In this document: positions 1 to 64,000 of the stretch, piece by piece
Position numbering within the stretch: the stretch's first letter is position 1
Layout of the letters: every line of letters starts with the position of its first letter
Virus record (IMG/VR): IMGVR_UViG_3300001765_000076
Location: 1-64,000 of that record
From: a virus
Lineage: Duplodnaviria > Caudoviricetes
DNA length: 64,000 nucleotides
Direction: 5' to 3' (one strand)
The notes under the pieces: model-generated
What the model saw: only the letters and a program-made list of their open reading frames with translations
Database searches by the model: none
What the model was told of the DNA's origin: nothing
Translations under genes and position numbers: made by a program

Positions 1-1
1 A

Positions 2-643
2 TTAGAAAATATTAAGTTAAATGATAATTTTTGGAAGTGGTTTGGAAATAGCAAAGTTGTTGATAAAGATGGAAACCCAATGATTTGTTATCATGGAACA
101 CCAAAAGGTGGGTTTATAGAATTTAAACCAAAAACAGGATATAAGGGCAAATCAAAACAACAAGTTGATTTAGGGTCACATTTTTCGATTGATAAAGAAT
201 ATGCCTCTGGATATGCTGGTGACAAAAAAACGTCAAAGGTTTACGAATCGTTTTTGAAAATCGAAAATCCTTTATATACTAATCAAATGTTTTATAGAGA
301 AGATAATGAAGAGTTGTTTATTAAATATTTAAATTTTATAACTAAAACATTTAAGTTAAATTTAGGTGGTGATTACTATTACAATAAAAACGGTGATAAA
401 TTAAATGAACCACAAAATATTATCCTTAACAGTTTTTTAATTGATAAAATACCATCAAATAAACTTTATAATAGTTTAATAGATTTTGGGTTTGATGGTG
501 TTTTTCACGAACCATATAACATGGAAGGTTTAACCCACTTTAAAAAACACCCATTAGCATATATAATTATAGAATCAAACCAAGTTAAGTCAATTGAAAA
601 TGATGGCACTTGGGATGTAAATGATAATAATATTTACTCATAA
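2..643 (+). CDS. ADP-ribosyltransferase-like protein (ART-PolyVal type), 5' partial
   Basis: Frame stays open to the window edge: LENIKLNDNFWKWFGNSKVVDKDGNPMICYHGT...GSHFSIDKEYASGYA...NQVKSIENDGTWD...NIY. The WFGNSKVVD-x-G-x-P-x3-YHGT start and the C-terminal N/DG-x-W/F-D-x4-IY motif are typical of phage polyvalent-protein ART domains. Confidence 0.7.
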   Translation, partial: LENIKLNDNFWKWFGNSKVVDKDGNPMICYHGTPKGGFIEFKPKTGYKGKSKQQVDLGSHFSIDKEYASGYAGDKKTSKVYESFLKIENPLYTNQMFYREDNEELFIKYLNFITKTFKLNLGGDYYYNKNGDKLNEPQNIILNSFLIDKIPSNKLYNSLIDFGFDGVFHEPYNMEGLTHFKKHPLAYIIIESNQVKSIENDGTWDVNDNNIYS

Positions 644-657
644 AATAATTAATAAAA

Positions 658-972
658 ATGGAATTAAATTGGAAAAAAATTAAATTTATAGCAAGACAAA
701 ATACTTGGTATGATGAAGGGACAGAAGCGATTTTAGACCAGCAAGGTGGTATTGAACATGATTATACTTCCGCATTCTTTCGTGGATTACATGAAGGTTT
801 TGATGATGGTGAATGTTGCTGTGTTTTTGAATTTGATTGGATTGATGAAAATGGAAATTCTATTAATTCAAATATTCCATATATGGAAAGTACTATTCAA
901 CACAAAAACTATATTATTGAGAATGCTGAAACTGGTGAAAAATATAATTGGTTAGAAAATAAAAAAATATAA
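658..972 (+). CDS. hypothetical protein
   Basis: 104-aa ORF with ATG and an A-rich leader. Confidence 0.7.
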   Translation: MELNWKKIKFIARQNTWYDEGTEAILDQQGGIEHDYTSAFFRGLHEGFDDGECCCVFEFDWIDENGNSINSNIPYMESTIQHKNYIIENAETGEKYNWLENKKI

Positions 973-1050
973 ATCCTTAAAGTGCGTTGGGAAAATTTTT
1001 TTTGTTTTTCACCACGAAACTCAAATTGAAACACTGAACCAAGGCATGGA

Positions 1051-1144
1051 GCATAACGTTTTGCAGATAGGCGATGGTTGCCTACGATAAATTTAATTAT
1101 TAACCGAGAAGTTTCTGGCAACTATTGCCTATGTGCTGTTAGGT
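1051..1144. repeat. attC-like site 1 (94 bp)
   Basis: GCATAAC(1051-1057)...GTTAGGT(1138-1144); inner arms GCAGATAGGCGATGGTTGCC / GGCAACTATTGCCTATGTGC are complementary. Confidence 0.8.
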
Positions 1145-1171
1145 GCAGTGCTTCTCACAAATTGAAACAAA

Positions 1172-1348
1172 ATGAACAAAATATTGATATGTGTTTTACT
1201 GCAAATCGTTCTTTTTATACCATTCTATTTGATTTGGAGGAATGATTGCAAAAAAATAGGTAAAGACAACTTAGCAGTCAGTTTACAAGAACGATTTTTG
1301 TACTGGCTCATATTTTGTCCAATTTGGTTGGTAGGTGTCTTGGATTAG
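1172..1348 (+). CDS. cassette A ORF, 58-aa hydrophobic (probably two-TM) peptide
   Basis: Translated by hand: MNKILICVLLQIVLFIPFYLIWRNDCKKIGKDNLAVSLQERFLYWLIFCPIWLVGVLD*; fills the space between attC1 and attC2. Confidence 0.65.
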   Translation: MNKILICVLLQIVLFIPFYLIWRNDCKKIGKDNLAVSLQERFLYWLIFCPIWLVGVLD

Positions 1349-1354
1349 CATTGC

Positions 1355-1489
1355 ACCTAACGTTTTAGCAGCTATGAAATTGAAGCGGTTTGCGGGAGAG
1401 TAAACTTTAGTACTTAGAAAATGGTAATGCGGGCTACAAGCCTGATAAATGAGATAAAGACAGCTTTGTTTCATAGGTGCATGTTAGGC
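1355..1489. repeat. attC-like site 2 (135 bp)
   Basis: ACCTAAC(1355-1361)...GTTAGGC(1483-1489); arms GCAGCTATGAAATTGAAGC / GCTTTGTTTCATAGGTGC. Confidence 0.8.
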
Positions 1490-1520
1490 GTAGTACTTTA
1501 ATTTTTAAATTCAAAATATA

Positions 1521-1691
1521 ATGACAACAATCGAAAAAAGAGTAATTGTCGAAAAGACAAAATGTGGAGTTTATTTTTATACACTCCAAATCAGAAAATG
1601 GATAATGCCGTTTTTTAGAACGAAATGGAAAACAATCACACCAGAATGTCAACCTTCGTATGAAGAAGCAATAAACTTAATCAAAGAATAA
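1521..1691 (+). CDS. cassette B ORF1, 56-aa hypothetical protein
   Basis: Translated by hand: MTTIEKRVIVEKTKCGVYFYTLQIRKWIMPFFRTKWKTITPECQPSYEEAINLIKE*. Confidence 0.6.
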   Translation: MTTIEKRVIVEKTKCGVYFYTLQIRKWIMPFFRTKWKTITPECQPSYEEAINLIKE

Positions 1692-1692
1692 T

Positions 1693-1902
1693 ATGGAAAA
1701 CTTACAACAGATAATGGCTTGCTGTGAACAATGGCCTAATTGTGAAGGACACATGGATATTTATGAGGAAATAATCGCAAAAGAAGCAATTGAAAGTTTA
1801 CTTGAAAAGGTTGAACCTATTTCAGAAGAAAAAACGTCAAAGAACGGAGAACCAACGTCCTTAATTAATGCTATTAAACGAGCAAATGGTGATATTTCTT
1901 AG
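1693..1902 (+). CDS. cassette B ORF2, 69-aa hypothetical protein
   Basis: ATG 1 nt after the ORF1 stop; its stop abuts the cassette-end repeat. Confidence 0.65.
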   Translation: MENLQQIMACCEQWPNCEGHMDIYEEIIAKEAIESLLEKVEPISEEKTSKNGEPTSLINAIKRANGDIS

Positions 1903-1908
1903 TATTAC

Positions 1909-2030
1909 GCCTAACGGCTGCGTGTATGGCACGTTGCTAATACAGAACTTAATTTGAAATACTAAAATTTAATAATATGAATAAAGATAATTTGAAACCA
2001 CGAAGCAATGTGCTATACACGTTGTTAGCA
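1909..2030. repeat. attC-like site 3 (122 bp)
   Basis: GCCTAAC(1909-1915)...GTTAGCA(2024-2030); arms CGTGTATGGCACGTTGCT / AGCAATGTGCTATACACG (16/18 complementary). Confidence 0.8.
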
Positions 2031-2189
2031 AATCGTTATTTTGGCGGTTTGAAACGATGGTTTATGCTAAGATATTATAAAGGTTGTTTAAGAGAAACAC
2101 TTGTAAGAACAATAAAAGGCGAACAAGGATTAGAGTTGGCTCGTAGATTTTTTAACTATAAAATTTACCAACTATCTAAGCCAAAATAA
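1977..2189 (+). CDS. cassette C ORF, 70-aa basic protein starting inside attC3
   Basis: ATG lies in the attC3 loop; stop is just before the cassette-end repeat TTTGCTAAC. Confidence 0.55.
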   Translation: MNKDNLKPRSNVLYTLLANRYFGGLKRWFMLRYYKGCLRETLVRTIKGEQGLELARRFFNYKIYQLSKPK

Positions 2190-2194
2190 TGTTT

Positions 2195-2220
2195 GCTAAC
2201 TATTATATATACACAACTAA
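2195..2220 (-). other. candidate attI-like primary recombination site
   Basis: GCTAAC core closing cassette C is followed by TATTATATATACACAACTA with no long hairpin (minus strand TAGTTGTGTATATATAATA-GTTAGC); 17 bp from the recombinase ATG. Confidence 0.4.
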
Positions 2221-2237
2221 TATTTAATTAATTGATT

Positions 2238-3044
2238 ATGAACATAAAAAGTAAGTCAACTCTCGAAAAGTTTGAAAAATCTTTGAGATTTAAAAACTAT
2301 TCTGATAGAACTATTGAAATGTATTTACATTATTCGGAAAAATTTTTAAATGAATTTGAAAAGGATATTTATCATATTTCACAAAAAGATGCGGTTAATT
2401 ATTTAATTAATAAAAAATATACATCAATATCTCAACAGAATCAAATAATAAATTCGATAAAGTTATTATATAAATATGTTGTTAGTTCTAAGATAGTTAT
2501 TTTAGATATAGAAAGGCCTCGAAAATAAAAAACATTACCAAGAGTTATTGATAAAGATTATCTCTTAGAAAAAATATCAAAGATTAATAATATCAAACAT
2601 AAAATTATAATTTCACTTGCATATTCAGTTGGTTTGAGAGTTTCGGAAGTAATAAACTTAAAAATAAAAGATATTGATTCTAAGCGGATGGTTATAAATA
2701 TAATTCAATCTAAAGGAAGAAAAGATAGGATTGTACCTTTAACTCAAAATATATTAGATTTACTAAGAATTTATTTTAAAGAATATAGACCAGTTGAATA
2801 TATGTTTAACGGTCAGTTTTCAAATCAATATAGTTCAACATCTTGTAATCAAATTATTAAGAAATATTTAGGTGAAAATTACCACTTTCACTTATTGCGA
2901 CATAGTTGTTTCACTAATCTAACAGACAACAACGTGGATATCAGAGTCATACAAAAGTTAGCAGGTCATAGTTCAAGTAAAACAACTGAAATATATTGCC
3001 AAGTTTCTAAAAACACACTTAGAAATTTACCACTTGCAATATAA
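2238..3044 (+). pseudogene. tyrosine recombinase/integrase (N-terminal SAM-like domain plus catalytic domain) with one in-frame TAA at 2526-2528
   Basis: ORFs 2232-2528 and 2634-3044 are in the same frame; read-through gives RPRK*KTLPRVI...SLAYSVGLRVSE...KGRKDR...HLLRHS...LAGH...TTEIY with all catalytic R-K-H-R-H-Y residues. Confidence 0.9.
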
Positions 3045-3058
3045 AAAATGTTAAATAG

Positions 3059-3090
3059 TTTGGTGGTTTAAAAGTTTTGTTTTATCTTTG
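3059..3090 (+). promoter_or_regulatory. Bacteroidetes primary-sigma-type promoter (-33 TTTG / -7 TATCTTTG)
   Basis: TTTGGTGGTTTAAAAGTTTTGTTTTATCTTTG; same 32-bp geometry as seven minus-strand copies. Confidence 0.7.
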
Positions 3091-3120
3091 TACTATCAAA
3101 TTAAAAAAAATAGATTTATC

Positions 3121-3348
3121 ATGGAAGAATTAGAAAATATATTAGATTGGTTGGTTGAATTAGATATTCAACATTATAAGACAGAGACGTTTAGTGATTA
3201 CACACCCTCTGGAAATTCACATTTTTATTTGAAACGATCACAAGAAAGATTTACATCTAAAGAAATGATTGAGGTTTTTCACAATAAAGCGAGTGATGAT
3301 TTGATGAAGAAATGGCATTATGCTGTTGCTGATACAATGCGTAAGTAA
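3121..3348 (+). CDS. hypothetical protein
   Basis: ATG 3121 downstream of the promoter. Confidence 0.65.
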   Translation: MEELENILDWLVELDIQHYKTETFSDYTPSGNSHFYLKRSQERFTSKEMIEVFHNKASDDLMKKWHYAVADTMRK

Positions 3349-3400
3349 TAAATAATTATTTTAAAAATAAATTAACAATTAATAATAATAAAAAAACAAA

Positions 3401-3817
3401 ATGAAAACAATTAAAATTTTATTGGTAGCAATGTTATTGCTAAGTTCTATTTCTAGTTTTTCAGTGTCTATCTATACTGAATCTAAGGCTGTTGCTGTAG
3501 CTAATGGTTACACGATAGCAACTGAAATGTATGGTGATTTAGTCAAATCAGACTATGTTTATAATTGGAGACAATTTTATGCAGATACAGAGTACCTCAT
3601 ATTTGCATGTTCAGATGATGCAGATGTCACTGATGTGGATATTTATATAGAGAATCCTAATGGTTCAATATTCTTACAGGATAATGACTCACACAGATCT
3701 GCGGTTGTATCTTTTGAATTGTATGATCCCATCCAATTAAAGATTGTTGTCTTTAACCATGCGACGCTAACCCCAAATTACGCATCCAGAATTCAATACT
3801 TTGTGGCATTTAAATAA
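3401..3817 (+). CDS. secreted protein with signal peptide and beta-sandwich (PPC-like) domain
   Basis: MKTIKILLVAMLLLSS signal; DVDIYIENPNG...DND motif. Confidence 0.6.
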   Translation: MKTIKILLVAMLLLSSISSFSVSIYTESKAVAVANGYTIATEMYGDLVKSDYVYNWRQFYADTEYLIFACSDDADVTDVDIYIENPNGSIFLQDNDSHRSAVVSFELYDPIQLKIVVFNHATLTPNYASRIQYFVAFK

Positions 3818-3824
3818 AATAAAT

Positions 3825-3983
3825 ATGGTAGAATTTAAATTAACCTATGATGAGTTATTTACATTACTTAAAGAAGCTTATAGAAATGGTTATTCGACTT
3901 ATGAGCCAGTTGAGGCTGGTTTAGAACCCTACGATTCAGATAGTTATAGCAGGTACGTAATTTCAAAAATCAAAACAAAATGA
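3825..3983 (+). CDS. hypothetical protein
   Basis: small ORF in an operon-like chain (ATGA overlap downstream). Confidence 0.55.
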   Translation: MVEFKLTYDELFTLLKEAYRNGYSTYEPVEAGLEPYDSDSYSRYVISKIKTK

Positions 3984-4186
3984 AATTAGATAATTTAGTT
4001 GGAAAAGATTTTCGTTATATTTCTAAATATGATGGAAAAGAAAGTAATTGGATTGGGGTAGTTGATAGAATTACTATTACAACAGTTATAAAGGACTATA
4101 AGCTAGGCGAATACGTTCCAGAAATACATATTATATCTAAAAACGGACAGAGTTATTTATTACACGAATTAATATTTTTAAAATAA
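3980..4186 (+). CDS. hypothetical protein
   Basis: ATGA overlap with the previous ORF. Confidence 0.6.
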   Translation: MKLDNLVGKDFRYISKYDGKESNWIGVVDRITITTVIKDYKLGEYVPEIHIISKNGQSYLLHELIFLK

Positions 4187-4193
4187 TACAATA

Positions 4194-4532
4194 ATGGAAA
4201 AGAAGAATGGATTACCGAATGATGTTATTTTGTTCCTTAATGAAATTGACTCTATCGTTACTGACCCATATGAAAGCGGTTATATTGGTTCGTTTAATGT
4301 TAAATCATTGGATATATTACGAAATAAATATGGTTTGTGCGAAACTGAAAACGATCCTATATCAGGATATATTTCAATTCCAGATATTAGAAACAAATTA
4401 TCACCTATCAAAAATCTATTAGCTTTACTTAAAATGGCTAATTTTAAACATTCAGATGAAAGAATTGATAGACTGATAAACGAAGCCATTGAACAATCAG
4501 GAAAAAGTGTTGAATATTTATCACAAAAATAA
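4194..4532 (+). CDS. hypothetical protein; C-terminus resembles a histidine-kinase DHp helix pair without the His
   Basis: PDIRNKLSPIKNLLALL resembles HD(I/L)RNPLxxIxxxxxLL. Confidence 0.6.
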   Translation: MEKKNGLPNDVILFLNEIDSIVTDPYESGYIGSFNVKSLDILRNKYGLCETENDPISGYISIPDIRNKLSPIKNLLALLKMANFKHSDERIDRLINEAIEQSGKSVEYLSQK

Positions 4533-4533
4533 A

Positions 4534-4956
4534 ATGAAAAATAGTTTCAAGAAAAAAAGAATTTCAGTTAGATTAAATAAATTGAAAACATGGTTTGGTG
4601 AGGATAAACCAGTTATTACAGATATGCAACGTAAATCATTATCAGTTTTTAGAAAAATGGTGGTAAGTCCAGAATCTACGTTATTAACAGACCCACTAAC
4701 TAATTGTTGTTATATTGAATTCAAACATTATTTTATTAAATTGGATTCAAAGTCTATTTTGATTAAAAAAACTACCTTTAGTAATTATTGTGAATTTGAT
4801 TATCGTATTGGTGAGAAAGCAATATCATTTTTCTTCAGGCATGTTTCTAAACGGAGGATGGCTATGGAGACGATGTATGATGGTAATACAATAGCTAATC
4901 TAGAAAAAATTAATTTTGGACTGAGCAGTTCAGTAACTAAAACAATTAAGAAATGA
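4534..4956 (+). CDS. hypothetical protein
   Basis: ORF; ATG 4534 preferred over 4489. Confidence 0.65.
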   Translation: MKNSFKKKRISVRLNKLKTWFGEDKPVITDMQRKSLSVFRKMVVSPESTLLTDPLTNCCYIEFKHYFIKLDSKSILIKKTTFSNYCEFDYRIGEKAISFFFRHVSKRRMAMETMYDGNTIANLEKINFGLSSSVTKTIKK

Positions 4957-5141
4957 AATTTGAATTAGATGAAAACCAACTTGTTAGATTAAACGAATGG
5001 CAAACAAAAATTAAAGAAATTTTTGGTGAATATGGTCTGTATGATTACGTATTTACACCATATGACATGGGAGTCGGAGTAAAGGTGGTTAGTCATCTAA
5101 CTAAGACTGAATTAGATTTAAGTAATGTTGAAAATTGGTAA
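4953..5141 (+). CDS. hypothetical protein
   Basis: ATGA overlap. Confidence 0.6.
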   Translation: MKFELDENQLVRLNEWQTKIKEIFGEYGLYDYVFTPYDMGVGVKVVSHLTKTELDLSNVENW

Positions 5142-5151
5142 AACATTGATT

Positions 5152-5760
5152 ATGAAGATTATAACTAAAAGAAGTCAAAAAGATTATTATGATTTTTTGA
5201 TTGGAGTTTATGGTGAAGATCCATTAATTGTATTGGATAGGACTAAAAATGATAAATTACCTTACTCAATTAGTAATGATGTAGTTGTTAGATTTTATAT
5301 TGGTGGTTATTTGGTTGAAGGTTATAAAATAAATGATAGTTATTATTATGGTGAAAACTTACATGAGTTTGGTGATGATAAAAGATATATCTCACCATAT
5401 AGTTATAGAAACCAAAATATAGAAGTGAAAGATTTGATTTATTTAAAAGATTCAAAATCTCGCTCGCCTTACGTACTAATTAAACCAGTAGTAGATGTTG
5501 AATTGATCAATGAGAAAGAAAATTGCAGTATATTATTGGCTTTTAATGGTGCTGGCGGAGTTAACTATTTAAAATATCCAAATTTATCATCGTTCAATAT
5601 ACAAAGTCTACTATCACCAGAGGTTGTTTACAAGATGATTTCAGATTGGATTTCAAGTCAGATAACCAAAAGCGAAAATAAAGTAGATAGTAGAAGTAAT
5701 ATAGAGAAGATCGAGTCGAAAGGCTTTGATAAGAAAACTAGTTTTAGAAAATTGCCATGA
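5152..5760 (+). CDS. hypothetical protein
   Basis: ORF of about 200 aa. Confidence 0.7.
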   Translation: MKIITKRSQKDYYDFLIGVYGEDPLIVLDRTKNDKLPYSISNDVVVRFYIGGYLVEGYKINDSYYYGENLHEFGDDKRYISPYSYRNQNIEVKDLIYLKDSKSRSPYVLIKPVVDVELINEKENCSILLAFNGAGGVNYLKYPNLSSFNIQSLLSPEVVYKMISDWISSQITKSENKVDSRSNIEKIESKGFDKKTSFRKLP

Positions 5761-6617
5761 AGAAAAATACATTATTATTATTATTATTATTATTTACAAC
5801 AACCCAAATATTTTTTGGGTGTGACGTTTCTGAAGATGAGACGCATGAAATTAAAAAATCTAAATTAGATGAGTTGTTTTTAAATGGTTTTACAGTGAGT
5901 CTCGAACAGGTTTATGTTATGGGCAATGTGAATTCAATCCCGTATCTGGATAAGCCGTTGGACTCTTGTTTTAATAACAATAACAATATTGTCACTATTA
6001 GTAATTTTACTGATTATAATAATAAGAATAATGTTTTATTTGGACTTAGACATGGAGAGTCATGGGAGTTTTCTAAGATAAAAAATTATTATGATACCAC
6101 ATACACAGAAAGAAATAGTTATACCGATGATTATTCTATTTCTACTCAGATTAGAAAGTATAATTACACTGAAATAACATCTAGTAATGATGTCACCACC
6201 AGGGAATACATCACTCAAATATATTTAGATAATCCATATACATATAGAGGACGTGATAACCACGCATTAGCTATTGACATAGTTAGCCCCATTACAAATG
6301 AGATCTCAAAAACTAATCTATATCTTACCATTCTTACCAATAATGATGGTGGTTTATTTGATGGTGGTTATATTTACCTTGACACAAATTTTATAACCAA
6401 AATTGTATATAACATAACTAAACCTTTAACTTCAGATGAGGTTAAAATTCAAATAGAAAAAGGTAATTATACAATGTTTTTATGGCATAATTTAACAACA
6501 TTTAAAATAGGTAATAACTTGTATGTACCAAGTTATAACAGTTATATTTATGTTGGTGATGCTAATGATAGTGGAGTTGTAACGTTTTTAGATATTATAG
6601 ACTTAAATTTAGAGTAA
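5757..6617 (+). CDS. putative lipoprotein
   Basis: MKKNTLLLLLLLF...IFFGC lipobox-like signal II. Confidence 0.6.
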   Translation: MKKNTLLLLLLLFTTTQIFFGCDVSEDETHEIKKSKLDELFLNGFTVSLEQVYVMGNVNSIPYLDKPLDSCFNNNNNIVTISNFTDYNNKNNVLFGLRHGESWEFSKIKNYYDTTYTERNSYTDDYSISTQIRKYNYTEITSSNDVTTREYITQIYLDNPYTYRGRDNHALAIDIVSPITNEISKTNLYLTILTNNDGGLFDGGYIYLDTNFITKIVYNITKPLTSDEVKIQIEKGNYTMFLWHNLTTFKIGNNLYVPSYNSYIYVGDANDSGVVTFLDIIDLNLE

Positions 6618-6633
6618 TTTAATAATTAAAAAT

Positions 6634-6822
6634 ATGGAAAATAAAAAATATTGTTTTGTATCGTTTGACTTGAATATATTTTGTAACCTATCTGAAAATC
6701 AGGCTCGTAACCTACAACGTAAATTAGGTGGTTCGATTACCGATGATGAAACAAAAATAGATGGAATAATATCGGTTTTCAAAGAAGCAAAAGAAGATTT
6801 AGAATTTTCAAAGTTGAATTAA
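6634..6822 (+). CDS. hypothetical protein
   Basis: small ATG ORF. Confidence 0.55.
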   Translation: MENKKYCFVSFDLNIFCNLSENQARNLQRKLGGSITDDETKIDGIISVFKEAKEDLEFSKLN

Positions 6823-7133
6823 CTATAAAATTCGTTGTTTTCCAGTAGGAAATCAATAGTTTTTTGATATTTTGTACATATATCCGTGAATCCAATAGCC
6901 TCATCATCTGTTAAAGAGAACCATTCACCTTTCAATCTTTTTGGTTGGTAATGATTGTGTAACATATTTTCAAGCTTGTATGTATTATTAGTTTCAAACT
7001 TTCTGCAAATAATTAATTCACTAGAATTTCCAGTTTGAAGTTCCAATGTGCGCTTAGTAATAGTCTTAGCTTTAGTCACACCAATTTTATAGTTATTGCT
7101 GTTAGATTCGTTTATTAAATAGATGTAACCCAT
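6819..7133 (-). CDS. T5orf172/MUG113-type GIY-YIG domain protein
   Basis: GYIYLI...YKIGVTK...R-x2-ELQTGN...E-x2-LH...KGEWF. Confidence 0.8.
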   Translation of the reverse strand: MGYIYLINESNSNNYKIGVTKAKTITKRTLELQTGNSSELIICRKFETNNTYKLENMLHNHYQPKRLKGEWFSLTDDEAIGFTDICTKYQKTIDFLLENNEFYS

Positions 7134-7242
7134 ATACAATTATTATAATAAAAAAATTGGAAATATAAAGAATCTTAAATTATTTTCACCATACATTAAA
7201 ACATATTACCTTTGTATTATAAATTTGAAACCAAATAATAAA

Positions 7243-7986
7243 ATGAATAACAACAAACTCTACGGAGCAATTTTAGGTGATTTATGTGGTCAACCTTTTG
7301 AATTTGCAAAACATACTGGCTATAATAAACCAATTATATTACATAATGAAGATTCTGTATTTACAGATGATAGTGTAATGACTTTAGCAACGGCTTTCGC
7401 AATTATGGAAAATATTAGTTATGAAGCGGCTTATAAATATTTTGGTGAAAAATATACCAATGTTGGTTATGGTAATCATTTTGCTAAATGGTTGAAATTT
7501 CCAATGGGTTCAGTAAATAACTCATGGGGTAACGGAAATCTAATGCGCTGCTCACCAATACTTTACACTTTTTATAATGATAAAATTTTTAGAGAAGCAA
7601 ATATTGGAGCGAGTTTACTTAATTCACATAATACGAGAGAAAGTGTTCTTACATGTTTGCAATTAGATGATTTGTATCAAAATGGTAATGAGAATTTGAT
7701 AATCTCTAACATTGAAGAGCCAAAAACATTTTCTAAATTTGAGGTAGAAGCAATTCCAACCATTAAGTTTGTAACAGAAGTTTTTTGTTACACTAATTCA
7801 ACACATGAAGCTATTTTAAAAGCTGTTGAATGCGGTGGTGATGCAGATACGAATGCGTCTATAGTAGGGGAATTATCTAATCACACATATAATGATTTAG
7901 ATGATAATGATATTAGTTATGTTGAAAATAAATTAGATTCTTTTTTATTAGATGTTTTAAAATCTTTTAATGAATTTTGCAGATGA
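7243..7986 (+). CDS. ADP-ribosylglycohydrolase (DraG/ARH family)
   Basis: GAILGDLCGQPFE, FTDDSVMT, GNGNLMRCSP, GGDADTNASIVG motifs. Confidence 0.9.
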   Translation: MNNNKLYGAILGDLCGQPFEFAKHTGYNKPIILHNEDSVFTDDSVMTLATAFAIMENISYEAAYKYFGEKYTNVGYGNHFAKWLKFPMGSVNNSWGNGNLMRCSPILYTFYNDKIFREANIGASLLNSHNTRESVLTCLQLDDLYQNGNENLIISNIEEPKTFSKFEVEAIPTIKFVTEVFCYTNSTHEAILKAVECGGDADTNASIVGELSNHTYNDLDDNDISYVENKLDSFLLDVLKSFNEFCR

Positions 7987-8153
7987 AAAAAGTAGATAGA
8001 AGTCAGATGATTTTTCATGCTTGGATTAACTTTCCAAACAATTCTAATAGAAAATGTACTAGGTGTGGAGTTACACGAAAACTGACTCGTGGAAAGTGGA
8101 TTTATTGTAAAGATGGTGTTGAATATAAAGAATTTATAAATTGTGTAAAATGA
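7983..8153 (+). CDS. 56-aa Cys-rich hypothetical protein (absent from the ORF track)
   Basis: MKKVDRSQMIFHAW...KCTRCG...YC...NCVK*; ATGA overlaps at both ends. Confidence 0.55.
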   Translation: MKKVDRSQMIFHAWINFPNNSNRKCTRCGVTRKLTRGKWIYCKDGVEYKEFINCVK

Positions 8154-8683
8154 AAACAATAGAAATTTCAGTTGAAATGTTTGATTCCTTAATGGAAATA
8201 TCAAACGAAATAAAAAAACAAGATAATAGATGTACCGCTAGTCCGTATTATTATCAAATTCAAACAGATAAAGAAGTAGCCACCTACGGTGATAATGGTG
8301 ATGTTATTTGGGTATCTGATTGTGATGGTGATATTGTACTAAGAACAGATGAAGAAATAAAAAGCTGTTTATTAGAAGCTTTCATGGAGAGAGATGAGTT
8401 TAAAGATCTTGATGATGAAGATGCATTATTTGAACCAACAAATAGATATAACTCAATGGACGATTACGATATTGAAAACTATTTGGAAGATAATGGTTAT
8501 AGTAAATATAATGTAACTACCGAACATAGTTACGAAAATGTGTTCTTTACTGAAAAAGCTTGCGAGCAACATATAAAAACTAATAAACATAATTTAAATA
8601 AACCAGTTAGTTATATAAATCATGCTTATCGAAACCCAGAAATGGAAACTGTCATAAAGTTTCTACGTGATTTGAGTAACTAA
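8150..8683 (+). CDS. acidic hypothetical phage protein
   Basis: ORF of about 177 aa. Confidence 0.7.
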   Translation: MKTIEISVEMFDSLMEISNEIKKQDNRCTASPYYYQIQTDKEVATYGDNGDVIWVSDCDGDIVLRTDEEIKSCLLEAFMERDEFKDLDDEDALFEPTNRYNSMDDYDIENYLEDNGYSKYNVTTEHSYENVFFTEKACEQHIKTNKHNLNKPVSYINHAYRNPEMETVIKFLRDLSN

Positions 8684-8707
8684 CTAGATATTATGTAGTT
8701 ATACAGA

Positions 8708-8732
8708 GGGTACTCATTGAGTACCTTTTTTT
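8708..8732 (+). terminator. intrinsic terminator
   Basis: GGGTACTC-ATT-GAGTACCT followed by a T run. Confidence 0.75.
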
Positions 8733-8764
8733 AGTTTATAAAACAATTAAAAATAAATTTCAAT

Positions 8765-8773
8765 ATATTTATA
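8765..8773 (+). promoter_or_regulatory. putative late-promoter motif ATATTTATA
   Basis: 16 nt before ATG 8790; one of nine copies. Confidence 0.6.
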
Positions 8774-8789
8774 GTAAAAATTATTTTAA

Positions 8790-9575
8790 ATGCAAAAAGA
8801 AAAAGTAGTGGATTATCTATATGATATATTCAACTCAAAGAAAAACGGAGTACAAGAAGAAGGCATCAATAAAATGATTTCTAAGGCTGTTACAATGCTT
8901 TCTGAGTTATATGGGGTAGATGTATCAGAAATAGAAAAATCGTTAAAATTAGGGCAGCAAATAGAGCAAGAACACACTAAGGTTGATGTTCAATTCCAAA
9001 AAATTATAGCATTACAACATTTAGCTGAAAAATTAGATTATTATACTGGTAGTAAACCAAAAGATTGGGCTGAAAAAGAACTATCTACGGAGAAGTCTGA
9101 ACGGTTAAACGAGGTTAGAGAGATGTTTGGTAGATTATTGAGAGATGAAAAATTTATTTTTGGGAATTTGGACGAGGAGAAAGGGAGTAAATTGAACGAA
9201 AATAAACAATTTTATAAGCTATTGAGTGGTGATTTAAATACGTTGAAAATGGATGAACAGTACGCCCACGCTGAATTATCTTTCGAACAATTGGAAGATG
9301 GTGAAATGGCTATATATTTATCTGAAATTTGGAGCGCTGTTAGAGGTAACGGTTATGCAACTAAATTATTAAATAAAATAAAAAATATTTGTCTGAAGAT
9401 GGATGTTCCTTTGTGTTTGAGAGCATCCACAACTAATAACATTAAAACAAATGGTGGTGGTTTGAACCAAAATGATTTAGTTAAGTGGTATGAAAAAAAT
9501 GGTTTTAGAGTGGCTGAGAAATACAATAATTTTGAAACAGATTCGACTGCGCCATTTATGATATTTAATTATTAA
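8790..9575 (+). CDS. DUF5661-like domain fused to a GNAT acetyltransferase
   Basis: GQQIEQEHT...IIALQHLAEKLDYY; C-terminal RGNGYATKLL (GNAT motif A) and LVKWYEKNGF. Confidence 0.7.
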   Translation: MQKEKVVDYLYDIFNSKKNGVQEEGINKMISKAVTMLSELYGVDVSEIEKSLKLGQQIEQEHTKVDVQFQKIIALQHLAEKLDYYTGSKPKDWAEKELSTEKSERLNEVREMFGRLLRDEKFIFGNLDEEKGSKLNENKQFYKLLSGDLNTLKMDEQYAHAELSFEQLEDGEMAIYLSEIWSAVRGNGYATKLLNKIKNICLKMDVPLCLRASTTNNIKTNGGGLNQNDLVKWYEKNGFRVAEKYNNFETDSTAPFMIFNY

Positions 9576-9631
9576 TATAAAGTCATTAACAACAAAAATT
9601 GCACCATTATCAATATAGATGATAATAGATC

Positions 9632-9675
9632 AAAAAAAATGAGCAACTACTTGATTGATAGTTGCTCATTTTTTT
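9632..9675. terminator. bidirectional intrinsic terminator
   Basis: A8-TGAGCAACTA...TAGTTGCTCA-T7 between convergent genes. Confidence 0.85.
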
Positions 9676-9677
9676 AT

Positions 9678-10862
9678 TTAGTTATTGTTTTCTTTGATCC
9701 ATTTATTATAATACTTTATCTCCTTATCTCTCAATGTGTTAAACGTAGAAAAGAAATTAGCAAATTTGTTAGCATCTAATAATTCGTCGATACCATATTT
9801 TACAACTAATTTGTAGAGGTTTTCTAGGTTACGCCCTTCTGGATCTATTGGAGAGTCCATAATAGACTCTACCTCTTCAATGTCAGACTCTATTAATAAC
9901 GGAGTTCTAAGATTTATTATCTTTTCATTTATTTCAAAGACGTTTCCATCGTGTACGCAATTTGATGTTTGGTTTAATATATTTTCATATACTTTTAAAG
10001 GTTTCTTCTTTTCTATAGTCCTTTCCTCTGATAGAACTTTAACCCTGTCAATAACCTCTTCTATTTTAACTTCCCTTGTTTTTAGTTCTGGTATTATGTT
10101 AAATAGTGTGTCGGTTCCAAGTTGAGATATTCCTTTAATACAGTCAGATGAATCACCGCAGAGCTGCTTTAATAGTTTGATATTCATATAATTATAACCA
10201 ATCTTTTTATTAAAATTTTCACTAGATAGGAATAATTTCTTTTGAGGTGAATAGATAGCAACACCATCTGGTTCGATTAACTGTGCTAAATCCATATCGG
10301 ATGATACGATTACTAGTTTTTGATTTTCTTTTCTTTTTGTTACAAAATACCCAATAAAATCATCACCTTCAACAAGGTTAGCCGTACATTCGCGCATAAA
10401 TAACTCCTGAGCAAATTCCTTGATTATATTGAGACCTCTATAGAATTCTTCTTTTTGGACTAATTGTTCTGGCGTTTTTTCTTTCTTTGGTTTTTTATTT
10501 ATTACTTTTTTACAAAACTCATCCATTTGTTTGTAATAGTCTGAATCTCCAGCACTTTTATGATATGATTTGTCGCGATTACTTTTGTAAGGGTTATATA
10601 ATTCCCAGCGTCTAAACCCACTGTCTGGCCCATCAAAAAATAGATATACCTTAGAAAAGTCTCGTTTCTGTAATAGTATTTTTATTTGTAAAAAAAATTG
10701 AAATATACCACCATAATGTTCGCCTCTACTATTTGTTCTCTTATCACCATGGAAACATGTTTCTCCTAGACTATTTCCATCTACTAATAAAATGTATTCA
10801 ACTTTTGGTACCTCTATTTCTGGGTGTTGCTCTCTAATTTTATTTGGAATTGGTTGGCTCAT
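9678..10862 (-). CDS. 5'-3' exonuclease / T4 RNase H-like flap nuclease
   Basis: LLVDGNSL, FFDG, R-x5-YKSNR, EGDDFIG, VSSDMDLAQL, GDSSDCIKGI. Confidence 0.9.
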   Translation of the reverse strand: MSQPIPNKIREQHPEIEVPKVEYILLVDGNSLGETCFHGDKRTNSRGEHYGGIFQFFLQIKILLQKRDFSKVYLFFDGPDSGFRRWELYNPYKSNRDKSYHKSAGDSDYYKQMDEFCKKVINKKPKKEKTPEQLVQKEEFYRGLNIIKEFAQELFMRECTANLVEGDDFIGYFVTKRKENQKLVIVSSDMDLAQLIEPDGVAIYSPQKKLFLSSENFNKKIGYNYMNIKLLKQLCGDSSDCIKGISQLGTDTLFNIIPELKTREVKIEEVIDRVKVLSEERTIEKKKPLKVYENILNQTSNCVHDGNVFEINEKIINLRTPLLIESDIEEVESIMDSPIDPEGRNLENLYKLVVKYGIDELLDANKFANFFSTFNTLRDKEIKYYNKWIKENNN

Positions 10863-11296
10863 TTTTTAAATCCCTCTATTTTATATCTAAATTTATTTTT
10901 AATTTCTCTTTCTAATTCAACAACTTTCTGTTTCGTCATATGTATTTTTAAAATAATATCAAATGTTTCTCGGTTGTATTTAAGAAAACTGTTGTTTGCG
11001 CTTCTTGCTGCTCTATACATCTTACCGTCTCTCACTAGCTCAAACTCTATATTTGAAAGCGTTTCACAATGCTTATCGCCAAAACATAATGGTGATTCTT
11101 TATAAGTTAGTTTTATATTTTTAACTAGTGGATTCGTATCTTCAATCATTTTTCCGCTTTCTATATCAAAGTAATGTGGATAATTATAAACGTAACAGTC
11201 ATTATAATTTCTTTCATTTTGTTCTAAACCTTCTAATAGTGCATCACATAGCTTTTGTTCGGTACCATTATTGTGATAATTTATTTTATTTTCCAT
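10859..11296 (-). CDS. hypothetical protein
   Basis: 145-aa ORF overlapping the next start. Confidence 0.65.
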   Translation of the reverse strand: MENKINYHNNGTEQKLCDALLEGLEQNERNYNDCYVYNYPHYFDIESGKMIEDTNPLVKNIKLTYKESPLCFGDKHCETLSNIEFELVRDGKMYRAARSANNSFLKYNRETFDIILKIHMTKQKVVELEREIKNKFRYKIEGFKK

Positions 11297-11326
11297 ATTT
11301 AATTATTTATTAAATGATATTTTTTT

Positions 11327-11680
11327 TTACCACGCACTATCTGGAAATATTTTTCTAATTAGTTCTTCTGTTAAAATATTTCTACAACTTTTACTAAGGG
11401 AACCAATAAGTCTTCTATTAAACCTAGCATTTTCACTTATTTTGTATTCTACATATTTTCTATTACTCAATAATTTAGTTTCTGATAATAGTTCTTTACG
11501 TTTAAAATAATCATTATTTAGGTGATATGCTTTCTGTCCGTCTATACCATCGAATATAAATATTAATTTTCCATCTAGATAATTTCTTATTTCATCTGAT
11601 AGTTTCCAATCTTTATTATTTCTAGCTTCTTCTCTAATATAGATTAATTGAGAATCATACATATGTTCAAATATATTCAT
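11327..11680 (-). CDS. stand-alone cysteinyl-tRNA synthetase C-terminal (anticodon-binding)-like domain
   Basis: IREEARNNKDWKLSDEIRNYL...IFIFDGIDG resembles CysRS R-x-EAR-x2-KD(W/F)-x2-ADEIR-x2-L...D. Confidence 0.65.
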   Translation of the reverse strand: MNIFEHMYDSQLIYIREEARNNKDWKLSDEIRNYLDGKLIFIFDGIDGQKAYHLNNDYFKRKELLSETKLLSNRKYVEYKISENARFNRRLIGSLSKSCRNILTEELIRKIFPDSAW

Positions 11681-11824
11681 ATTTTCTTCTTACATTTTAA
11701 ACATTCGTAATTTATTTTTATTGATTTTCTAACACCAAACATGGTTATAACTGAATCCACCATTTTTATATTTTTAGGATCGCAACCACCAATACAATAG
11801 GTGGATTTTGGTTTAGGTGGTTCT

Positions 11825-12130
11825 TTAGTCTTCTTCATTTATTTTATAACTTAACTTGCTGTGTATTATTCGATTTACTTTACAATTCAAGTCGTACTTT
11901 AAATATTCACCATTTTCGTAAATGTACCTACAGTGATAAAACGTTGCACTTTTTGTAATTATTTCAGTAACTTCATTACTCGGAAATATTTCTATTTGTT
12001 TCTTCTTACCAAAAATAGTTTTAAATACAAGAGTTGCTCTAATAGTTAGGATACCATGACTATTTTTTAATATGTTTCCATAATTTAATATCTCTACTTT
12101 TTCTAATTTCATTTCAATTAAGTTTATCAA
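11825..12130 (-). CDS. hypothetical protein
   Basis: ORF track. Confidence 0.55.
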   Translation of the reverse strand: MINLIEMKLEKVEILNYGNILKNSHGILTIRATLVFKTIFGKKKQIEIFPSNEVTEIITKSATFYHCRYIYENGEYLKYDLNCKVNRIIHSKLSYKINEED

Positions 12131-12473
12131 TTATCGCCATCATTTCTTGAATCATTTTTAAAGCCTCAAGTTTTGTAAGATATATTCTATAATTTTCATC
12201 GCACAATTCAGTGATCTTTATTTTATTTCCATTTTCAGATAACCCAAATTTAAAGACACATTCTTCTTCTATGTTATTTAGAATTGTTTCTTGTTTATAT
12301 TTCAGTCTATCATGCCTCGTGTGTCTATCACCGCACTTTACACAAGTACACTGATTTTTATCTTTATAATCTTCTGGGTTATCCGAGTAAAAAACATAAG
12401 CCATTAGTGTTGTAGTACATTGATTATCACCACACTTAGGACAATACTTATGTTCTGAATTATAAGCTTTCAT
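12114..12473 (-). CDS. zinc-ribbon hypothetical protein
   Basis: CPKCG...CTCVKCG. Confidence 0.65.
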   Translation of the reverse strand: MKAYNSEHKYCPKCGDNQCTTTLMAYVFYSDNPEDYKDKNQCTCVKCGDRHTRHDRLKYKQETILNNIEEECVFKFGLSENGNKIKITELCDENYRIYLTKLEALKMIQEMMAIIDKLN

Positions 12474-12529
12474 AAACTCTTAGTATTTATCCTTGCTTTT
12501 AATTGTTAAATTTTCTTGTTCTTCTTTTT

Positions 12530-15007
12530 TCATTTCACCTCAATTTTATTATTATTCACTATTACTTTAAAAACATAACCATTTTCTAGTTCTTCACCTA
12601 AATATAAGTCAACAATATCATTTTCAATTTCATTTTGGATAACTCTATTTATTTTTCTTGCGCCACTAGCTTTATCCTCAACCACCATCTTTAATAGATA
12701 ATCAACTACCCCATCGCCAAATTCAATATCGTAATTAATTTCGTTTACTCTATGTTTTAATTTAACTAATTCTAATTCAATGATTTGTTTTAGTTCATTG
12801 TCTCCTAGGTTATTGAAATGTATTGTATCATCAATACGACCTAGAAATTCTGGGCTAAAATGGTTTTTGATTGATTTGTCTACAATGCTTTTTTTATTAT
12901 CATCAACTACGGAACCGAACCCAACGCTTTTACCTAGTGATACAGCATCTTTCGCCCCTAAATTTGATGTCATTATAACTATAACATTCCGAAACGATAC
13001 TTTTATACCCATAGCATCGGTAAGTACACCATTATCAAGTACTTGTAGGAACATTTGGTACACTTCCTTATCAGCTTTTTCGATTTCATCTAGTAATAAC
13101 ACACAATATGGTTTCTTTTTGATTGCTTCTGTTAGTAGACCACCCTGTTCGGCATTGGCATATCCATAGTTACTACCGATGAGCTTATTCACGCTAGTTT
13201 TATCAGCATACTCACTCATATCAAATCTAACCAAAGCACCTTCACTACCAAATATTTCATCGGCTAACTTCTTAGCTAACATCGTTTTTCCAGTTCCTGA
13301 AGGGCCAATCATAAGTAAGGAGGCTATTGGCTTGTTTTTATTACCTAAACCCATTCTACCTCTTTTGATAGCTTTGGCCACTGATTTAATGGCTTCGCTT
13401 TGACCAATAACACTTTCCCCTAATTTCTTTTCGATATCCATATATCTTTGTTTATCTGATTTTGATAATTTAGTAATTGGAACACCAGTCATTTCGGAAA
13501 CTATATTATAAACATCGTTCTCGTTTATTTGCTTTATGTTTTTCTTTGATTTTGATTTCAATGATTTTTCTAAATCAACTATCTTACTTTTAATATCATT
13601 ACATTTTGAATTATAATCATCACCTAGTTTATAATCATCTATTTTCATAGCTTTATCTCTCTTGACTTGATTAGTAACTAATTCCTTTTTTAAATTTGTT
13701 AACCCACTGAAATCTAATTCAATAACTTTCTTTTCTGAACCGCATTCATCCATAATATCAATTGCTGAATCTGGTAGTTGTCTTTCAGTTATATATTTGT
13801 TTGCCAATGAAACACATGCTTTTATAGCTTCAACACTATAAATTACGTTATGGTATTCCTCGTAGTATTTCTTTGAATTAAATAATATCTTTTCCGTTTC
13901 CTCTATTGATGTTGGTTCAATTACTATTTTTTGAAATCTTCTGCTTAACGTTGAATTATTTTCAATGGCTGATTTATATCCACTAAAGGATGTTGTTGCA
14001 ATTACTTGGACACTACTGTCTGATAGTGCCGTAGATAGTATTCCAGCGATATCTGCTGCTTGATTTGAATTACCACCCAGTACCGTATGAATATCATCAA
14101 TAAACAAAATAAATTCCTTATTATCTTTTATCTCATTGAAAACACTGTTAAGTCTATCCTCAAGAGCCCCTCTAAATGTAGTACCAGCTATTATACTGGT
14201 CATATTCAAAGATAAAATAACTTTACCATTTAGGAACATAGCGTCATTGTTTTCAATTTTGTTAGCTAATCCGCTGATTATCTGTGATTTACCTGTACCA
14301 GCATTACCAACTAATATCAAATTATTCTTATTCCTTCTACCAAGAACTTTAATTAATCTTTTTACCTCTACCTCTCTACCAATTAGTTCATCTATCTTAC
14401 CCTGTTGAGCCAAAGTGTTTAAATTCACACAATACGTCTCAACCATAGTTTTCTTAGACTTATTGTTTTTCAATTGACCAATAACCGAACCACCAAATGA
14501 CTCAGCTCTTTTATCTTTTGAATCTATTGACTTTAAATCTTCTACCCTTAGTTTGTTGATTTCATTGAAATAGTTATTATAATCAACTCCTATAACCTTA
14601 AATCGTTTAATTGGGTCTCTATCTCCAGCTAAAATAGCCAATAAAATATGTTCACTACCTAGTTTTGGATCAGTTAACTTATCTTTCTCAATACTTGAAT
14701 CTAATAAATATTTACTTAATTCAACATCAAAACCGATTTCTTTATTAGCTTTCTTAGTTGGTAATGGTTTAACGGTAGAACTAACCTGAGCTAGGAATTT
14801 AGCGTAAAAATCATGCAATGAAACAAGTGAACTTTCCTCTACATAACTCAATAATATCTTATATGCGTTTGATTGCTTTGATTGTAATACTGCTAATATA
14901 AAATAATCAACTGTAATATTTTTAGTTATTGGATAATCCTCTACTAATTCAGTTTGTGTCAATAACAAAACCCTCTTCAACTCACTTGTATACAACTTTT
15001 CTTCCAT
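12530..15007 (-). CDS. clpC: ClpC/ClpA-family AAA+ ATPase
   Basis: Clp N-domain (EHILLAIL), LIGREVE, two Walker A motifs (GNAGTGKS, GPSGTGKT), RRFQ, RFDMSEY, VLLLDEIEKA, ClpP-docking VGF loop. Confidence 0.92.
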   Translation of the reverse strand: MEEKLYTSELKRVLLLTQTELVEDYPITKNITVDYFILAVLQSKQSNAYKILLSYVEESSLVSLHDFYAKFLAQVSSTVKPLPTKKANKEIGFDVELSKYLLDSSIEKDKLTDPKLGSEHILLAILAGDRDPIKRFKVIGVDYNNYFNEINKLRVEDLKSIDSKDKRAESFGGSVIGQLKNNKSKKTMVETYCVNLNTLAQQGKIDELIGREVEVKRLIKVLGRRNKNNLILVGNAGTGKSQIISGLANKIENNDAMFLNGKVILSLNMTSIIAGTTFRGALEDRLNSVFNEIKDNKEFILFIDDIHTVLGGNSNQAADIAGILSTALSDSSVQVIATTSFSGYKSAIENNSTLSRRFQKIVIEPTSIEETEKILFNSKKYYEEYHNVIYSVEAIKACVSLANKYITERQLPDSAIDIMDECGSEKKVIELDFSGLTNLKKELVTNQVKRDKAMKIDDYKLGDDYNSKCNDIKSKIVDLEKSLKSKSKKNIKQINENDVYNIVSEMTGVPITKLSKSDKQRYMDIEKKLGESVIGQSEAIKSVAKAIKRGRMGLGNKNKPIASLLMIGPSGTGKTMLAKKLADEIFGSEGALVRFDMSEYADKTSVNKLIGSNYGYANAEQGGLLTEAIKKKPYCVLLLDEIEKADKEVYQMFLQVLDNGVLTDAMGIKVSFRNVIVIMTSNLGAKDAVSLGKSVGFGSVVDDNKKSIVDKSIKNHFSPEFLGRIDDTIHFNNLGDNELKQIIELELVKLKHRVNEINYDIEFGDGVVDYLLKMVVEDKASGARKINRVIQNEIENDIVDLYLGEELENGYVFKVIVNNNKIEVK

Positions 15008-15043
15008 TTAATTTAATTCAATGTTTATAATCTAATTTCACCT

Positions 15044-15075
15044 CAAATGTACGAAAAATAATTGAGAAAACCAAA
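15044..15075 (-). promoter_or_regulatory. Bacteroidetes sigma-type promoter for clpC
   Basis: minus strand TTTGGTTTTCTCAATTATTTTTCGTACATTTG. Confidence 0.8.
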
Positions 15076-15184
15076 TAACTTGTGAATAAAAAATCCAGAA
15101 ACATTAAAAACATCTCTGGATTTTCTTGGTTTCAAACTATTAATCGACAACTACCACCAAAAACGGTAATGCTGATTTCACGCT

Positions 15185-15586
15185 TTAAACAAATAAAACG
15201 GACTCATCATAAATTAATTGACACCCATCACATAAAATAGCATTACCCAGTTTAAAAATACCCTTACTAGTAATAAGACTTACATTACCTAACTCAGTTA
15301 CTGGTAGTAAGTCTGTAAATGTAATATCATCATATAAAATTGGTAACCATAGGTAATCACCACTTACGTAGTCATCATCTCCATCACCAGTAAATCCTGG
15401 GTCAGCTTCATCTTCGTTACTAATTTCAGCAATTTCTGGTAGGGTTTGGTGCGTTAAATAAATTGGGTTGTCATCATCTTCTCTGATAATGGTTGATTGA
15501 TAAATTGTGTGAGATGTTGATAGTAAATTTAATTTACTCAATTTTTCTAATCTCTCTTCTGTAAATACTTTTTCTAATGTTATCAT
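15185..15586 (-). CDS. acidic hypothetical protein
   Basis: 133-aa ORF. Confidence 0.65.
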   Translation of the reverse strand: MITLEKVFTEERLEKLSKLNLLSTSHTIYQSTIIREDDDNPIYLTHQTLPEIAEISNEDEADPGFTGDGDDDYVSGDYLWLPILYDDITFTDLLPVTELGNVSLITSKGIFKLGNAILCDGCQLIYDESVLFV

Positions 15587-15627
15587 GTTTTTCTTGTTTT
15601 TTTATTTTTAATTATTTTGATTTTATT

Positions 15628-16032
15628 TTATGATAATAATTTTGCTGAACTAAATTTTAAAGATTTATCTTCTTTGGATATTAAAACTGAATTTAACCCA
15701 AAGATATTATCTACGGTGATGAAATAGGCCTTGTCTAGTTCTTCTGATATAATAGTGGGATTTAAAACTTCAATATCTTTCCAATGAGACTCCCCATTTG
15801 GTTCGTAACCCTTTGTCTCCGATGTTACCTGAAATTCCTCGATTTCTAATTCTAATGTTGGATTGTCTAAATGTTGAATAATTCTACAAGCCTTGTCTTT
15901 TACATCTACATTATTTAAAATAATCGATGTTTTGATTGTACTGTAGTGACTGTTACACGCTTCTAGTAAATCCATGATTGCCTTGATAGGCCTTTCTGAG
16001 CCGATGGCTTCCTTTAATTTCTTTTCTGTCAT
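15628..16032 (-). CDS. hypothetical protein
   Basis: ATG 16032 after an A-rich leader. Confidence 0.6.
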   Translation of the reverse strand: MTEKKLKEAIGSERPIKAIMDLLEACNSHYSTIKTSIILNNVDVKDKACRIIQHLDNPTLELEIEEFQVTSETKGYEPNGESHWKDIEVLNPTIISEELDKAYFITVDNIFGLNSVLISKEDKSLKFSSAKLLS

Positions 16033-16325
16033 TTTTTTTTTATTTTTATTTAATTGTTGTTTCATTTTTGTAATCTCCACCAGTAGTACGTCTAATGATT
16101 GTTTCTAATATGTTTTTATCGTAGTATGTGGTTCCAGCAAAATAATCATCTTTCTCTGTCCAATCACTCCAACTAAAAAATTTTTTAGGAATTTTAAAAT
16201 CCCATAGAACTGTTAGTAATTCTAGTGCTATGAACGGGATTACTTCTACTAAAGTAAATGTTGAAACTAAGATAAACCAAAATGGGTAGAGTGCATATTT
16301 CCTATATTTTCTTTCTAATTTATCT

Positions 16326-16357
16326 CAAATGTACGAAAAACTTTTGAATAAACCAAA
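16326..16357 (-). promoter_or_regulatory. Bacteroidetes sigma-type promoter
   Basis: minus strand TTTGGTTTATTCAAAAGTTTTTCGTACATTTG. Confidence 0.8.
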
Positions 16358-16457
16358 ATGTTAGAGGTTAAATGATGTTAAAATTTTATAACTCATGTGT
16401 TTAGGTGGGTTTATGAAAAATAAATGTTGGGAAATGGTGAAAAAAATATATTAGACT

Positions 16458-16466
16458 ATATTTATA
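16458..16466 (+). promoter_or_regulatory. putative late-promoter motif ATATTTATA
   Basis: 24 nt before ATG 16491. Confidence 0.5.
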
Positions 16467-16490
16467 TAGAAATAATAAAAACTAATAAGT

Positions 16491-16655
16491 ATGAAAAAAG
16501 AAGGATTAAAAGGATTTCTATTGCAATTAGATGAAGATGTTTATAATGAATATCGTGAATTGTGTAAAATAAATGGTATGAACATGAGTCAGAGACTTAG
16601 AAATATGGTAGAGAGAGAAATAAAAGCATTGAAAAAAATGGTGGAGGATTTATAA
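16491..16655 (+). CDS. 54-aa ribbon-helix-helix-like DNA-binding protein (absent from the ORF track)
   Basis: MKKEGLKGFLLQLDEDVYNEYRELCKINGMNMSQRLRNMVEREIKALKK: beta-strand, helix, G-x-(N/S)-MS turn, helix. Confidence 0.65.
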   Translation: MKKEGLKGFLLQLDEDVYNEYRELCKINGMNMSQRLRNMVEREIKALKKMVEDL

Positions 16656-16656
16656 A

Positions 16657-17964
16657 ATGCCTAATGAAAAAATAACCACAGAAGAATTTATTGAGAGAGC
16701 TAGATTGGTTCATGGAGATAGGTATGATTATAGTAAGGTGGTGTTTGTAAATATATCATCTAAGGTTATAATAATATGTTCGGTTCATGGTGAATTTGAA
16801 CAGTCACCCGATAAACATTTAAGAAAAAGAGGTTGTCCTAATTGTGCTCACAATAAAAAGAAAACACAGAAAGAGGTCGTTTCTTTATTTGTAGAGAAAC
16901 ATGGTAATTTATACGATTATTCAAAAGTCGTTTATGTTGGTATTGAAAAATATGTGACTATAATTTGCAAAAAGCATGGAGATGTTTCCATAATACCATC
17001 TAACCATATAGCTGGTTCTATTTGTCCGAAATGTGCCTTGGAAAAAAGAACTGAAAATAAATTTCACACACCTGAACATGTATTGTCTAAATTTAAAGAA
17101 TTACATGGGGATAGATATGATTATTCTAAGGTTATTTATATTAATAATAAAACTAAAGTTGAAGTTATTTGTAAGGAACATGGTTCATTTATGGTAACAC
17201 CAGTTTCCCATTTGCAATCTAAAGGGTGTCCGAGATGTGTGAAACATAAAAATTTTACAGTTGAAATTGTTAAAGAAAGTTTTATTAAAAGGCATGGTCT
17301 AAAATATGATTATTCGTTATTTACCGAATATAAAAGAAATTCAGATAAAATAAAAATAATATGCCCAGTTCATGGCGTGTTTATAACTACTGCATCTTCA
17401 CATGAGCAGGGAAGTGGGTGTTCAAAATGTGCTGGTACATATGTTTATTCTCAGGAAGAAATGATTGTACATTTCAATGAGAAGCATGATAATTTTTATG
17501 ACCATTCACTAATAAACTATGTGAATATGAAACAAAAAATAAAAATACTATGTCCAATACATGGTACTTTTGAGCAATCACCATCAAACCATTTATTTCA
17601 AAATGGTTGTCCTAAATGTAGAATGTCTACTGGCGAAAAGCAAATTGAAAAATTATTGAAGGTTGAATGTATTGATTTCGTAATGGAAAAGACTTTTGAA
17701 GATTGTAGAGATAAAGCTATTTTACCTTTTGATTTTTATTTACCAAATAATAATATATGTATCGAATATAACGGAATACAACACTATAAACCCATAAAAT
17801 TTTTCGGTGGCGAACCATCACTTATAACACAACAAAGACATGATGAGATAAAATTAAATTATTGTAAAGATAATGATATTAATTTCCTAGTAATAAAATA
17901 TACTGAAAATGTTGAAGAGAAATTAATTGAATTTGGCATTATAAATAAAAAGGAGAGCGTTTAA
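16657..17964 (+). CDS. free-standing homing-endonuclease-like protein: about six DUF723-like zinc-finger repeats plus a C-terminal PD-(D/E)xK domain
   Basis: repeats of HG-x2-YDYS...IIC-x2-HG-x-F...H...GCPxC; LPFDFYLP...CIEYNGIQHY. Confidence 0.8.
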   Translation: MPNEKITTEEFIERARLVHGDRYDYSKVVFVNISSKVIIICSVHGEFEQSPDKHLRKRGCPNCAHNKKKTQKEVVSLFVEKHGNLYDYSKVVYVGIEKYVTIICKKHGDVSIIPSNHIAGSICPKCALEKRTENKFHTPEHVLSKFKELHGDRYDYSKVIYINNKTKVEVICKEHGSFMVTPVSHLQSKGCPRCVKHKNFTVEIVKESFIKRHGLKYDYSLFTEYKRNSDKIKIICPVHGVFITTASSHEQGSGCSKCAGTYVYSQEEMIVHFNEKHDNFYDHSLINYVNMKQKIKILCPIHGTFEQSPSNHLFQNGCPKCRMSTGEKQIEKLLKVECIDFVMEKTFEDCRDKAILPFDFYLPNNNICIEYNGIQHYKPIKFFGGEPSLITQQRHDEIKLNYCKDNDINFLVIKYTENVEEKLIEFGIINKKESV

Positions 17965-17978
17965 GTTCTCTCCTTTTT
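17947..17978. terminator. bidirectional terminator
   Basis: AAAAAGGAGAG...CTCTCCTTTTT between convergent genes. Confidence 0.7.
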
Positions 17979-17989
17979 TAATTGTTGTT

Positions 17990-19570
17990 TTATTCGATAG
18001 TAGTATACTCAATACCATCTTTTGTATACCAAAATATAATGTGTTGGAATTTCCCTAATTTATTGATTATTCCCATCGAATTCGACCAGGAACTTAAGCC
18101 GCGATTGTAATTTAACCGTAACCCCGAAAAAGTTCCCACGACGCAGCATCCTGATTTTCTGGCAGTTGTGTGCTGATGGCCTATCACAGCCTTCACACCA
18201 AGATTGGAGAAGGCAGCGGTAGATCCCTTCGCCCCGTTCTGCGAAGCGTGCCCATGTTGTGATAAAAGATACCCATTCACAACTATATTATCATCTTCTG
18301 TTAAGCATTTGATTTTTGGGTAGTGTTTATTTACTACGTATGGAACTACACCATTTTTAGCTTCACCTTTTAACATAGCTAAAGAGTATTCCATATATGG
18401 TATTGCGTTCTTAAATGTTGTTAGGCGCTTCCAATCGCTCGATTTTAGGAAATCATCAATATGGCGTTCATGGTTTGATTTTACTATGTAAGAATTATAT
18501 GGCTCCACAAATTTAAGCCATTCTATCATTTTATCTAGCTCCTCTTGCAGCGAATCATTACCTTCAGTAAATAATTTATGTAAATAGAACGGATCTTTTA
18601 AATTATGATATGATATTGAATTTGCCGATATGATATCATGCATAAAAATGCTTTTTGGGTATAATTTTTTAAACAAGCCATTAAAGACTAGGTTGCAGAT
18701 ATCTATGTTTGTATCTGGGCAGTGAACGTCCCCTAATATCGCTGCATCAACACTTTCAACTCTATTTACATTACCATCTTTTACGTGATAAAACATATCA
18801 ATGAACTGTCCATCTGCCTGTGCTGCTACTTGCCTAAAAAAGAAAGTATCCTCGTCTTTGATTTCGACCAAAGCAAAACCAGGTGAAAAATGAAAACTAG
18901 CTTTCTTACCAGCCTTGCTATCTAGGAAATTTTCATTTGTACAACACCCACTTGAAAATATAAATTTATAGTTACTTGAGTCTAAACCAGCAACTTGTTT
19001 TAGTTCTATTTTTGGATGTCCAACAATACTTGAATGTGAACCAGTCATAGACTCTAGTGATGACAATGGATCTGGTGCGGTTGGTTGTATCTTTATATCG
19101 GCTAAAACACTTATTTTGTTATTTAAATTGTGTCTATTTAGTGTTAGATGAGGAACTAGCTCTGGATTCCACCAGTCATCTTTCTTATTTGATGTAATAG
19201 ATGTTGGGTTGTGGTATCTAAATGGGATAACCAAAATTTCAGCATCTAGTTTCTTTGCATACGCTTGCATGTTAACCCATAGCTTATGATTTATTGTTGT
19301 AGCGTTTTGAGCACTTGTAATTAAATAATATTTTTTTGTTTTATTATGTACTTTTTGTTTTGCTACCTCAATTTGTTCTGGTACGACATCTACCTTATCC
19401 TTTATACCTAACTTTACCAACCATTTCCTCATGGAACGTTCTGAAACTGAGCGACTTACCAAATCTAGCATCATATCTATTCGTTTGTCCCACCCAATTT
19501 CTTTTTTATAGTATGTTTCTTTAATTTTAGAAACAAGCTCACTATCCTTTTCTAACTCTTTAAATTTCAT
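17990..19570 (-). CDS. calcineurin-like metallophosphoesterase
   Basis: LGDVH, MHD, SNHERH, SQHGH, IGHQHT metal-binding motifs. Confidence 0.75.
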   Translation of the reverse strand: MKFKELEKDSELVSKIKETYYKKEIGWDKRIDMMLDLVSRSVSERSMRKWLVKLGIKDKVDVVPEQIEVAKQKVHNKTKKYYLITSAQNATTINHKLWVNMQAYAKKLDAEILVIPFRYHNPTSITSNKKDDWWNPELVPHLTLNRHNLNNKISVLADIKIQPTAPDPLSSLESMTGSHSSIVGHPKIELKQVAGLDSSNYKFIFSSGCCTNENFLDSKAGKKASFHFSPGFALVEIKDEDTFFFRQVAAQADGQFIDMFYHVKDGNVNRVESVDAAILGDVHCPDTNIDICNLVFNGLFKKLYPKSIFMHDIISANSISYHNLKDPFYLHKLFTEGNDSLQEELDKMIEWLKFVEPYNSYIVKSNHERHIDDFLKSSDWKRLTTFKNAIPYMEYSLAMLKGEAKNGVVPYVVNKHYPKIKCLTEDDNIVVNGYLLSQHGHASQNGAKGSTAAFSNLGVKAVIGHQHTTARKSGCCVVGTFSGLRLNYNRGLSSWSNSMGIINKLGKFQHIIFWYTKDGIEYTTIE

Positions 19571-19628
19571 TTTTCTTTCTTCTTTTTTAAATTTAATTAT
19601 TTATTTTTATCTTTACTCATTTCATATT

Positions 19629-20276
19629 TTATTTCTTCAACAATTCCAATATTTCTTTTTTTATCCTTTTTTTTCTACCTTGAACCTCTTCGAAGGTGGT
19701 CAACTTGGCTCTTTCGGCTGTTTGTTCGGCTACTATTTTTTTACATAATTCCTTGTTTCCAGTACACATTTCCCTATTGTCTTTGAATACTTTGATTCTT
19801 TCATATGTACATGGTAGTTGTTCGTAGTCATATACAAATAGTTCGATTTTATCCGAATTTTTCTCCATTATCTCTAAAATCCTTTCTTTTGAGCCATTTC
19901 CATCTCTTTTATCTCCACCCATTACAGTAGTTGCTACTTTTAGTCCCTGAAACTGATTGTTAGCCGTTTTAAGACACTTTTCTAGTGCTTCGTAATCTAG
20001 GTAGTCTTTTACTAGATCTGGCCTAAAATTATACCCATATACAATAAAACACAATGAAAATGCTGGGTTAGTTTCGTTGGTTGTGATTCTTTTGCCTAGT
20101 TTGTTTCTATCTGCGTATTTTGTTGTTAGATTTAAATTATAAGTGTGTGGGTATGTTTTCCTTACTTTTGCTTGAAATCCACCACTCATTTGATGATAGG
20201 TATTTACTCCGACTAGTATTACATCGTATTTATCAACATCTTTTATTAGATCTATATCTTTAATTATTGTAAGCAT
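19629..20276 (-). CDS. macrodomain (Appr-1''-p / ADP-ribose processing) protein
   Basis: DLIK...DVILVGVNTYHQMSGGFQAKVRKTYP...DYEALEKCL...TVMGG. Confidence 0.65.
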   Translation of the reverse strand: MLTIIKDIDLIKDVDKYDVILVGVNTYHQMSGGFQAKVRKTYPHTYNLNLTTKYADRNKLGKRITTNETNPAFSLCFIVYGYNFRPDLVKDYLDYEALEKCLKTANNQFQGLKVATTVMGGDKRDGNGSKERILEIMEKNSDKIELFVYDYEQLPCTYERIKVFKDNREMCTGNKELCKKIVAEQTAERAKLTTFEEVQGRKKRIKKEILELLKK

Positions 20277-20447
20277 TTATTTTGATATTTTCAATAAGAA
20301 TGTGTTAATAGTGTCCTGTTGATTCAATATAGTTGTGATTTGTTTTATTTCTTGCTTGTTTTCTTTAATTTGTTCTCTAAAGATATAGTTTTGTATTGCG
20401 ATTGCACATACTATAGCTAGGATTAGTAGAGATTCTTTTGTATCCAT
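20277..20447 (-). CDS. 56-aa membrane-anchored coiled-coil peptide
   Basis: translated by hand MDTKESLLILAIVCAIAIQNY...; stop abuts the macrodomain ATG. Confidence 0.55.
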   Translation of the reverse strand: MDTKESLLILAIVCAIAIQNYIFREQIKENKQEIKQITTILNQQDTINTFLLKISK

Positions 20448-20507
20448 TGTTTTGTAATTTTATGATGCGATTGAATATAGTTAACTCAATCGCATCTTGT
20501 TTTTAAT

Positions 20508-20888
20508 TTAAAAAGGTAAATCAGAATCACCTTCGTCCACTACATTACTTTTACCACCTGACATTACTGGTCTAGTAGTCGTATTCATCATGTCTGAACT
20601 AGCCGTTACACTACCATCTTTTACTTCTACTTTCCAAACACTTAAACTATTGAAAGTTCTACCATTGTATTCACTTGTTTTAGCGTTATACAATACATCT
20701 ACATTCATTCCAACTGAAAGTCCTTCGATTACTTCTGGTTTGTTAAATGCTTCAAAAGCGATTGAATTTGGATACTGATTATCATCTTCAACTACGATAG
20801 TTGTTTTTGACCATTCCCCTTTTGCACTTTTGCCAGTCTGAGGTTCACTGATTTGGGTAATTTTACCCACGAAATTTAAATTTGCCAT
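20508..20888 (-). CDS. DUF3127-family OB-fold, SSB-like protein
   Basis: GKITQI...G-x-S-x-KGEW-x-K...QYP-x2-IAFE...SEYNGRTFNSLSVWK; acidic DSDLPF tail. Confidence 0.8.
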   Translation of the reverse strand: MANLNFVGKITQISEPQTGKSAKGEWSKTTIVVEDDNQYPNSIAFEAFNKPEVIEGLSVGMNVDVLYNAKTSEYNGRTFNSLSVWKVEVKDGSVTASSDMMNTTTRPVMSGGKSNVVDEGDSDLPF

Positions 20889-21041
20889 TTTCTTTTTTTT
20901 TGTTTTTTAAATTAGTTATTTATTTTTGTTTATTATTTTATTTTTGTTCAATGAATAACTCTGTTCGCGTACAATGAACATCAGTAAAAAGTGAACGGTT
21001 GAATTTAATTTGTTATTTTGTTATTATTTTTGTTTCTCACC

Positions 21042-21050
21042 ATATTTATA
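21042..21050 (+). promoter_or_regulatory. putative late-promoter motif ATATTTATA
   Basis: 22 nt before ATG 21073. Confidence 0.6.
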
Positions 21051-21072
21051 GTAAATAAATACTTATAATATT

Positions 21073-21411
21073 ATGGATAATATACTTGCTATGCAGTTAC
21101 TTGAAGCTAAGATAAACAAACTTGTTGAACAAGTTGTAAATGAGGCTAAGAAAAAGGAATCTGATGATACTGTTGAAAATACTAAGGCTTTTACAAAAAA
21201 ATATGCAGCTATTCAAAAAGCTCTTGCTGATCCTAGTAAAAATGTAACACAAATTTTTGTTAAAGCTGGTATTATTAAAAGTGCTGGTGATGATGCTGGT
21301 AGATCTCTCGCTTTCAAAAAACTACACCAAGAAAAAAATCAATCTGGTGATAGTAGTTATAAGTTTGATAGTAAACAAGTTAACCGTTTATACGCAGCTA
21401 TATACCAATAA
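21073..21411 (+). CDS. hypothetical late protein (possible head component)
   Basis: LLE/LVE/VNE motifs; preceded by the late motif. Confidence 0.65.
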   Translation: MDNILAMQLLEAKINKLVEQVVNEAKKKESDDTVENTKAFTKKYAAIQKALADPSKNVTQIFVKAGIIKSAGDDAGRSLAFKKLHQEKNQSGDSSYKFDSKQVNRLYAAIYQ

Positions 21412-21429
21412 AAACTAATTAATGATTTT

Positions 21430-21468
21430 AAATTGACCTAGACTAATTTGTTTTCTAGGTCAATTTTT
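21430..21468. terminator. bidirectional terminator
   Basis: AAATTGACCTAGA...TCTAGGTCAATTT. Confidence 0.8.
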
Positions 21469-21824
21469 TATTTTATAGTTTTTAGTAAATCAAAATCAAC
21501 TAGTTTTACGATAAATGCTTTCCCTTCTTCTTTCAACATGAACAACATGGCTGATTTTTCACCATTTTCACTTACTGTTTCTACCTCTATTAGATGTTTT
21601 AAATCTTCATATTTTTTTAATACGCTAGATACTCTATATTTAAAACCGTTTACTTCGCTTAGTGATAATTCAAATGCCATATATTCAAAATCTTCAATAG
21701 AAAACTTTGTTTTGTGTATTGCTTCAATTTCTGAAATATAACCAGCATCATCCATATAGTTAAATATGGCGAATTTTAGTGGTTTAAACCCTTTTTCTTT
21801 AATTTGTTTAATTAATGTTTTCAT
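21468..21824 (-). CDS. hypothetical protein
   Basis: 118-aa ORF. Confidence 0.65.
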   Translation of the reverse strand: MKTLIKQIKEKGFKPLKFAIFNYMDDAGYISEIEAIHKTKFSIEDFEYMAFELSLSEVNGFKYRVSSVLKKYEDLKHLIEVETVSENGEKSAMLFMLKEEGKAFIVKLVDFDLLKTIK

Positions 21825-21862
21825 TTTTTTTATATTATTTGTAATTTATTTCTCTAAATCAT

Positions 21863-21871
21863 ATATTTATA
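21863..21871 (+). promoter_or_regulatory. putative late-promoter motif ATATTTATA
   Basis: 17 nt before ATG 21889. Confidence 0.55.
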
Positions 21872-21888
21872 ATAAAAAATTGTTTATT

Positions 21889-21993
21889 ATGGATAATATA
21901 CTATTAGAGGGTTGTGGATGCGGTAAAAACACTACTACAAGTCAACCAAAGCAACAACCACCAGTTAACCCAAACGGAACTGTTAGGATTTAG
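21889..21993 (+). CDS. 34-aa peptide with GCGCGK motif
   Basis: MDNILLEGCGCGKNTTTSQPKQQPPVNPNGTVRI; has its own late motif. Confidence 0.55.
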   Translation: MDNILLEGCGCGKNTTTSQPKQQPPVNPNGTVRI

Positions 21994-21996
21994 AAC

Positions 21997-23085
21997 TTAT
22001 TTATTTATTGAATTATAGGCGTTGTTGGAAATCAAAATCATTTGTGGTTTCCCAATAAACTCATATAGGTTTATGCAATTACAGTATGACATTGCTGATT
22101 TTAAATAGTCAGTAAAATTTTCTGTCCATTGACTCATCGTGTATTCAACTATCTGTGTTCTTTCAATACCTTCAGATGTCTTAATTATAGCGTTTCCCAT
22201 CTCTTTCTGAGCCCTTTTAGTAGACATACCGTAGAAAGTCTTATGAAACTCTTTACAATCCTTAAAATCGTTTAAAATGCGTTCTGAGTATTGATCGACT
22301 ATTTCGAATGTTTTACCTAAATATTGAAATCCTGGTGTATTTTCTGTAAATGGTTTATATGTTGTTTCACCAGCACTCTCCAACATTTTATTGAAAACTG
22401 AACCACACATTACGTAGTCCGCCCCTAAAGCCATCGCCTTTATTGCGTCTGAAAAACCTTTAATTCCCCCATCTGCAACTATTTTTGCTGGTTTTTTTAA
22501 ATTTAGTGATTTTTCGTAACAATCTGCAATTAGGCTAGCAATTGGATAGTAAACGCCTGTATTTGAGGAGGTTAAACAAGCACCACCCGTACCCACAGAG
22601 CATCTGACATAGTCACAACCCGCTTCACTCAATTCAACATAAGTTTCTGGGTTGGCGATATTTCCAGCCATGATAATTAATTTATCACCAAACAGTTCTT
22701 TTGCTAGTCTTATCGATCTATGTAGTGACTGAATTCCACCGTGAGCTGTATCAATTAATACTTTTCTAACCTTGTTGTCTTTTATCTCATCAAAACCAAA
22801 TAAATTATCAAATTCAACCAATGAAAATGCACACCACGTTTCAGTACATAACTGTTTTCTAGTTTCTATATCAACCGTTCTTGGTATAATCGCGTTTATT
22901 TTATTTTCCTCAAATAATTTATAATTATTTAAATCAACTACACTACTCATAGGCGCAGTAAATAGCGATAACATGCCATTTTCTGATAATACATTTATTT
23001 CTGAGCGACTATCAATTGTTGAAAATGGAGCTGGGATGATTGATACATCTTGTAAGCCATATTTTATATTTTTTGTATTTAACAT
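21997..23085 (-). CDS. guaC: GMP reductase / IMPDH-family oxidoreductase
   Basis: TAPMSSV, IDTAHG, AGNIA, VGTGGACLT, VADGGIK, ALGADYVMCGS, FYGMST; no CBS domains. Confidence 0.8.
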   Translation of the reverse strand: MLNTKNIKYGLQDVSIIPAPFSTIDSRSEINVLSENGMLSLFTAPMSSVVDLNNYKLFEENKINAIIPRTVDIETRKQLCTETWCAFSLVEFDNLFGFDEIKDNKVRKVLIDTAHGGIQSLHRSIRLAKELFGDKLIIMAGNIANPETYVELSEAGCDYVRCSVGTGGACLTSSNTGVYYPIASLIADCYEKSLNLKKPAKIVADGGIKGFSDAIKAMALGADYVMCGSVFNKMLESAGETTYKPFTENTPGFQYLGKTFEIVDQYSERILNDFKDCKEFHKTFYGMSTKRAQKEMGNAIIKTSEGIERTQIVEYTMSQWTENFTDYLKSAMSYCNCINLYEFIGKPQMILISNNAYNSINK

Positions 23086-23176
23086 TTAGTGTTTTTAGTT
23101 GTGATCGTTATAAATTTTAAAAAGGTTATTGTAATAGAAATTACAGTAATATCCATTACAATAACCAATTAATTTA

Positions 23177-23614
23177 TTATTTCTCCAATTCGTACTTATA
23201 AACATCTAGGATATTGGTCTCAACAATAGCTGTAATTTCGTAATCAGCCATTGTACCTTTCAATCCCTCTTGTAGTCCGTCCCACGCTTCTTTTACGTTG
23301 TTCGCTTGAACCATCATAACATTGGTTGTTTTCTTTTCAACTCCTTTGATTTCATCCAATGTGATAAATGCAACCTTACAGCGATACCATTTATCACCAT
23401 TTTCATTATAAAACATTTCGTTGATTTTTTCTCTTTTAATTGCAGCCGTTAAAAACTCCCCGCTAATAAAAGGTTTCAACTCTTCATTTACTCTTGCTTC
23501 CGCTTCTGTAAAAGACAATGCATCAAATAGATACTCTTCACCAATTTTTTGGATTTTTCCTTCTTCCAGAGTTTTCTCATACTTTACTTTAACATTAAAC
23601 CATTCACTGCTCAT
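23177..23614 (-). CDS. DUF4494 family protein (Bacteroidetes-type)
   Basis: EWF-x-VKVKYEK...YLFDALSFTEAEAR...KWYRCKVAFITLDE...VETNILDVY. Confidence 0.85.
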   Translation of the reverse strand: MSSEWFNVKVKYEKTLEEGKIQKIGEEYLFDALSFTEAEARVNEELKPFISGEFLTAAIKREKINEMFYNENGDKWYRCKVAFITLDEIKGVEKKTTNVMMVQANNVKEAWDGLQEGLKGTMADYEITAIVETNILDVYKYELEK

Positions 23615-23729
23615 TTTCTTTTTTGTTTTAAATTAATTATTACTATTACTAAATTTATTTATATCTCTTTATATTTTACTTGTTAGTACTGTTTAAACCG
23701 TATCTACGTGTTCATTTCCAAATTCATCT

Positions 23730-23761
23730 CAAATGTACGAAAAACTTTCCTATAAACCAAT
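23730..23761 (-). promoter_or_regulatory. Bacteroidetes sigma-type promoter
   Basis: minus strand ATTGGTTTATAGGAAAGTTTTTCGTACATTTG. Confidence 0.7.
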
Positions 23762-23785
23762 TTTTGATAGTTAAAAGATACTAAA

Positions 23786-24685
23786 TCATGGTCTTGTGCT
23801 TGGTCTGACTATTTTTGTCCTTGCCCAGCCAGTTTTTAAAGCTATTTTCTCTATTAATTTCTCTCTATTTGTATCTCTACAAAACCCAGAAAAAAATACT
23901 GATTTGATTTTTGCTTTAATTATCTCTTTCTCTAGCTCGTTATATAGTCTAATAGCATCTTCTTGACATTTACATATTACAATATCAAAATCTTCATCGG
24001 AATCTATTACCATCTTGTTTTTATAGACTGTAATTCGTTTCATTGGGTATTTTATTTTCTCTATACCTTTTATTAGAAAGTCATTCAAAATCCAATTGAA
24101 ACTTTTTCTTTGTGAGCTCGGATTGAAACCATAGACCCAAAAACTTTCCTCCATAAGAAAATCTGCTTTTTGATTTATTATCCATTTTTCTGAATTTGCT
24201 TTATTTGGTGCGAATTGACCAATTTCGTTACGTAACATTGATTCGTTGTCTACGAATTTTTTATTTAATTCCAACAACAATAACTCGTATTTTGCTTTAA
24301 TTTGAATATGATCTCTACTTGAAACTTTTATTGGAAACCTGACATCTTTTTTGTTTTCCTCTATTATCTTATTGAATTTAAAAAGTGCATCTTCTTTTTC
24401 ACTAGCGTAACATATCTCAGTCATTTTTTTATTTTGACTTACAATCATTATTCTCCATGAAGTTATATTTTTCCTCTCGGTTGATATACCCTTTTTACGT
24501 TTTCTTTTTAATTCGGCTTCTCTTATTTTTTTATTTCTTTTGTTCCGATATACCCTTGTTTTTTTTAAATCTTTTTGTTTTTTCTTTTCATCTTTGATAG
24601 CCTGTTCTTTGGCTTTTTTCTCATCTTTTTTTTGCTGCTTTAAAGCCATCCTAGCCTTTATCTCAGCTATTTTTTCTGGAGTCAT
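23786..24685 (-). CDS. hypothetical protein with Lys-rich N-terminus
   Basis: 299-aa ORF. Confidence 0.7.
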   Translation of the reverse strand: MTPEKIAEIKARMALKQQKKDEKKAKEQAIKDEKKKQKDLKKTRVYRNKRNKKIREAELKRKRKKGISTERKNITSWRIMIVSQNKKMTEICYASEKEDALFKFNKIIEENKKDVRFPIKVSSRDHIQIKAKYELLLLELNKKFVDNESMLRNEIGQFAPNKANSEKWIINQKADFLMEESFWVYGFNPSSQRKSFNWILNDFLIKGIEKIKYPMKRITVYKNKMVIDSDEDFDIVICKCQEDAIRLYNELEKEIIKAKIKSVFFSGFCRDTNREKLIEKIALKTGWARTKIVRPSTRP

Positions 24686-24935
24686 CGGTATTTATGAAAT
24701 TAAACTTTATATCTCCTATGTTTATTATCACCATCTCCCCTTGAACAAAATCAGATTGTTTGACTTCTGGGTTGTTTTTAAAGAAATACTCCTCATCTAA
24801 TTGTCTTAGTTGGTCTTTCTCTAATTCAAACGATATAGTTATATTATCTTTCTTTGTATCTTTGAGTATTTCATTGATAGTCGTTGAAATTTCATATAAT
24901 TGGTTGTTTGTTGGTATATTATATAGTTTTTGCAT
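24663..24935 (-). CDS. hypothetical protein
   Basis: ORF in operon chain. Confidence 0.6.
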   Translation of the reverse strand: MQKLYNIPTNNQLYEISTTINEILKDTKKDNITISFELEKDQLRQLDEEYFFKNNPEVKQSDFVQGEMVIINIGDIKFNFINTDDSRKNS

Positions 24936-24937
24936 TT

Positions 24938-25159
24938 TTACAGTACATTTAATAGTTTATCAATAATTACGTTCCATTTCATTTTAAAAACTTGGAATTT
25001 TGTTAGTCTGATTGGGTTCTTTAGACGATGTATTATATCATTACCTAGACCACCAGCATTTAGTTCTTCAACTAGATTGTTTTGATATATCTCTAGTTTT
25101 TTATTTAGTACTAATTTCTCCGTTTCAAAATCTTTAATTTCTTTTTCTTCGTTTAACAT
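24938..25159 (-). CDS. hypothetical protein
   Basis: ORF in operon chain. Confidence 0.6.
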   Translation of the reverse strand: MLNEEKEIKDFETEKLVLNKKLEIYQNNLVEELNAGGLGNDIIHRLKNPIRLTKFQVFKMKWNVIIDKLLNVL

Positions 25160-25164
25160 GACTT

Positions 25165-25554
25165 CTAGTTTTGATTTCCTCGTTCAAAGTATTCCTCTAT
25201 ATTGTGTATCAACCAGCTAGTACCACTTGCTATTGCACTATCCAATAAAATGATTACTAATATAATAACAATAGCCAATGACCCACTATAACCAGCTATA
25301 AATGAACTAAATAACATATTCATTGGTGTAAAACTAAATTGTGGTATTAGAAATAGGTTTATACCTGATAATATACCACCAACCCATGATGGAAAACACA
25401 TCATACAACTAAATAACTCACCAAATTTATCACCTATTTTGTTTGCTTTCTCTCTCCACCATTTAAACACATGCCATGGTCCATTTGAATAAACAACCAT
25501 ATTTGATAGGCCATAACACGCTAGTATAAATACCAATAAACTTAATATCTCCAT
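25165..25554 (-). CDS. membrane protein (DUF1360-like, CxxC)
   Basis: TM segments; LFSCMMCFPSWVG. Confidence 0.55.
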   Translation of the reverse strand: MEILSLLVFILACYGLSNMVVYSNGPWHVFKWWREKANKIGDKFGELFSCMMCFPSWVGGILSGINLFLIPQFSFTPMNMLFSSFIAGYSGSLAIVIILVIILLDSAIASGTSWLIHNIEEYFERGNQN

Positions 25555-25558
25555 AATT

Positions 25559-26044
25559 TTATAACTCTATTTTTGAATTTGTTAGTTCATCATTTTCAAC
25601 CAGTAAGCCTCGGTTTTCTTCTTTTTTATTTCCTTTGGTTATTTTTGGTTGGTTATTTTCCTTTGCATTATTAAATCCAAAAGTTAGGCGTTTTAGATCC
25701 TCTAAGGTTGTTTTATCAAATAAATCATTTAATTCAGCAATTTTAGTTTGAAATAAATCGAATTTAGCTTTTTTATCTAAATTATGTTTGATTATTTCCT
25801 GAGCGAAATCGCATAACCCAGATAAACCTATCTCTCCAACACCATATAGTTCACATTCACCAGTTTGTTGGTTTATGTTAGGTGTTATCGAGTATTTGAC
25901 TTCTTCTACTGGATATAAATCCCAACCATTAGGTATTTTTATTTTTAGTAATTTGAACGTTGTTATTTTCCCTTGCTCATTCGGTGCGTCCATTACACTA
26001 TATCCACCGAAATATTTTCCCAGTGCATTTATTTTATCATCCAT
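25559..26044 (-). CDS. hypothetical protein
   Basis: 161-aa ORF. Confidence 0.65.
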   Translation of the reverse strand: MDDKINALGKYFGGYSVMDAPNEQGKITTFKLLKIKIPNGWDLYPVEEVKYSITPNINQQTGECELYGVGEIGLSGLCDFAQEIIKHNLDKKAKFDLFQTKIAELNDLFDKTTLEDLKRLTFGFNNAKENNQPKITKGNKKEENRGLLVENDELTNSKIEL

Positions 26045-26068
26045 CGTTTTTGTTTTTATTTGTTTTAA

Positions 26069-26260
26069 TTAAGCGAATATGCACGCAAAGATATAAGCGA
26101 TACTAAGCCCTATGTATAATAGTTCTCGGTCGCTAGTTCCAGTTGGGGTATCTGTTCTTAGTGCTTTGTAAAGGTTTAATAGATTTTTTAATACGATTTG
26201 TATTGCGAAAAATAAGATAAATACTTTTATGAAAAGTAGTACTGCGAATAATGTTACCAT
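26069..26260 (-). CDS. small two-TM membrane protein
   Basis: two hydrophobic segments. Confidence 0.6.
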   Translation of the reverse strand: MVTLFAVLLFIKVFILFFAIQIVLKNLLNLYKALRTDTPTGTSDRELLYIGLSIAYIFACIFA

Positions 26261-26306
26261 AACGTTTTATTTTTTTATTATTTATTGTTTAATCCCTAAT
26301 TCATCG

Positions 26307-26338
26307 CAAATGTACGAAAAATAATCGAGAAAACCAAA
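26307..26338 (-). promoter_or_regulatory. Bacteroidetes sigma-type promoter
   Basis: minus strand TTTGGTTTTCTCGATTATTTTTCGTACATTTG. Confidence 0.8.
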
Positions 26339-26361
26339 TAATAGATGAAAAACTTTTTGTT

Positions 26362-26751
26362 TTAATTTTTTGAGGTGTTTATTTGATCATCAACATGGAT
26401 GTTGATTTTGTACCAACTAACGTGTTTTGCTTTGTTTTTTATTTTGTAAGTTACTGGTCCATCGGTCTTTGCGAAACTATATATGCTATCATCTATCGGT
26501 TCTAGTTTGCGATTTACGTAAATAGTATCTCCGTTGTGTGTATATTTATATATTAAAACGGTTGGTTTGTTTTTTAATAATTGTATTGAATCTGAAATCG
26601 CATCTAATGTTTGTTCTCTGACAACCTTCCTTGCTTCGTATTCATTTGATAATTTCTTACCACTAGTCCATAAAAATAAACTAAAACATCCAAACATTAG
26701 TATTAATACCCATTCGGCAATATTGACAAATAATTTACTTTTCTCACTCAT
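26362..26751 (-). CDS. membrane-anchored hypothetical protein
   Basis: N-terminal TM helix. Confidence 0.6.
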   Translation of the reverse strand: MSEKSKLFVNIAEWVLILMFGCFSLFLWTSGKKLSNEYEARKVVREQTLDAISDSIQLLKNKPTVLIYKYTHNGDTIYVNRKLEPIDDSIYSFAKTDGPVTYKIKNKAKHVSWYKINIHVDDQINTSKN

Positions 26752-26777
26752 TTCATTGAAACCGTTTTTTAAATTTA

Positions 26778-27500
26778 TTATTTTGAATTATTATATAGAT
26801 CTAGAAATATAGATATCTTCTGTGCCGCATAACCAATAGCTGCCTCAGCATTTTTATTGGGTTGATTATTAATATAACTCACCCCCAAAAAACCTAAATC
26901 TACGTTACTACCACTTATTGCTGTCATATATAAGTATTTAACATCGTTCTGTATCATTCTTCCAGCTAATTTGCTATCTATTTTTGATAGATCGTTTAAG
27001 TTTCCTTTAAATAGCTTATTACTAAATACGTAGTTTACAAATGGATACCTAGATAAATTCATTATCCCATATTCCTCGGCTATTGTTCCTATTTTGGGGT
27101 CTATTATTTGTTCGTATGTTATTTCCCCGTATATAAATGGTAATCCACTTGGGTTATTTGAACCATTATGCATTTCTATTACAAATACTCTATCCGCTTT
27201 TGAATCAATTAATAACTTTAATAGTATTGCATCTATCCTTGGGTTTATTTCATTTAACCTCAGCTGCATATTACTATTGTGTTTTTCTAGTGCTATGGAT
27301 GTCTGCTCTTTTATGACATCTTCTGTTACTTTTTTCTGATTTAAAAATAATCCTATTGTTAAAATAAATAAGACAACTACCATGAACCCACCAATAACCC
27401 TAAATATTCCGTATTTTGCTATTAATTTAACCGCCCTCTCCAGTATTCCGAATTTATCATTTATTTGCACATCACTATCTACTGGCTTTTTCCTAGTCAT
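26778..27500 (-). CDS. single-TM protein with GAF-like C-terminal domain (possible T4 T-like holin)
   Basis: one TM followed by ADRVFVIEMHNG...; topology resembles holin T. Confidence 0.4.
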   Translation of the reverse strand: MTRKKPVDSDVQINDKFGILERAVKLIAKYGIFRVIGGFMVVVLFILTIGLFLNQKKVTEDVIKEQTSIALEKHNSNMQLRLNEINPRIDAILLKLLIDSKADRVFVIEMHNGSNNPSGLPFIYGEITYEQIIDPKIGTIAEEYGIMNLSRYPFVNYVFSNKLFKGNLNDLSKIDSKLAGRMIQNDVKYLYMTAISGSNVDLGFLGVSYINNQPNKNAEAAIGYAAQKISIFLDLYNNSK

Positions 27501-27551
27501 CCTCTCTGTTTTTGTTTTATTGTTATTTTATTTTTAAAAAGAGAGGATTTC

Positions 27552-28967
27552 CTACCCTAATATTTCGCGAATTTTATCAAGATTTTCTTTTATATATTTA
27601 TCTTCTGATTGTTTTGCCATGTTTGTTGCAATACCCATTTGGTCTTTCTGACTGTAACTGTATAGATTTTTAATTCTATTGAACTCTTCAGCTAATTTAA
27701 CTTTATTTTCATGACCTTTGATAACACCATTGTTTGAGTAGTTATCTATTTTCCATTCAACTAAGTATTCATCTTGGCCTTTATCTTTCATTATGAACTG
27801 ATTACCATCTTTCTTGTAATCTTCTGGAATTAAACTGAACATATGGTTTTCGCCTAGAAAATTTGTATTTTTGAAATTCAATCGTTTCATTTTTTTAACA
27901 TCAACCCCCTCAAATGCTGTAGGCTTCTTTGGTGTTTCAATGTATTTAGATGTTAGACCACTATTTTTAAGTGTATATTCATTGTCTAGTTTTTCTTTAC
28001 TAGATGCTTTTGAGTTTTTATAGAACTCTTTTGACCCAGCATTGGTTGTAGCTTCGTCATCTTTATCTGCGTTGTTACCCATTTTCGGACTACCTTCTAA
28101 ACCATCTTTTACTCGATCTTTAAATTCGTCAGATGGTTCCATACTGTACTCTAGGTCTAGATTGCTTTTATTGTTATTAAAACCACCTTTACCAGTATTA
28201 AATTTTACGGGTTTACTATCACCCTTAATATTATTTTTTAAAGATGCTTCTATCTTAGTTAGGGTCTCTTTATTAGATTCCTTATTTGACTTTGTATTGC
28301 TTTTAGTTACGTCTGGACCGAGAACTGGATTGTATTGCAATTCACTCTCTTTCAACATTTCTTTGATTTGCGTACCAGTTAAAGTAGTTACCATATTGTT
28401 TTTATTTTCATTTTTTTTTCTATTGGCATCGTTCATTGTTAATAAAATATACGTCGATATTTTGTTTGAGCTTTCTTCACCATATTTATTTATAAATTCT
28501 TTTTCTGATATCCCTAGATTTTTAGTTGAATTTTCTGTGAACTCAAAAATATAATTATCGTAATTAGCTCTAATTGGCGTATTTCCATCGTTTCTAAGCA
28601 CTGGAACGGTTTTCCTTAGTGAAATTGAACCATTTATCCTAACATATGGTGTTTCTTTTGAAAACATAGCACCAACACCTCTTAAACCAGTATCTGAGAA
28701 CTTTTCATATTTAATAAAATCTTTTTTGGTTTGATTTAAATACAATTTTAATCTTTTTACGATATCATCTTCTTTTAAATTATTAAAATCATAACCAACT
28801 TCCGTTTCGAAATGAATGTTTACGGAATTATCTTGCATGTCTATTGATTTAGCCCGTTCAGTTGCTGGATCGTTTTTGACTTTATTGTATAAGTCTTCAA
28901 CTTTATTTGAAAAAATACTCTCTTTCAACATTTCTTTTATTTGAGCTCCACTGATGAACTTACCCAT
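27552..28967 (-). CDS. late hypothetical protein with duplicated N-terminal motif
   Basis: ISGAQIKEMLKES and LTGTQIKEMLKES. Confidence 0.7.
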   Translation of the reverse strand: MGKFISGAQIKEMLKESIFSNKVEDLYNKVKNDPATERAKSIDMQDNSVNIHFETEVGYDFNNLKEDDIVKRLKLYLNQTKKDFIKYEKFSDTGLRGVGAMFSKETPYVRINGSISLRKTVPVLRNDGNTPIRANYDNYIFEFTENSTKNLGISEKEFINKYGEESSNKISTYILLTMNDANRKKNENKNNMVTTLTGTQIKEMLKESELQYNPVLGPDVTKSNTKSNKESNKETLTKIEASLKNNIKGDSKPVKFNTGKGGFNNNKSNLDLEYSMEPSDEFKDRVKDGLEGSPKMGNNADKDDEATTNAGSKEFYKNSKASSKEKLDNEYTLKNSGLTSKYIETPKKPTAFEGVDVKKMKRLNFKNTNFLGENHMFSLIPEDYKKDGNQFIMKDKGQDEYLVEWKIDNYSNNGVIKGHENKVKLAEEFNRIKNLYSYSQKDQMGIATNMAKQSEDKYIKENLDKIREILG

Positions 28968-28981
28968 GTTATTAATTTTAT

Positions 28982-28990
28982 TATAAATAT
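28982..28990 (-). promoter_or_regulatory. putative late-promoter motif ATATTTATA
   Basis: 14 nt before ATG 28967. Confidence 0.6.
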
Positions 28991-29031
28991 AATTGTATTT
29001 TAATTTTTTTCTTTTTTTAATGAATTATTTT

Positions 29032-29487
29032 CTACAATGAACCTATTTTCCTACGTAATGGCGCTGTAAATGGAATTTCATAACTACCACCGACTGAACT
29101 ACATGAATTTGTACCACCAGCATCAACGCCACCACCCATATCACCACCACCTTCTCCTTCTTCCACTATAGTTTGTTGGTTATCTGGAAACATATATGAG
29201 TATAACCTACCTAGTTTTCTTTCGAAATTGGCTTTTGGTACTTTAAGTTCTTGATTTTCAACTCTGGTTATTAAACCAAATCTATTTAATAAATTGATAA
29301 CCTCATGTTTTTTATAACCTAACATTTGCCAAAAATTACTTGGTATTTGACTGTGAGAGTCGTTCGAAATTAAATTATATAAAAATAGTTTAACTTCTTT
29401 ATTAAATTGTTCTTCAGTTATATTGTTCTGTAGTTCTGAGTGTTCTCTCAATATAGATATTTGAGATTCGGTTAATTTTATATTCAT
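29032..29487 (-). CDS. hypothetical late protein
   Basis: MNIKLTESQISILRE leader. Confidence 0.65.
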   Translation of the reverse strand: MNIKLTESQISILREHSELQNNITEEQFNKEVKLFLYNLISNDSHSQIPSNFWQMLGYKKHEVINLLNRFGLITRVENQELKVPKANFERKLGRLYSYMFPDNQQTIVEEGEGGGDMGGGVDAGGTNSCSSVGGSYEIPFTAPLRRKIGSL

Positions 29488-29499
29488 TCTAATAGTTGT

Positions 29500-29706
29500 T
29501 TATTTAGATATTGAGTCAGCCCAGAAACTTTTTCTCATCCAAAGTAGTTTGTATAACTCCTCTATAACCTTAGCTGATAGCGTTTTAACTTTAGCTTCAA
29601 ATTCCTTTGATTTTAAAAACTTAGATTGTTCATCATCTATCATTTTCTTAACATCTGCTTTGGTTATTTCTTCTTTAATTATCTGTTTAATTCGTTCTTT
29701 GGTCAT
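29500..29706 (-). CDS. hypothetical late protein
   Basis: IKQIIKEEI leader. Confidence 0.65.
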   Translation of the reverse strand: MTKERIKQIIKEEITKADVKKMIDDEQSKFLKSKEFEAKVKTLSAKVIEELYKLLWMRKSFWADSISK

Positions 29707-29721
29707 TTAGATTGATTTTAC

Positions 29722-29730
29722 TATAAATAT
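29722..29730 (-). promoter_or_regulatory. putative late-promoter motif ATATTTATA
   Basis: 15 nt before ATG 29706. Confidence 0.6.
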
Positions 29731-29796
29731 AACTAAAAACAAAAAAGCTAGACTTTCGATCTAACTTTTTCAATTTATATTACGTAATTATTATAT

Positions 29797-30306
29797 TCAA
29801 CCAACATTATTTTGATATTCAGCTAACTTCGTATCCCATTCACTTGAAAATTGTTCTTTTAACACCACCAATTTACCTAGTTTATCAGCAGCATCTTTTG
29901 TTAGCAATACGGAATCAGCCCAAATATATAGTCCACCACTTTGATCATTGTATCTAAATTGGAATTTTAAATCATTTAAACCAGTGATAGCTGCACTAAA
30001 AACTACATCGTTATCTTCTGGGTAAACTATCAATGAATTATCATCGGTTTTAATTGCGCCAACGAACTTAGTCATGTTGTTTTTTAATTCAACAAAATAT
30101 GGGTCGTTTTGAGCTATCTTAACTTCTTTTTTTTGAGGTTCTTGCGTTTCAACCGTTTCAAACTCTTCGTTTAATTTGGTTTTTAATGTTACATCCCTAG
30201 TCGTTGTACGCATATCACTAAACATCTGCCTAAAAACCGTATCTTCATCTAATTGTTTTCGTTGATGTTTTAACCCTGTTATTTCATCTATGATGTATCT
30301 AGCCAT
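29797..30306 (-). CDS. hypothetical late protein
   Basis: 169-aa ORF. Confidence 0.65.
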   Translation of the reverse strand: MARYIIDEITGLKHQRKQLDEDTVFRQMFSDMRTTTRDVTLKTKLNEEFETVETQEPQKKEVKIAQNDPYFVELKNNMTKFVGAIKTDDNSLIVYPEDNDVVFSAAITGLNDLKFQFRYNDQSGGLYIWADSVLLTKDAADKLGKLVVLKEQFSSEWDTKLAEYQNNVG

Positions 30307-30318
30307 TTTCTAATTTAT

Positions 30319-30327
30319 TATAAATAT
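30319..30327 (-). promoter_or_regulatory. putative late-promoter motif ATATTTATA
   Basis: 12 nt before ATG 30306. Confidence 0.6.
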
Positions 30328-30357
30328 ATTTGTTTTTCTAATTTACTGGTTTACTAA

Positions 30358-31047
30358 TCAATTATTTTCCAAAATAGCACATCTTACCTTTTTTATGCTA
30401 CTTTCTATGATGTTTGAAACGGACATTGATGTTATTTTGTATTTCTTTGATATTTCACCGATATTCAACTCTTTTTTATCGCAAATACCATAATAGTGTT
30501 TGATTATCTCAGATTCCTTTTCGGTTAGTTTGTTTAAATGTAAAATTACATCGTTAAATAAATTTTCAGTTACTTCTTGCTCTGTCTCTATTTCTTTATC
30601 TTCGTAGTAACTATGCATTTGTGCATTCCCTAACGACATTTCACCAATTAAAAACTTTTCAACGTCCTCGTTTTCATCTAATATCAATTCAGTGGTAATT
30701 TCTTCCCTTTTGCTTTTTTCTTTTATTAGTAATATCATTGATTGTCTGATCCACCAATAAGCAAATGTTGAAAAATTAAAACCTTTTTTACCTTCGAACC
30801 TATCGGCTGCCGTAATTAGCCATTTATTACCCTCTGCCACTAGTTCACTGAATTCAATACCCTTATCCTTGTATTTGTGCGCTATACTCAGTACGAGCTT
30901 TAAATTGGCTGAAACCAACTTATTTCTAGCAATTATATCACCTAGTTTAATTTGTTTGCTTAGCTTCTTCTCATCTCTCAATGTTAGCTGTTTGATTTTA
31001 TCAATATCTAAACCGTAGTACGGTAAATTATTTGTATATTTTTTCAT
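30358..31047 (-). CDS. sigma70-family RNA polymerase sigma factor
   Basis: ARNKLVSANLKLVLSIAHKY...ELVAEGN...ADRFE...GFNFSTFAYWWIRQSM (region 2); LTEKESEIIKHYYGI...IGEIS (region 4). Confidence 0.9.
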   Translation of the reverse strand: MKKYTNNLPYYGLDIDKIKQLTLRDEKKLSKQIKLGDIIARNKLVSANLKLVLSIAHKYKDKGIEFSELVAEGNKWLITAADRFEGKKGFNFSTFAYWWIRQSMILLIKEKSKREEITTELILDENEDVEKFLIGEMSLGNAQMHSYYEDKEIETEQEVTENLFNDVILHLNKLTEKESEIIKHYYGICDKKELNIGEISKKYKITSMSVSNIIESSIKKVRCAILENN

Positions 31048-31048
31048 T

Positions 31049-33451
31049 TTAATAATTATTATTCGTAATCGTTGTAATTGAACTTATATTATTTGTTTTA
31101 TTTATTACTATACTTCCACCAGTATGCCAGTCTTTAATATCATCGATGTGAGCTATATGTAGTATGAATTGATAGTTTTCTTCAACTTTTTTATACATAT
31201 TTTTTATGTTATCATAGTTTTCACTCGCTACGCCAGCTAGTATTTCATCTAATACAATAAAGTTTGGTTTTGGCATTGTCGATATACTACCCAGAACACA
31301 CCTTAAAGCTAGTGCGGATGCCGTTTTCTCAAAACCAGATGCCCCAGCTAAATCTGATGCAACGTCATCTTTTATTATTTTAAACTCGACATCGTTTTTC
31401 TGTGTTAAATAAACTTCAACATCAAAATCGCAAACATCATCTAATAGTCTACTTAGCTCTGAATTTATAATTGGTAGGGTTTTCTTCAATACCATTTTTG
31501 ATATTCCGTTCTTACCAACCATTTCAAGATAGACTTTCCAATTTTTAATTAAAACTAATTCACCATCTATTTCAGTAATTATCAGTTGGTTTATTTTAAC
31601 TTTCTTATCTAGCTCCGTAATATTTCTTTTGCCATTTTCAATTTCTTTCAGTTTATTATCTCTTTCGACCGAAAAACTATTTAGTTTAGCGTTTATATTT
31701 ACTAGATTTAAATCAATTTTATTGTTTTGGTCTATTGACTCCTTGTTGTTGTTATATTCCTTGATTTTTTTGTCGTTTTCCCTGTATTCACCCCTTAGAT
31801 TTTCGATTTGAACTGGAATTATGCTAATTAAACTCTCTAGTTTTAGTTTCCTATCATATAATTTTTTATCACCCTCGATTTTTTCAATTTCTAATTTATT
31901 TGAATTTAATTTTGTTTTTGAACTAATACCTTTTTCTGTTAAGTTAACTATTTTTAATTCATTTTCTTTTATTGTTTCAGTATTATCTAGACCATCATAT
32001 TTTCTTTTACATGTTGGGCATACCTCGCTTTCAATGAGATTTTTATTTGTTGACTTTAATTGAATTATCTGATTTTTAATTTCATTTATCTCAATGGAGA
32101 TTTCTTTATCTAGTTTTACCTTTTCTTTATAGGGTTCTTCGTTAAATTGAACTTCTCTTAATGTCTCAAACTCTGTGTTATGTGTTTCTAATTCAGCTTT
32201 CTTTAAACCAGCATCCGTTTTTATCCTCTCTAGCTTTATATTTGTACTATTGATGTCTAATTTTAGTATATTTTGATCTATCTGCTTTTTCGATGATAAT
32301 AACGTGTCTTTGGTTTCTTGTTCGTTTTTAATTAAACTATTTAATTCAGTAACCCTATCATTTAGTAATAAATTATTTTCTTCGTTGTTTTTTATTGATG
32401 ATAATGAGTTGGTTATCTCGGCTTCCAGCGTTGTCTTATCGTAAGTCCTTGATTTTAAACCTTTTTCAAACTCTTTATATTTATCTTTGGCTAATTTATC
32501 TTTTTCTTCTAGTGGAAATAAACCAATCCATTTTGATAATAACCTACCTTTTTCTGTATTGCCAGTTTTAATCAAATCGTATAAATCATCTGATGTAGCT
32601 GAAACTATCATACTGAAATCTTTTTCACTACCAATGGCTTCTTTTATGATTTTATTGGTTTGAATTGAGTGTTCGCCCTGCTCGTTTATAGTATTATCAG
32701 CTAGTTCTTCTTTCTCTCCGTTTATAACTTTGTAGTATTTAACTTTTTGTGAACCGTCACCCCACTCACCAGTTTTTTTTCTAGCTCTAGTCACCAGTCT
32801 TTCAATTACATAGTCACTACCATCTATTTTTAAACCACCAAAAACTCTGAATGTCGGAACATCTAAAAACTTATTGAATATCTCAGATAAATTATATGGC
32901 TTTTGTGTTTTTCCAAATAATAAAAATGAAATTAAATCGATGGCCAGTGAACTTTTTCCGATTTGGTTCCTATTTTCACCAGAACCAGTAACCAGGGTCA
33001 AACCATTTAGTTTTGTAAAATCTATTCTGTTTCCTTCTCCATATGATAAGAAATTATCAAATTCAACCCAATCAATTTCGTATTTACGATACTTGTCATA
33101 AATATCATAATCTATTTTTGAATTAATTTCTGAATCTATTTTTTTAATGTGTTCGAAATCTACATCTACTATTTTGTTTTCATTGATATAATCATTGAAT
33201 AACTTGATTTGAAACTTTGGGTCTTGAATACTATCAATTACTTCTGTTGAAACATCTATCTGTTCGCCTAAATCATTGGTTTTCACTGCTTTAAATGATA
33301 CTTTTATAGACTCTTTTGTAATACCATATCTATCTGACATAATAGAAATGATATTTTTCTTTGCTTCATGAGAATAATTAATTGGGTTATCACACCACTC
33401 AACAGCTATTTTAGCTTTCTTACCTATTTTAATTTTATTATTATTTTCCAT
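31049..33451 (-). CDS. sbcC: SbcC/Rad50 (T4 gp46-like) SMC ATPase
   Basis: FDNFLSYGE, GKSS Walker A, coiled coil with CPTC zinc hook, ASGFEK signature, IVLDE, H-loop. Confidence 0.88.
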   Translation of the reverse strand: MENNNKIKIGKKAKIAVEWCDNPINYSHEAKKNIISIMSDRYGITKESIKVSFKAVKTNDLGEQIDVSTEVIDSIQDPKFQIKLFNDYINENKIVDVDFEHIKKIDSEINSKIDYDIYDKYRKYEIDWVEFDNFLSYGEGNRIDFTKLNGLTLVTGSGENRNQIGKSSLAIDLISFLLFGKTQKPYNLSEIFNKFLDVPTFRVFGGLKIDGSDYVIERLVTRARKKTGEWGDGSQKVKYYKVINGEKEELADNTINEQGEHSIQTNKIIKEAIGSEKDFSMIVSATSDDLYDLIKTGNTEKGRLLSKWIGLFPLEEKDKLAKDKYKEFEKGLKSRTYDKTTLEAEITNSLSSIKNNEENNLLLNDRVTELNSLIKNEQETKDTLLSSKKQIDQNILKLDINSTNIKLERIKTDAGLKKAELETHNTEFETLREVQFNEEPYKEKVKLDKEISIEINEIKNQIIQLKSTNKNLIESEVCPTCKRKYDGLDNTETIKENELKIVNLTEKGISSKTKLNSNKLEIEKIEGDKKLYDRKLKLESLISIIPVQIENLRGEYRENDKKIKEYNNNKESIDQNNKIDLNLVNINAKLNSFSVERDNKLKEIENGKRNITELDKKVKINQLIITEIDGELVLIKNWKVYLEMVGKNGISKMVLKKTLPIINSELSRLLDDVCDFDVEVYLTQKNDVEFKIIKDDVASDLAGASGFEKTASALALRCVLGSISTMPKPNFIVLDEILAGVASENYDNIKNMYKKVEENYQFILHIAHIDDIKDWHTGGSIVINKTNNISSITTITNNNY

Positions 33452-33490
33452 TTGTGTTATAAAACTATTTTATTATTTTGAATTACAACG

Positions 33491-33522
33491 CAAATGTACG
33501 AAAAACTTTTGAGATAACCAAA
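33491..33522 (-). promoter_or_regulatory. Bacteroidetes sigma-type promoter
   Basis: minus strand TTTGGTTATCTCAAAAGTTTTTCGTACATTTG. Confidence 0.8.
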
Positions 33523-34413
33523 TTAAATGGCAATAAAACTTATTTGGTTACCATAACCAGTACCACTATCATTTGTCGCATATGCTCTAACGTGATAAGT
33601 TAATCCAGCAGTTAAACCAGTTATTTGACCAGTAAATGATGCGTAGGCTTCTGTATTGGTTGTTTTTGAATTTGAAATTGTCGGTAAAACACTTGTAGAC
33701 CAACAAATACCTTTCGTATGTACACCAGTAAGACCTTCATCTATTACATTTCCACCACTCATAGCGGTATTATTAACTCTATTTGTTACTGCGGTAGTTA
33801 CCAAAATCGGAACTGAAACGCAGCCATATACGGAAGTTGATTGATTGTATGATGGCGAATTTGGGTTTATATCAACTGAATAAATAACTTTATAGCCAGT
33901 TTCCTCATTGCAATCATTTAATTCTTTATAATACCAACCATCACCAGTACCATTCCATACCTCATTTGTTTCGATATCACTTATAGCCCACATTGGATCT
34001 GTATTTGTAGCACAACCACTATATTTAGTTTCATGGTCTAATCTAAAAAATTCTAACCCAGTAGTACCAGTTGATGTATCAAATATAACCCTATCTTCTA
34101 TTGGTGAACCCTCATTATCAGTATAACCAGTTGTAACTAATTTATTTATATATGTTTCAACCCAACCCGTAATAGGAATTTCATTTGTACTAACACAAAT
34201 ACCATTGTCAGTTGTATTTATTGAATAATTTGGGTTGGCGTTTTTATATGATGTTATATACATACCAGTATTGGTATATCCAGTTTTTCTCACCCCGTAT
34301 GACTCACTGCAAGTACAACCAGTTATTTCCTGATTGTACTCATAATATAAATATTGTTTAATTAAGCAAATACCACCATTGGTATCACCAGTCATTCCGT
34401 TTAATAGGTTCAT
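33523..34413 (-). CDS. Thr/Gly-rich protein with C-terminal Fn3-like repeat
   Basis: SGGNV...GICWST..PT...GLTYHVRAYATN..GTGYG. Confidence 0.7.
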   Translation of the reverse strand: MNLLNGMTGDTNGGICLIKQYLYYEYNQEITGCTCSESYGVRKTGYTNTGMYITSYKNANPNYSINTTDNGICVSTNEIPITGWVETYINKLVTTGYTDNEGSPIEDRVIFDTSTGTTGLEFFRLDHETKYSGCATNTDPMWAISDIETNEVWNGTGDGWYYKELNDCNEETGYKVIYSVDINPNSPSYNQSTSVYGCVSVPILVTTAVTNRVNNTAMSGGNVIDEGLTGVHTKGICWSTSVLPTISNSKTTNTEAYASFTGQITGLTAGLTYHVRAYATNDSGTGYGNQISFIAI

Positions 34414-34475
34414 TTGATGTTTGTTTCTATATATGTTTTTTTTTACCTATAATGCATTTAAATTATAAATCAGGA

Positions 34476-34507
34476 CAAAGGTATAACTAATATTTGACAC
34501 TACCAAA
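34476..34507 (-). promoter_or_regulatory. Bacteroidetes sigma-type promoter
   Basis: minus strand TTTGGTAGTGTCAAATATTAGTTATACCTTTG. Confidence 0.65.
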
Positions 34508-34582
34508 CATTTTTGATCATTTTACCAAAAAAGTTTTAGTTTAATACCAAAATAGTTAGAATTAAGTTTTTTGGATTTATTA

Positions 34583-35845
34583 TTACGTCCAGCTTGTTAT
34601 TGGTGTTCTTTTCCACACATTATTATTTACACAAACATAAATATAATCGGTACAAAATCTAATGTCACCTGCAACTCCAGCGCTAGTTGCAGTATTAGGA
34701 GCATCAGACATTGATGGGTTTAACCTAACTGCAGACCATGTACTATCGCCATGCACCCCAGTAGTTGCCACTTGTAGTGTCATTTGAGTATCGCTAGATA
34801 TATGTTCTATTACATGAGGCTCATTGAATATATATCCATCTGGAGCTGATGGTTGTTGAGTTTTTAGAAGTATAGTGTCTCCATCTGAATATGATGAAAA
34901 ATTTGTTCCAGTACCATTTATAGTCGTAGCTCCAACCGCAAATGCATTTATAGTACCAGTTGGTATTGGAGCTGTTCCTACTATATTTAAGTCTCCTTTA
35001 AGGTAGGTTTTTGTATTTGTATTCTTACCTATTGTTATAGTGTTAGAACCTTTTCCAATTGCTCCAGCTCCGATAACAATTTCCTCAGATACCCCAGCAG
35101 CAGAAGCAACAGATCCAGAACCTATAAATATATTATTATCTCCAGTGCATAAATCTCCTGCATTTTTACCAATAGAGGTATTATAGTTTCCAGACACATT
35201 GTCGTTTAAAGAGCCTAATCCTATTGAGGTATTTCCATAACCTATAGTGTTTCTAGCTAGGGAATTACCACCAACTCCTACATTATCTATTCCAGTAGTA
35301 TTATCCCTTAATGATGTATGTCCCAAAGCCACGTTTGAACTGCCTGTAGTGTTTGACGTTAAAGAATCAATACCAAGTGCTGAATTATTACTACCAAATG
35401 TATTGTTATCAAGAGAATTTGACCCAACAGCAGTATTCCCATACCCTTGATTTTCAGTAGTCCCACCAACTCCATTATTGGTTAATGCACCAACACCTAT
35501 TGCAGTATTTCTGAGCACACCAACTCTAGCATTTAATAATGCATTTAGTCCAACACTGGTGTTTGATGTATCTATTGACCCAGTAGACCCATTTACTGAA
35601 CCTAATTTAACAGTTCCAGTAAATCTTGGGTTATCTATAGTTGCTTCCCCAGTAAATGACATGTTTGCACCATTCAGTAAAATAGAATCTTCTATTGTTA
35701 CTATTCCAGTAAATGTTGGATTATCAAATAAATTATTCTTTGTTATTGTTTTGTTTGCATCTGCGCCAGTGCCTTCTAACACACATAATTTAGTATTTGC
35801 ACTACCTGATGTTATGCTACCTACTTCCGACCATTTTTTTCCCAT
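34583..35845 (-). CDS. tail fibre/spike with trimeric beta-roll repeats
   Basis: about seven 14-aa repeats of N(T/S)A(V/L/I)G-x2-(A/S)L-x2-NTTG. Confidence 0.75.
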   Translation of the reverse strand: MGKKWSEVGSITSGSANTKLCVLEGTGADANKTITKNNLFDNPTFTGIVTIEDSILLNGANMSFTGEATIDNPRFTGTVKLGSVNGSTGSIDTSNTSVGLNALLNARVGVLRNTAIGVGALTNNGVGGTTENQGYGNTAVGSNSLDNNTFGSNNSALGIDSLTSNTTGSSNVALGHTSLRDNTTGIDNVGVGGNSLARNTIGYGNTSIGLGSLNDNVSGNYNTSIGKNAGDLCTGDNNIFIGSGSVASAAGVSEEIVIGAGAIGKGSNTITIGKNTNTKTYLKGDLNIVGTAPIPTGTINAFAVGATTINGTGTNFSSYSDGDTILLKTQQPSAPDGYIFNEPHVIEHISSDTQMTLQVATTGVHGDSTWSAVRLNPSMSDAPNTATSAGVAGDIRFCTDYIYVCVNNNVWKRTPITSWT

Positions 35846-35865
35846 AATATTATTATTTGTTTTGT

Positions 35866-35874
35866 TATAAATAT
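35866..35874 (-). promoter_or_regulatory. putative late-promoter motif ATATTTATA
   Basis: 20 nt before ATG 35845. Confidence 0.6.
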
Positions 35875-35900
35875 ATTGTTATTTTATTTTATTCGTTTTT

Positions 35901-38855
35901 TTAAGTAAACATATTTTCAACCAATGACCAATTTTCACTAGCATCTCTATTACATGTACCATCATCACCCCTAAATCTAACCTCTCTATCGAAGCCATTG
36001 AAATTATTATCTCCGTTATCTAGCCATTGCCAATTGCCATCTACACCGAAATCTTTATTAATTATGTCAATTAAGCCAGCGTAACCAGTTGAGCCCGTAT
36101 CAAAGTAATTTATATTTTTGTATCTTAATATACTTTTTCCCGTAAATGTCTGTGTTGTTCCTGTGGCGTATCTTTCACACGTTTTTTCGGCTAATATCCA
36201 TTTTGGTTCAATTGTATTTATTTTAACAAAGTCAAATATTGCCGTGCTTGGTATTACTTGTTCTAAATATGGTAGTAACAGCGATTTTATTATATTATAA
36301 ATATCATCTTCGGTTGCACCTAAAACACTACCCTCTAACATCGCATTGTTCTCATCCTCCATTAATTCATTAACACCATCTTCCATTAGTAACGATATTG
36401 CAAAGTCGTTCAATATTTTACTCGTATCTATACCGATAACAAAGTTTTTAAGATTTAACGTTAGCTTATCTTCTCTTTTTTTGATTGTCCATGTATTTGT
36501 TGGTTGGTCATAATCTAAATCCCACGTTTCCCCGTATTTAAATGTATATGCAACACCGTTAAACGACCAATTTATTGAGTTTTTATAATCGTTACTAAAA
36601 TGAAATATAAATTTTCTACTTCTAATTAAGCTCGTGGTTGTTTTTGGGGTTGTCTGATAAATTTTAAACAAGATGCTAGATGGGCTATCTGCTGTTAATG
36701 TATAACCCATAAAATATTCTTTATCAGCTTTAAATGGTTTGCCCTTAAATATTATTTTATCGTTGTTCACTGTTTTGCCACTAGATATTGTGAAACCAGT
36801 GGTATGACCAGTTATATCAATGGTTGGATAGTAATCTTGATTATCAATATCATTTTTAAATAGGTTTTTGAATTGGTCAACGTAGTTGAAACCACCATCG
36901 TACACTCCGCTACCTACGTGTGGGTTATTACCAGTTGTTATTTCATTTACATAGGTACCGCCAGTGTAATCGGTATGATAACCCCCAGTTTCTCTGTACC
37001 AACTTCCTTTTTGTTGAAAATAAAATGAGTTTGAATTGATCATCGGTCTTGGATAGCCATAAGTATTTCCAGATATCAAAAATACTTGACCATCATCGAT
37101 ACATTTACCACTAATACCATCGGTGTCTAAAATATAATAATTTTCACTTCCAGATGGTGATTTTACAAATGTGTCTAAATTTAAACCAGTATATAATATA
37201 TTTCTAGTCTCATCGGTAGTTGTCTCTATTTCAACGTATCTAACATCCGAGTTTAAATCGGCTATTTTTTGTAAAGATGTATCAACTAAAAAATTATCTA
37301 CTTTCTGAGTGTATTCCCTTATTTGATAATAGTTTTCATCAACACCCAGTAAATTCATAACCTTTCTAATGGCCTTTTTAGTCCCTTTACTCCTCCATAT
37401 ATAGGGTGAATTTATTATCATTCTTCTATTCACCTCACTATCAACCTCTTTTGTTGATAGCGAACCTAGTGCTCCTGGAAACATGCCAGCTACCGTACTA
37501 CCACTTAAAGGAAATGTTTTAGTTATTGAGTTTACATCCCACCCTAACATATTTAATTTTCCACTCAGATATTGTTCTGGTAAATTATTTTCTTTATTAT
37601 ATGTTATGTTGTTAGAAAATGAAATCCCATCAATATACTTTTTTACTTGATCAAACTCTCTACCATATAGTCTAAGTACTTTCTGAATTTTAGTACCCCC
37701 AATTATGTATTCATCTAATAAATCACCATCCGTAACTCTCTCATAGGTGGTGTCCATGTTTTTGATTGAGTCGTGGGCTAACATCCTATATAGATTGTCC
37801 GAATATACTTCATCTATGTAATTAGATGCATCTACCAACTCTTGCACAAATAGAACGTAGTCCATTGATGAGATGTCTAGGTTATAAGTATCTGGCGTTT
37901 CCCATATAAACTGTCTATACTCAAATGTAGTACCAAATTCAGTTTCTTTTGGTATTTTTATCAACGACCTATATTTTGGCGATGTTTTTCTATTCAATAA
38001 TACTCTTTGTAAATCATCTAAACTGTCAAAAAATTCATTTATTTTAAAGTTATTTGGTCTTATGTGTAGTGATGTTGACAGTGTAATTGGATTACTTAGA
38101 TTGAAAGTCAGTGTTTGATTAATTTCGTTCGATGTAAGGCCAGTAACTGTCGCTAGTTGAATATCATTGGAAACTACAACAAAGTCGTTGTATGAGCTTG
38201 CAATTACCCTTAAATCATAACCTAGATTGGTTCTTGTATTGGCGTAACTATTTAAATCAATTCCGAATGTATTGGTTATATCACTAATTGGAATTGTTAA
38301 TGTATTCCCTTGTTGAATAATGGTAATATCTTCGTTTTGCGCTAGCTCTCCGTTTTCCATTAATTCATTATCTCCGTTCTCCATTAGTAATTCATCGCTT
38401 ATGATTGTATCATAGGATATGTATAACCCAGCTGGAAATCTATTTATTATGTCTTCAATACCACCTTTTATCAATGTATTACATGAACCAAAATAAGAAA
38501 ATTTAGTTAAATCGTCGTATGTCTTTTCTAAATCAATATATGTTTTAGGTATTTCTAGTTGTTTTGATGTAATTGGTTGTGTTGTTGAGCTTTCTTGACT
38601 TTCACTGATTAAAATATCTTCTAACGTAAATATATCACTTGTTTCACTGCTGACTATTGTTTTTTTGTCGGTTGGTGTTGTATTAACTATAAAAGTAAAC
38701 CCGCCTTCACTTCTAATAACTAAATTCCCATTTACATCGTTATATGGCTGTGAATAGCTCAGTAAGTCCGTCTCAAAAATTTTACTATTTTGAGCTACGA
38801 CTGGATTGCTTTTTTGAACGTAATTACTTGTTGATTTTATATATTTTTTCGCCAT
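35901..38855 (-). CDS. large tail/baseplate structural protein
   Basis: 984 aa in the baseplate operon; gp7-like IWRSKGTKKAIRKVMNLLG segment. Confidence 0.6.
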   Translation of the reverse strand: MAKKYIKSTSNYVQKSNPVVAQNSKIFETDLLSYSQPYNDVNGNLVIRSEGGFTFIVNTTPTDKKTIVSSETSDIFTLEDILISESQESSTTQPITSKQLEIPKTYIDLEKTYDDLTKFSYFGSCNTLIKGGIEDIINRFPAGLYISYDTIISDELLMENGDNELMENGELAQNEDITIIQQGNTLTIPISDITNTFGIDLNSYANTRTNLGYDLRVIASSYNDFVVVSNDIQLATVTGLTSNEINQTLTFNLSNPITLSTSLHIRPNNFKINEFFDSLDDLQRVLLNRKTSPKYRSLIKIPKETEFGTTFEYRQFIWETPDTYNLDISSMDYVLFVQELVDASNYIDEVYSDNLYRMLAHDSIKNMDTTYERVTDGDLLDEYIIGGTKIQKVLRLYGREFDQVKKYIDGISFSNNITYNKENNLPEQYLSGKLNMLGWDVNSITKTFPLSGSTVAGMFPGALGSLSTKEVDSEVNRRMIINSPYIWRSKGTKKAIRKVMNLLGVDENYYQIREYTQKVDNFLVDTSLQKIADLNSDVRYVEIETTTDETRNILYTGLNLDTFVKSPSGSENYYILDTDGISGKCIDDGQVFLISGNTYGYPRPMINSNSFYFQQKGSWYRETGGYHTDYTGGTYVNEITTGNNPHVGSGVYDGGFNYVDQFKNLFKNDIDNQDYYPTIDITGHTTGFTISSGKTVNNDKIIFKGKPFKADKEYFMGYTLTADSPSSILFKIYQTTPKTTTSLIRSRKFIFHFSNDYKNSINWSFNGVAYTFKYGETWDLDYDQPTNTWTIKKREDKLTLNLKNFVIGIDTSKILNDFAISLLMEDGVNELMEDENNAMLEGSVLGATEDDIYNIIKSLLLPYLEQVIPSTAIFDFVKINTIEPKWILAEKTCERYATGTTQTFTGKSILRYKNINYFDTGSTGYAGLIDIINKDFGVDGNWQWLDNGDNNFNGFDREVRFRGDDGTCNRDASENWSLVENMFT

Positions 38856-38877
38856 TTTACTATGTAAATTTTATTTT

Positions 38878-39768
38878 TTAAACGCTCCCCACGATTGTAT
38901 CATGATCCTGTGTGAAATCAATACTCGTTTGTGTTTCCTTAACGTCGTATATAGCCGTTCCAGTAGCATCTTCTTTTATTAGATAATATTGTTTTTGATC
39001 GTATATTTGATTGTTTTTATCGTATGTCGTGATGAGGCCTTTATCTAAGTTTCTTATTTGATTCCCATTGATAGTTGTGTATAGCGATTCAACATCGTTT
39101 TCAGTCATTTCGATTTCAATCATTGTTGGATTAAAGAAAGTGTTTGAAAGTATTATCCTTGAACCTGGATTACCAATAAATGGTACTGAGTTCGCTTTTA
39201 TCGTACTAGCAGATGATGGTGTAACAGTCAAAAACATTAAATCTGAACTATCATTAAATCTATATCTAATTGATTTCTGACTTGAACTAGTTACATTTTG
39301 ATTTACTGGCTCACATCTATTATTTGACGTTATAATTTTAAAGAAGTTATTTATTTTTACGCCAGATTGGTCATAATATTCCAATCTGTAACCAGTTAAA
39401 CTATCATTTTCAAATGTTTGATTTGGAATTGCTGATAGTTTTAAAACGACACCCTTTACATCTGGATAGGCTGAAAGTACACCAATGTCTAATATAGTGG
39501 TTTCAATTTCTTTTGGTCTGATCATTATATTATAAATACCACTTCTATTGAAAGTGTCTAATGGTAATTTCAAATTATATATACCATCTAGGTTTGTAGC
39601 CGTTCCGTTATTTACTTGCTGTCCCCTTACTAAATATTTTGTAGCATCAACAGATGTAAAACCAGTAGAAACAGCACTTCTAGTCTCTTGATACGATAAA
39701 AATACATCCGCATCTGATGTTGGATTGAAATTTGCTTGTTTAACTATACCGTAAGAACCTGAAGCTAT
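38878..39768 (-). CDS. structural-module protein, probably starting at ATA 39768
   Basis: frame open 65 codons upstream of the tracked start: (I/M)ASGSYGIVKQANFNPTSDAD... Confidence 0.6.
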   Translation of the reverse strand: MASGSYGIVKQANFNPTSDADVFLSYQETRSAVSTGFTSVDATKYLVRGQQVNNGTATNLDGIYNLKLPLDTFNRSGIYNIMIRPKEIETTILDIGVLSAYPDVKGVVLKLSAIPNQTFENDSLTGYRLEYYDQSGVKINNFFKIITSNNRCEPVNQNVTSSSQKSIRYRFNDSSDLMFLTVTPSSASTIKANSVPFIGNPGSRIILSNTFFNPTMIEIEMTENDVESLYTTINGNQIRNLDKGLITTYDKNNQIYDQKQYYLIKEDATGTAIYDVKETQTSIDFTQDHDTIVGSV

Positions 39769-39785
39769 GTTATTTTTCTTTTTTT

Positions 39786-40682
39786 TTATATTATCTTGTA
39801 ATAGCCATTTCCATAGCTTTCTAGGTCATCTAAACCACTTATTTCACCAAATTTAAGATGTTTTTCAAATGTGGTATTAGTAACCCTATCTATATTTACA
39901 TCTATCATTCTTTTTACTGGTTCAACTAAACCTATTAAGTGTTCTAATTTTATACTTGACACTAGAACTGAATTTTCTTGTGTTAAACCACTTGTATGGT
40001 AATTTACTGATGATAAACCATTTGCCGTATCTTGATAGTGTATACCAGTTGTAGTTGATTTACCTAAATCGTAACCTATTATATATGAGTATAGGTTTTG
40101 TTTTGAGTTATTTGTGTTTTTACTCTCACCAGTTATTTTATTATATGTTCCATTGATATTTTTATGTTCGTCGGTAAATCCACTATTAGTTCTTGGGTTA
40201 TATAAATCTCTATCACTATCTTTTTTTGTATGTCTTCTAAATGTATCTATCTGTGAATCACCAGTATAATTTACTGTGTACCCATTCCCAGCGTACCTAT
40301 TGGTTATCAACCATTGTAATTGATTAAATGCATTACCAATACTTTCACTTACAATACATTTATAACTATAATCATTATAATAAACAGTTTCACCCATATA
40401 ATAAGTCTTACCAGCGACCCAGTTTTCGCATACGTCGGTTTTCACACCTAAATCATCGATTGTCAGTGTTATTAAAATAGGTATAGCACTAATGATAGCA
40501 TTTGAACTTGTTTGTCCAGTATAATAAACAATAGCACCACCATTAGTCCTCCCAGTTACTTCACCCCAGTGAGATGTCAAACCAGTGCAAATAGCATCTT
40601 CTGGGATTAAACCATTGACTAAATATGGATTTGTTCTACATTGAAAATCCCTTATACATATTTTCTTTTTAATTACTTCCAC
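39786..40682 (-). CDS. structural-module protein (GTG start)
   Basis: 298 aa, TGxT-rich. Confidence 0.65.
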   Translation of the reverse strand: MEVIKKKICIRDFQCRTNPYLVNGLIPEDAICTGLTSHWGEVTGRTNGGAIVYYTGQTSSNAIISAIPILITLTIDDLGVKTDVCENWVAGKTYYMGETVYYNDYSYKCIVSESIGNAFNQLQWLITNRYAGNGYTVNYTGDSQIDTFRRHTKKDSDRDLYNPRTNSGFTDEHKNINGTYNKITGESKNTNNSKQNLYSYIIGYDLGKSTTTGIHYQDTANGLSSVNYHTSGLTQENSVLVSSIKLEHLIGLVEPVKRMIDVNIDRVTNTTFEKHLKFGEISGLDDLESYGNGYYKII

Positions 40683-41492
40683 CTAGATTGCTTTTCCTTG
40701 ATATAAATTTATTTCAATGTTTTTATTTGTTAAATTGTCAAACCAATAAATATATTTATCCGTTGTTTGGTTATAGTCAACATTTACCTTTGTGAACATA
40801 TAATTGGGTACAGCTTTTAGCGTTGTACCATTAGCATTAGATGGTTTTGAATTAAAAAATAACAATGATTTCCCATTTATTGCATTATTATATTCACATT
40901 TCATATAAATAGATGTTATATTATTTTTTTGGACATCGTCTTTGAATAAATATAGATAATACCCCTCGAATGATTTCAATTCAGAACTTGTCTTTGGGTT
41001 TTTCACCAGAAATTCAGTTGTTAAACCACTATAATCAATACCATAGTTTATATAATTACCGTATATCTTATCTACATCTAAAAAAATAGTCGAATAAAAT
41101 AATAGATTTTGAGTCTTTAGATCGTTGGAATCATAAAATGAAACCCTAATAAATGTTTTTTTTAATCTATTTCTTTTATTAATAATATCATCTTCTATAA
41201 AACCAACATCTAATAATCTACTGGTATCTACTGACCACCCCTGAGTTCCACCAGTATAAAAATGTAACTTAAAATTAATTGAATTTATATCTAGTATACC
41301 AGTTTCACCAGTTACTGGATGTAATTTAATTTTTTCATAATCAATTATTGTATTAACTATGTCTTCACCAGTTATATCAAAATTTTCTTCAATCCTTTCG
41401 TATTGTTTTGTATTTGGAGAGAAATCTGTACTTATAGGCATTGATATAGTCCCCCCAGTTAAATCTCCGAATCTTAATTTATATTTTAACAT
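40683..41492 (-). CDS. structural-module protein
   Basis: 269 aa, abuts neighbouring genes. Confidence 0.65.
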   Translation of the reverse strand: MLKYKLRFGDLTGGTISMPISTDFSPNTKQYERIEENFDITGEDIVNTIIDYEKIKLHPVTGETGILDINSINFKLHFYTGGTQGWSVDTSRLLDVGFIEDDIINKRNRLKKTFIRVSFYDSNDLKTQNLLFYSTIFLDVDKIYGNYINYGIDYSGLTTEFLVKNPKTSSELKSFEGYYLYLFKDDVQKNNITSIYMKCEYNNAINGKSLLFFNSKPSNANGTTLKAVPNYMFTKVNVDYNQTTDKYIYWFDNLTNKNIEINLYQGKAI

Positions 41493-44260
41493 ATTTCGTT
41501 GATTTTTTCTATTTTATTATTGTTTATGAATTCGGTACTTGAATTTCCGTAAGGGTCTGATGGGAATGTTCTTGATTTTAAACCATAATCACCATATGAG
41601 TCTTGCCTTCTTAAATAAAGATTTACTGGTAAATTTAAATATAATCTTCCATTTGTAAATTTCTTCTCCGTTTTATATTGTGATTCACTATCAAATATAC
41701 CCTCTGGTAGTATTTCTCGCCATAATATTTTACCATTACCTAAATCATCTCCATAGCTTGGTATTAGTTCACTATAATATTTTTTAAATGTATAAGTGTT
41801 TTTATTTACATCGGCTAGTATACCGAAAAATTCAATGGTGTATGGTATTAATATACAGTCACTTAGTTTCTGATTTAGTCTTATATTTGTAGTCGTATGA
41901 TCTATTATATTATTGTTTGAATCTAATTTTGAAATCCTTAACCTATCAAAATCTTGAAATTGGTTGATGTTGGTTATCTTTAGTATTAATTGTTTGATTT
42001 GGTTTTCTGTACTGTTGTTTAGTAACACCACCGTATCACTAAATGTGACACCAGAAATGAATAAATCACATGGTGTTATTTCAATTAATTCACCCTGTGT
42101 TATTATCTCCGAATAATTTTTTAATGGTATTTTGTAATGTGGTTTATAAAAATAACCCTCATTTCTCGGTAGTAAATCAATTGTTTTATTACCAAATTTA
42201 TAATTCCCGTTGACATCGTTTGGATTTGGTAACCATGGTGTTGCGACTGTGTTTTGTTCGACTTTAAAATTATAAAAACATGTATTATTACCTATAGTTG
42301 GTATAACAATATAAATTACGTGATAGGTTTCAAATGAAAATGTAAAGGTAGCTGATATATTTAAATATGGATTAGCTATTGTTCCACCAGCAAAAGAAAA
42401 GCTTTGATTACCAACATCTATTGTAAAGGGTGTTGTTCCATATGATGTCACCGAAAAAGTATAAGTTTTTCCAACTTCAAAATTTACACCCCAATAATTC
42501 CAAGCATTTCCATTTGTAACTATTGAGGTTATTTGAACCATTTTTTGTCCAGCTATGACTGGAAAACTTACCGTACTATAATGATCCGTACCCCAATTTT
42601 CTCCGATAGTGATACTATTAATTATTAAATTAACATCAATATCATTATATATAAATTTATTGTTAGTTATCTCCCTCTGAACTGTATTAAACCTATGTTG
42701 AACCACGTCCAATACATTTTCTTTAACTAATGTTTTATTATATTCAACAATGTCACCAGCAAATAAATTATTTGAGTATCCTTCTAATAGTGAGTTGCTT
42801 CCATCTTCCATTAATAAAATATCACCATCTTCGGCAAGTATTGAACCTCCTTCGTTGGCTAGTGACCCACCACTTATTATCACATCATTTTCTATCGGTA
42901 TTTCAGTTGTGTTATTACCGTTTATTAGGCGTATATTTGTATAACCAGTTACGTTCGGTAGTTCATCTATACCCGACTGTATTTTAGTAAAAACATTACT
43001 ATGCTCAGTACTTGTAGCTGCAATCCCTTTTTTAATTGTAGTGAAGTATATCTCACTAACTGGTCTATTTAGGTTGTCAGTTAATAAATTTATATCAATA
43101 TCGTCTATGTATTGTATTTGTTGTAATTTATCACCAAATATATTTCTAGCAAACCCAAGCTGATAACTATCATTTGAAAGTTCTACGGTATTTGACTCTG
43201 TTTTTGAAATTATGTTTTCATCATTTATCTCTTCGGTTTCAAATTTAAAATTAGGTAATTTCCTAAACATCCGAATATAATAGTTTGACTCAACACCATC
43301 AATTACTTTAATTATGCGTTTTTGTTTTATATTATTTATAAGCGTAGGTGTTAGTGTCTTCCCGTATTTATCAATATCAATTAAAATTGTATGTTCTTTA
43401 TCTAGTCTATTTATATCACCAATATCAAAAACTAAATACGTATTAGTTTCACCACTTATACTTTTAAATTTAATAACATCTCCTTGATTTAAACCATGTT
43501 TATATGGTGTTGATATTTGTAGGTAGTTACCTATTTCTACGGTATATCCAGTTGAACCTCTAACTATTGGTAGACCGTTTATATTATTTGCGTCGGTTAC
43601 TAATATATGATCCAATTTATTTTTATAAGGATATGTAATACAATAATCCCAATTGTTCTCCAGTGTATCGTTTACCACTCTTGGCTTAAAACTAAAATAA
43701 TCTCTACTTGGAAATAAATCTATTTTTTCACACTGTTGTTTGTTTTTAAACATCCTATTATCATTGATGGTTCCCTTATTGACAAACCCAAACCAACCAT
43801 TATCTTCTGTTAAATTATTGTCTATTGAATCGTTTATTGTCATTACATCTAATAGCGTAGTGCCAGTAAAGTTATTTAACGTATTACCAGTTTTAAATGT
43901 ATTCACCCTTAAAAAATGATTATCAAATATATCATAACCAGGTAGATACGTATAGCCAGTATTTATTGTCTGTATTGCATTTAATCTATTATTGCCAATT
44001 ATTTCAACTCCGTTTGAGTTAAATATCTGTGTTAGGGGATTTACTAAAACATTTGTAGTAATTGGATTTACCGTTACATTTAACCTATATTTAGTACATT
44101 TATTTCTTTCATCATCAAATACTTGGTAGGTATTTACCGTTTTTGAAATATTATCAATAGGAATTACCCTTGAAGTTTGTTCTAACTCCAAGGTCTGATA
44201 AAAGTCCTTATTGACGGCTTTCTGATTCCTGTTTTTTTCTAATGATAAATTTATTTCCAT
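41486..44260 (-). CDS. large tail/baseplate structural protein
   Basis: ATG 44260 preferred; contains a LLMEDG insert and a carbohydrate-binding-like insert (NFKVEQNTVATPWLP). Confidence 0.6.
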   Translation of the reverse strand: MEINLSLEKNRNQKAVNKDFYQTLELEQTSRVIPIDNISKTVNTYQVFDDERNKCTKYRLNVTVNPITTNVLVNPLTQIFNSNGVEIIGNNRLNAIQTINTGYTYLPGYDIFDNHFLRVNTFKTGNTLNNFTGTTLLDVMTINDSIDNNLTEDNGWFGFVNKGTINDNRMFKNKQQCEKIDLFPSRDYFSFKPRVVNDTLENNWDYCITYPYKNKLDHILVTDANNINGLPIVRGSTGYTVEIGNYLQISTPYKHGLNQGDVIKFKSISGETNTYLVFDIGDINRLDKEHTILIDIDKYGKTLTPTLINNIKQKRIIKVIDGVESNYYIRMFRKLPNFKFETEEINDENIISKTESNTVELSNDSYQLGFARNIFGDKLQQIQYIDDIDINLLTDNLNRPVSEIYFTTIKKGIAATSTEHSNVFTKIQSGIDELPNVTGYTNIRLINGNNTTEIPIENDVIISGGSLANEGGSILAEDGDILLMEDGSNSLLEGYSNNLFAGDIVEYNKTLVKENVLDVVQHRFNTVQREITNNKFIYNDIDVNLIINSITIGENWGTDHYSTVSFPVIAGQKMVQITSIVTNGNAWNYWGVNFEVGKTYTFSVTSYGTTPFTIDVGNQSFSFAGGTIANPYLNISATFTFSFETYHVIYIVIPTIGNNTCFYNFKVEQNTVATPWLPNPNDVNGNYKFGNKTIDLLPRNEGYFYKPHYKIPLKNYSEIITQGELIEITPCDLFISGVTFSDTVVLLNNSTENQIKQLILKITNINQFQDFDRLRISKLDSNNNIIDHTTTNIRLNQKLSDCILIPYTIEFFGILADVNKNTYTFKKYYSELIPSYGDDLGNGKILWREILPEGIFDSESQYKTEKKFTNGRLYLNLPVNLYLRRQDSYGDYGLKSRTFPSDPYGNSSTEFINNNKIEKINEIC

Positions 44261-44264
44261 GTTG

Positions 44265-45095
44265 TTAATGAGGTTCACTGCTAACGAATAACACATCAAC
44301 TACTGTAAATATACCAAAGTTTGGTATTACAGAACCCAGTATAGTTTCATTCACATGATTGGCATCAGTAGTTTCATAATTATACTTGGTTGTATAAGGA
44401 TTATCACATGGGCCAGTTGGTACGGTTGTTGTTACTGCGTTTATTTCTGGTAATGACCAATCAGAAAGACCTTGTGAGAACGTTACCATTCCATCCATGG
44501 GCCTAAATTCGGTAAAGCCAGTAATAACTTGATTATTAGTACCATTATTGTCGTTGCAGTCAGATTCAGTTAAACTAAATGTATGGCCACTACTACCAAT
44601 AGGTATGTAGTTATATACGGTTTGTCGACCCAAAATAGAATCGGAGCCAAGTCTATGTACCATAAATTGAACTCTTATAGTATTTGTTGGTATATATGGT
44701 AGGCCAGTTGATGTTCTGGTTAAACTTACTGTGTATGTTGAGCTAGTCTGCCCAGTATTTGAAAATGTTACTGTGATGTCTACTGGAACTCTAGCCCCAT
44801 TCCAAAATGTACTACCAATTATAGGATTACTGTTACTGTCTTTAATATATGGATTAATACTAATAACTCTCGCTTTAAAGGCTGTTAGTCTATTATCCCA
44901 TCCTGTAGTTCCAGTTGATGGTAATTGAGCTAGTTCTATATTTGTTAGTGGTGCCCACGTAGTTCCGTTGTATGTAAAACCAGATTGACCATCGTATACC
45001 GTAGTTGTATCTGGGTACCATTCTGGGTGTGTTGGTTCTTGTTTTAATACACTTAATTTTAGGCTTCTTCTCCAGCCAGTTTTTGTCCATGCCAT
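44265..45095 (-). CDS. structural-module protein
   Basis: 276 aa, Thr-rich. Confidence 0.65.
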   Translation of the reverse strand: MAWTKTGWRRSLKLSVLKQEPTHPEWYPDTTTVYDGQSGFTYNGTTWAPLTNIELAQLPSTGTTGWDNRLTAFKARVISINPYIKDSNSNPIIGSTFWNGARVPVDITVTFSNTGQTSSTYTVSLTRTSTGLPYIPTNTIRVQFMVHRLGSDSILGRQTVYNYIPIGSSGHTFSLTESDCNDNNGTNNQVITGFTEFRPMDGMVTFSQGLSDWSLPEINAVTTTVPTGPCDNPYTTKYNYETTDANHVNETILGSVIPNFGIFTVVDVLFVSSEPH

Positions 45096-45117
45096 AATTT
45101 TTGTTTTTTTTTATATT

Positions 45118-47127
45118 TTAATTATTTTTTTCTTCTTCCACATAACCAACAAATTCACTAGTATATTGGTATCCTGGAGTATAAGTTTCCTCTAATACAC
45201 CAAGTAAAAATTCACTGTCATACCTGAAAGATGGTTTATATGTTGTGAATGTTTTAGTGTTACCATAGCCAACCCCAGCGTAATTTATAGCGTAAGCCCT
45301 AACGTAGTAAGTCGTATCTTCTGTTAAGTTAACTAATCCACTGATAAAATCTACGGTGCCAGTACCGTCGGTTGTTTTTGCATTCCCAGTAGTTGGTGTG
45401 ATTCCAGTACTCCAACAAACTCCACGAGCGTATATTTGACCACCATTTCTTGCGTCGATTGCAATTCCACCACTAGTCGCCGTTATGTTAGCTATACTAC
45501 TGACATCGGCCGTTCTTATTGTTGGAGCTAAAAAATTGGAGACCACTTCGTTTCCATAAGAAGTTCCAACTATATTCGTCACATAAGCCCTAACATAATA
45601 GGTTGTGGCTATGTTGGCGACTGTTATCGTTTCAGTAAATGAACTTTGATTCAATGTACCATTAGTTGTTTTAGTGTCAGCAGTGGTTGGCGTTCCAGTT
45701 GTATTCCAACATACCCCATATGCTGTGACGGGAACACCGCCGTTAGCTATTAATTCACCACCAGAACTCATTGTTGTTGATGATGATGGGATTAGAGCTT
45801 TTGTAGTTGCTGTTGGTAGTGTGGCTGCTAGGGTCTTAAAGGATACTACTTCTCCATACCCAACGCCTATTTCGTTTATGACATATGCACTGACGTAATA
45901 TGTCGTATCTGGAATTAATCCAATCAAGTTGCTTGTGTAATCACCAACCCCACTACCATTGTTAGTTTTGGTATCGCCAGTTGTTGGGTCATCACTTAAA
46001 GCCCAGCAAACACCTCTGGAGGTTATTACCCCACCACCACCTGATTGTACGTACCCACCACTTGTTGCCGAATTTTGGCCTATATTAATAATTCCCTTGG
46101 TGTAAGATATTATTGGTTGTTGTTTAACGTAAAAATAATAGTCATCGTATTCTGGTAAAATGGTGAATAATCCATTAACACCAAATGTTATAACAGCCCG
46201 ATCGGTTCCCTTTTTGATGGTGGTTTCCTTGTTACCCATGGTTATATTTATGTCACTCGCTACAGGGTGCTGCGCCGTGAATACAAAATCCTTACCTGCA
46301 ATAGTTTTATTTATTGAATTTAAGATTCTATTGTCTTCAATAATCTTTATTTTTGTTACTCCGTAGCTATAGTTATTAAATGCTGAGTTTTGTGCGAATG
46401 CCCTAATTCTATATGGAATACCCACCTTTAAATTAAAAATTATATCGTTATATACCCCTATGTTTGAAGAGTATTCTGCGTTGATGATGTTATTATTATT
46501 AATTGTTGGCTCACCAGTATCTCCACTGATCCAACAAAAACCTCTTTTTGTTTTCAATTCGCTCGTATACGTTACTTCTCCATAGGCGTTTATTTTAGAA
46601 ATAGATAGTTTGGTCATGGTGTTTGTTGTTACGACTGGAGGCGCATATATATTTATTATTTCCTCTGTTGTATTATTCGAGCATCCTATTTCTGATACCG
46701 CTACTTTATATTGACCATAGTCCTTTCCAGTAAAAAAATACCCATTGGTTGTGTTTGAATTGTATTGTATGTCCCAATTTTGATTTTTTTTATATAGTTT
46801 CAGGTTGTATGTAGTTACCTCTGAATTGTCATTAGTTATCCCTCTTACATCTATAGTTCCATCACTTGTACCATGACTACTTACATTCGTGCTTGAATAA
46901 TCATATATAATGCCTTCGTTTTTGGGTACAAATATACTTTTAGTGACGGAATCCCCATTGCCATCAATTATCTTAATTGAATAATACTTAGATTCAAGAC
47001 CAGTTAGATATATATCATCATTAGATGATATATTACCCATATACTCTTTATTATCTACGTATATAGTATATGGGTAAATTACTTTACCAACACTTACCTT
47101 TATTTCACCTGATTTCAGATATGACAT
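45118..47127 (-). CDS. protein with SprB-like N-terminus and about four Fn3-like repeats
   Basis: VSSHGTSDGTIDV; repeated SGG...GVCW..PT...YYVRAY..N..G..YG. Confidence 0.7.
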   Translation of the reverse strand: MSYLKSGEIKVSVGKVIYPYTIYVDNKEYMGNISSNDDIYLTGLESKYYSIKIIDGNGDSVTKSIFVPKNEGIIYDYSSTNVSSHGTSDGTIDVRGITNDNSEVTTYNLKLYKKNQNWDIQYNSNTTNGYFFTGKDYGQYKVAVSEIGCSNNTTEEIINIYAPPVVTTNTMTKLSISKINAYGEVTYTSELKTKRGFCWISGDTGEPTINNNNIINAEYSSNIGVYNDIIFNLKVGIPYRIRAFAQNSAFNNYSYGVTKIKIIEDNRILNSINKTIAGKDFVFTAQHPVASDINITMGNKETTIKKGTDRAVITFGVNGLFTILPEYDDYYFYVKQQPIISYTKGIINIGQNSATSGGYVQSGGGGVITSRGVCWALSDDPTTGDTKTNNGSGVGDYTSNLIGLIPDTTYYVSAYVINEIGVGYGEVVSFKTLAATLPTATTKALIPSSSTTMSSGGELIANGGVPVTAYGVCWNTTGTPTTADTKTTNGTLNQSSFTETITVANIATTYYVRAYVTNIVGTSYGNEVVSNFLAPTIRTADVSSIANITATSGGIAIDARNGGQIYARGVCWSTGITPTTGNAKTTDGTGTVDFISGLVNLTEDTTYYVRAYAINYAGVGYGNTKTFTTYKPSFRYDSEFLLGVLEETYTPGYQYTSEFVGYVEEEKNN

Positions 47128-47168
47128 TTATTTTCTTTGTTGTTTTAATTTGTTATTTTCTTTATTTA

Positions 47169-50100
47169 TTAACTTTCAACTTCTTCCTCAACATATCCCA
47201 TAAAGTTACCAGTGTATGTAAACAATGGGTCATACTGCTCCTCTAGTACGCCATTAACAAACATTCCTGTATGGGTTAATGATGGCGCATACTTTCTGAA
47301 GTGACTAGCGCTACTGTAGTAAATATCATCACTGGTTTTAACATATGCTCTAATATAGTACGTTACGCCACTTAAACCAGGTATGATGGTGGTATAGTCA
47401 GTATTCCCAATACCACTATTTACTTTATCCATGTTGTAGTCTGGTAGTGGCGTTGCATTTGGGTTTGGAGCATAACACACACCTTTTTCTACTATTGTGT
47501 TTCCATTTGCTTGGATTTTATTATTACTTATTGATATTGTATCTGCACTTGCATCTGTTATGATACCCATAGTTAGTGTCGGGGGACCTTGACACAAACC
47601 TTCATTATTCAACACTTCTAAAGTCAATTCAAATTTATCTTTAACTGGTTCTGAACATGGAACAAAATATTGGTTATTAAATACATCTATTGCAGTCAGA
47701 CCTGGTTTTAACCCAAAATAAAAATAAAATGAATTTGAATATTTTGGAAATGAATACTTTATACTACCATTAAGATCGGCTGTGGTGTAATAGCTTTCAT
47801 TGATATTAGCCCAATAATCCCCGAACCTAAATTTATAATAATCATTAGATGGCAAATCACTAGGTAAATTACCCCCCTGCTTACTGACATCTGTGGCCCT
47901 TAATTTACCATCAAAACCATCTGGAAAGTTATAAGTAAAATCATATTTTAATTGTTTATACTTATCTGGTTTTGTCTTTAATCCATTACCATTCAAGGTT
48001 GAAAACATACCTCTAGCATCCCCATCTGAAATTTCATCTAGTGAAATAAAACCATCGATATTTGTTACACCAGTTACCGTTCCGTATTCGATAACAGTTT
48101 TTTCATCGAAATCAACACCTAATTCACATAATCTAGTTGCATTTATACATGTTTTCATGGTTGTTGTACTACTCATACAATCAACGCCCACAAACAACCC
48201 ATTTTCTTGATTTGCATATGAATTACCCCAATCAACACCTGACATTTCTTTTTTCGATGCCAAATCCGTTTCCAATACTGGAATTGGAACACCAACATTA
48301 TCTAATATTTCTTCTGGTTCGAAGCTGTCTGGCGGTAGTTTAAATGTTGTTGATGGTAATGATCGATGCAGTTGTGGTATCCCATCTTGATCGCAATCAA
48401 TTAAACTCCCCAATAAAATAATATTGGTTGCATTTAAATATTTAATTAAACTTGAATTTATTGAGCTATTTGGAAATTCAACCCCTCTATAATAATATAT
48501 ATCATCAAGTTCTTCCCTTTTGATTATACCATCACTTATTTTTTTAGGTGCAAACTGTATATAGCATTTTTGTTTTACTATTGATTTATTGTCCTCGCTT
48601 GTTCTGGTTGTGCAAGCTTCATTAACACCATCGTTATCTCCATCTCTATTTATAGATGGTGAACATGTTTGAAGTAAATACATATTTGGATACTTATTAA
48701 TACCATATGAACCACAGTATTTAACCTTTTTTTCACCAGTCTTACCGTTTCTTTTGGTTTTTGTTAAATATCTTGGCGCGTATAAACTGCCATTTAACCA
48801 GTCGTTTGTAAAATCAAAATTAACAACTTGTTCTTCGTTGGATAATTGAGTTTCTATACAAGATTTAATTTCATCAATATGTTGTCCGCTGCTACACCAT
48901 AATGTATTTGGGTATTCACCATCGTTTGCAGCTATAATGGAATCTTTACCAGCATATCTTTTTTTAAAAGGAACGAAATAGTCCTTATTTGAGAGTATTG
49001 AGCATTCATTACCCCCAATTTGACTACTTAAATGTATAAATCTAAATTCATTACTAAGCCTATCTCTAACTACTCCTCTAGTTGCTTCCTCAATTGCATC
49101 TATCACATCATTTACCATACCAACGATATCTATTAATAATTTAGTCAATAAACATATCAGCATAAACCTTAAATTTATATTAATCCAAATATTATTATAT
49201 GGTACTGGATTATTACCTTCATGATAGTTCACTGATTTTATTCCATTGAAATGTCTATCTATAGCTATAAATCCTTTTTGAATTCTTGGTATGTAATTTT
49301 TAACTGAGTAGACCTTATTCCACATTAAATCTGTGAATGAATTTGGTTTGCAATTGTTATTGAATTGATAGTCTTCATCTATTTGTGATGTTGGATTATT
49401 TGGTATTAAATAAACACCCGTTTTGTCTTGGGTAAATTCATCACCATTATCATTTAGAGTAACTCTGAATCTGGTTTTAGTTCTTGTTGGTATACCCTTT
49501 CCTGGTTCTGTTGCTGGTACTAAATTTCCTCGTTCATCGGTGATTACATAATCTAGGTTCATTGGTATTTGATAACACCAAACACCATCTCCATTTATAA
49601 GCGTTCCACCATTTATATCGTATCTTTCTATTTTATCCTCTAGTGTATATCTTAACATCTCTATAGTGCCCTGAGATGTCATTAATTCACTCATCTTCCC
49701 CGACGTTTTTGATGGCCTACACGTCTTACTGATCGTGCTTTTGCTTGAGTCGGTAAATATACTACCCATAAAAACACAAGTTGGTTCGAATTTATATTGA
49801 ATATCAATTGTTTTCTTTGTAATAGCAATTTCACCCTCACTTTCATCACCCCAAAATGGATAGACAAAAATACTAGTATCCTGAGTTAGTATCTGAGGTA
49901 AATTATCTAAATTATTATTTTTTTTGAATTTGTTTGGGCTATCAAACTTTTTTAGATTATAACCCTGATAAGTCATATCTCTTGGTGCTTGTGAGAGTAC
50001 TCCAATGTCTGATAAATCAATATCTACGTGAATTTGTTGCTGTCCAGTTGGTACACCGAATAGCATATAATCACCTGACTCATTGGTCACTGTGGTTAAT

Positions 50101-50537
50101 TCGTAATAAGTGTTAAATGTGTTTAATATGTGATTGTCATCTAGAACATCTCTTTTAGATGGCATAGTACCAACGTTTTGATGACATTTATTTATTTTTT
50201 GTGATGGTAGTAAATTATAGCGCACACCATCGACATTTTTATCTCTTGTAGTTTTATATGGGTATAAAATTCCTTGTTCATTTGTATTGTCTGGGGATGG
50301 ATTTTCAATAAATACAGATATTTTAGCATTTGGAATACCGAAACCATCATTTGCTAGTACCCTACCCACAACCACACCGTAGTCAGCTGTATACAATTTA
50401 TATACATCCTCCTGGTTTATTTTCAACGATAACACTTCCAAAAAATCAAAATCTTGATCTATTTTAATATTTAAACTAGTTTCCGTTTTGTTGTTTTGGT
50501 CGTATTTTATACGATATGATTTATTGTTTTCTTGCAT
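47169..50537 (-). CDS. large baseplate/tail structural protein with C-terminal Fn3-like repeat
   Basis: 1122 aa; GVVVGRV-x-ANDGFGIPNAKISVF carboxypeptidase-regulatory-like start. Confidence 0.6.
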   Translation of the reverse strand: MQENNKSYRIKYDQNNKTETSLNIKIDQDFDFLEVLSLKINQEDVYKLYTADYGVVVGRVLANDGFGIPNAKISVFIENPSPDNTNEQGILYPYKTTRDKNVDGVRYNLLPSQKINKCHQNVGTMPSKRDVLDDNHILNTFNTYYELTTVTNESGDYMLFGVPTGQQQIHVDIDLSDIGVLSQAPRDMTYQGYNLKKFDSPNKFKKNNNLDNLPQILTQDTSIFVYPFWGDESEGEIAITKKTIDIQYKFEPTCVFMGSIFTDSSKSTISKTCRPSKTSGKMSELMTSQGTIEMLRYTLEDKIERYDINGGTLINGDGVWCYQIPMNLDYVITDERGNLVPATEPGKGIPTRTKTRFRVTLNDNGDEFTQDKTGVYLIPNNPTSQIDEDYQFNNNCKPNSFTDLMWNKVYSVKNYIPRIQKGFIAIDRHFNGIKSVNYHEGNNPVPYNNIWININLRFMLICLLTKLLIDIVGMVNDVIDAIEEATRGVVRDRLSNEFRFIHLSSQIGGNECSILSNKDYFVPFKKRYAGKDSIIAANDGEYPNTLWCSSGQHIDEIKSCIETQLSNEEQVVNFDFTNDWLNGSLYAPRYLTKTKRNGKTGEKKVKYCGSYGINKYPNMYLLQTCSPSINRDGDNDGVNEACTTRTSEDNKSIVKQKCYIQFAPKKISDGIIKREELDDIYYYRGVEFPNSSINSSLIKYLNATNIILLGSLIDCDQDGIPQLHRSLPSTTFKLPPDSFEPEEILDNVGVPIPVLETDLASKKEMSGVDWGNSYANQENGLFVGVDCMSSTTTMKTCINATRLCELGVDFDEKTVIEYGTVTGVTNIDGFISLDEISDGDARGMFSTLNGNGLKTKPDKYKQLKYDFTYNFPDGFDGKLRATDVSKQGGNLPSDLPSNDYYKFRFGDYWANINESYYTTADLNGSIKYSFPKYSNSFYFYFGLKPGLTAIDVFNNQYFVPCSEPVKDKFELTLEVLNNEGLCQGPPTLTMGIITDASADTISISNNKIQANGNTIVEKGVCYAPNPNATPLPDYNMDKVNSGIGNTDYTTIIPGLSGVTYYIRAYVKTSDDIYYSSASHFRKYAPSLTHTGMFVNGVLEEQYDPLFTYTGNFMGYVEEEVES

Positions 50538-50819
50538 TTATTTTTTCTCCCCCCAGCTTAATAATTTACTTAAATCTATTTTAATTTGTTTTTTTGAAAT
50601 AGCCCTGAATAATAAAAATGGTAAAATTACTATAGCAACCATAAATGTTAAAATTGCATATATTAAATATTTTAAAGTTTTATATAATATCTTATTTAGT
50701 CTTTTATTTTTGTTTGCATAACCCTGTGATTTTGATTTATTTATGTCCTCTATCTTAGTTACTAGATTATCGGCGTTTTGTTTCGCTTTACAGTTACATG
50801 GTTTCTTTTCTAATCCCAT
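50538..50819 (-). CDS. small membrane protein with CNCK motif
   Basis: 93 aa, one TM. Confidence 0.6.
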   Translation of the reverse strand: MGLEKKPCNCKAKQNADNLVTKIEDINKSKSQGYANKNKRLNKILYKTLKYLIYAILTFMVAIVILPFLLFRAISKKQIKIDLSKLLSWGEKK

Positions 50820-50822
50820 AAC

Positions 50823-52790
50823 TTATTTTGTTTTAATATTGATAACTATATCTTTTTTTACATTTTTAATTTCAAACATCGTTTCATCGTCTGAGTATAG
50901 TACACCATCACTAGCAGTTAAATCAACTTGAAACATGTTTGTTAAAGATAAACCACTGACTATTGGTTGAATAATTTGATTTGATGAATAACCATTTCCG
51001 TAAACGTTATAAACTCTAAAATCAACTAGGTTTTTAACGCCACTAATAGCACCAATGTCGGATTTCATTTTACTAACATAAATCTCATCACCCATTTTGT
51101 GATTGTTTATATCCATATAATCACCGATATACAATAATATTGATTTAGCCACATCTTGTCTAGTTTTATCATCTAATACCGTTATGTCAACCTCAAACCT
51201 TAAATTCACTATTCGACCAGGTTGTATTTCTACGTAGTCGTTTATCGATCGATATTCTCCTAGATAAGTAATTATGTTGTTGATGAGAGCTTCACTTAAG
51301 TTAGACGAAAGGCTACCATCTGGAGCTAACCCTAACATGGTAATCAAAACCTTGTTATTTCTTTCTGCCGTACCAACTTTAATTGGAGCACCAAAATCGG
51401 AGTTCATAGTCATTACCCTATTGTAATAATCTTTCACTGTAACACACCTATCTTGAGATGAGTTATTATATTTTATTAGGGTTCTTATTTCATCGTTTGT
51501 TAATTCATCTCTACCAGAAACTGCTGGGGTTGTATTTGTTACTGATAAAGAGTTTTTTACTTGTGATTTTATACTGTCACTTACACCGTTTATCGTTGGA
51601 TTTACATAAGATATACTAGTCATCGTGTTCAAAGCTATATTTGACTCTGAGCCACCACCAGCAGTGTAGTAGATATAAATAGTTGAGCCAGCTGGAGGTA
51701 ATTCACCTAAAAATTTATTATTTATAATCTTACTCATTTGATATTGATTGAAATCAGTAGCGTTAGAAATGGCATTTGCATTGGTTTCTAGTTCATTAAC
51801 CCCAGCCCCAAAAATAACCTTCATATATCCTTTATCCGTATATTCAGTTATAAATTTTTTACTAACTGTTTCCCATTTAGCGATGCTTGGAATATAGCCA
51901 TAAACGGTTGACCCACTAACACCACCAGTATAGGTATTACCATAATAAGTAGCCCCAGTTATAGCCGTACCAGCAGATATGTCTTGCATTACTTTATCTC
52001 TAAAACTATTACTTTGAGCTATGTCCTGTATAAATAATTTATCTTCTGTTAAATTGTTAACCTCATACCATCTAGTACTAGTCGTAGAACCAGTACCCAT
52101 AAAATCTGAAATAGGTGGTGTAACTTGACTAGCGCCGTTTACTACCAAAATAGACTCGATATTAATTATATTTTGATCTGGTAATATTATTTCCATAAAT
52201 GGTTGTACGTCAGACGAATTAATAGTTTGCTTATATATCTTACTAACACCATTGGTCATCAACGACATTTTAGACACGTTATACCCAGTTAGATCACCAT
52301 TTAAAAAAACTGGTGTTATGGTTCTATCTGAAACTCCAGCTGAATTGAATTGTTGAGAAAAATCTAAATCCGTTTGTAATTCGAATTTCTGTCCTCCACC
52401 AGTAGCTTGTGTTCCTTTTGGTAATATAGGTGCATATGAGTCATCTTGTGTGTGTCTACCGCCTGTTGTGTATACGGGTAACCAACATGTCCATTTGGCT
52501 TCTAACATCGATGGTCGCTTTCCAGATACCCTTAAGCCATTGCTTCTAGCCATAGATAATAATGACTTTCTTTCTTGTGCATAATCCAATTGGGTTTCCT
52601 GAAACATCTTATCCGTGTGGTAACCTAAATCATCCGCAACAGCAGCATTTAAATCAATGAAAAAAGACCCAATAGCCGCATCTTGAAAGTCATTGATAAT
52701 ATCTGGATAATATTTTTCAATAAAACGTCTTAATTCCTCTTTGTAATCATCAAAGTTTCTTGCGTTGTAATTAATTGATTTAGTTGCCAT
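50823..52790 (-). CDS. baseplate wedge protein (T4 gp6-like)
   Basis: INYNARNF..YK..L...FQET-x-LDYAQER-x-SL...GRDE...QDRCVTVKDY; adjacent to gp25. Confidence 0.8.
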   Translation of the reverse strand: MATKSINYNARNFDDYKEELRRFIEKYYPDIINDFQDAAIGSFFIDLNAAVADDLGYHTDKMFQETQLDYAQERKSLLSMARSNGLRVSGKRPSMLEAKWTCWLPVYTTGGRHTQDDSYAPILPKGTQATGGGQKFELQTDLDFSQQFNSAGVSDRTITPVFLNGDLTGYNVSKMSLMTNGVSKIYKQTINSSDVQPFMEIILPDQNIINIESILVVNGASQVTPPISDFMGTGSTTSTRWYEVNNLTEDKLFIQDIAQSNSFRDKVMQDISAGTAITGATYYGNTYTGGVSGSTVYGYIPSIAKWETVSKKFITEYTDKGYMKVIFGAGVNELETNANAISNATDFNQYQMSKIINNKFLGELPPAGSTIYIYYTAGGGSESNIALNTMTSISYVNPTINGVSDSIKSQVKNSLSVTNTTPAVSGRDELTNDEIRTLIKYNNSSQDRCVTVKDYYNRVMTMNSDFGAPIKVGTAERNNKVLITMLGLAPDGSLSSNLSEALINNIITYLGEYRSINDYVEIQPGRIVNLRFEVDITVLDDKTRQDVAKSILLYIGDYMDINNHKMGDEIYVSKMKSDIGAISGVKNLVDFRVYNVYGNGYSSNQIIQPIVSGLSLTNMFQVDLTASDGVLYSDDETMFEIKNVKKDIVINIKTK

Positions 52791-52797
52791 ATATGTC

Positions 52798-53190
52798 TTA
52801 TAAACTGGTTGTTATTGTATCACTTGTAATAAAAGCACCCTCATCAATATCATAACTGATTTCGACGTTGGCTGTATAATTGTCTATATCACTGTCATTT
52901 ACATTTAATTTGGTGATAGTAACATTTGGCATAAATTTCTTGATTGACTCCTGTAATTCTATTTTGATGTCTGTCAGTGTTTTATCGTCTTTCGGTTCAA
53001 AAATAAATCGTATTAAATTAGTCCCAAAATTAGGCATTCTCAATCTCTGTCCTTTTGGGGTAAAAATAAGGTGCATGATGTCCGATTTAATCTCTTTATA
53101 TGGATCGTAATCTATATCCACAAAAAAATTAGTATCATCCATTGCTGTAAATGGAAACCTAACACCCAAATATTTTCTTTTTAAAGCCAT
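52798..53190 (-). CDS. baseplate wedge/sheath initiator (gp25-like)
   Basis: LIFTPKGQRLRMPNFGTNL-x2-FIFEP. Confidence 0.88.
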   Translation of the reverse strand: MALKRKYLGVRFPFTAMDDTNFFVDIDYDPYKEIKSDIMHLIFTPKGQRLRMPNFGTNLIRFIFEPKDDKTLTDIKIELQESIKKFMPNVTITKLNVNDSDIDNYTANVEISYDIDEGAFITSDTITTSL

Positions 53191-53209
53191 TATAATTATA
53201 CTTCTTCGT

Positions 53210-53218
53210 TATAAATAT
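53210..53218 (-). promoter_or_regulatory. putative late-promoter motif ATATTTATA heading the baseplate operon
   Basis: 19 nt before ATG 53190. Confidence 0.65.
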
Positions 53219-53298
53219 ATTATAATATTTTTTTTGTCTTACTAAAAGGTAAATAAAAAAACCCAGTCATATTTCTACATCTGGGGTTATTGTTTTTT

Positions 53299-53775
53299 TT
53301 ATTTCTTAATCATTTTCTCACTGATATATATCAAATCAATTGTTTTGACTAAAGTCATTAAGTCTAATCTATCTTTTCTACTATATAACTTATATAATTC
53401 AGGACTATCACATTTTTCTTTATTTTTACACTTATCAGATATAAAGTTTTGTAATTCTAATTTTGAAACTACAACGAAATAATCATCTGTTTCAAAAGCA
53501 AAATAATCAGTGTCTCCATACAACCAACCTAATTTGCCTTGTACGTTACGTAACTCAACGTAGTGGATATTTTCATTTTCTTTCTCGTCATTTCTCCTAA
53601 TCTTCTTTAGTGCTTTGACATCGAACTTAGTTTCAATTTTTAAATCCCAATGTTGGTTTATATCTTCTGATTGTGTTGCTGGTACTATTTTACCTAACTC
53701 TGAAATTAATTCACCAAATTTTGTTTCCTGTGCTTGAAATTTTTTGTAATTATCGTAGTGGTTCATTTCGTACAT
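53299..53775 (-). CDS. putative PD-(D/E)xK nuclease-fold protein
   Basis: HWD...FDVKA...VEL-x-NV-x-GKLGWLYG. Confidence 0.5.
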   Translation of the reverse strand: MYEMNHYDNYKKFQAQETKFGELISELGKIVPATQSEDINQHWDLKIETKFDVKALKKIRRNDEKENENIHYVELRNVQGKLGWLYGDTDYFAFETDDYFVVVSKLELQNFISDKCKNKEKCDSPELYKLYSRKDRLDLMTLVKTIDLIYISEKMIKK

Positions 53776-54518
53776 TCGTAAATTGTAATTAATTCATTTC
53801 CTTTTAATTTGTTGATAAAACTATCATAATAGTTTATAATCCACTCAGCATAATCTTCACCTTCCATATCGTACCACTCGCCATTGAATACAACCGCATT
53901 AGTAAAGAAACTTGAATTGTATTTAACATAATCACCCTTCGTTTTAAAATTATCAAATAGATGCATGTGAGGTTTCATATTGTTAAATATATTGATATCA
54001 GTAGCGGTTTCCTGTTTAACCTTATCTACACATATCTCCCACGCTCTAGTATAAGTTTTAACTATTTCGCTATTTAAATGTAGCTTAGACCAATTTATAT
54101 TATTTTTATTATCTGAAAAGCTAGTTTTACCATTTAAATCAACTAACATCTCTGAATAGCTCTTACCACCCTTTTCACAGGTTAACCACCTACCATTTGG
54201 ATTTTCATTAGTAATAATATTTTTATTTATATCGAATGAGTGTAATTCACCCAATGACATATAATATTGTTCGTCGCTCATCTCCTTAAGCTCTTTCATC
54301 TTGTCAATGGCGACGTTCCTTATCTTTTCATCATCTATGTTCTTAATAAAAGCCTTATAAGCATCTATCTTGGTCTTTCTGAAATGATGTTTATCTTTGT
54401 AATGGTATAAGATGTATGGCTCTGGTAACTCCAACATATCATCGAATTTGCCCATAATATCATCTGGATTTTCACCTACTACCAATACACAAAATTTTTC
54501 TATTTGGCTATTTGTCAT
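53763..54518 (-). CDS. hypothetical protein
   Basis: 251-aa ORF. Confidence 0.7.
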   Translation of the reverse strand: MTNSQIEKFCVLVVGENPDDIMGKFDDMLELPEPYILYHYKDKHHFRKTKIDAYKAFIKNIDDEKIRNVAIDKMKELKEMSDEQYYMSLGELHSFDINKNIITNENPNGRWLTCEKGGKSYSEMLVDLNGKTSFSDNKNNINWSKLHLNSEIVKTYTRAWEICVDKVKQETATDINIFNNMKPHMHLFDNFKTKGDYVKYNSSFFTNAVVFNGEWYDMEGEDYAEWIINYYDSFINKLKGNELITIYECTK

Positions 54519-54521
54519 CTG

Positions 54522-54992
54522 TTATTTTATTAAATCATCAAAATTATCGTTAACTATATCAATAAATTCAGGATCGATATCTACTGAGGATATACTACAT
54601 AAAGCGTTTTCAATTTCTTTTTCTTTCATTTGCCGTTCTACTAATAGTTTAGCTTTAATTTCTCGCTCTTCAATTATTCTCTTTTTTTCCGTATTTAATA
54701 AGCCTAAATCGTAGTTTTCTAGTCTAGTAGTTTTATACCTTGGAACACCCTTATCTTTTACGGCAATGTATTTATATAGTGCTTTTCCTTGACTGCTTGA
54801 GTTTTTCCATAAAACATAATCATTTATGTGAATTTTTTCATAAAAATATGAACGCCCATCATCGAAAACTACTGTTAGATCTTTTAAATCATCTAGTTTA
54901 TCATCACAAATCGAATAAAACACATTGCTGGAGTCATACCAACACCTATCTTTCCTTGTTTCTTCGTTATACTCGCTTAATATAATACTCAT
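54522..54992 (-). CDS. KTSC-like domain protein
   Basis: DSSNV...LTVVFDDGRSYFY...SSSQGKALYKYI. Confidence 0.6.
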   Translation of the reverse strand: MSIILSEYNEETRKDRCWYDSSNVFYSICDDKLDDLKDLTVVFDDGRSYFYEKIHINDYVLWKNSSSQGKALYKYIAVKDKGVPRYKTTRLENYDLGLLNTEKKRIIEEREIKAKLLVERQMKEKEIENALCSISSVDIDPEFIDIVNDNFDDLIK

Positions 54993-55858
54993 TTTGTCGT
55001 ATATATAAAATTAATTTTTGCTTTTACTGTTTTAACTATTTTATCTTCTGGCTTCTCAATATAACCTAAACCAATTTCGTATTTAATTTTTTCTTCATCG
55101 TAGTTATATGCTTTACACATTTTCTTAAACCATTCATTTGTTGGTAGGTAACCTAATTTTAAGGCTAATTCATAACCTCTTGGGTCGATTGTGGTGATTT
55201 TTACACCATCGGCTGTACACCCTAAATCTTTATTATATCGAGGATCTTCAAACCAAAATATTTCAATTCTACCAACCATTTTATCATCGCTATCAAGAAA
55301 ATCTGAATCTTTAAAAACATCATAGTCGTTAGTGTTTGTCGACGAAAAAATGACTTTTGCGTTTTTCGATAAAAATCTATCTAAAGTATCTTGATTGAAA
55401 TAATTAATATCAACCCACGCTGAGTTGTCAATAATTAAATGCGTCACTTTATCTAAATCAAACCCTCTAAAAGCATTTTCACTTTTTGAATTAAAATAAT
55501 TAATTTTTGAACCTAAATTTGTTTCTAATTGGTTAATAGTGTTTTTAATAAAATCAAAATCTTTACCTTTTATCTCAACTGGAATTTGATTAATAAACTC
55601 TTTTACCTTTGACATAAACATGGTTCTAAGTTCTGAATTTGCATTGAATGAAATGATGTTTGTTTTAGGGTTTAAAACCATCTCAGCCGCCACGTAAGCG
55701 CATTCTAGTGACGTAACCCCAGCTTATCTATATTGTTTGATTTTTGTATTATTATAACCAACAATTTTCCATAAGATATCTTTCTGATGGTCAAATAAGG
55801 TAAATGGAATAACTTTGTTTTCGGTCGGACTATAAATAGATAGATATTTTTCAATCAT
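54989..55858 (-). pseudogene. degenerate large-terminase ATPase-domain paralogue with in-frame TAA at 55724-55726
   Basis: MIEKYLSI...PFTLFDHQ...KQYR*AGVTS (Walker A K-x-RQ-x-G-x-T), AFRG, LIIDN (Walker B with E replaced by N), FSST, WFEDPRY; no nuclease domain. Confidence 0.7.
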
Positions 55859-55871
55859 ATAAATTCTAGTT

Positions 55872-56315
55872 TCATCCTCTAAACATTTTTTGTTTCTCCA
55901 GTTTCCAATTAATTATGTCTTCAAATGTAAATAACACACCACTTTCCATATCGGTTTTAATCAATTTTTTACCTTCTGGAACATTAATTTCAACTAATTG
56001 GGTTGATTGTTTTGTTAGCTCTGTATCTTCAAAGGAGTCGTATGTAAATCTAACACTGAATGTATCAGATATTTCTCCGTTGTAATTTACACTTATAGGT
56101 TGACAACTATGATAAATTCCACTACCGCATTTACTATATTGTTTTACATCTTTAGTAGATCCAAATTTATTATCCAACGTTTTATAAAGCCACTCTATAA
56201 AATAAGATGAATCTTTATTATCTATTTCAATAGTAAATTTTCCACCAAATTTATGTTTTGATGCACCTGAAGCTACATTAAACTCTTTACCGTTTATATT
56301 TATTATGTTTTTCAT
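55872..56315 (-). CDS. hypothetical protein
   Basis: ATG 56315 lies downstream of the promoter. Confidence 0.6.
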   Translation of the reverse strand: MKNIININGKEFNVASGASKHKFGGKFTIEIDNKDSSYFIEWLYKTLDNKFGSTKDVKQYSKCGSGIYHSCQPISVNYNGEISDTFSVRFTYDSFEDTELTKQSTQLVEINVPEGKKLIKTDMESGVLFTFEDIINWKLEKQKMFRG

Positions 56316-56335
56316 TTTTATTATTTTATTTATCT

Positions 56336-56367
56336 CAAATGTACGAAAAATAATTGAGAAAACCAAA
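56336..56367 (-). promoter_or_regulatory. Bacteroidetes sigma-type promoter
   Basis: minus strand TTTGGTTTTCTCAATTATTTTTCGTACATTTG, identical to 15044-15075. Confidence 0.8.
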
Positions 56368-56434
56368 TGAAATTTAAAAAAGTTTTTGGTTGAAAGAGCT
56401 AAATTAATAGACTTCCAACCAAAAACTTGAGTTA

Positions 56435-59400
56435 TTATGCTCTTACTATTTCACAAGCACCACCAGAACATGCTTGTGCCGCGTAGTCAGATACATCTTT
56501 AAAAGTTGGTTTATTTAATATTTTATTAAAATCAACTTCTCTCATTTGTCTATTTATCACTTCCCATTTATGTAGTAGGTGAACATCCTTTAAACAATAT
56601 ACTGTTTTCTTCAAATCACCTTTGAAATAATTTTTAGAGAATTTTTTAGCACAATCAATCCAATATTTCTTCAATAGAACTTCTTCTCTTGTTCCAGTTA
56701 CTGGTATTGACTTATCCAACACGCTATCACATGCCAACCATAAGTTGTTTTTAAAGTGATGTAAGCCATCTACAATTAAACCCGATACAAATAACGATGC
56801 TTTACCATAAGTCTCTATAATCTCTTCCATTGAATTTACAGTGGTAAATGGAGCTTGGTTGTATACCCTATCCGCCGTATTCGAAATAAAAGATACTGCT
56901 GTAAAATCTTCTTTGTTATCCCATATATAATTAATAACTGTTTCTACATCATCTATGATGACGGTGCATGACACGTTGTGAGTTATGTTTTTATAACCAG
57001 ATAACTCTCTATTGGTTCCTTGACTTACCCAGTTTTTTTGTACTAGTTTTATTTTCTCTAAGTGAGCTAGCCCAGTCATATCCTTTTTATAAAAACCATC
57101 CTTTGAATTTTCTATGGGTATAAAAACAACATAATCCGTTTTATTTTCAGACCATACTGAATCTTCCAGTAAGAAATTCATATTTTCATTTAACCACTTT
57201 GCAGTTTCAGCTTCTTTATTTAATTGCATTATCCTGAAATATTGCTGTGAATGTTCTGGGTGAATTCCAGATGATGTACCCAAAATTACGGATGAATTTC
57301 CACTGGGCTTCACGCAACAGACTCTGGCTGAGATGTTTATGTTTATTAATTTAGCTACCTCTTCATTCGTTTTTTTAATTATTTCAACACCTTTTTGTAG
57401 TAGTTCTGGATTAAATAATTTTGGGTTATTCATCCAACCAGTTATAGATACACCTAGTAGTGCCTCCTTTTTAAATATGTTTTCACTAACTTCACCTAGA
57501 TATGGAAATGTTGTCCACCCAGCTTGTAAAGTACCAAGTACAGATGCATCATAACACGCCCTAAAAAATTTTTCCTTTGTTGTACACGCTTCTGCTGATA
57601 TCTCTGTTAAATTACATTGTTTTGTTAATATATTATTGAATACACCTTGATGTTTTTCACTTTCTTCAAAGCAATATGAATCATGAAGTCCATCTAATTC
57701 AATAATTTTTTCAATATTTTGTAGCTGTCCCTTACATTTTACAACTGTTTTAGTAAATTTTGTTTTTGTACACCATAGTTCCCCACAATCACTTACTTGG
57801 ATATACCAAACATCTCTTTTTCTTATACCTAGATTTGTTATAGTACCTTTTTTTGACATTAAATTTACCGTTGAATTAACACCTATCTTTGTTAATAATA
57901 ATTGCAAATCTTCAATTTTGTCTTTTTCACCATATATTCTAAATTTATTGTTATATGTTATAGTACCATCAGTATCAATCCAACCAGCAATAAAATCTAT
58001 GATTGACTTTCTAGACCACGAAAATAATTCACTTGGTAAACCATCATCGTATTTTAACTTTAATGAAAATTCTTTATCTAATTTATCAAATACAACATTA
58101 TAATATTTACCTTCTATTCCATTATATGTTTCAGTAAGTAATTTACTTTTTCTACCTTCCACAAACGGATAGTCATTTTTAAAGTTAGTTTCATAAACTG
58201 ATGCAAATGGAGTTCTAATTGTCCCATCCTTAAATTTTTTACATGTTCCATCACCTAAGATAAATCCATAATCATAAGCATATATCTCGTCTTTACCGTA
58301 ATCAAAATCACTAATATTTACTCTTGGTACTTGTAAGTTATATTTTGTTTCACTCAATAGCTTTATTAGGTCGACTGTTTCGATTTCCTTATATACTTTC
58401 TCAAATCTATTTTTAACTAAAAATTTATGATTTTCAGTACAGTCCAAATGTGAACCGTCATTCAAAAATACTCTGTATAATTTTCTATTCGAACCTGTTT
58501 TTATTGGTTTAACTAGTGACCACTTTTCACCATTCCAAATTTCTATTTCTCTATTATTTTCAGCTACATCGCCAATTGTTTCAATACCACTTCTAGTTAT
58601 TAATTTTGTATCGTAAGCCACACAGCCCTGTATACCAAGTAGTTGCGAATTTTCTTTTACAAAGTCATATATTTCACCATACTTAATATTCTCTAAATCC
58701 ATTTTATCATTCCACAAAATCGGTAATTGAGCAATTTCAAAGCAATTGTGAACCACTAATCCATTAACTACGCCGTGATGAGTTAAATCATCTAATTCAA
58801 AATCATATACAACTTCTTTTGTTTTTCTATGCTCAATGCCAATAACAATTGGAAACTCATCATTTTGGTTGTCGTGGATTTCACTAAATTTTTTGTCTTC
58901 ATTTTTAAAAAACAATAGAGCTTTATCTTTTGTGTCTTTAGCTTCTATCTCTGTACCATCCGATGTTAATAATATATGATCTGGTGTACACGTAATAATT
59001 TTTCCAGTTGATAATTTAATATCGATAACATTTTTAATTCCTGTTTTCTTTACATATCCAGTTACTTCTTGCCCAACACCATTAATCATTACATAATGTT
59101 CATTTTCAATTAATTCATCAAATCTTTTATAACCGTTATTTGTTAAGATTTCCATATCACCAGTAAAACAAGGATTGAACATATCAAAATATGAATTAGC
59201 AAAAACAAACCCAATATCTGAAATACCATCATTCATTTTAACAATAGATTCAAATTTTTCTTTCGTTACTTTATTTCTAATTAGTAATATTGAATTATTT
59301 GATCTTGCTCTCTGTGGGTTATTTTCAAACCAATTTCCCATCTTGGCATTTATCATTTCATCATCGTTTTCATCAATTATCATGTTCATGGCTGAGCGTC

Positions 59401-60127
59401 TAACACCACCACTGAGAACTGCATTTGATGCAAAGCACAAAATATCAAAGGCTAAAATTGGTCTAACCTCGCTACCTTCTTTTGCTAGCCAATTTTCTAT
59501 TAGACTCTCAATTTGTTCTAATGATTTTTGTAGTCCTTCTGGTCCAGGCGCTTTAAAACCACCAGAAATAAAAGCACCTTTTTTTCTAATTTTAGAAAAA
59601 TCAAACTTTATTTCATAACCAAAGTATTCTGGAAATGGTTGGTTTTCGGTAAAATAAGATGACATTAAAACACCTAACGAATCTGACCAGCCTTCAATTG
59701 AATCTGGTATAATAAATGTTTTTGTACCATTTTTTCTCTTTTCAATATTTGATATATTTTTAACGAATGGTATTTGTAATCCACCACCAAATCCACAGCC
59801 GCTTAGTAATAAATAAAATACCTCCTGAAAAGCTCTGTTGTAAGCAACGTATCCAGTAGTGCAATTGTAAAGCCTTGAACTATGGGCTTTTAGCTGTTCA
59901 CCTCTATATTGTAAACTCCTTTGCGATGCCAGTACCATTTTCTCTTTCATACTTTGCAGAGCCGAGTTTGTATATGGTTTTATCTTATCACCATATTTTT
60001 CTACATGACTAGATATAATTGACTCACATGCTTCTTCCCATGTTTCATATCTACCTAAATCTTCGTTCCATTTTAAATAATCTGAATGTAACTTCAAATC
60101 AGATAAAAACTTTTTACCTTTTTGCAT
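56435..60127 (-). CDS. nrdJ: class II (B12-dependent) ribonucleotide reductase with two inteins
   Basis: YNCT, GCGFG, GGVRRSA, NP|C-x-EI, |CNLTEI, CVKPSGN, C-terminal CSGGAC; 752 aa after intein removal. Confidence 0.9.
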   Translation of the reverse strand: MQKGKKFLSDLKLHSDYLKWNEDLGRYETWEEACESIISSHVEKYGDKIKPYTNSALQSMKEKMVLASQRSLQYRGEQLKAHSSRLYNCTTGYVAYNRAFQEVFYLLLSGCGFGGGLQIPFVKNISNIEKRKNGTKTFIIPDSIEGWSDSLGVLMSSYFTENQPFPEYFGYEIKFDFSKIRKKGAFISGGFKAPGPEGLQKSLEQIESLIENWLAKEGSEVRPILAFDILCFASNAVLSGGVRRSAMNMIIDENDDEMINAKMGNWFENNPQRARSNNSILLIRNKVTKEKFESIVKMNDGISDIGFVFANSYFDMFNPCFTGDMEILTNNGYKRFDELIENEHYVMINGVGQEVTGYVKKTGIKNVIDIKLSTGKIITCTPDHILLTSDGTEIEAKDTKDKALLFFKNEDKKFSEIHDNQNDEFPIVIGIEHRKTKEVVYDFELDDLTHHGVVNGLVVHNCFEIAQLPILWNDKMDLENIKYGEIYDFVKENSQLLGIQGCVAYDTKLITRSGIETIGDVAENNREIEIWNGEKWSLVKPIKTGSNRKLYRVFLNDGSHLDCTENHKFLVKNRFEKVYKEIETVDLIKLLSETKYNLQVPRVNISDFDYGKDEIYAYDYGFILGDGTCKKFKDGTIRTPFASVYETNFKNDYPFVEGRKSKLLTETYNGIEGKYYNVVFDKLDKEFSLKLKYDDGLPSELFSWSRKSIIDFIAGWIDTDGTITYNNKFRIYGEKDKIEDLQLLLTKIGVNSTVNLMSKKGTITNLGIRKRDVWYIQVSDCGELWCTKTKFTKTVVKCKGQLQNIEKIIELDGLHDSYCFEESEKHQGVFNNILTKQCNLTEISAEACTTKEKFFRACYDASVLGTLQAGWTTFPYLGEVSENIFKKEALLGVSITGWMNNPKLFNPELLQKGVEIIKKTNEEVAKLININISARVCCVKPSGNSSVILGTSSGIHPEHSQQYFRIMQLNKEAETAKWLNENMNFLLEDSVWSENKTDYVVFIPIENSKDGFYKKDMTGLAHLEKIKLVQKNWVSQGTNRELSGYKNITHNVSCTVIIDDVETVINYIWDNKEDFTAVSFISNTADRVYNQAPFTTVNSMEEIIETYGKASLFVSGLIVDGLHHFKNNLWLACDSVLDKSIPVTGTREEVLLKKYWIDCAKKFSKNYFKGDLKKTVYCLKDVHLLHKWEVINRQMREVDFNKILNKPTFKDVSDYAAQACSGGACEIVRA
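57617..58624 (-). mobile_element. LAGLIDADG intein, 336 aa, ending in Gln
   Basis: QG|CVAYDTKLIT...GFILGDG...FIAGWIDTDG...SYCFEE...NNILTKQ|CNL. Confidence 0.9.
58745..59170 (-). mobile_element. mini-intein, 142 aa, no endonuclease
   Basis: NP|CFTGDMEILT...TCTPDH...VYDF...GLVVHN|CFEI. Confidence 0.92.
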
Positions 60128-60148
60128 ATATTATTATTTTTTTTTATT

Positions 60149-61564
60149 TTATTTGTTATTATTTTCTCTTTCTCTTCTTTCTTTTACTCTAACCAGTAGG
60201 TCTTTGGTCATATCATTTGTTTTAGTGTCTTCTGAGTTGGTGTATTCACTCCAATTTTCATACATTGTTATTTTACTAGTATCTATAACACATGTACCAT
60301 TATTGAACTCAGCACCTTTCATTACTGACCCAGATTTTCCAGACCTATTTTTTAAAATCGCTATTGTTGCTATATTGTTTTCAATATCTTCCATTGATCT
60401 TGCAATTGATATAACGATGTGTGCAATTTGAATTTTTGTCATTGAACCACCAGCTTTATCCATTGTAACGACCTCTGCGTTTAGTGAGTCTTTAGTTCCT
60501 TGTGTTGGAACCCATAATGCTATGTTAAAGTCAGATGCTAATGATTCTAGTTGTCTCATTGTATGTCCTTCTCCCTGCCATTGATCCTTATAATTTTTAC
60601 TTGGTATTAGACATTCAAAATAATCTAAAATAACTAATTCTGGATTAAATCCACTATTTATTAGTCTTTTTAAATAATTTCTAACTTGTATTGGACTTAT
60701 TTCGCCTGTATTGAATTTTTTAATTATTAAGTTTTTATCAAACGTATCAATAAATGATGCATCGTTTTTCATAATTTCACGAACCATTTCAATGTTTTCT
60801 GGTTTTGATAAATCCCTAGATTCAATACCAGTAATTTTTCCAATATGTTTTCTTTGAATTTGTTTTTCTTTATCTTCAAAGACAATTTGAACAACTTTAA
60901 ATCCTTTAGATGCAGCGTAATTTGCGTAACTAGTTGTTAATGAGGTCTTTCCGAAGCTCGATGGTCCGATTATAACCCCCAATTCACCTTTTCCCAAACC
61001 ACCTTCCAATGCACTATCAATACCACCAACCCCAGTTGGAATTACACTTCTATAGTCTTCAGAAAGAACTTCACCTAAATTATCTCTAAGGTGTGTACCA
61101 ATTTCGTCTCTATTCCCGTCTGATAGAGCTTTTCTAATCATTTCTTCTAGTTCATCGTATCTATCTATATCACCTAATTTTAATAAAGCACCCATTTCGT
61201 TATGGACTTTAACTAAGTTTTGTTGTTTAAAAAATTTATGAGCTTTTGATTTAATTGAGTCAGCACCTTCGCAGGTTGTATTTCTTATTTTCTCAATATT
61301 ATCTCTTATAAATTCAGCATCTATTTCCGTATTGGCTTTAGCTAATAATTCGATCTCCATACCCTCATAGGACGGTACGTGGTCATATGTCTTGAAATAG
61401 CCTTGTAACGAGGCGAAAAATTTCCTTATGTGAACATCGGTAAACATATTTTGATCAACTAAATCACAAACATCCCTAAAAAACTTTTTATCATCCATAA
61501 AATGGTGAATCAATCTATATTGAAACTCTGGACCTAAAAATCCTAAATCTTTTCTCTCTGACAT
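60149..61564 (-). CDS. dnaB: replicative DnaB/T4 gp41-like helicase
   Basis: IPTG...GLGKGELGVIIGPSSFGKT, VILDY, KNRSG. Confidence 0.9.
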   Translation of the reverse strand: MSERKDLGFLGPEFQYRLIHHFMDDKKFFRDVCDLVDQNMFTDVHIRKFFASLQGYFKTYDHVPSYEGMEIELLAKANTEIDAEFIRDNIEKIRNTTCEGADSIKSKAHKFFKQQNLVKVHNEMGALLKLGDIDRYDELEEMIRKALSDGNRDEIGTHLRDNLGEVLSEDYRSVIPTGVGGIDSALEGGLGKGELGVIIGPSSFGKTSLTTSYANYAASKGFKVVQIVFEDKEKQIQRKHIGKITGIESRDLSKPENIEMVREIMKNDASFIDTFDKNLIIKKFNTGEISPIQVRNYLKRLINSGFNPELVILDYFECLIPSKNYKDQWQGEGHTMRQLESLASDFNIALWVPTQGTKDSLNAEVVTMDKAGGSMTKIQIAHIVISIARSMEDIENNIATIAILKNRSGKSGSVMKGAEFNNGTCVIDTSKITMYENWSEYTNSEDTKTNDMTKDLLVRVKERRERENNNK

Positions 61565-61680
61565 ATTCTATATCTATATAACTATTTTTTTTAAAATTTA
61601 TCTCCTTAATATTTTTTAGACAAATTTGCCGAACTACTTTTTACGGTAACTCGGCATCTTGTCATTGTTTTGTTATTCAA

Positions 61681-62496
61681 TTATTTACCTGATTTCAACT
61701 TTTCTCTGATTTCAGATTGGGTTAAAACTCTATCTACTTCTGCTTTTACTTTTGGTTTCATCAATAAATCATAAGTAACATCACCAAATTTTATTTCATT
61801 GGTATAGACATCGTAAATAGCACTATCTGAACGCCCATCCATTTGTATTGATGTTGGTTGCAATCTACTTTTTACTGGTATATATTCACCTTTTCTTACT
61901 GCCATCGTTTCGTAACCTAATTCGGGTAAATAATTTTTATAAATTACTTTCCTGTTATTTTGTTTTGGAAACGATGCACATACACTACAAATCAAATTTC
62001 TAATTGAAATGGTTAAGTCTGACTTATCAACTGATGCCTTCTGAGCTACTTGACGTTGAAAATCAAGAGCTTGGATGTTAATTGATTCGTATTTAAATTT
62101 TTTGTTTGTTAGGTCGATACTATTTCTAACCTGATATGGATATTCATCACCAGACCATGATTTTGAAATAATAGGGGTTTCACCATCAAAAAATGTAAAT
62201 TTTAGACTAACTGTTTGATTTTCTGGAATTGGAATATTGAATTCACCCTCCTTGTAGTTCTCATCGTAGTTATACCATGTATGGACTCTAGATTTTGATT
62301 TTAAGTCCATGTCAATCATCGTAACTACGTCATCTATACACTCTTTTAGTTCAATTGATCTCAATGACTCTTCATCGAAATTGTGGATACTAAAATCTCT
62401 CTTGCAAATTGTCATATCCTCATTAGTACCATCGTTGATGTTTAACGTATATGAAAATCTATAATCTGTTTTATTAAACTCTTTTTTCTCTTCCAT
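61681..62496 (-). CDS. hypothetical protein
   Basis: 271-aa ORF. Confidence 0.7.
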   Translation of the reverse strand: MEEKKEFNKTDYRFSYTLNINDGTNEDMTICKRDFSIHNFDEESLRSIELKECIDDVVTMIDMDLKSKSRVHTWYNYDENYKEGEFNIPIPENQTVSLKFTFFDGETPIISKSWSGDEYPYQVRNSIDLTNKKFKYESINIQALDFQRQVAQKASVDKSDLTISIRNLICSVCASFPKQNNRKVIYKNYLPELGYETMAVRKGEYIPVKSRLQPTSIQMDGRSDSAIYDVYTNEIKFGDVTYDLLMKPKVKAEVDRVLTQSEIREKLKSGK

Positions 62497-62500
62497 GGTA

Positions 62501-63625
62501 TTAATCTTCGTTTTCTGTTTTAAATTCTAATTCTGATTCATTATCAATTTTCTTACCTGTTAACTCACTTAATTTATTTAGTAAAAATTTTGAATATTGT
62601 TTTTTATACGAATCAATTTTTTCTGGGTTCCAAAGTCCGTGTGACAAAGAAGAAATCTTACCTTCATATTCCATGCCGTTTATATGGTTTTTAAGAACCT
62701 TTATTTTTGTTGTAATACCATATCTATATGTTTTACCGTTAGATACAGCACTCAATTTTTCAACAGAAGAAGTTGTTATACCACCTAAATGAATTCTAAG
62801 TCTACTAAACCATTTTGTACCATCACCACCACTAGTTTTTAATTGAGGAGCACCCATTTGCATGTTATCAACCCATACTTTATTTATAAAAAACATAGTA
62901 TTTGTATATGGACTACTCTCTTTTCTTGATAGTGGTATTCTATTATTACCAATGACGTTAAAGGCATTTTTTATAGCAAAAGCATCAAACATAGGGTTGC
63001 CAACTGGGGACATTACAGATCTAAAGGATGGTATAGAACCAACTGAATCCCAAATAAAGCACATTTCATAGTCTAATTCATCATGACCACTTCCTTGCAT
63101 ATTTAGTAGCTCATTAATTGAATAAGCAATATCCTCAATAACGGCAACTGTTCTTTTAGGCGATGCTACTGCTTTACTATCTTTATAGTCCATTTTTCCG
63201 TATTTTTCAAACAGAATAGCTGCATCGTAATATAAGAAAAAACCACTATGATCAATCACTTTCCTCTCAATTTCACCAGTATCTTCATTTAATACATCGT
63301 CATATACATCTTCAAATTCAACCCCGCACATTCTAGCGTGTTCCCACGGAAAATTACCCTCTGTTTCATAAATAACTGGTAAAATACCAACTCGTTGACA
63401 CTGTGCAATTATCTCTAACTTAAAAGTAGATTTACCAGTATCACTATGTCCCATGATATCACTAACATAACCTTTTGGAATGCCTGGTAATTTAACCGCA
63501 TCGTAAAAACCTTCTGGTAGTACTATCCACTCTAAATCTTTGTCTTTTACACCATTTAAATTGTTTTTTGTTTTAAATGCATTTAAGACATCTTTTTTAT
63601 CAGCATATTCTGTTGATGCCGACAA
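62501..63625 (-). CDS. uvsX: RecA/UvsX-like recombinase
   Basis: GIPKG...IMGHSDTGKS Walker A, WDSVGS, SGG, KNH. Confidence 0.85.
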   Translation of the reverse strand: MSASTEYADKKDVLNAFKTKNNLNGVKDKDLEWIVLPEGFYDAVKLPGIPKGYVSDIMGHSDTGKSTFKLEIIAQCQRVGILPVIYETEGNFPWEHARMCGVEFEDVYDDVLNEDTGEIERKVIDHSGFFLYYDAAILFEKYGKMDYKDSKAVASPKRTVAVIEDIAYSINELLNMQGSGHDELDYEMCFIWDSVGSIPSFRSVMSPVGNPMFDAFAIKNAFNVIGNNRIPLSRKESSPYTNTMFFINKVWVDNMQMGAPQLKTSGGDGTKWFSRLRIHLGGITTSSVEKLSAVSNGKTYRYGITTKIKVLKNHINGMEYEGKISSLSHGLWNPEKIDSYKKQYSKFLLNKLSELTGKKIDNESELEFKTENED

Positions 63626-63692
63626 ATCTTTCTTTTGCCATAATTTAATTGTTTTTTCAATGTTTTACTCGAAACTATTTTATTGTTTTTTT

Positions 63693-63998
63693 TTATTTAT
63701 TTGTTGAACCAAAACCACCAGTTCCACGTTCTGTGCTACTTAGCTCGTCTACTTCAACTAATTCAATGCTTGGATATGGAACTATAATTATCTGGAAAAT
63801 TCGTTCCCCAACATTATAAGTCTTCGAAATGGAACCATTTGTCTTATTAAATGTAGCCTGAATAGTCCCGCGATACGAACTGTCAATTACACCAACGGAA
63901 TTACTAAGCTCTAAATCATAATTTCTTATTGATGACCTAGGAAATGCCAAACCCACATAACCAACTGGAATTTCCAATGCAATATCAGTATCGTATGT
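63693..63998 (-). CDS. dut: trimeric dUTPase, 5' partial
   Basis: PRSS, GVIDSSYRG, RIFQ, RGTGGFGST. Confidence 0.92.
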   Translation of the reverse strand, partial: TYDTDIALEIPVGYVGLAFPRSSIRNYDLELSNSVGVIDSSYRGTIQATFNKTNGSISKTYNVGERIFQIIIVPYPSIELVEVDELSSTERGTGGFGSTNK

Positions 63999-64000
63999 TA

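Follow-up and report, generated by a model that had tools for sequence, protein, structure and literature searches.

The window analyzed in this work (64,000 nucleotides, positions 1–64,000 of the IMG/VR virus record IMGVR_UViG_3300001765_000076) carries at its 5′ end an alternating series of imperfect palindromes and very small ORFs beside a tyrosine recombinase gene, and it raises the question of whether a phage can possess an integron-type platform and, if so, of what kind. The 78-kb contig that contains this locus begins at window base 1. The initial annotation of this DNA had proposed a cassette array carried by a large Bacteroidetes phage, and the replication and baseplate genes found on the contig agree with this proposal: the array is a real integron-type array and its carrier is a large phage, of whose genome the record represents 22% according to CheckV. 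Our analyses indicate that positions 1–3044 very probably constitute the integron-like platform of a large phage of Bacteroidota, at the center of which stands a short tyrosine recombinase of the Xer/XerA-like type and not a classical IntI. The same annotation had described integron arrays as known from bacterial chromosomes and plasmids; the layout is indeed of that type, but integron parts had already been published from phages, viz. clusters of attC sites in virulent and temperate phages, including a phage of Flavobacteriia (Qi, Rajabal, Ghaly, Tetu and Gillings, 2023; PMC9892861), and their carriage by a phage is not in itself new (PMC9892861).

The three palindromes, initially reported as 94, 135 and 122 bp in length, are all present where they had been placed, and they measure 88, 129 and 116 nt when counted from TAAC to GTTA. 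Each of these attC-like sites runs from TAACG to TGTTA on the + strand. In site 1 (1054–1141), TAACG pairs with TGTTA in a first helix of 5 bp; the 5′ arm alone then bulges by 4 nt, and 3 bp and a 1x1 mismatch lead into a 16-bp stem that includes G:T pairs. Site 2 (1358–1486) opens with a helix of 6 bp, which is followed by a bulge of 4 nt on the 5′ side, 3 bp, a 1x1 mismatch and an 8-bp stem, and it is capped by a large loop with branches. In site 3 (1912–2027), a 3-nt bulge on the 5′ side separates a first helix of 5 bp from a stem of 19 bp that includes 4 G:T pairs. These lengths lie within the range of attC sites (about 57–141 nt), and the close but imperfect fit to the RYYYAAC and GTTRRRY ends that had been noted earlier is borne out, as the consensus is matched exactly by both the core and the inverse core of site 2, by the core of site 1 and by the inverse core of site 3, and the remaining cores are one position off. 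The spacers between the hairpins are filled by four small ORFs (1172–1348, 1521–1691, 1693–1902 and 1977–2189), followed by the recombinase frame at 2238–3044, in the order initially described. Folding of each site as single-stranded DNA, which had been suggested as a check, gave + strand structures that were better than those of shuffled sequences at all three sites (z = -4.3, -1.9 and -2.4 for sites 1–3) and weaker structures on the - strand (z = -1.6, -0.35 and -1.1). The folding energies for the two strands are -16.0 vs. -7.1 kcal/mol for site 1, which has 3 vs. 0 G:T pairs, and -13.4 vs. -5.4 kcal/mol for site 2.

The same architecture is shared by related loci. Among 25 hairpins from the window and 10 other loci, which belong to a family with site lengths ranging from 48 to 129 nt, all 25 start with TAACG, and in 22 of them the stem is first interrupted by a bulge of 2–5 nt confined to the 5′ (AAC-bearing) arm, with a 1x1 mismatch often coming next. 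Of the 25 hairpins, 24 are more stable on one strand than on the other (mean -4.1 kcal/mol; 66 vs. 6 G:T pairs), a strand bias that matches the one published for the recombined bottom strands of attC sites, in which G:T pairs and a better fold likewise favor one strand (PMC5027507). Classical sites differ in carrying extrahelical bases on the arm that faces the cleaved AAC, together with an unpaired, two-sided central spacer; the phage sites have no extrahelical bases on the arm opposite the AAC, although a variable loop is present. When the 78-kb contig was scanned for this architecture (TAACG and a bulge of 2–5 nt confined to the 5′ side, with 11 of 12 stem pairs formed before TGTTA), sites 1 and 3 were the only matches, with 0.03 expected, site 2 falling narrowly outside the filter with its 6-bp first helix. 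Two other searches were discarded: a loose scan for AAC...GTT stems was too noisy in AT-rich DNA, and a narrow first pattern search of the genome matched an unrelated place (L003).

The organization of the sites into cassettes is seen in their ends. In sites 1 and 2, the stretch of 15 nt that begins with GTTA shows 93% complementarity to the 15 nt leading up to and including the next TAAC (1138–1152 with 1347–1361, and 1483–1497 with 1901–1915), such that each site pairs, at its end, with the beginning of the site that follows and not with its own partner; in the third pair, 9 nt from GTTA (2024–2032) pair with 2192–2200, and further matching requires the skipping of one extra base in the first end. 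Inverted-repeat ends are a hallmark of integron cassettes, and their boundary signature, in which the core of site n is matched by the inverse core of site n+1, as exchange at a single point would produce, is found here. The pairing in the phage sites reaches 14–15 nt at each end, with a G:T pair fixed at position 11, which distinguishes these cassettes from classical ones. The same rule recovers 2–8 cassettes per locus in related phages vs. about 0.1 in shuffled sequences, and in total 57 oriented cassettes across viral loci. This end-pairing, which is absent from the initial annotation, is the strongest feature of the locus.

The cassettes so delimited all lie on the + strand. Unit C (1057–1360), bounded by the first of the above pairs, comprises hairpin 1 and a 58-aa ORF (1172–1348) whose product resembles a membrane peptide; unit B (1361–1914), bounded by the second, comprises hairpin 2 and two ORFs of 56 aa (1521–1691) and 69 aa (1693–1902) that have no family match; and unit A (1915–2199), bounded by the third, comprises hairpin 3 and a 70-aa ORF (1977–2189), the ATG of which (at 1977) lies inside the hairpin loop, 65 nt from TAAC. 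The end pair of unit A recurs in another locus (L009), where it flanks an unrelated ORF. Upstream of these units, a distal cassette (1–1056), truncated by the start of the contig, contains a partial ORF with an ART-PolyVal domain (2–643; Pfam PF18760, 3.6e-16) and an ORF of 104 aa (658–972). Its terminus (1046–1057) is an extended inverse core that fits the rule of the family (A, T, six bases, TAAC), and the inverted partner of this end is absent from the 78-kb contig. Searches of Pfam, NCBIfam and PHROGs assigned no function to the four cassette ORFs or to the 104-aa ORF, and roles for the cassette ORFs in host takeover or anti-defence are conjectural.

Strand-specific folding, a TAAC tetranucleotide at the foot of each hairpin and a mismatch or bulge near this foot are also what might be expected if the units were moved by single-strand transposition of the IS200/IS605 or REP/RAYT type, i.e. 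by an HUH nuclease. Systems of this type also recognize imperfect hairpins and cut one strand at a fixed tetranucleotide, and the features named resemble the ends of IS608-type elements. However, head-to-tail arrays, RYYYAAC/GTTRRRY cores and end-pairing are features of integrons, the gene that recurs beside the arrays is a tyrosine recombinase, and no HUH/Y1 transposase gene was noticed on inspection of the loci examined. We regard transposition of this type as highly improbable.

The recombinase gene is preceded by an attI-like platform site (2197–2237, + strand), which consists of TAAC (2197–2200), a conserved AT-rich core (2201–2210) and the recombinase leader, and which opens 41 nt 5′ of the gene. 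The AT-rich core is retained about 40 nt (36–48 nt) upstream of the recombinase ATG in 12 aligned loci, and the DNA abutting the TAAC of this site has an inverted partner 150–980 nt upstream in 8 of the 13 phage-type loci and, if an indel of one base is allowed, also in the window. The comparison with related phage loci that had been called for at the outset revealed the same site with different cassettes in close relatives, and not a fixed gene order: two of these relatives (L123 and L125) have intact recombinases that are 87–88% identical to that of the window and have kept the attI-like site, but their cassettes are unrelated; the alignment of the three loci begins at TAAC, and the DNA before it is unrelated. 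A difference at the GTT/AAC points is also seen in a variant contig from the source microbial-mat metagenome (run X1), in which position 1053, at the end of the distal cassette, is joined to 2197 at the attI-like site, all three units are absent and the junction lies inside TAAC. This variant, taken from Logan contigs rather than raw reads, differs from the main form by SNPs and has a depth of 6.65 vs. 12.9; the two sides of the joint have 4 letters in common, with 79 letters on the shorter side. It represents presence and absence of the units between lineages rather than an excision in progress. Another joint (1700 to 2400) was set aside on account of the 21 letters on its shorter side, and in run X2 contigs are without cover over about 2505–3382, with none bridging the gap. 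In terms of comparative support, the conserved core, the break of similarity at TAAC, the abutting cassette ends and the variant joint are thus those of an attI site beside its integrase, and the crossover would fall within the TAAC.

The position of this site, the variant joint and a shared cassette also bear on which gene each hairpin accompanies. Unit C, the sole cassette common to independent loci, is present in two further viral contigs, where its upstream hairpin is co-conserved (local scores 58–81 of 120) and its downstream hairpin is not (8–16); the cassette thus travels with the hairpin upstream of it. This one cassette family and the one variant contig suggest that a hairpin and the gene downstream of it form a unit. 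Assignment of each hairpin to the preceding gene, the direction adopted in the initial annotation, was rejected on the strength of the shared cassette, the position of the attI-like site and the joint of 1053 to 2197. The integron-type array read in that annotation stands, but its polarity is reversed, with the recombinase at the start of the array and with hairpin plus downstream gene as the mobile unit. Individual sites also recur elsewhere: near-identical or compensated copies of site 1 are found in three loci (L018, L020 and L021), homologues of site 3 lie beside unrelated flanks in five (L005, L006, L002, L009 and L017), and the occurrence of nearly identical hairpins between flanks that are unrelated on both sides requires either homogeneous families of sites or exchange at both ends. 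Homogeneous attC families, e.g. the Vibrio cholerae repeats, similarly consist of near-identical sites that flank unrelated genes.

Hairpins of this kind could alternatively serve in regulation, as promoters, terminators, RNA-processing stem-loops or elements resembling the PeSLs of T4-type phages, the genes being shuffled by homologous recombination between the repeats. PeSL cassettes resemble the present array in their small novel ORFs, their location in plastic regions of large phages, the repetition of a stem-loop with each ORF and a content that varies between close relatives, and PeSLs are reported to flank novel ORFs in hyperplastic regions and to mediate modular shuffling (PMC2839356, PMC4122927). 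The sense strand of the cassette genes, and hence their mRNA, is moreover the folding strand, a start codon lies in the hairpin loop in 8 of 22 related phage hairpins (about a third), and a 19-nt leader that follows type-1 hairpins is common to different genes. PeSLs, however, are promoter-terminator motifs that recombine as repeats with no dedicated recombinase, and the window has 4-nt junctions, private inverted ends and a linked recombinase gene. The junctions have only TAAC in common, and 4 nt are too little for homologous exchange; a regulatory repeat leaves private inverted ends of such length with a fixed G:T position unexplained; and the same sites adjoin a recombinase in both bacteria and phages. 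The possibility that the hairpins are terminators, named initially as a finding that would count against an integron, received no support from a scan for intrinsic terminators over 800–3300, which returned 0 sites, and an Rfam scan of the same region (E up to 1) gave no match. Matches to sigma-70-type promoters numbered 20, which is not clearly above shuffled sequences (13.6, sd 4.0), and the idea of promoters in the hairpin loops was dropped, the Bacteroidota -7 motif not being enriched (3 vs. 5 vs. 1.9). A terminator stem-loop with an early promoter before each ORF, by which a PeSL is recognized, is hence not what the terminator and Bacteroidota -7 motif scans found. We consider a purely regulatory role with homologous shuffling quite improbable, and integron-type exchange remains the preferred reading.

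The recombinase gene itself (2238–3044, + strand; 268 residues) is a pseudogene that is interrupted by a single in-frame TAA (2526–2528) at position E97, where 10 of 11 aligned relatives have a glutamate. The stop codon is unchanged in contigs from runs X1 (2014) and X3 (2023), and the catalytic residues R134, K159, H218, R221, H244 and Y253 are intact. The protein follows a domain plan of PF13495 plus PF00589, and its best sequence matches are to the XerC-like protein 4a8e (119 bits) and to XerA 5hxy. With the IntI model TIGR02249, the protein reaches 133 bits where the cut-off is 265, and the match falls into two stretches, the first of which ends at model position 181 of 315; an alignment to IntI4 (2a3v) breaks off at residue 177 of the chain, whereas those to Xer proteins extend over the full length. 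The IntI-specific insertion, i.e. the additional domain within the catalytic domain that marks the IntI clade, is absent throughout the alignment of 12 sequences. The window enzyme shares with the simple Xer/XerA recombinases (NCBIfam NF040815, "site-specific tyrosine recombinase/integron integrase"; PDB 4a8e, 5hxy) its domain plan, a size of about 268 aa and a complete RKHRHY set, but it differs from them in that the phage genes adjoin cassette arrays rather than serving in the resolution of chromosome dimers, and the phage clade falls below the NF040815 cut-off of 220 bits, with 170 bits for the window protein and 166–178 for intact phage relatives. Array-linked bacterial homologues score 215–236 bits against this model, 2 of 3 exceeding the cut-off (228 and 235 bits). 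No dif-like site was seen. The tyrosine recombinase initially described beside the array is linked to it on comparative grounds, but it lacks the insertion of an IntI and its gene is broken. With this gene broken, the array has probably become frozen, short of an enzyme provided in trans; most likely it preserves captures made before a recent freezing, and only a related enzyme acting in trans could move it.

The array, which has three sites and a terminal half-site in a 78-kb contig that encodes no IntI-type protein, falls under the operational definition of a CALIN (two or more attC sites and no IntI nearby), a label that hides the linked recombinase. It might be supposed that the array is a passive piece of a host array, acquired by illegitimate or homologous recombination, an origin that Qi et al. 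suggest for the phage CALINs they describe (PMC9892861), and that the recombinase is an unrelated phage integrase, with the motif before it being its attP or promoter. The local recombinase is dead, and short phage integrases lacking arm-binding regions do exist, relatives of 37% identity being annotated as integrases in Cellulophaga and Polaribacter phages. Several array-bearing phages also have no recombinase of their own: the complete genome of Flavobacterium phage hattifnatt9-1 has no copy, and one complete jumbo phage and two other large-phage records contain recombinase fragments only. The lack of an intact copy in several such phages implies that an enzyme from another source, viz. the host or a co-infecting phage, may act on these arrays. 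However, the linkage of array and recombinase recurs, with cassette ends that abut the same motif in 9 of 13 phage-type loci; remnants of the recombinase gene persist beside the array in L009, and a conserved array terminus is present where the gene is absent in L002; and the similarity among close relatives stops exactly at the TAAC beside the gene. The layout of the array furthermore tracks the recombinase clade. Bacterial homologues (40–47% identity) are followed immediately downstream by arrays whose sites are of the same type, and the two layouts divide the recombinase tree with a single change, the phage-type clade of 16 rows having support of 98/91. Passive acquisition of a host array is, on this evidence, improbable.

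A further argument against it comes from the orientation of the genes. On the strand of the favored fold lie the genes of 49 of the 57 viral cassettes vs. 1 of 19 in bacterial arrays, and this opposite orientation indicates that the phage cassettes are not simple copies of host arrays. In integrons, genes are expected on the strand opposite to the favored fold and under a platform promoter; the strand bias seen here is itself strong, but the genes of the window have the opposite orientation to those of classical cassettes and of the bacterial arrays examined. Some of them start inside their own site. Genes that are reversed on the recombined strand cannot be driven by a platform promoter, and the cassette genes of the window read along with the surrounding phage transcription.

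The published phage sites also bear on the question of the enzyme. P12002L_attC1, from a Polaribacter phage, is a short hairpin of the family described here, and of the six phage sites tested with IntI1 it alone failed to recombine (PMC9892861). This negative result, which is the only published assay of a site from this family, fits a family that is served by another enzyme. The strict cassette rule found nothing in P12002L, and direct reading of its intergenic regions revealed family hairpins with variant cores. For these sites, neither a dedicated recombinase nor an attI-like site nor a reversed gene orientation is described in the earlier study, in contrast to the window, which has a platform with a broken gene.

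In comparison with classical and sedentary chromosomal integrons, the present locus shares head-to-tail cassettes that are closed by imperfect hairpin sites with AAC/GTT cores, pairing between the end of a site and the beginning of the site in the cassette that follows, a cassette content that varies between close relatives and, when read on the - strand, a primary site that adjoins the 5′ end of the tyrosine recombinase gene, with the gene placed divergently. It differs from them in its recombinase, its bulged hairpins, its reversed genes and its phage carrier. The site anatomy, the end-pairing, the attI-like site, the turnover of cassettes, the variant without the units and the clade-specific layouts are all shown here. 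Exchange would be catalyzed by the window recombinase or its family, which may act on a folded single strand. The polarity of recombination would be that of the - strand, on which the recombinase gene points away from the attI-like site, the cassettes follow this site and an attC-like hairpin closes each of them. The folding + strand, with its G:T pairs and 5′-arm bulge, would, by analogy with attC bottom strands, be cut within the TAAC of the 5′ arm, in which case the mobile unit would be a hairpin with its downstream gene, and the cassette genes would lie on the recombined strand, opposite to those of classical cassettes. The IntI-specific insertion has been held essential for integron recombination by classical work (PMC8138268), and a recombinase without it counts against this proposal.

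We propose, with moderate confidence, that a second kind of integron is at work in Bacteroidota and in their phages, in which a short Xer-like recombinase without the IntI domain would capture and shuffle hairpin cassettes at its own attI-like site, and that in the phages the platform has been turned round, placing the gene on the recombined strand, with its start codon sometimes in the hairpin, and providing a private, self-expressing pool of small genes. We know of no biochemical activity for this short recombinase family, and our search of the literature found no paper on a short recombinase with these arrays, on the attI-like site or on the reversed genes, which does not prove that none exists. 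The IntI-specific domain grips the extrahelical bases of folded attC sites, and IntegronFinder-type tools define integrons by it; arrays of the present kind are now filed as orphan attC clusters or missed. To this the window contributes a decayed array whose nonsense mutation is dated, together with a natural variant that lacks the three units and close relatives with an intact enzyme. If the family is active, single-strand cassette recombination has evolved or persists without the IntI domain, or else the sites are read differently. The proposed system, if true, would provide both large and small phages of Bacteroidota with a site-specific route for the gain and loss of small accessory genes, and it would explain part of the ORFan-rich plastic regions in the genomes of these phages.

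The initial annotation described three palindromes alternating with small ORFs and followed by a tyrosine recombinase, and this layout is present in the window. Three long imperfect palindromes running from TAACG to TGTTA (hairpin sites 1, 2 and 3, at 1054–1141, 1358–1486 and 1912–2027, + strand), with small ORFs of 56–70 aa occupying the spaces between them, precede a tyrosine recombinase frame at 2238–3044 (+ strand; PF00589, 1.8e-34; PF13495, 1e-11) that has an in-frame TAA at 2526–2528. The finding is real, and the locus very probably represents a site-specific cassette system served by a family of short recombinases; its reading as an integron is right in kind, with corrections regarding the enzyme, the polarity and the newness of phage carriage. 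Up to about 6.6 kb from the left end, all genes are read on the + strand. The window, which makes up the opening 64 kb of a 78,121-base IMG/VR virus record (CheckV rating, 22% of genome), also encodes phage-type exonuclease, SbcC-like, DnaB-like, UvsX-like, HNH and baseplate proteins. A 435-aa HNH/homing-endonuclease-like ORF at 16657–17964 (+ strand; phrog_559, 1.3e-107), which has large − strand ORFs on either side, may be a mobile insertion.

The ends of successive units are paired with one another. In a repeat search, the 15 nt from each GTTA onward show 93% complementarity with the 15 nt up to and including the next TAAC, and not with the hairpin's own other end (1138–1152 with 1347–1361, and 1483–1497 with 1901–1915), and a further inverted pair, seen in the sequence and extending 9 nt from GTTA, joins 2024–2032 with 2192–2200 just 5' of the recombinase gene. 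This end-pairing is the pattern expected from units joined by exchange at one fixed core point, as in integron cassettes. Scanning by this rule, with GTTA and the next 10 nt matched to TAAC and the preceding 10 nt, finds 2–8 cassettes per locus in related phages vs. about 0.1 in shuffles. A constant G facing a T occupies position 11 after GTTA (G:T on the coding strand, C.A on the other), and this T is invariant, the last cassette before the recombinase included. The contig starts within an ART-PolyVal-domain ORF (2–643; ADP-ribosyltransferase of polyvalent proteins; PF18760, 3.6e-16), which the end-pairing rule places in the distal cassette, the far end of which falls outside the contig.

Recombinase relatives were taken from 17 viral contigs and two very close assemblies (L123 and L125) with intact 268-aa proteins (87–88% identical). 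Twelve aligned loci share a conserved core, viz. TAAC and then an AT-rich decamer, located about 40 nt (36–48 nt) before the start codon. The window, L123 and L125 can be aligned from this TAAC to the ATG and are unrelated directly 5' of it. Variable cassette content in relatives, which had been proposed as a check, was indeed found: the cassettes of these three loci are entirely different, with three units in L123 and several, including a Dam methyltransferase, in L125, and similarity starts at TAAC. An inverted partner of the DNA abutting the platform TAAC is found 150–980 nt upstream in 8 of 13 loci, and also in the window when one inserted or deleted base is permitted, and thus a cassette lies directly at the platform site, the behaviour expected of an attI.

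Natural variants were recovered by comparing Logan contigs of four metagenome runs with window positions 1–5000. One contig of run X1, from a microbial mat, joins 1053 to 2197 (depth 6.65 vs. 12.9 for the main form), skipping 1143 nt, with four letters (TAAC) common to both sides of the joint and 79 letters on its shorter side. What this variant lacks is precisely the three hairpin-plus-gene units, its distal cassette end being joined to the attI-like site. Because it carries SNPs relative to the window at 976–1022 and 2245, it is a sister lineage and not an excision caught in the act. Another contig, from mat run X3, matches the window to 1058 and then enters a different hairpin. A motif, AGTGCGTTGGGA, followed by a T-rich run is common to the window (978–1000) and L125 (4750–4775), about 70–80 nt 5' of the cassette-end TAAC, coming after a 104-aa ORF in the former and after the Dam methyltransferase gene in the latter; a variant contig of run X3 departs from the window exactly upstream of 979, at this motif, which could be a relic half-site or a 3' module.

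The comparison of sites covered 25 hairpins, drawn from the window itself, from nine viral loci and from two bacterial ones. All 25 start with TAACG, 22 have a 5-bp helix and then a 2–5 nt bulge on the 5' arm only (often with 3–4 bp and a 1x1 mismatch next), and in 24 one strand is more stable, by a mean of 4.1 kcal/mol, with 66 vs. 6 G:T pairs. Classical attC sites, recombined as the bottom strand, have the same kind of bias (1.24 vs. 0.39 G:T pairs; 2.1 kcal/mol) (Nivina et al., 2016, PMC5027507), and by this criterion the recombined strand in the window would be the + strand, which is also the coding strand. A whole-contig scan for the architecture returned only sites 1 and 3 (0.03 expected); no Rfam match and no terminator-like sites were found in the array region. 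After type-1 hairpins there is a 19-nt leader, consisting of GCTTCTCACAAATT, one variable base and AAAC (window 1142–1171; L001 3055–3073; L018, L020, L021), with a partial copy, CAAATTGAAACA, at window 1022–1033. The leader is kept in four phage contigs, where the ORFs that follow it include at least three that are unrelated, a conservation that is unexplained by core exchange alone.

Four independent observations agree in placing the exchange point at each hairpin's 5' TAAC (+ strand), and hence in defining the unit as a hairpin together with the gene that follows: the attI-like site is found where the array meets the recombinase; whole hairpin-plus-gene units are missing from the 1053-to-2197 joint; in the single cassette common to independent loci (window, L020, L021), the upstream hairpin is retained (local scores 58–81 of 120) and the downstream one is not (8–16); and the folding strand is the + strand. 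Read on the − strand, the locus follows the classical plan of an integrase gene pointing away, then attI, then cassettes, with the cassette genes reversed relative to that plan. A unit of this polarity would bring the loop start codon and the gene body together, and would account for the loop ATGs that open an ORF running into the cassette in 8 of the 22 phage hairpins checked (hairpin 3 and seven others), 62–65 nt from TAAC in seven of the eight. In hairpins of about 115–129 nt this ATG is nearly fixed at that distance and opens the downstream ORF (window 1977; L023, L005, L009, L013, L017, L123). Site 3 differs in length by one base from its L005 and L006 homologues, which changes the frame across the 3' arm; what is kept is therefore an open frame into each cassette and not a peptide.

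The end-pairing and the attI-like site uphold the integron reading in kind, but the enzyme is XerA-like without the IntI insertion, and the polarity is reversed. The 268-residue recombinase is best matched by the XerA-type model NF040815 (170 bits; cut-off 220), and the IntI model TIGR02249 gives 133 bits vs. a cut-off of 265, in two stretches on either side of where the IntI-specific insertion would lie. Of the solved structures, XerC-like 4a8e and XerA 5hxy can be aligned with it over the full length, and IntI4 (2a3v) only to chain residue 177. The insertion has been noted as not fully conserved in the integron-like subgroup of one study (Smyshlyaev et al., 2021, PMC8138268). The catalytic R134, K159, H218, R221, H244 and Y253 are invariant in an alignment of the window recombinase with 11 relatives. 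We infer that exchange is catalysed by this short recombinase and acts through the folded + strand.

One scan, with one genome per species, recovered 285 relatives of the recombinase, the best 80 of which are nearly all labelled Bacteroidota. Bacterial arrays lie directly 3' of the recombinase gene, with genes co-directional with it and a short site after each; one example (L059) has three cassettes, one with a putative GNAT-type acetyltransferase. The antisense strand of the bacterial sites has the architecture of the phage + strand, and 49 of 57 viral cassettes vs. only 1 of 19 from bacteria have their longest open frame on the G:T strand. A maximum-likelihood tree separates the phage-type from the bacterial layout across a single branch (16-row clade, support 98/91), and one layout change suffices. 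Two of three bacterial proteins scanned pass the NF040815 cut-off and all three, like the phage proteins, are below the IntI model and without the insertion. Relatives of 44–46% identity occur in records labelled outside Bacteroidota, viz. L086, L088, L117 (Acinetobacter) and L046 (a bin labelled Bifidobacterium); the last may be a binning error, and the nesting of L117, from a complete Acinetobacter chromosome, among Cytophagia sequences in the tree suggests transfer.

Phage carriage of such sites had already been published: a survey of 10,705 phage genomes reported 3 complete integrons, one cassette-less integrase and 17 attC clusters, and IntI1 recombined five of six tested phage sites, the sixth, P12002L_attC1 of a Polaribacter phage, giving no recombination (Qi et al., 2023, PMC9892861). 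The published P12002L_attC1 sequence is a short hairpin of the window's site family; hence, attC-type sites were already on record in phages, and the one member of this family that had been tested was not a substrate of a classical integrase. In the same phage (L127), family hairpins flank methyltransferase genes at about 29990–30045, 30850–30900, 38040–38100 and 38830–38890 (− strand), and some have variant cores (CAAC, GGTAAC/GTTACC) that escape the strict rule, and the counts therefore understate the breadth of the family. No description of a short recombinase together with an attI-like site and reversed cassettes was found in the literature searched; the nearest phage analogue in effect is the PeSL modules of T4-type phages, which differ in mechanism (PMC2839356, PMC4122927).

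The stop codon in the window recombinase stands in for a glutamate present in 10 of 11 relatives (a GAA-to-TAA change). Contigs from a 2014 and a 2023 sample of the same study both cover it without difference, so that the broken frame reflects a pseudogene, inactivated recently, rather than a fault of assembly. Loss has gone further elsewhere: Flavobacterium phage hattifnatt9-1, complete at 39 kb, carries at least eight cassettes but lacks the recombinase, only a fragment of the gene survives in a complete 362-kb phage and in the 462-kb record LR756500.1, and L009 has a 31-residue C-terminal remnant about 700 nt beyond its last hairpin. In L002, from LR756500.1, the array terminus and AT-rich leader are kept and the recombinase gene is not; a short ORF and then a putative ClpP-like gene (from translation) replace it at 4591–5157. 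A single nonsense codon puts the window at an early point in the decay seen in other large phages.

Follow-up and report, generated by a model that had tools for sequence, protein, structure and literature searches.

The three units at positions 1138-2200 of the window (the whole stretch of phage DNA analysed here, 64,000 nt) are probably gene cassettes that belong to an integron-like capture system present in Flavobacterium-type phages and on Flavobacterium chromosomes. This reading is built on the anatomy of the units, the covariation between their two ends, the break points of homologous cassettes, an empty-site variant and the linkage to a recombinase gene, all of which were observed. Each cassette would consist of a hairpin core, a left arm beginning with GTT, a short leader, one or more genes and a right arm ending in AAC. 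The features of the array and of the adjoining recombinase gene are as follows.

1041-1057, + strand: left border of the inserted array, right-arm-like, ending GCATAAC
1058-1137, + strand: hairpin core 0, which folds and is that of cassette A; spacer GTTTT at 1058-1062, inner stem 1063-1082 / 1117-1136
1138-1152, + strand: left outer arm of cassette A, GTTAGGTGCAGTGCT
1172-1348, + strand: ORF A, encoding a small hydrophobic protein of 58 aa, with a TAG stop that overlaps the right arm at its outer end
1347-1361, + strand: right outer arm of cassette A, AGCATTGCACCTAAC; pairs 14/15 with 1138-1152, G.T at position 11
1362-1482, + strand: hairpin core A, which folds and is that of cassette B; inner stem 1368-1379 / 1469-1480
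1483-1497, + strand: left outer arm of cassette B, GTTAGGCGTAGTACT
1521-1902, + strand: cassette B, two ORFs: 1521-1691 (56 aa) and 1693-1902 (69 aa)
1901-1915, + strand: right outer arm of cassette B, AGTATTACGCCTAAC; pairs 14/15 with 1483-1497, G.T at position 11
1916-2023, + strand: hairpin core B, which folds and is that of cassette C; inner stem 1920-1938 / 2004-2022
2024-2040, + strand: left outer arm of cassette C, bulged type
2185-2200, + strand: right outer arm of cassette C; array end ...TGCTAAC
2201-2237, + strand: attI-like junction, TATTATATATACAC..., from the last AAC to the recombinase ATG
2238-3044, + strand: Xer-like tyrosine recombinase gene, 268 codons, with a TAA interruption at 2526-2528

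Paired ends of the cassettes

As proposed in the initial annotation, each unit is bounded by its own inverted repeat: the arms of cassettes A and B match at 14 of 15 positions, and those of cassette C form nine pairs, a one-base bulge (left TCG versus right TG) and five further pairs. This bulge type (TCG against CA) recurs in other loci. The pairing is indeed with the unit's own other end and not with the neighbour, since crossing A with B gives 11/15; the arms of A and B differ at three positions, and all three changes are compensated in the own other end. The lone mismatch is identical in the two cassettes, a left-arm G at position 11 opposite T. The two ends of the sites carry the motifs ACCTAAC...GTTAGGC and GCCTAAC...GTTAGCA, corresponding to RYYYAAC and GTTRRRY ends, from which cassette C deviates (TGCTAAC, GTTAGCA). 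The sole long ORF of cassette C begins at 1977, within the loop of hairpin core B. The TAG of the second ORF of cassette B overlaps the right arm of B.

The cassette proteins of the window matched no Pfam family, and the fetched loci contained no relatives of them; the comparison of cassettes with new neighbours was therefore made on other members of the family. The 17-mer of the 3' arm of hairpin core 0 is present in 65 viral contigs, and the homology of relatives with the window spans from 1051-1054 to the ATG of ORF A.

Pairs anchored at GTT/AAC with at least 11/12 further matches were counted in the 78-kb contig. The count alone (two, versus a mean of 0.95 in 40 shuffles) is not significant and would suit chance inverted repeats in AT-rich DNA. 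The A and B pairs, however, coincide exactly with the borders of consecutive hairpins (a chance of ~2e-6 for a pre-specified pair, by our own estimate) and share the same mismatch in a design that is repeated across the family described below, which makes the probability of a chance origin negligible. The paired ends are confirmed as real by their position at the hairpin borders and by this recurrence.

About 130 related loci yielded 250 distinct cassettes. Their left arms have 188 different sequences, and all the cassettes share one build: ten Watson-Crick pairs, then a G.T that is almost invariant at position 11 (gene-sense strand), then four further pairs, with background from position 16. 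Stems of ten Watson-Crick pairs, G.T and four Watson-Crick pairs were found in 147 instances, compared with about five that were fully Watson-Crick. The gene lies on the strand of the G arm in 219 of the 250 cassettes, and cassette length ranges from 82 to 2950 nt (median 305 nt). The leader following the left arm is conserved, and the stop codon lies within the right arm at fixed offsets. AAC and GTT were requirements of the scanner, and their invariance is by construction; arm covariation was counted by scripts, the two arms being non-contiguous in every reference.

An unbiased pairing profile was obtained from 144 cassettes defined by their inner hairpins only. The Watson-Crick fraction was 0.63-0.82 at positions 4-9 and 0.56-0.69 at positions 12-15, while at position 11 G.T reached 0.71 and Watson-Crick pairing 0.08. 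Background (0.19-0.30) began at position 16, and pairing with the neighbouring cassette was near background in the same set. The description of the arms as cassette-specific has to be relaxed, since GTTATAGGTAGGGCT heads 27 different cassettes. Likewise, the stem had been put at about twice the 7-bp R box; it does extend to 15 bp with a sharp end, but the contrast was overstated because class 1 integron cassettes (eight controls) show own-end complementarity over 8-12 bp. In class 1 cassettes, pairing to ~12 bp may be a general and little-noticed feature.

Units of 82-2950 nt with 15-nt inverted repeats also satisfy the definition used by MITE finders, and they could be taken for MITE-like elements with 15-bp terminal inverted repeats and a transposase acting in trans. 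A census has recorded thousands of 'MITEs' common to Flavobacterium genomes and phages (PMC11602168), possibly including such cassettes. We consider this origin very unlikely: a single transposase could not recognise 188 different arms by sequence, the flanks are always hairpin cores and never random targets, the empty site described below has no target duplication, and no transposase is present nearby, where a tyrosine recombinase is found instead.

Folding strand, break points and content of a unit

The predicted folding strand is the + strand. Circle-junction folds gave -25.7 to -30.2 kcal/mol on the + strand and -17.1 to -20.7 kcal/mol on the - strand, and array-state folds of the + strand gave -16.9 to -20.4 kcal/mol. 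In 195 inner stems, the non-Watson-Crick pairs read on the gene-sense strand were G.T/T.G in 245 cases versus A.C/C.A in 56, and the gene sits on the strand that folds. G.T pairs are equally compatible with RNA structure in the sense transcript. The site has two stems and an asymmetric spacer (4-6 nt versus 0-2 nt on its two sides); the folds contain G.G, T.T and G.T mismatches instead of bulged bases, with no clear candidates for extrahelical bases. The outer stem is identical whichever core (upstream or downstream) is used. As a duplex, the right arm does not form an inverted repeat with the inner arm next to it, and the two do not make up a Xer/dif-type core (11-bp arms, 6-8-bp spacer); two duplex arms arise in the folded form only.

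Break points were compared between homologous cassettes of different contigs (22 pairs). Of the 20 informative pairs, 16 lose homology no more than 1 nt from AAC, and the sequences downstream are then unrelated; the expectation that junctions in relatives fall at the GTT/AAC triplets was thus upheld. Shared cassettes keep their upstream hairpin, the homology usually reaching the previous AAC through the upstream core. Many cores form one highly conserved family, so part of this upstream homology could be conservation rather than co-mobility. On the left side, two of 18 informative pairs break at ^GTT (^ marks the break) and do not carry the upstream core, which indicates that exchange on the other side or ordinary recombination also occurs.

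A sibling genome from run X1 (probably the source sample) yielded a contig that lacks exactly 1058-2200, with 1053-1057 joined to 2197-2201. The joint, GCATAAC^TATTATAT (GCATAAC^TATTAT), lies just before the Xer-like recombinase gene; only 4 nt (TAAC) are common to the two sides, and this contig has no target duplication. In runs X3 and X5 a different core follows ...GCATAAC-G. A second joint in run X1, from 1700 to 2400, had only 21 nt on one side and was disregarded. The left border at 1041-1057, which has no complementary left arm in the whole 78-kb contig, probably represents the insertion site's old half.

From the homology ends at AAC^ with the upstream hairpin included and from the sibling without 1058-2200, the unit is read as hairpin, GTT-arm, gene and arm-AAC, with a crossover predicted to fall at AAC^ of the + strand, equivalent to G^TT of the - strand. 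The same two observations revise the initial annotation, in which each unit was once a circle recombined at the G^TT point: the reading of the paired ends as a circle footprint is retained, as are the GTT/AAC triplets, the cut point is shifted to AAC^ on the + strand, and the hairpin counted with the unit is the upstream one, not the downstream one.

A canonical cassette would instead comprise the TT-arm, the gene, the arm-AAC, the downstream hairpin and G, and would be cut at G^TT on the + strand. The RYYYAAC...GTTRRRY ends and the order of gene and hairpin do have this textbook look, the outer stem would be the same with either core, and the two left breaks at ^GTT would be explained. In that arrangement the attC site follows a promoterless gene on its 3' side and is mobilised together with it, whereas here the upstream hairpin travels. 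Since homology between shared cassettes stops at AAC^, the segment absent from the empty site is 1058-2200 and not GTT-to-GTT, ORF C starts inside its upstream core, and in at least ten loci the array ends at AAC^ beside the recombinase without a hairpin, the canonical arrangement appears quite improbable.

Recombinase, attI-like junction and distribution

The recombinases of the family are Xer-like proteins of 265-270 aa without the IntI insertion. With the IntI model TIGR02249 they gave 143-154 bits (cut-off 265) in two stretches that skip the insertion, and are not classed as IntI; the best profile was a XerA-type model (179-187 bits, cut-off 220) and the best solved structure match was XerA (4a8e). 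Relatives are intact at the position of the TAA in the window, where they read RPRKEKKLP. With its recombinase broken by this TAA, the array in the window is probably frozen.

Among 16 relatives in viral contigs (45-73% identity), at least eight have hairpin arrays upstream of the recombinase gene on the same strand. In at least ten related phage loci the recombinase ATG is preceded, at a distance of 27-65 nt, by a junction of arm-YAAC and adjoining AT-rich sequence; about seven of these have the form YAAC^TAT.... Both in these loci and in the empty-site variant, the junction has the position of a primary site, adjoining the recombinase gene at the end from which the array runs outward.

A 2.96-Mb Flavobacterium contig shows this layout as well, including 15-bp G.T arms and a like junction by the recombinase gene. 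Six chromosomal recombinase loci of Flavobacterium comprised one clear array and one with few hairpins; the other four had zero hairpins within 11 kb upstream, and their recombinases may be other Xer paralogues. A 17-mer scan of bacterial genomes (596 Gb) gave 48 matches compared with ~70 expected by chance (own estimate); about 15 of the matches are real, mostly in small contigs, and the scan, which covered only one core subfamily, has little bearing on chromosomes.

The majority of array-bearing phages carry no tyrosine recombinase at all; among them are one cultured phage that is complete, one phage of 462 kb and one of 126 kb that is 100% complete. Mobility there needs an enzyme of the host or of a co-infecting phage. 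By the definition of a CALIN (two or more attC sites inside a few kb, with no integron integrase close by), the arrays of hattifnatt9-1, the 462-kb phage and the complete 126-kb phage are CALINs in full; that of the window is one formally, because the adjacent gene is not IntI and is broken. Polaribacter phage P12002L carries hairpins and 15-nt G.T arms of this cassette family. DNA methyltransferases are included in the cargo of two loci (L116 and L124).

The scarcity of the recombinase among carrier phages, the placement of the wobble pairs on the gene-sense strand, the conserved leader and the fixed stop-codon offsets would all suit a role in RNA, in which leader and trailer pair (G.U allowed) to protect or process the mRNA and the genes are shuffled by homologous recombination at the hairpins. 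This explanation is unlikely given the exact breaks at AAC^, which occur even where 4 nt are in common as at the empty-site joint, the tyrosine recombinase and conserved junction at array ends in many independent loci, and core triplets that are those of integron sites. A scan of the cores, with Bacteroidota promoter types outside its range, detected zero sigma-70-like promoters and zero terminator-like sites. None of the sequencing runs listed as containing this DNA is an RNA data set. The RNA and DNA readings are not mutually exclusive.

Proposed mechanism and comparison with known systems

In the integron-like reading, a free cassette circle would have its own core flanked by the right and left arms and would adopt, on its gene-sense strand, the form of a single long hairpin comprising a 15-bp outer stem (fixed G.T at position 11), an asymmetric spacer, a 12-20-bp inner stem and a large loop. 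The small Xer-like tyrosine recombinase encoded at the array end would exchange strands at the AAC of this folded site; its partner site would adjoin the recombinase gene and, when empty, would be the GCATAAC joint of the sibling genome. Each insertion would add one unit at the recombinase-proximal end, after which the arms would lie apart, one at each end of the cassette. A circle intermediate, the folding of a single strand and catalysis by this Xer-like enzyme are all predicted from comparative sequence. The long duplex arm and its G.T may replace the recognition of extrahelical bases that is performed by the extra domain of IntI, and full pairing solely in the circle would favour insertion of circles over excision of resident cassettes.

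We tentatively consider, with somewhat less than even confidence, a separate integron lineage of Bacteroidota and their phages that lacks the IntI domain and in which a Xer-like enzyme reads the 15-bp arm and the G.T. It would be biased towards capture because the arm is fully paired only in the excised circle, and the control hairpin that each cassette brings upstream of its genes would allow expression without a common promoter. The system could be close to a Xer-like ancestor of integrons, or a convergent reinvention.

In the integron field, the IntI insertion and the extrahelical bases are regarded as the key to folded-strand recombination, and cassettes as promoterless genes with a 3' attC. 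Integron chemistry here seems to work with a simpler enzyme, a longer arm, one fixed mismatch and a site 5' of the gene, and its carriers are virulent phages and members of a phylum in which classical integrons are seldom found. The paired-end rule (10 bp, G.T, 4 bp) is a simple signature for finding and orienting cassettes, and is useful for questions of strand choice and of the balance between capture and excision. It is also relevant to the exchange of small early genes, such as anti-restriction methylases, between phages. Neither the extended arm nor this cassette system was described in the literature searched.

Mechanistically, the closest precedent for an enzyme that lacks the IntI domain is the integration of CTX-phi at dif by XerCD, in which a Xer enzyme acts on a folded hairpin that mimics the duplex core and exchanges one strand. 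Here, in contrast, no dif-like 11-6-11 site was found, the enzyme is encoded by the element, and a row of single-gene cassettes takes the place of a phage genome. In the PeSL cassettes of T4-type phages, small early genes lie behind a conserved stem-loop and leader, and their shuffling is ascribed to homologous recombination. The present cassettes likewise are small phage early genes with an upstream stem-loop and leader that are exchanged between genomes; they differ in their exact breaks at a 3-nt triplet, in arms that covary across the gene and in the linked recombinase.

Qi et al. (2023; PMC9892861) listed P12002L as a phage 'CALIN'; DNA methyltransferases are among the cargo of such phage CALINs, and P12002L_attC1 was the sole tested site that IntI1 failed to recombine. 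P12002L_attC1 is one hairpin of this cassette family; the failure with IntI1 fits a different enzyme and is compatible with, not positive evidence for, the present reading. Phage CALINs were treated there as ordinary attC sites 'with divergent directions' (PMC9892861), and neither the arm extension nor the reversed arrangement of the cassettes nor a dedicated recombinase is described there.

Classical integrons, together with sedentary chromosomal integrons and their uniform attC sites, share with the present arrays the RYYYAAC/GTTRRRY ends, an imperfect palindrome that is 95-135 nt long and has two stems plus an unpaired spacer, a crossover (predicted here) at the AAC of the better-folding strand, first bases that complement the cassette's own far end, and the addition of new units next to the recombinase gene. 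The canonical cut between A and C of AAC on the folded bottom strand (PMC5027507) matches the AAC^ on the + strand. Read on the - strand, the array presents the canonical layout of a divergent recombinase gene, attI, G^TT and cassettes. The enzyme here is, however, Xer-like (265-270 aa) without the IntI insertion, and the genes face the recombinase, so that each hairpin lies 5' of its gene and travels along with it. The outer stem here measures 15 bp and includes an invariant G.T, whereas class 1 cassettes pair over 8-12 bp; the spacer is 4-6 versus 0-2 nt, compared with the canonical 5-6 per arm (PMC5027507). The folds show no clear extrahelical bases, and the carriers are Bacteroidota phages and chromosomes.

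Paired ends of cassettes A, B and C

The window covers the initial 64 kb of a contig of 78 kb (~30% GC) that is listed as a virus record; its genes form a long, mainly minus-strand run from ~9.7 kb onward, the longest of 1931 codons. The contig begins at window position 1, so sequence further upstream is not readable; the immediate upstream neighbour of the array is an ADP-ribosyltransferase domain. The features, numbered on the + strand, are as follows.

2-643: polyvalent-protein ADP-ribosyltransferase domain (PF18760), cut by the contig end
1058-1137, 1362-1482 and 1916-2023: imperfect palindromes separating the units (cores 0, A and B), each with an inner stem of 12-20 bp
1138-1152 and 1347-1361: arms of cassette A, 14/15 complementary
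1483-1497 and 1901-1915: arms of cassette B, 14/15 complementary
2024-2040 and 2185-2200: arms of cassette C, nine and then five pairs separated by a one-base bulge, where TCG on the left faces TG on the right
2238-3044: recombinase gene, Phage_int_SAM_4 and Phage_integrase domains

The three inverted-repeat pairs described in the initial annotation were present as stated, and the observation of own-end inverted repeats is confirmed. Three positions distinguish the arms of A from those of B, every one compensated at the other end of the same unit; own-end pairing is 14/15 against 11/15 for A/B cross pairing, in agreement with the claim that each arm pairs with its own cassette's other end and not with the neighbour. 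The sole mismatch is identical in A and B (G at left-arm position 11 opposite T), and cassette C belongs to a bulged variant class. In the whole contig two anchored repeats were counted against 0.95 in shuffles, which is not significant alone; the case for paired ends rests on position and recurrence.

Recurrence and arm design

The same structure was found by BLAST against phage records in Flavobacterium phage hattifnatt9-1 and an uncultured 462-kb phage, and a 17-mer of the core 0 3' inner arm matched exactly in 65 viral contigs, nearly all true copies. Two purpose-written scanners were used, one detecting hairpins by the inner stem and the other GTT...AAC arm pairs. Ten Watson-Crick pairs, G.T and four Watson-Crick pairs occurred in 147 instances, versus ~5 fully paired stems. 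The related loci (L001-L132) yielded 250 distinct cassettes with a median length of 305 nt, the longest ORF lying on the G-arm strand in 219. The ends proved cassette-specific in part: there are 188 distinct left arms, but GTTATAGGTAGGGCT recurs at the head of 27 distinct cassettes and the A-type arm at that of nine.

An arm profile was calculated from 144 cassettes delimited solely by consecutive inner hairpins, and hence with no selection on arms. The Watson-Crick fraction was 0.63-0.82 over positions 4-9 and 0.56-0.69 over positions 12-15, with 0.48 at position 10; at position 11 it was 0.08, with G.T at 0.71. Pairing was at background (0.19-0.30) from position 16 on, and near background between arms across the same hairpin. 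Variant arm classes retain G.T and have in addition either a one-base bulge or, at position 10, a T.T mismatch.

ORFs begin ~30-40 nt past GTT, preceded by a conserved leader that reads TCTCACAAAYTTAAATARAATG in the most frequent subfamily. Other loci have core 0, the A-type arm and the leader in common with the window as far as the start codon, the genes beyond being otherwise unrelated. The distance from the end of the stop codon to the cassette end is 13 nt in 75/250 cassettes (30%), including A and B, and 1 nt in 35/250 (14%); these fixed offsets fall inside the right arm. A G.G mismatch is conserved at inner-stem position 4 in cores 0 and A (e.g. 1066/1133 and 1371/1477), and family-wide the inner stems contain 101 T.T and 68 G.G mismatches, possible counterparts of extrahelical bases.

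Unit content, cut point and folding strand

Break points were examined in 22 pairs of homologous cassettes with members in different contigs. Of 20 informative right ends, 16 lose homology no more than 1 nt from ...AAC; beyond that point the sequences are unrelated, some without any hairpin. On the left, homology mostly extends through the upstream core to the preceding AAC, including in a pair from a rarer core family (c181/c227), and two pairs break immediately before GTT.

Public sequencing runs were also compared. One contig of run X1, a sample of microbial mat in which 96% of the stretch is present, joins 1053 to 2197, the joint being ambiguous over four bases (TAAC). It thus represents a sibling genome in which GCATAAC is followed directly by TATTATAT and 1058-2200 is absent exactly; it also carries substitutions nearby. 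Contigs of runs X3 and X5 have a different core (GTTGTGTGTATGAAACG...) after ...GCATAAC-G. Together, the homology ends and run contigs define the cassette as core, GTT-arm, gene and arm-AAC, cut immediately after AAC on the + strand. The idea that the paired ends are the footprint of a circle was right; the proposed G^TT cut, with a downstream core, is unsupported, and cut point and unit content are corrected accordingly. The sole long ORF of cassette C (1977-2189) starts inside the upstream hairpin loop and its frame crosses the left arm, which fits the upstream core being part of this cassette.

Reconstituted circle junctions do fold, at -25.7 to -30.2 kcal/mol on the + strand and -17.1 to -20.7 kcal/mol on the - strand. 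The + strand folds less well in the array, at -16.9 to -20.4 kcal/mol, with most of the outer stem unpaired there. In 195 inner stems, aligned through Watson-Crick pairs alone, + strand wobble pairs (G.T and T.G) numbered 245 versus 56 for A.C and C.A. Canonical integron cleavage separates A from C in the AAC of the folded bottom strand (PMC5027507). All three agree with the + strand as bottom strand. The - strand reading matches the textbook integron layout (divergent recombinase gene, attI-like site, G/TT, cassettes), by which the recombinogenic 'bottom' strand would likewise be the + strand.

Recombinase gene and relation to known integrons

The recombinase scores under every NCBIfam cut-off, an XerA-type model being best; the closest solved structure is XerA (4a8e), followed by IntI4. 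The integron-integrase model aligns in two stretches, skipping the IntI insertion stated to be essential to integron function (Smyshlyaev et al., 2021). An in-frame TAA at 2526-2528 replaces the E of intact relatives (RPRKEKKLP), indicating a nonsense mutation. The gene has thus likely become a pseudogene, and without help in trans the array of this phage probably cannot move.

Sixteen relatives were found in viral contigs (45-73% identity), at least eight with hairpins upstream on the same strand and at least ten with a junction of arm-YAAC and AT-rich sequence (TAT... in most; TATTATATAT in the closest) 27-65 nt before the ATG. At three loci (L116, L124 and L129) the recombinase-proximal cassettes appear, judging from their translated tails, to code for proteins resembling DNA methyltransferases; such cargo would suggest anti-restriction. 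A PF00589 gene was absent from hattifnatt9-1, the 462-kb phage and a complete 126-kb phage.

Relatives (37-47% identity) occur in 47 of 101 sampled Flavobacterium genomes. On a 2.96-Mb Flavobacterium contig at least ten hairpins of the same arm design end in AAC ~140 nt before the recombinase gene; among six chromosomal loci inspected, one had at least ten hairpins, one a few and four none. Chromosomal relatives lie in longer open frames (~350-430 aa, stop to stop), the one translated (L161) having an N-terminal extension of ~80 aa, and many are <1 kb from a contig end, as expected beside repeat-rich arrays.

CALINs have been reported in virulent phages (Qi et al., 2023, PMC9892861), and one of these, Polaribacter phage P12002L, carries this hairpin/cassette family. 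Its attC1, the only phage site that IntI1 failed to recombine (Qi et al., 2023), is a short family hairpin (L132, 30005-30059); attC2 of that study corresponds to an array end seen from the opposite strand. A census lists many 'MITEs' common to Flavobacterium and phages (PMC11602168). Literature searches returned no description of this cassette system or of the extended arm.

Integron-like single-strand recombination by an Xer-like enzyme is the most likely mechanism, in which the 15-bp G.T arm would serve both recognition and folding and would be complete solely in the excised circle.

As a control, own-end complementarity was determined for eight class 1 integron cassettes from plasmids (L133-L136). 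It was exactly 12 bp rather than 7 in aacA4-like, aadA2, qacL and aadB, a length on which no statement was found in the literature examined; aadA1 gave 10 of 12, cmlA1 and dfrA16 8 bp each and blaCARB-2 7+3. Class 1 cassettes thus also pair past the 7-bp box, and extended pairing is not peculiar to the phage family. The claim of a stem about twice the 7-bp R box stands for the phage family at 15 bp, but its contrast with canonical integrons is softened by the control; the features particular to the phage family are the fixed length of 15 and the invariant G.T.

Follow-up and report, generated by a model that had tools for sequence, protein, structure and literature searches.

A tyrosine recombinase gene interrupted by one stop codon beside a probable integron-like cassette array in a large phage

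We analysed the first 64 kb (64,000 nucleotides; hereafter the window) of a 78-kb linear virus record from IMG/VR. The window has a G+C content of about 30% and carries phage structural and replication genes. CheckV puts the completeness of the record at 22%, which makes it one piece of a far larger phage genome. A megablast search of positions 1-6000 against GenBank phages gave no match, and no known RNA family was found in the window with Rfam. Close to the left end lies a tyrosine recombinase gene that is interrupted once, preceded by a putative docking site and by attC-like hairpins and cassettes:

1..1057, + strand: incomplete additional cassette, truncated where the contig ends; the final 100 nt, ending in GCATGGAGCATAAC, are found again at the ends of cassettes in the arrays of other phages
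1051..1144, + strand: attC-like hairpin 1 (GCATAAC ... GTTAGGT), from the hairpin scan; single-stranded DNA fold z-score -3.63
1058..2200, + strand: three cassettes (1058-1361, 1362-1915 and 1916-2200), with cuts placed after AAC
1355..1489, + strand: attC-like hairpin 2 (ACCTAAC ... GTTAGGC), from the hairpin scan; fold z-score -1.59
1909..2030, + strand: attC-like hairpin 3 (GCCTAAC ... GTTAGCA), from the hairpin scan; fold z-score -2.15
2195..2237, + strand: attI-like docking site, made of a cassette-derived GCTAAC (2195-2200) and then the conserved platform half TATTATATATA...
2238..3044, + strand: tyrosine recombinase gene of 268 codons with one nonsense codon, from Pfam and alignment
2238..2525, + strand: open N-terminal fragment of 96 residues, a SAM-like core-binding domain (Pfam; model helices H3-82)
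2526..2528, + strand: in-frame TAA at codon 97, which is Glu (GAA/GAG) in intact homologues (alignment); T on contigs of the source run (X1) and of another sample (X3)
2529..3041, + strand: part coding for the catalytic domain, with all catalytic residues intact and no usable in-frame ATG before R134

Translation of 2238-3044 in frame gives 268 codons whose sole internal stop, codon 97, stands in the context RPRK*KTLP. The start codon is the ATG at 2238, and its context, TTGATTATG, is kept in relatives. Two Pfam domains score above their gathering thresholds: the SAM-like N-terminal domain PF13495 at residues 9-85 (45.5 bits, cut-off 27) and the catalytic domain PF00589 at residues 115-258 (119.5 bits, cut-off 27.1). 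The catalytic residues R134, K159, H218-x-x-R221, H244 and Y253 are intact and, like E137, do not vary when the protein is aligned with IntI1, a Shewanella-phage IntI, and the XerC and XerD of Bacteroidota. With both domains and the full R-K-HxxR-H-Y set, the protein belongs to the tyrosine recombinase superfamily. A preliminary description of this DNA had reported a read-through protein of 268 codons with these residues in place and a single TAA, and translation and alignment confirm it. The core-binding and catalytic domains fill all 268 residues, and an arm-binding domain of the lambda Int type is absent. An AlphaFold model (mean pLDDT 84.6) has the usual two-domain fold, with XerA and VchIntIA as its best neighbours in the PDB. 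No other gene of the record carries PF00589.

Of the 13 intact homologues in the alignment, 12 have Glu at codon 97 and one has Gln, and relatives encode this Glu97 as GAA or GAG. The simplest change is therefore GAA to TAA by a single G-to-T substitution, which supports the origin suggested earlier. Since no in-frame ATG lies between the stop and R134, only the 96-residue core-binding domain can be made; the sole listed start downstream of the stop is a TTG at 2634, one codon before R134. We considered and rejected two ways around the stop. Recoding or suppression of TAA is contradicted by its being the usual stop codon, terminating 33 of the 46 long open frames in the window, and by the lack of tRNA genes, suppressor tRNAs included, in the window and in the rest of the record. 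A restart yielding a free-standing catalytic domain was dismissed on account of the missing ATG.

We placed Logan contigs from four runs of one microbial-mat study on positions 1000-3400 and called alleles at the contig level. The allele at 2526 was read from X1 and X3, a further run (X2) having no contig over this position. The main X1 contig (depth 15.5) has T at 2526 and no differences to the window, and so does a 236-nt contig of X3 covering 2431-2666; the stop is thus no product of misassembly. G at this position occurs on two X1 contigs only, both less than 99% alike to the window and one of them differing at 42 of 312 positions; all three contigs that are at least 99% alike match the window. 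A search for GAA at 2526, as the preliminary description had proposed, thus found TAA on the contigs of the exact lineage and G only on diverged ones, and there may be minor GAA reads within that lineage. Apart from the stop we saw no decay: at alignment columns where the other 13 sequences agree, the window protein (P0001) differs at 0, compared with 0-10 such columns in the homologues, and the lesion is therefore recent. With TAA facing Glu or Gln in 13 homologues, recurring on contigs of two samples and accompanied by no recoding signal, 2238-3044 is, judged from its sequence, a recent pseudogene in this phage lineage, and the stop probably abolishes recombinase activity.

The same protein lacks a hallmark of integron integrases. 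The spacing between K159 and H218 is 59 residues, as compared with 106 in IntI1 (K171-H277; sequence from an E. coli plasmid) and 105 in the Shewanella-phage IntI, a genuine IntI that scores 394 bits on TIGR02249. The preliminary description had set about 59 residues against about 100 in IntI1; the 59 holds, and its IntI1 reference residue, K174, has to be corrected, as the invariant lysine is K171 and K174 is the second lysine of KGSKDR. In the alignment, two stretches of 27 and 13 residues in the IntI sequences, which include ALPDALERKYP, are missing from the window protein and its relatives. VchIntIA (PDB 2a3v) and a homologue of the window protein (P0002) align in two stretches in a pairwise HMMER comparison, with 38 P0002 residues facing 86 of the VchIntIA chain. 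The family profile likewise matches the archaeal XerA (4a8e) from end to end and VchIntIA in two pieces only. Pairwise comparison, alignment blocks and spacing thus all bear out the earlier claim that the IntI-specific insertion, some 40-48 residues between the beta-hairpin lysine and HxxR that hold the I2 helix region with its ALERKYP-type block, is absent from the window protein.

This recombinase has numerous relatives. More than 5000 database proteins match it at E <= 1e-10; the best 120 of these are 59-88% identical and nearly all 263-271 residues long, and the closest intact ones, P0002 and P0003, reach 87-88% identity. At least 590 matching stretches were found in a collection of species-representative genomes. 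The protein stays below every curated cut-off, those for NCBIfam XerA (NF040815, the best-scoring profile, 170.4 of 220 bits), XerC (TIGR02224, 132 of 335), XerD (TIGR02225, 135 of 330) and the two IntI profiles (TIGR02249, 133.3 of 265 in two stretches; NF011946, 87.1 of 435). The best match by sequence in the PDB is XerA (4a8e, 7.5e-48).

We built a maximum likelihood tree of 41 sequences, rooted at the midpoint; it contains two IntI only and neither an archaeal XerA nor an outgroup. One clade (support 95/94) unites the window protein with its relatives from phages, Freya and Ingeline among them, and from bacteria. This clade lies outside the IntI clade (100/99), its order relative to IntI being left open by the tree, and a 100/99 branch splits the family plus IntI from XerC and XerD of Bacteroidota. 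In this tree with its two IntI, the window protein thus falls within neither the IntI clade nor the XerC/XerD clade, and grouping within true IntI, raised beforehand as a point to check, does not occur. Five Bacteroidota genomes that carry a family member also have a bona fide XerD and an XerC-like gene of their own, which argues that the family is not a housekeeping Xer. Together these comparisons indicate a large family that is neither XerC, XerD nor IntI, and that may represent an insertion-less sister, or an ancestral-like lineage, relative to IntI. The preliminary description had spoken of a separate solution to cassette recombination, should the enzyme act on the hairpins; this is best taken to mean a different mode of site recognition and not an unrelated enzyme, given the branch that the family shares with IntI in this small tree.

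The three hairpins were found by a purpose-written heuristic scan for YAAC...GTTR with an inner stem; a generic repeat finder run on the window did not pick them out. The scan gave no other strong site in the window, and all three lie on the + strand just 5' of the recombinase gene. Folded as single-stranded DNA, each is predicted to have a 4-nt one-sided bulge after AACG, and the fold z-scores are modest for two of the three. If cuts are placed after AAC, each of the three cassettes consists of a hairpin, then at least one ORF, and then an xxTAAC end. Only cuts of this kind leave intact the ORF at 1977-2189, whose start falls within the hairpin 3 loop. Between 1172 and 2189 the ORFs read in the direction of the docking site and are co-oriented with the recombinase gene beyond it; the orientation of the sites is based on the docking site and on the gain and loss joints given below.

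Borders of homology with other phages identify the cassette unit. Window 958-1064 matches sequences in the arrays of three other phages (L020 6267-6372, 90%; L012 5626-5710, 86%; L018 324-419, 81%), and the homology ends just after AAC and does not continue through the hairpin. The hairpin is thus to be grouped with the gene that follows it, and positions 1-1057 are part of a further cassette, giving at least four cassettes in this phage. The contig starts inside the array: its first ORF is open at the 5' end, and L020 has a match to window 13-100 at 4125-4212. More of the array therefore lies beyond the window, and variation in it probably caused the break in the assembly.

Some of these sequences recur elsewhere in the metagenome. 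A 36-nt stretch in the loop of hairpin 3 (1962-1997) matches, with 5 differences, a contig of much higher depth (72x in X1, 63x in X2) whose flanks on either side are unrelated, which points to a short repeated element in the metagenome. In X3, window 1324-1485 (hairpin 2) reaches a summed contig depth of 19-29x against 4-6x for the sequence beside it, and loose ends occur at 1366 and 1487; this hairpin module is therefore common to several arrays in the community.

Between the array and the gene lies the docking site. Its platform half in the window, TATTATATATA..., starts 37 nt before the ATG, and the 60 nt before the ATG show no fold (z-score -0.33). We compared the window with 28 related viral loci whose recombinases are 44-67% identical to the window protein. 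The motif AACTAnnATATAT stands about 39 nt before the ATG in 19 of the 28 and in the window. The shared form of the motif is AAC-TAnnATATAT, the site being AAC followed directly by TATTATATAT, and the bases to the left of AAC vary with the neighbouring cassette. Homology between related loci begins exactly at this site, as in L017 and L020 (both from 7961, with the ATG at 8001) and in window 2194-2237 compared with L011.

Hairpins are distributed around these 28 genes in a strictly one-sided manner. We found 37 attC-like hairpins upstream on the strand of the gene, in 143 kb, and none upstream on the other strand; downstream, in 192 kb, the two strands had 1 and 0. Upstream sequence of 1.5 kb or more was available for 21 loci. 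Of these, 13 have an array, with up to eight sites, and the heuristic scan found no hairpin in the other eight, which may be empty platforms or users of another site type. That close homologues should lie next to such arrays, a check set out in the preliminary description, is hence regularly the case where upstream sequence suffices. In its layout the locus corresponds to an integron: the recombinase gene adjoins a docking site, from which a series of cassettes bounded by hairpins extends.

Several bacterial members of the family deserve separate mention. Those of L057, L062, L075, L080, L086 and L111 form a longer branch of the clade, with 347-377 residues and an N-terminal extension of about 90-100 residues. 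Here the recombinase lies at about 7700-8840, and the hairpin arrays at about 9200-16200 on the - strand, 3' of the gene and on the opposite strand; all 23 sites were in that position and none in any other. This is a second orientation of gene to array, comparable to that of 'inverted' integrons. In L051, L053 and L054 (Croceitalea and Flagellimonas) identical or near-identical members of 272 residues, with hairpins upstream, occur across species and genera, which suggests that the platform itself is mobile among Flavobacteriaceae. In L118 (Chryseobacterium sp. Leaf394, 7980-8771) the frame closes after 56 codons while tblastn aligns residues 10-257; this may be another interrupted copy, beside an array of three sites.

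Blocks are seen to be gained or lost at AAC. A 187-nt contig of X1, from a relative about 91% alike, joins 1053/1057 to 2197/2201, with TAAC ambiguous. This joint removes 1058-2200 exactly, that is, the whole three-cassette block, and in the resulting array-less form GCATAAC is followed at once by TATTATATAT and the start of the recombinase. Cultured phages provide a second case: Freya_1 and Freya_10, which infect Polaribacter, carry an intact homologue (37% identity to the window protein) in flanks that are 99.7-100% identical, and are set apart by a 4.9-kb block whose insertion point lies exactly behind ...ACAAC and 46 nt upstream of the ATG. The last letters of the block are ...GCTAAC, after which the conserved right half of the docking site follows. 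Three lines, namely the X1 joint, the homology borders at 958-1064 and the Freya block, thus agree on an exchange point after AAC. Two other X1 joints, 1700 to 2400 and 2756 to 2973, come from diverged contigs with short sides.

We propose, with a probability of roughly 0.7, that the gene is the freshly inactivated platform recombinase of an integron-like cassette system present in large phages of the Flavobacteriia type and in Bacteroidota. Intact members of the family would be two-domain tyrosine recombinases of the Xer/IntI type, about 268 residues long and without the IntI insertion, encoded about 39 nt downstream of a fixed docking site in which xxTAAC adjoins TATTATATAT. Cassettes would enter and leave by exchange right after the AAC of the docking site and of the attC-like hairpins, each cassette carrying a hairpin, one or more genes facing the recombinase, and an xxTAAC end. 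That the family catalyses this exchange is probable from comparative sequence data, and the attC-like hairpins would, to go by their predicted folds, react as folded single strands. In the phage studied here a G-to-T change would have turned Glu97 (GAA) into TAA, leaving the 96-residue core-binding domain as the only product. A phage without a working enzyme would be unable to move its own cassettes, and its array would be static unless a related enzyme acted in trans. A frozen array is plausible in this phage; the same three-cassette array is present in three samples, which fits such freezing and gives no time scale. A co-infecting relative or a homologue of the host could supply the enzyme in trans, and such a supply, or low-level readthrough of TAA, would keep the array mobile.

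Three other explanations were weighed. The gene may still be functional in this phage, with the TAA an artefact of assembly or sequencing, a minority allele or a codon that is read through. Its rest is indeed flawless, and G occurs at 2526 in the same sample on two contigs with a summed depth of 12.2 out of 27.7. We consider this unlikely, however, in view of the divergence of both G contigs, the agreement with the window of all three contigs that are at least 99% alike, the T on a 100% identical contig from the independent sample X3, and the role of TAA as main stop codon in a record without a suppressor tRNA. An ordinary phage lysogeny integrase, with the upstream site as its attP and the small variable genes as morons beside it, would agree with the usual adjoining of integrase genes and attP, and also with Bartlau et al. 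2021 (PMC8776804), where the homologues of Freya, Ingeline and Leef are annotated simply as integrases and taken as a sign of a temperate phage. Against this, the protein has core-binding and catalytic domains and no arm-binding domain, the variable units are bounded by hairpins, unrelated phages have or lack such units at the same AAC, homologues with arrays are found in Bacteroidota chromosomes as well, and the record covers only part of a far larger phage genome (22% by CheckV for 78 kb); we judge a lysogeny integrase to be very unlikely.

Still less credence is given to a single-recombinase Xer of the XerA, XerH or XerS kind that resolves phage dimers at a dif-like site, to which the hairpins would be unrelated, even though XerA is both the best curated profile (170 bits) and the best PDB match (4a8e, 7.5e-48). 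Single Xer systems keep dif beside the gene. Here, unlike in a two-arm dif, conservation is limited to the right half of the site, the left half changing with the adjoining cassette; the link with hairpin arrays is strict as to strand and side, and the family is separated from XerC and XerD in the tree. We therefore retain the reading of an inactivated cassette recombinase. Going further, we lean, though by no means strongly, towards seeing in this system a second, undescribed class of integrons, common in Bacteroidota and their large phages, one that would capture hairpin-bounded cassettes while lacking the I2 insertion, read a one-sided bulge beside AAC and carry its genes inverted.

The extra domain serves both to define integron integrases and to search for them; IntegronFinder, for instance, requires it. 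According to Escudero et al. 2016 (PMC4792948) and Smyshlyaev et al. 2021 (PMC8138268), this domain is considered necessary for recombination of folded attC sites. Our literature search, which most subscription journals lay outside, returned no paper that pairs insertion-less enzymes with arrays. The comparative evidence suggests that a large family of recombinases without the domain heads cassette arrays in phages and Bacteroidota. If so, cassette capture would be far more widespread than surveys show and open to viruses, and a plain Xer-like scaffold would suffice for it. The TAA copy would be a natural loss-of-function allele, a parallel to IntI2, and could help to tell whether loss of the enzyme brings changes in the array to a halt. 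Should the second integron class be real, this knock-out beside intact relatives in the same microbial mat would permit a direct comparison of turnover.

The system combines features of several known ones. With XerA, XerC and XerD, its closest relatives by profile and solved structure, the window protein shares a similar length, the domain order and the lack of an insertion. In contrast to them it scores below every curated cut-off and belongs to a clade separate from XerC and XerD in the tree; the hosts keep their own XerC and XerD, and the architecture of the site does not resemble dif. With IntI1 and VchIntIA it shares the two-domain tyrosine-recombinase fold and the catalytic residues, and the family stands on the IntI side of the split from XerC/XerD. 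Unlike IntI, the protein has neither the insertion nor the I2 helix, scores below the IntI profile cut-offs and lies outside the IntI clade.

The organization of the locus is also integron-like, with a gene beside a fixed docking site that heads cassettes with imperfect hairpins and YAAC/GTTR cores. As in classical integrons, the recombinase is transcribed away from the array when viewed from the docking site. There, however, cassette genes lead away from attI, are expressed from a promoter of the platform and carry attC at their 3' end, whereas here they face the recombinase and the hairpin precedes its gene, forming the 5' side of the cassette as judged by homology and joints. The system further differs from IntI integrons in the 3-4 nt one-sided bulge of its hairpins beside the exchanged AAC, and in being phage-borne and present in Bacteroidota; a survey with IntegronFinder 2 found almost no complete integrons in Bacteroidetes (bioRxiv 10.1101/2022.02.28.482270).

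IntI-related enzymes without the insertion are already on record as sequences. Smyshlyaev et al. 2021 (PMC8138268) describe an 'integron-like' subgroup of simple tyrosine recombinases in which the insertion is not fully conserved, and the text consulted draws no link between the insertion-less members and cassette arrays or docking sites. CALINs, clusters of attC sites without an integrase, have been reported in phages, including a Polaribacter phage, and some phage attC sites are recombined by IntI1 (Qi et al. 2023, PMC9892861). Unlike these phage CALINs, the arrays described here are headed by a dedicated family of recombinases that is missed by IntI-specific criteria.

The closest parallel to the lesion itself is IntI2, likewise a platform recombinase silenced by one internal stop codon. 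A copy of intI2 on the E. coli plasmid pS84-3 (L126, 301-1248), unannotated in the plasmid table, has its internal stop in the context ...IPAIK*LIEQ.... The arrays of class 2 integrons vary unusually little, and other integrases can move them in trans. As a true IntI, IntI2 has the insertion, and its stop, at codon 179 in the catalytic domain, is fixed in most copies, whereas the stop described here lies in the linker that follows the core-binding domain and is confined to a single phage lineage.
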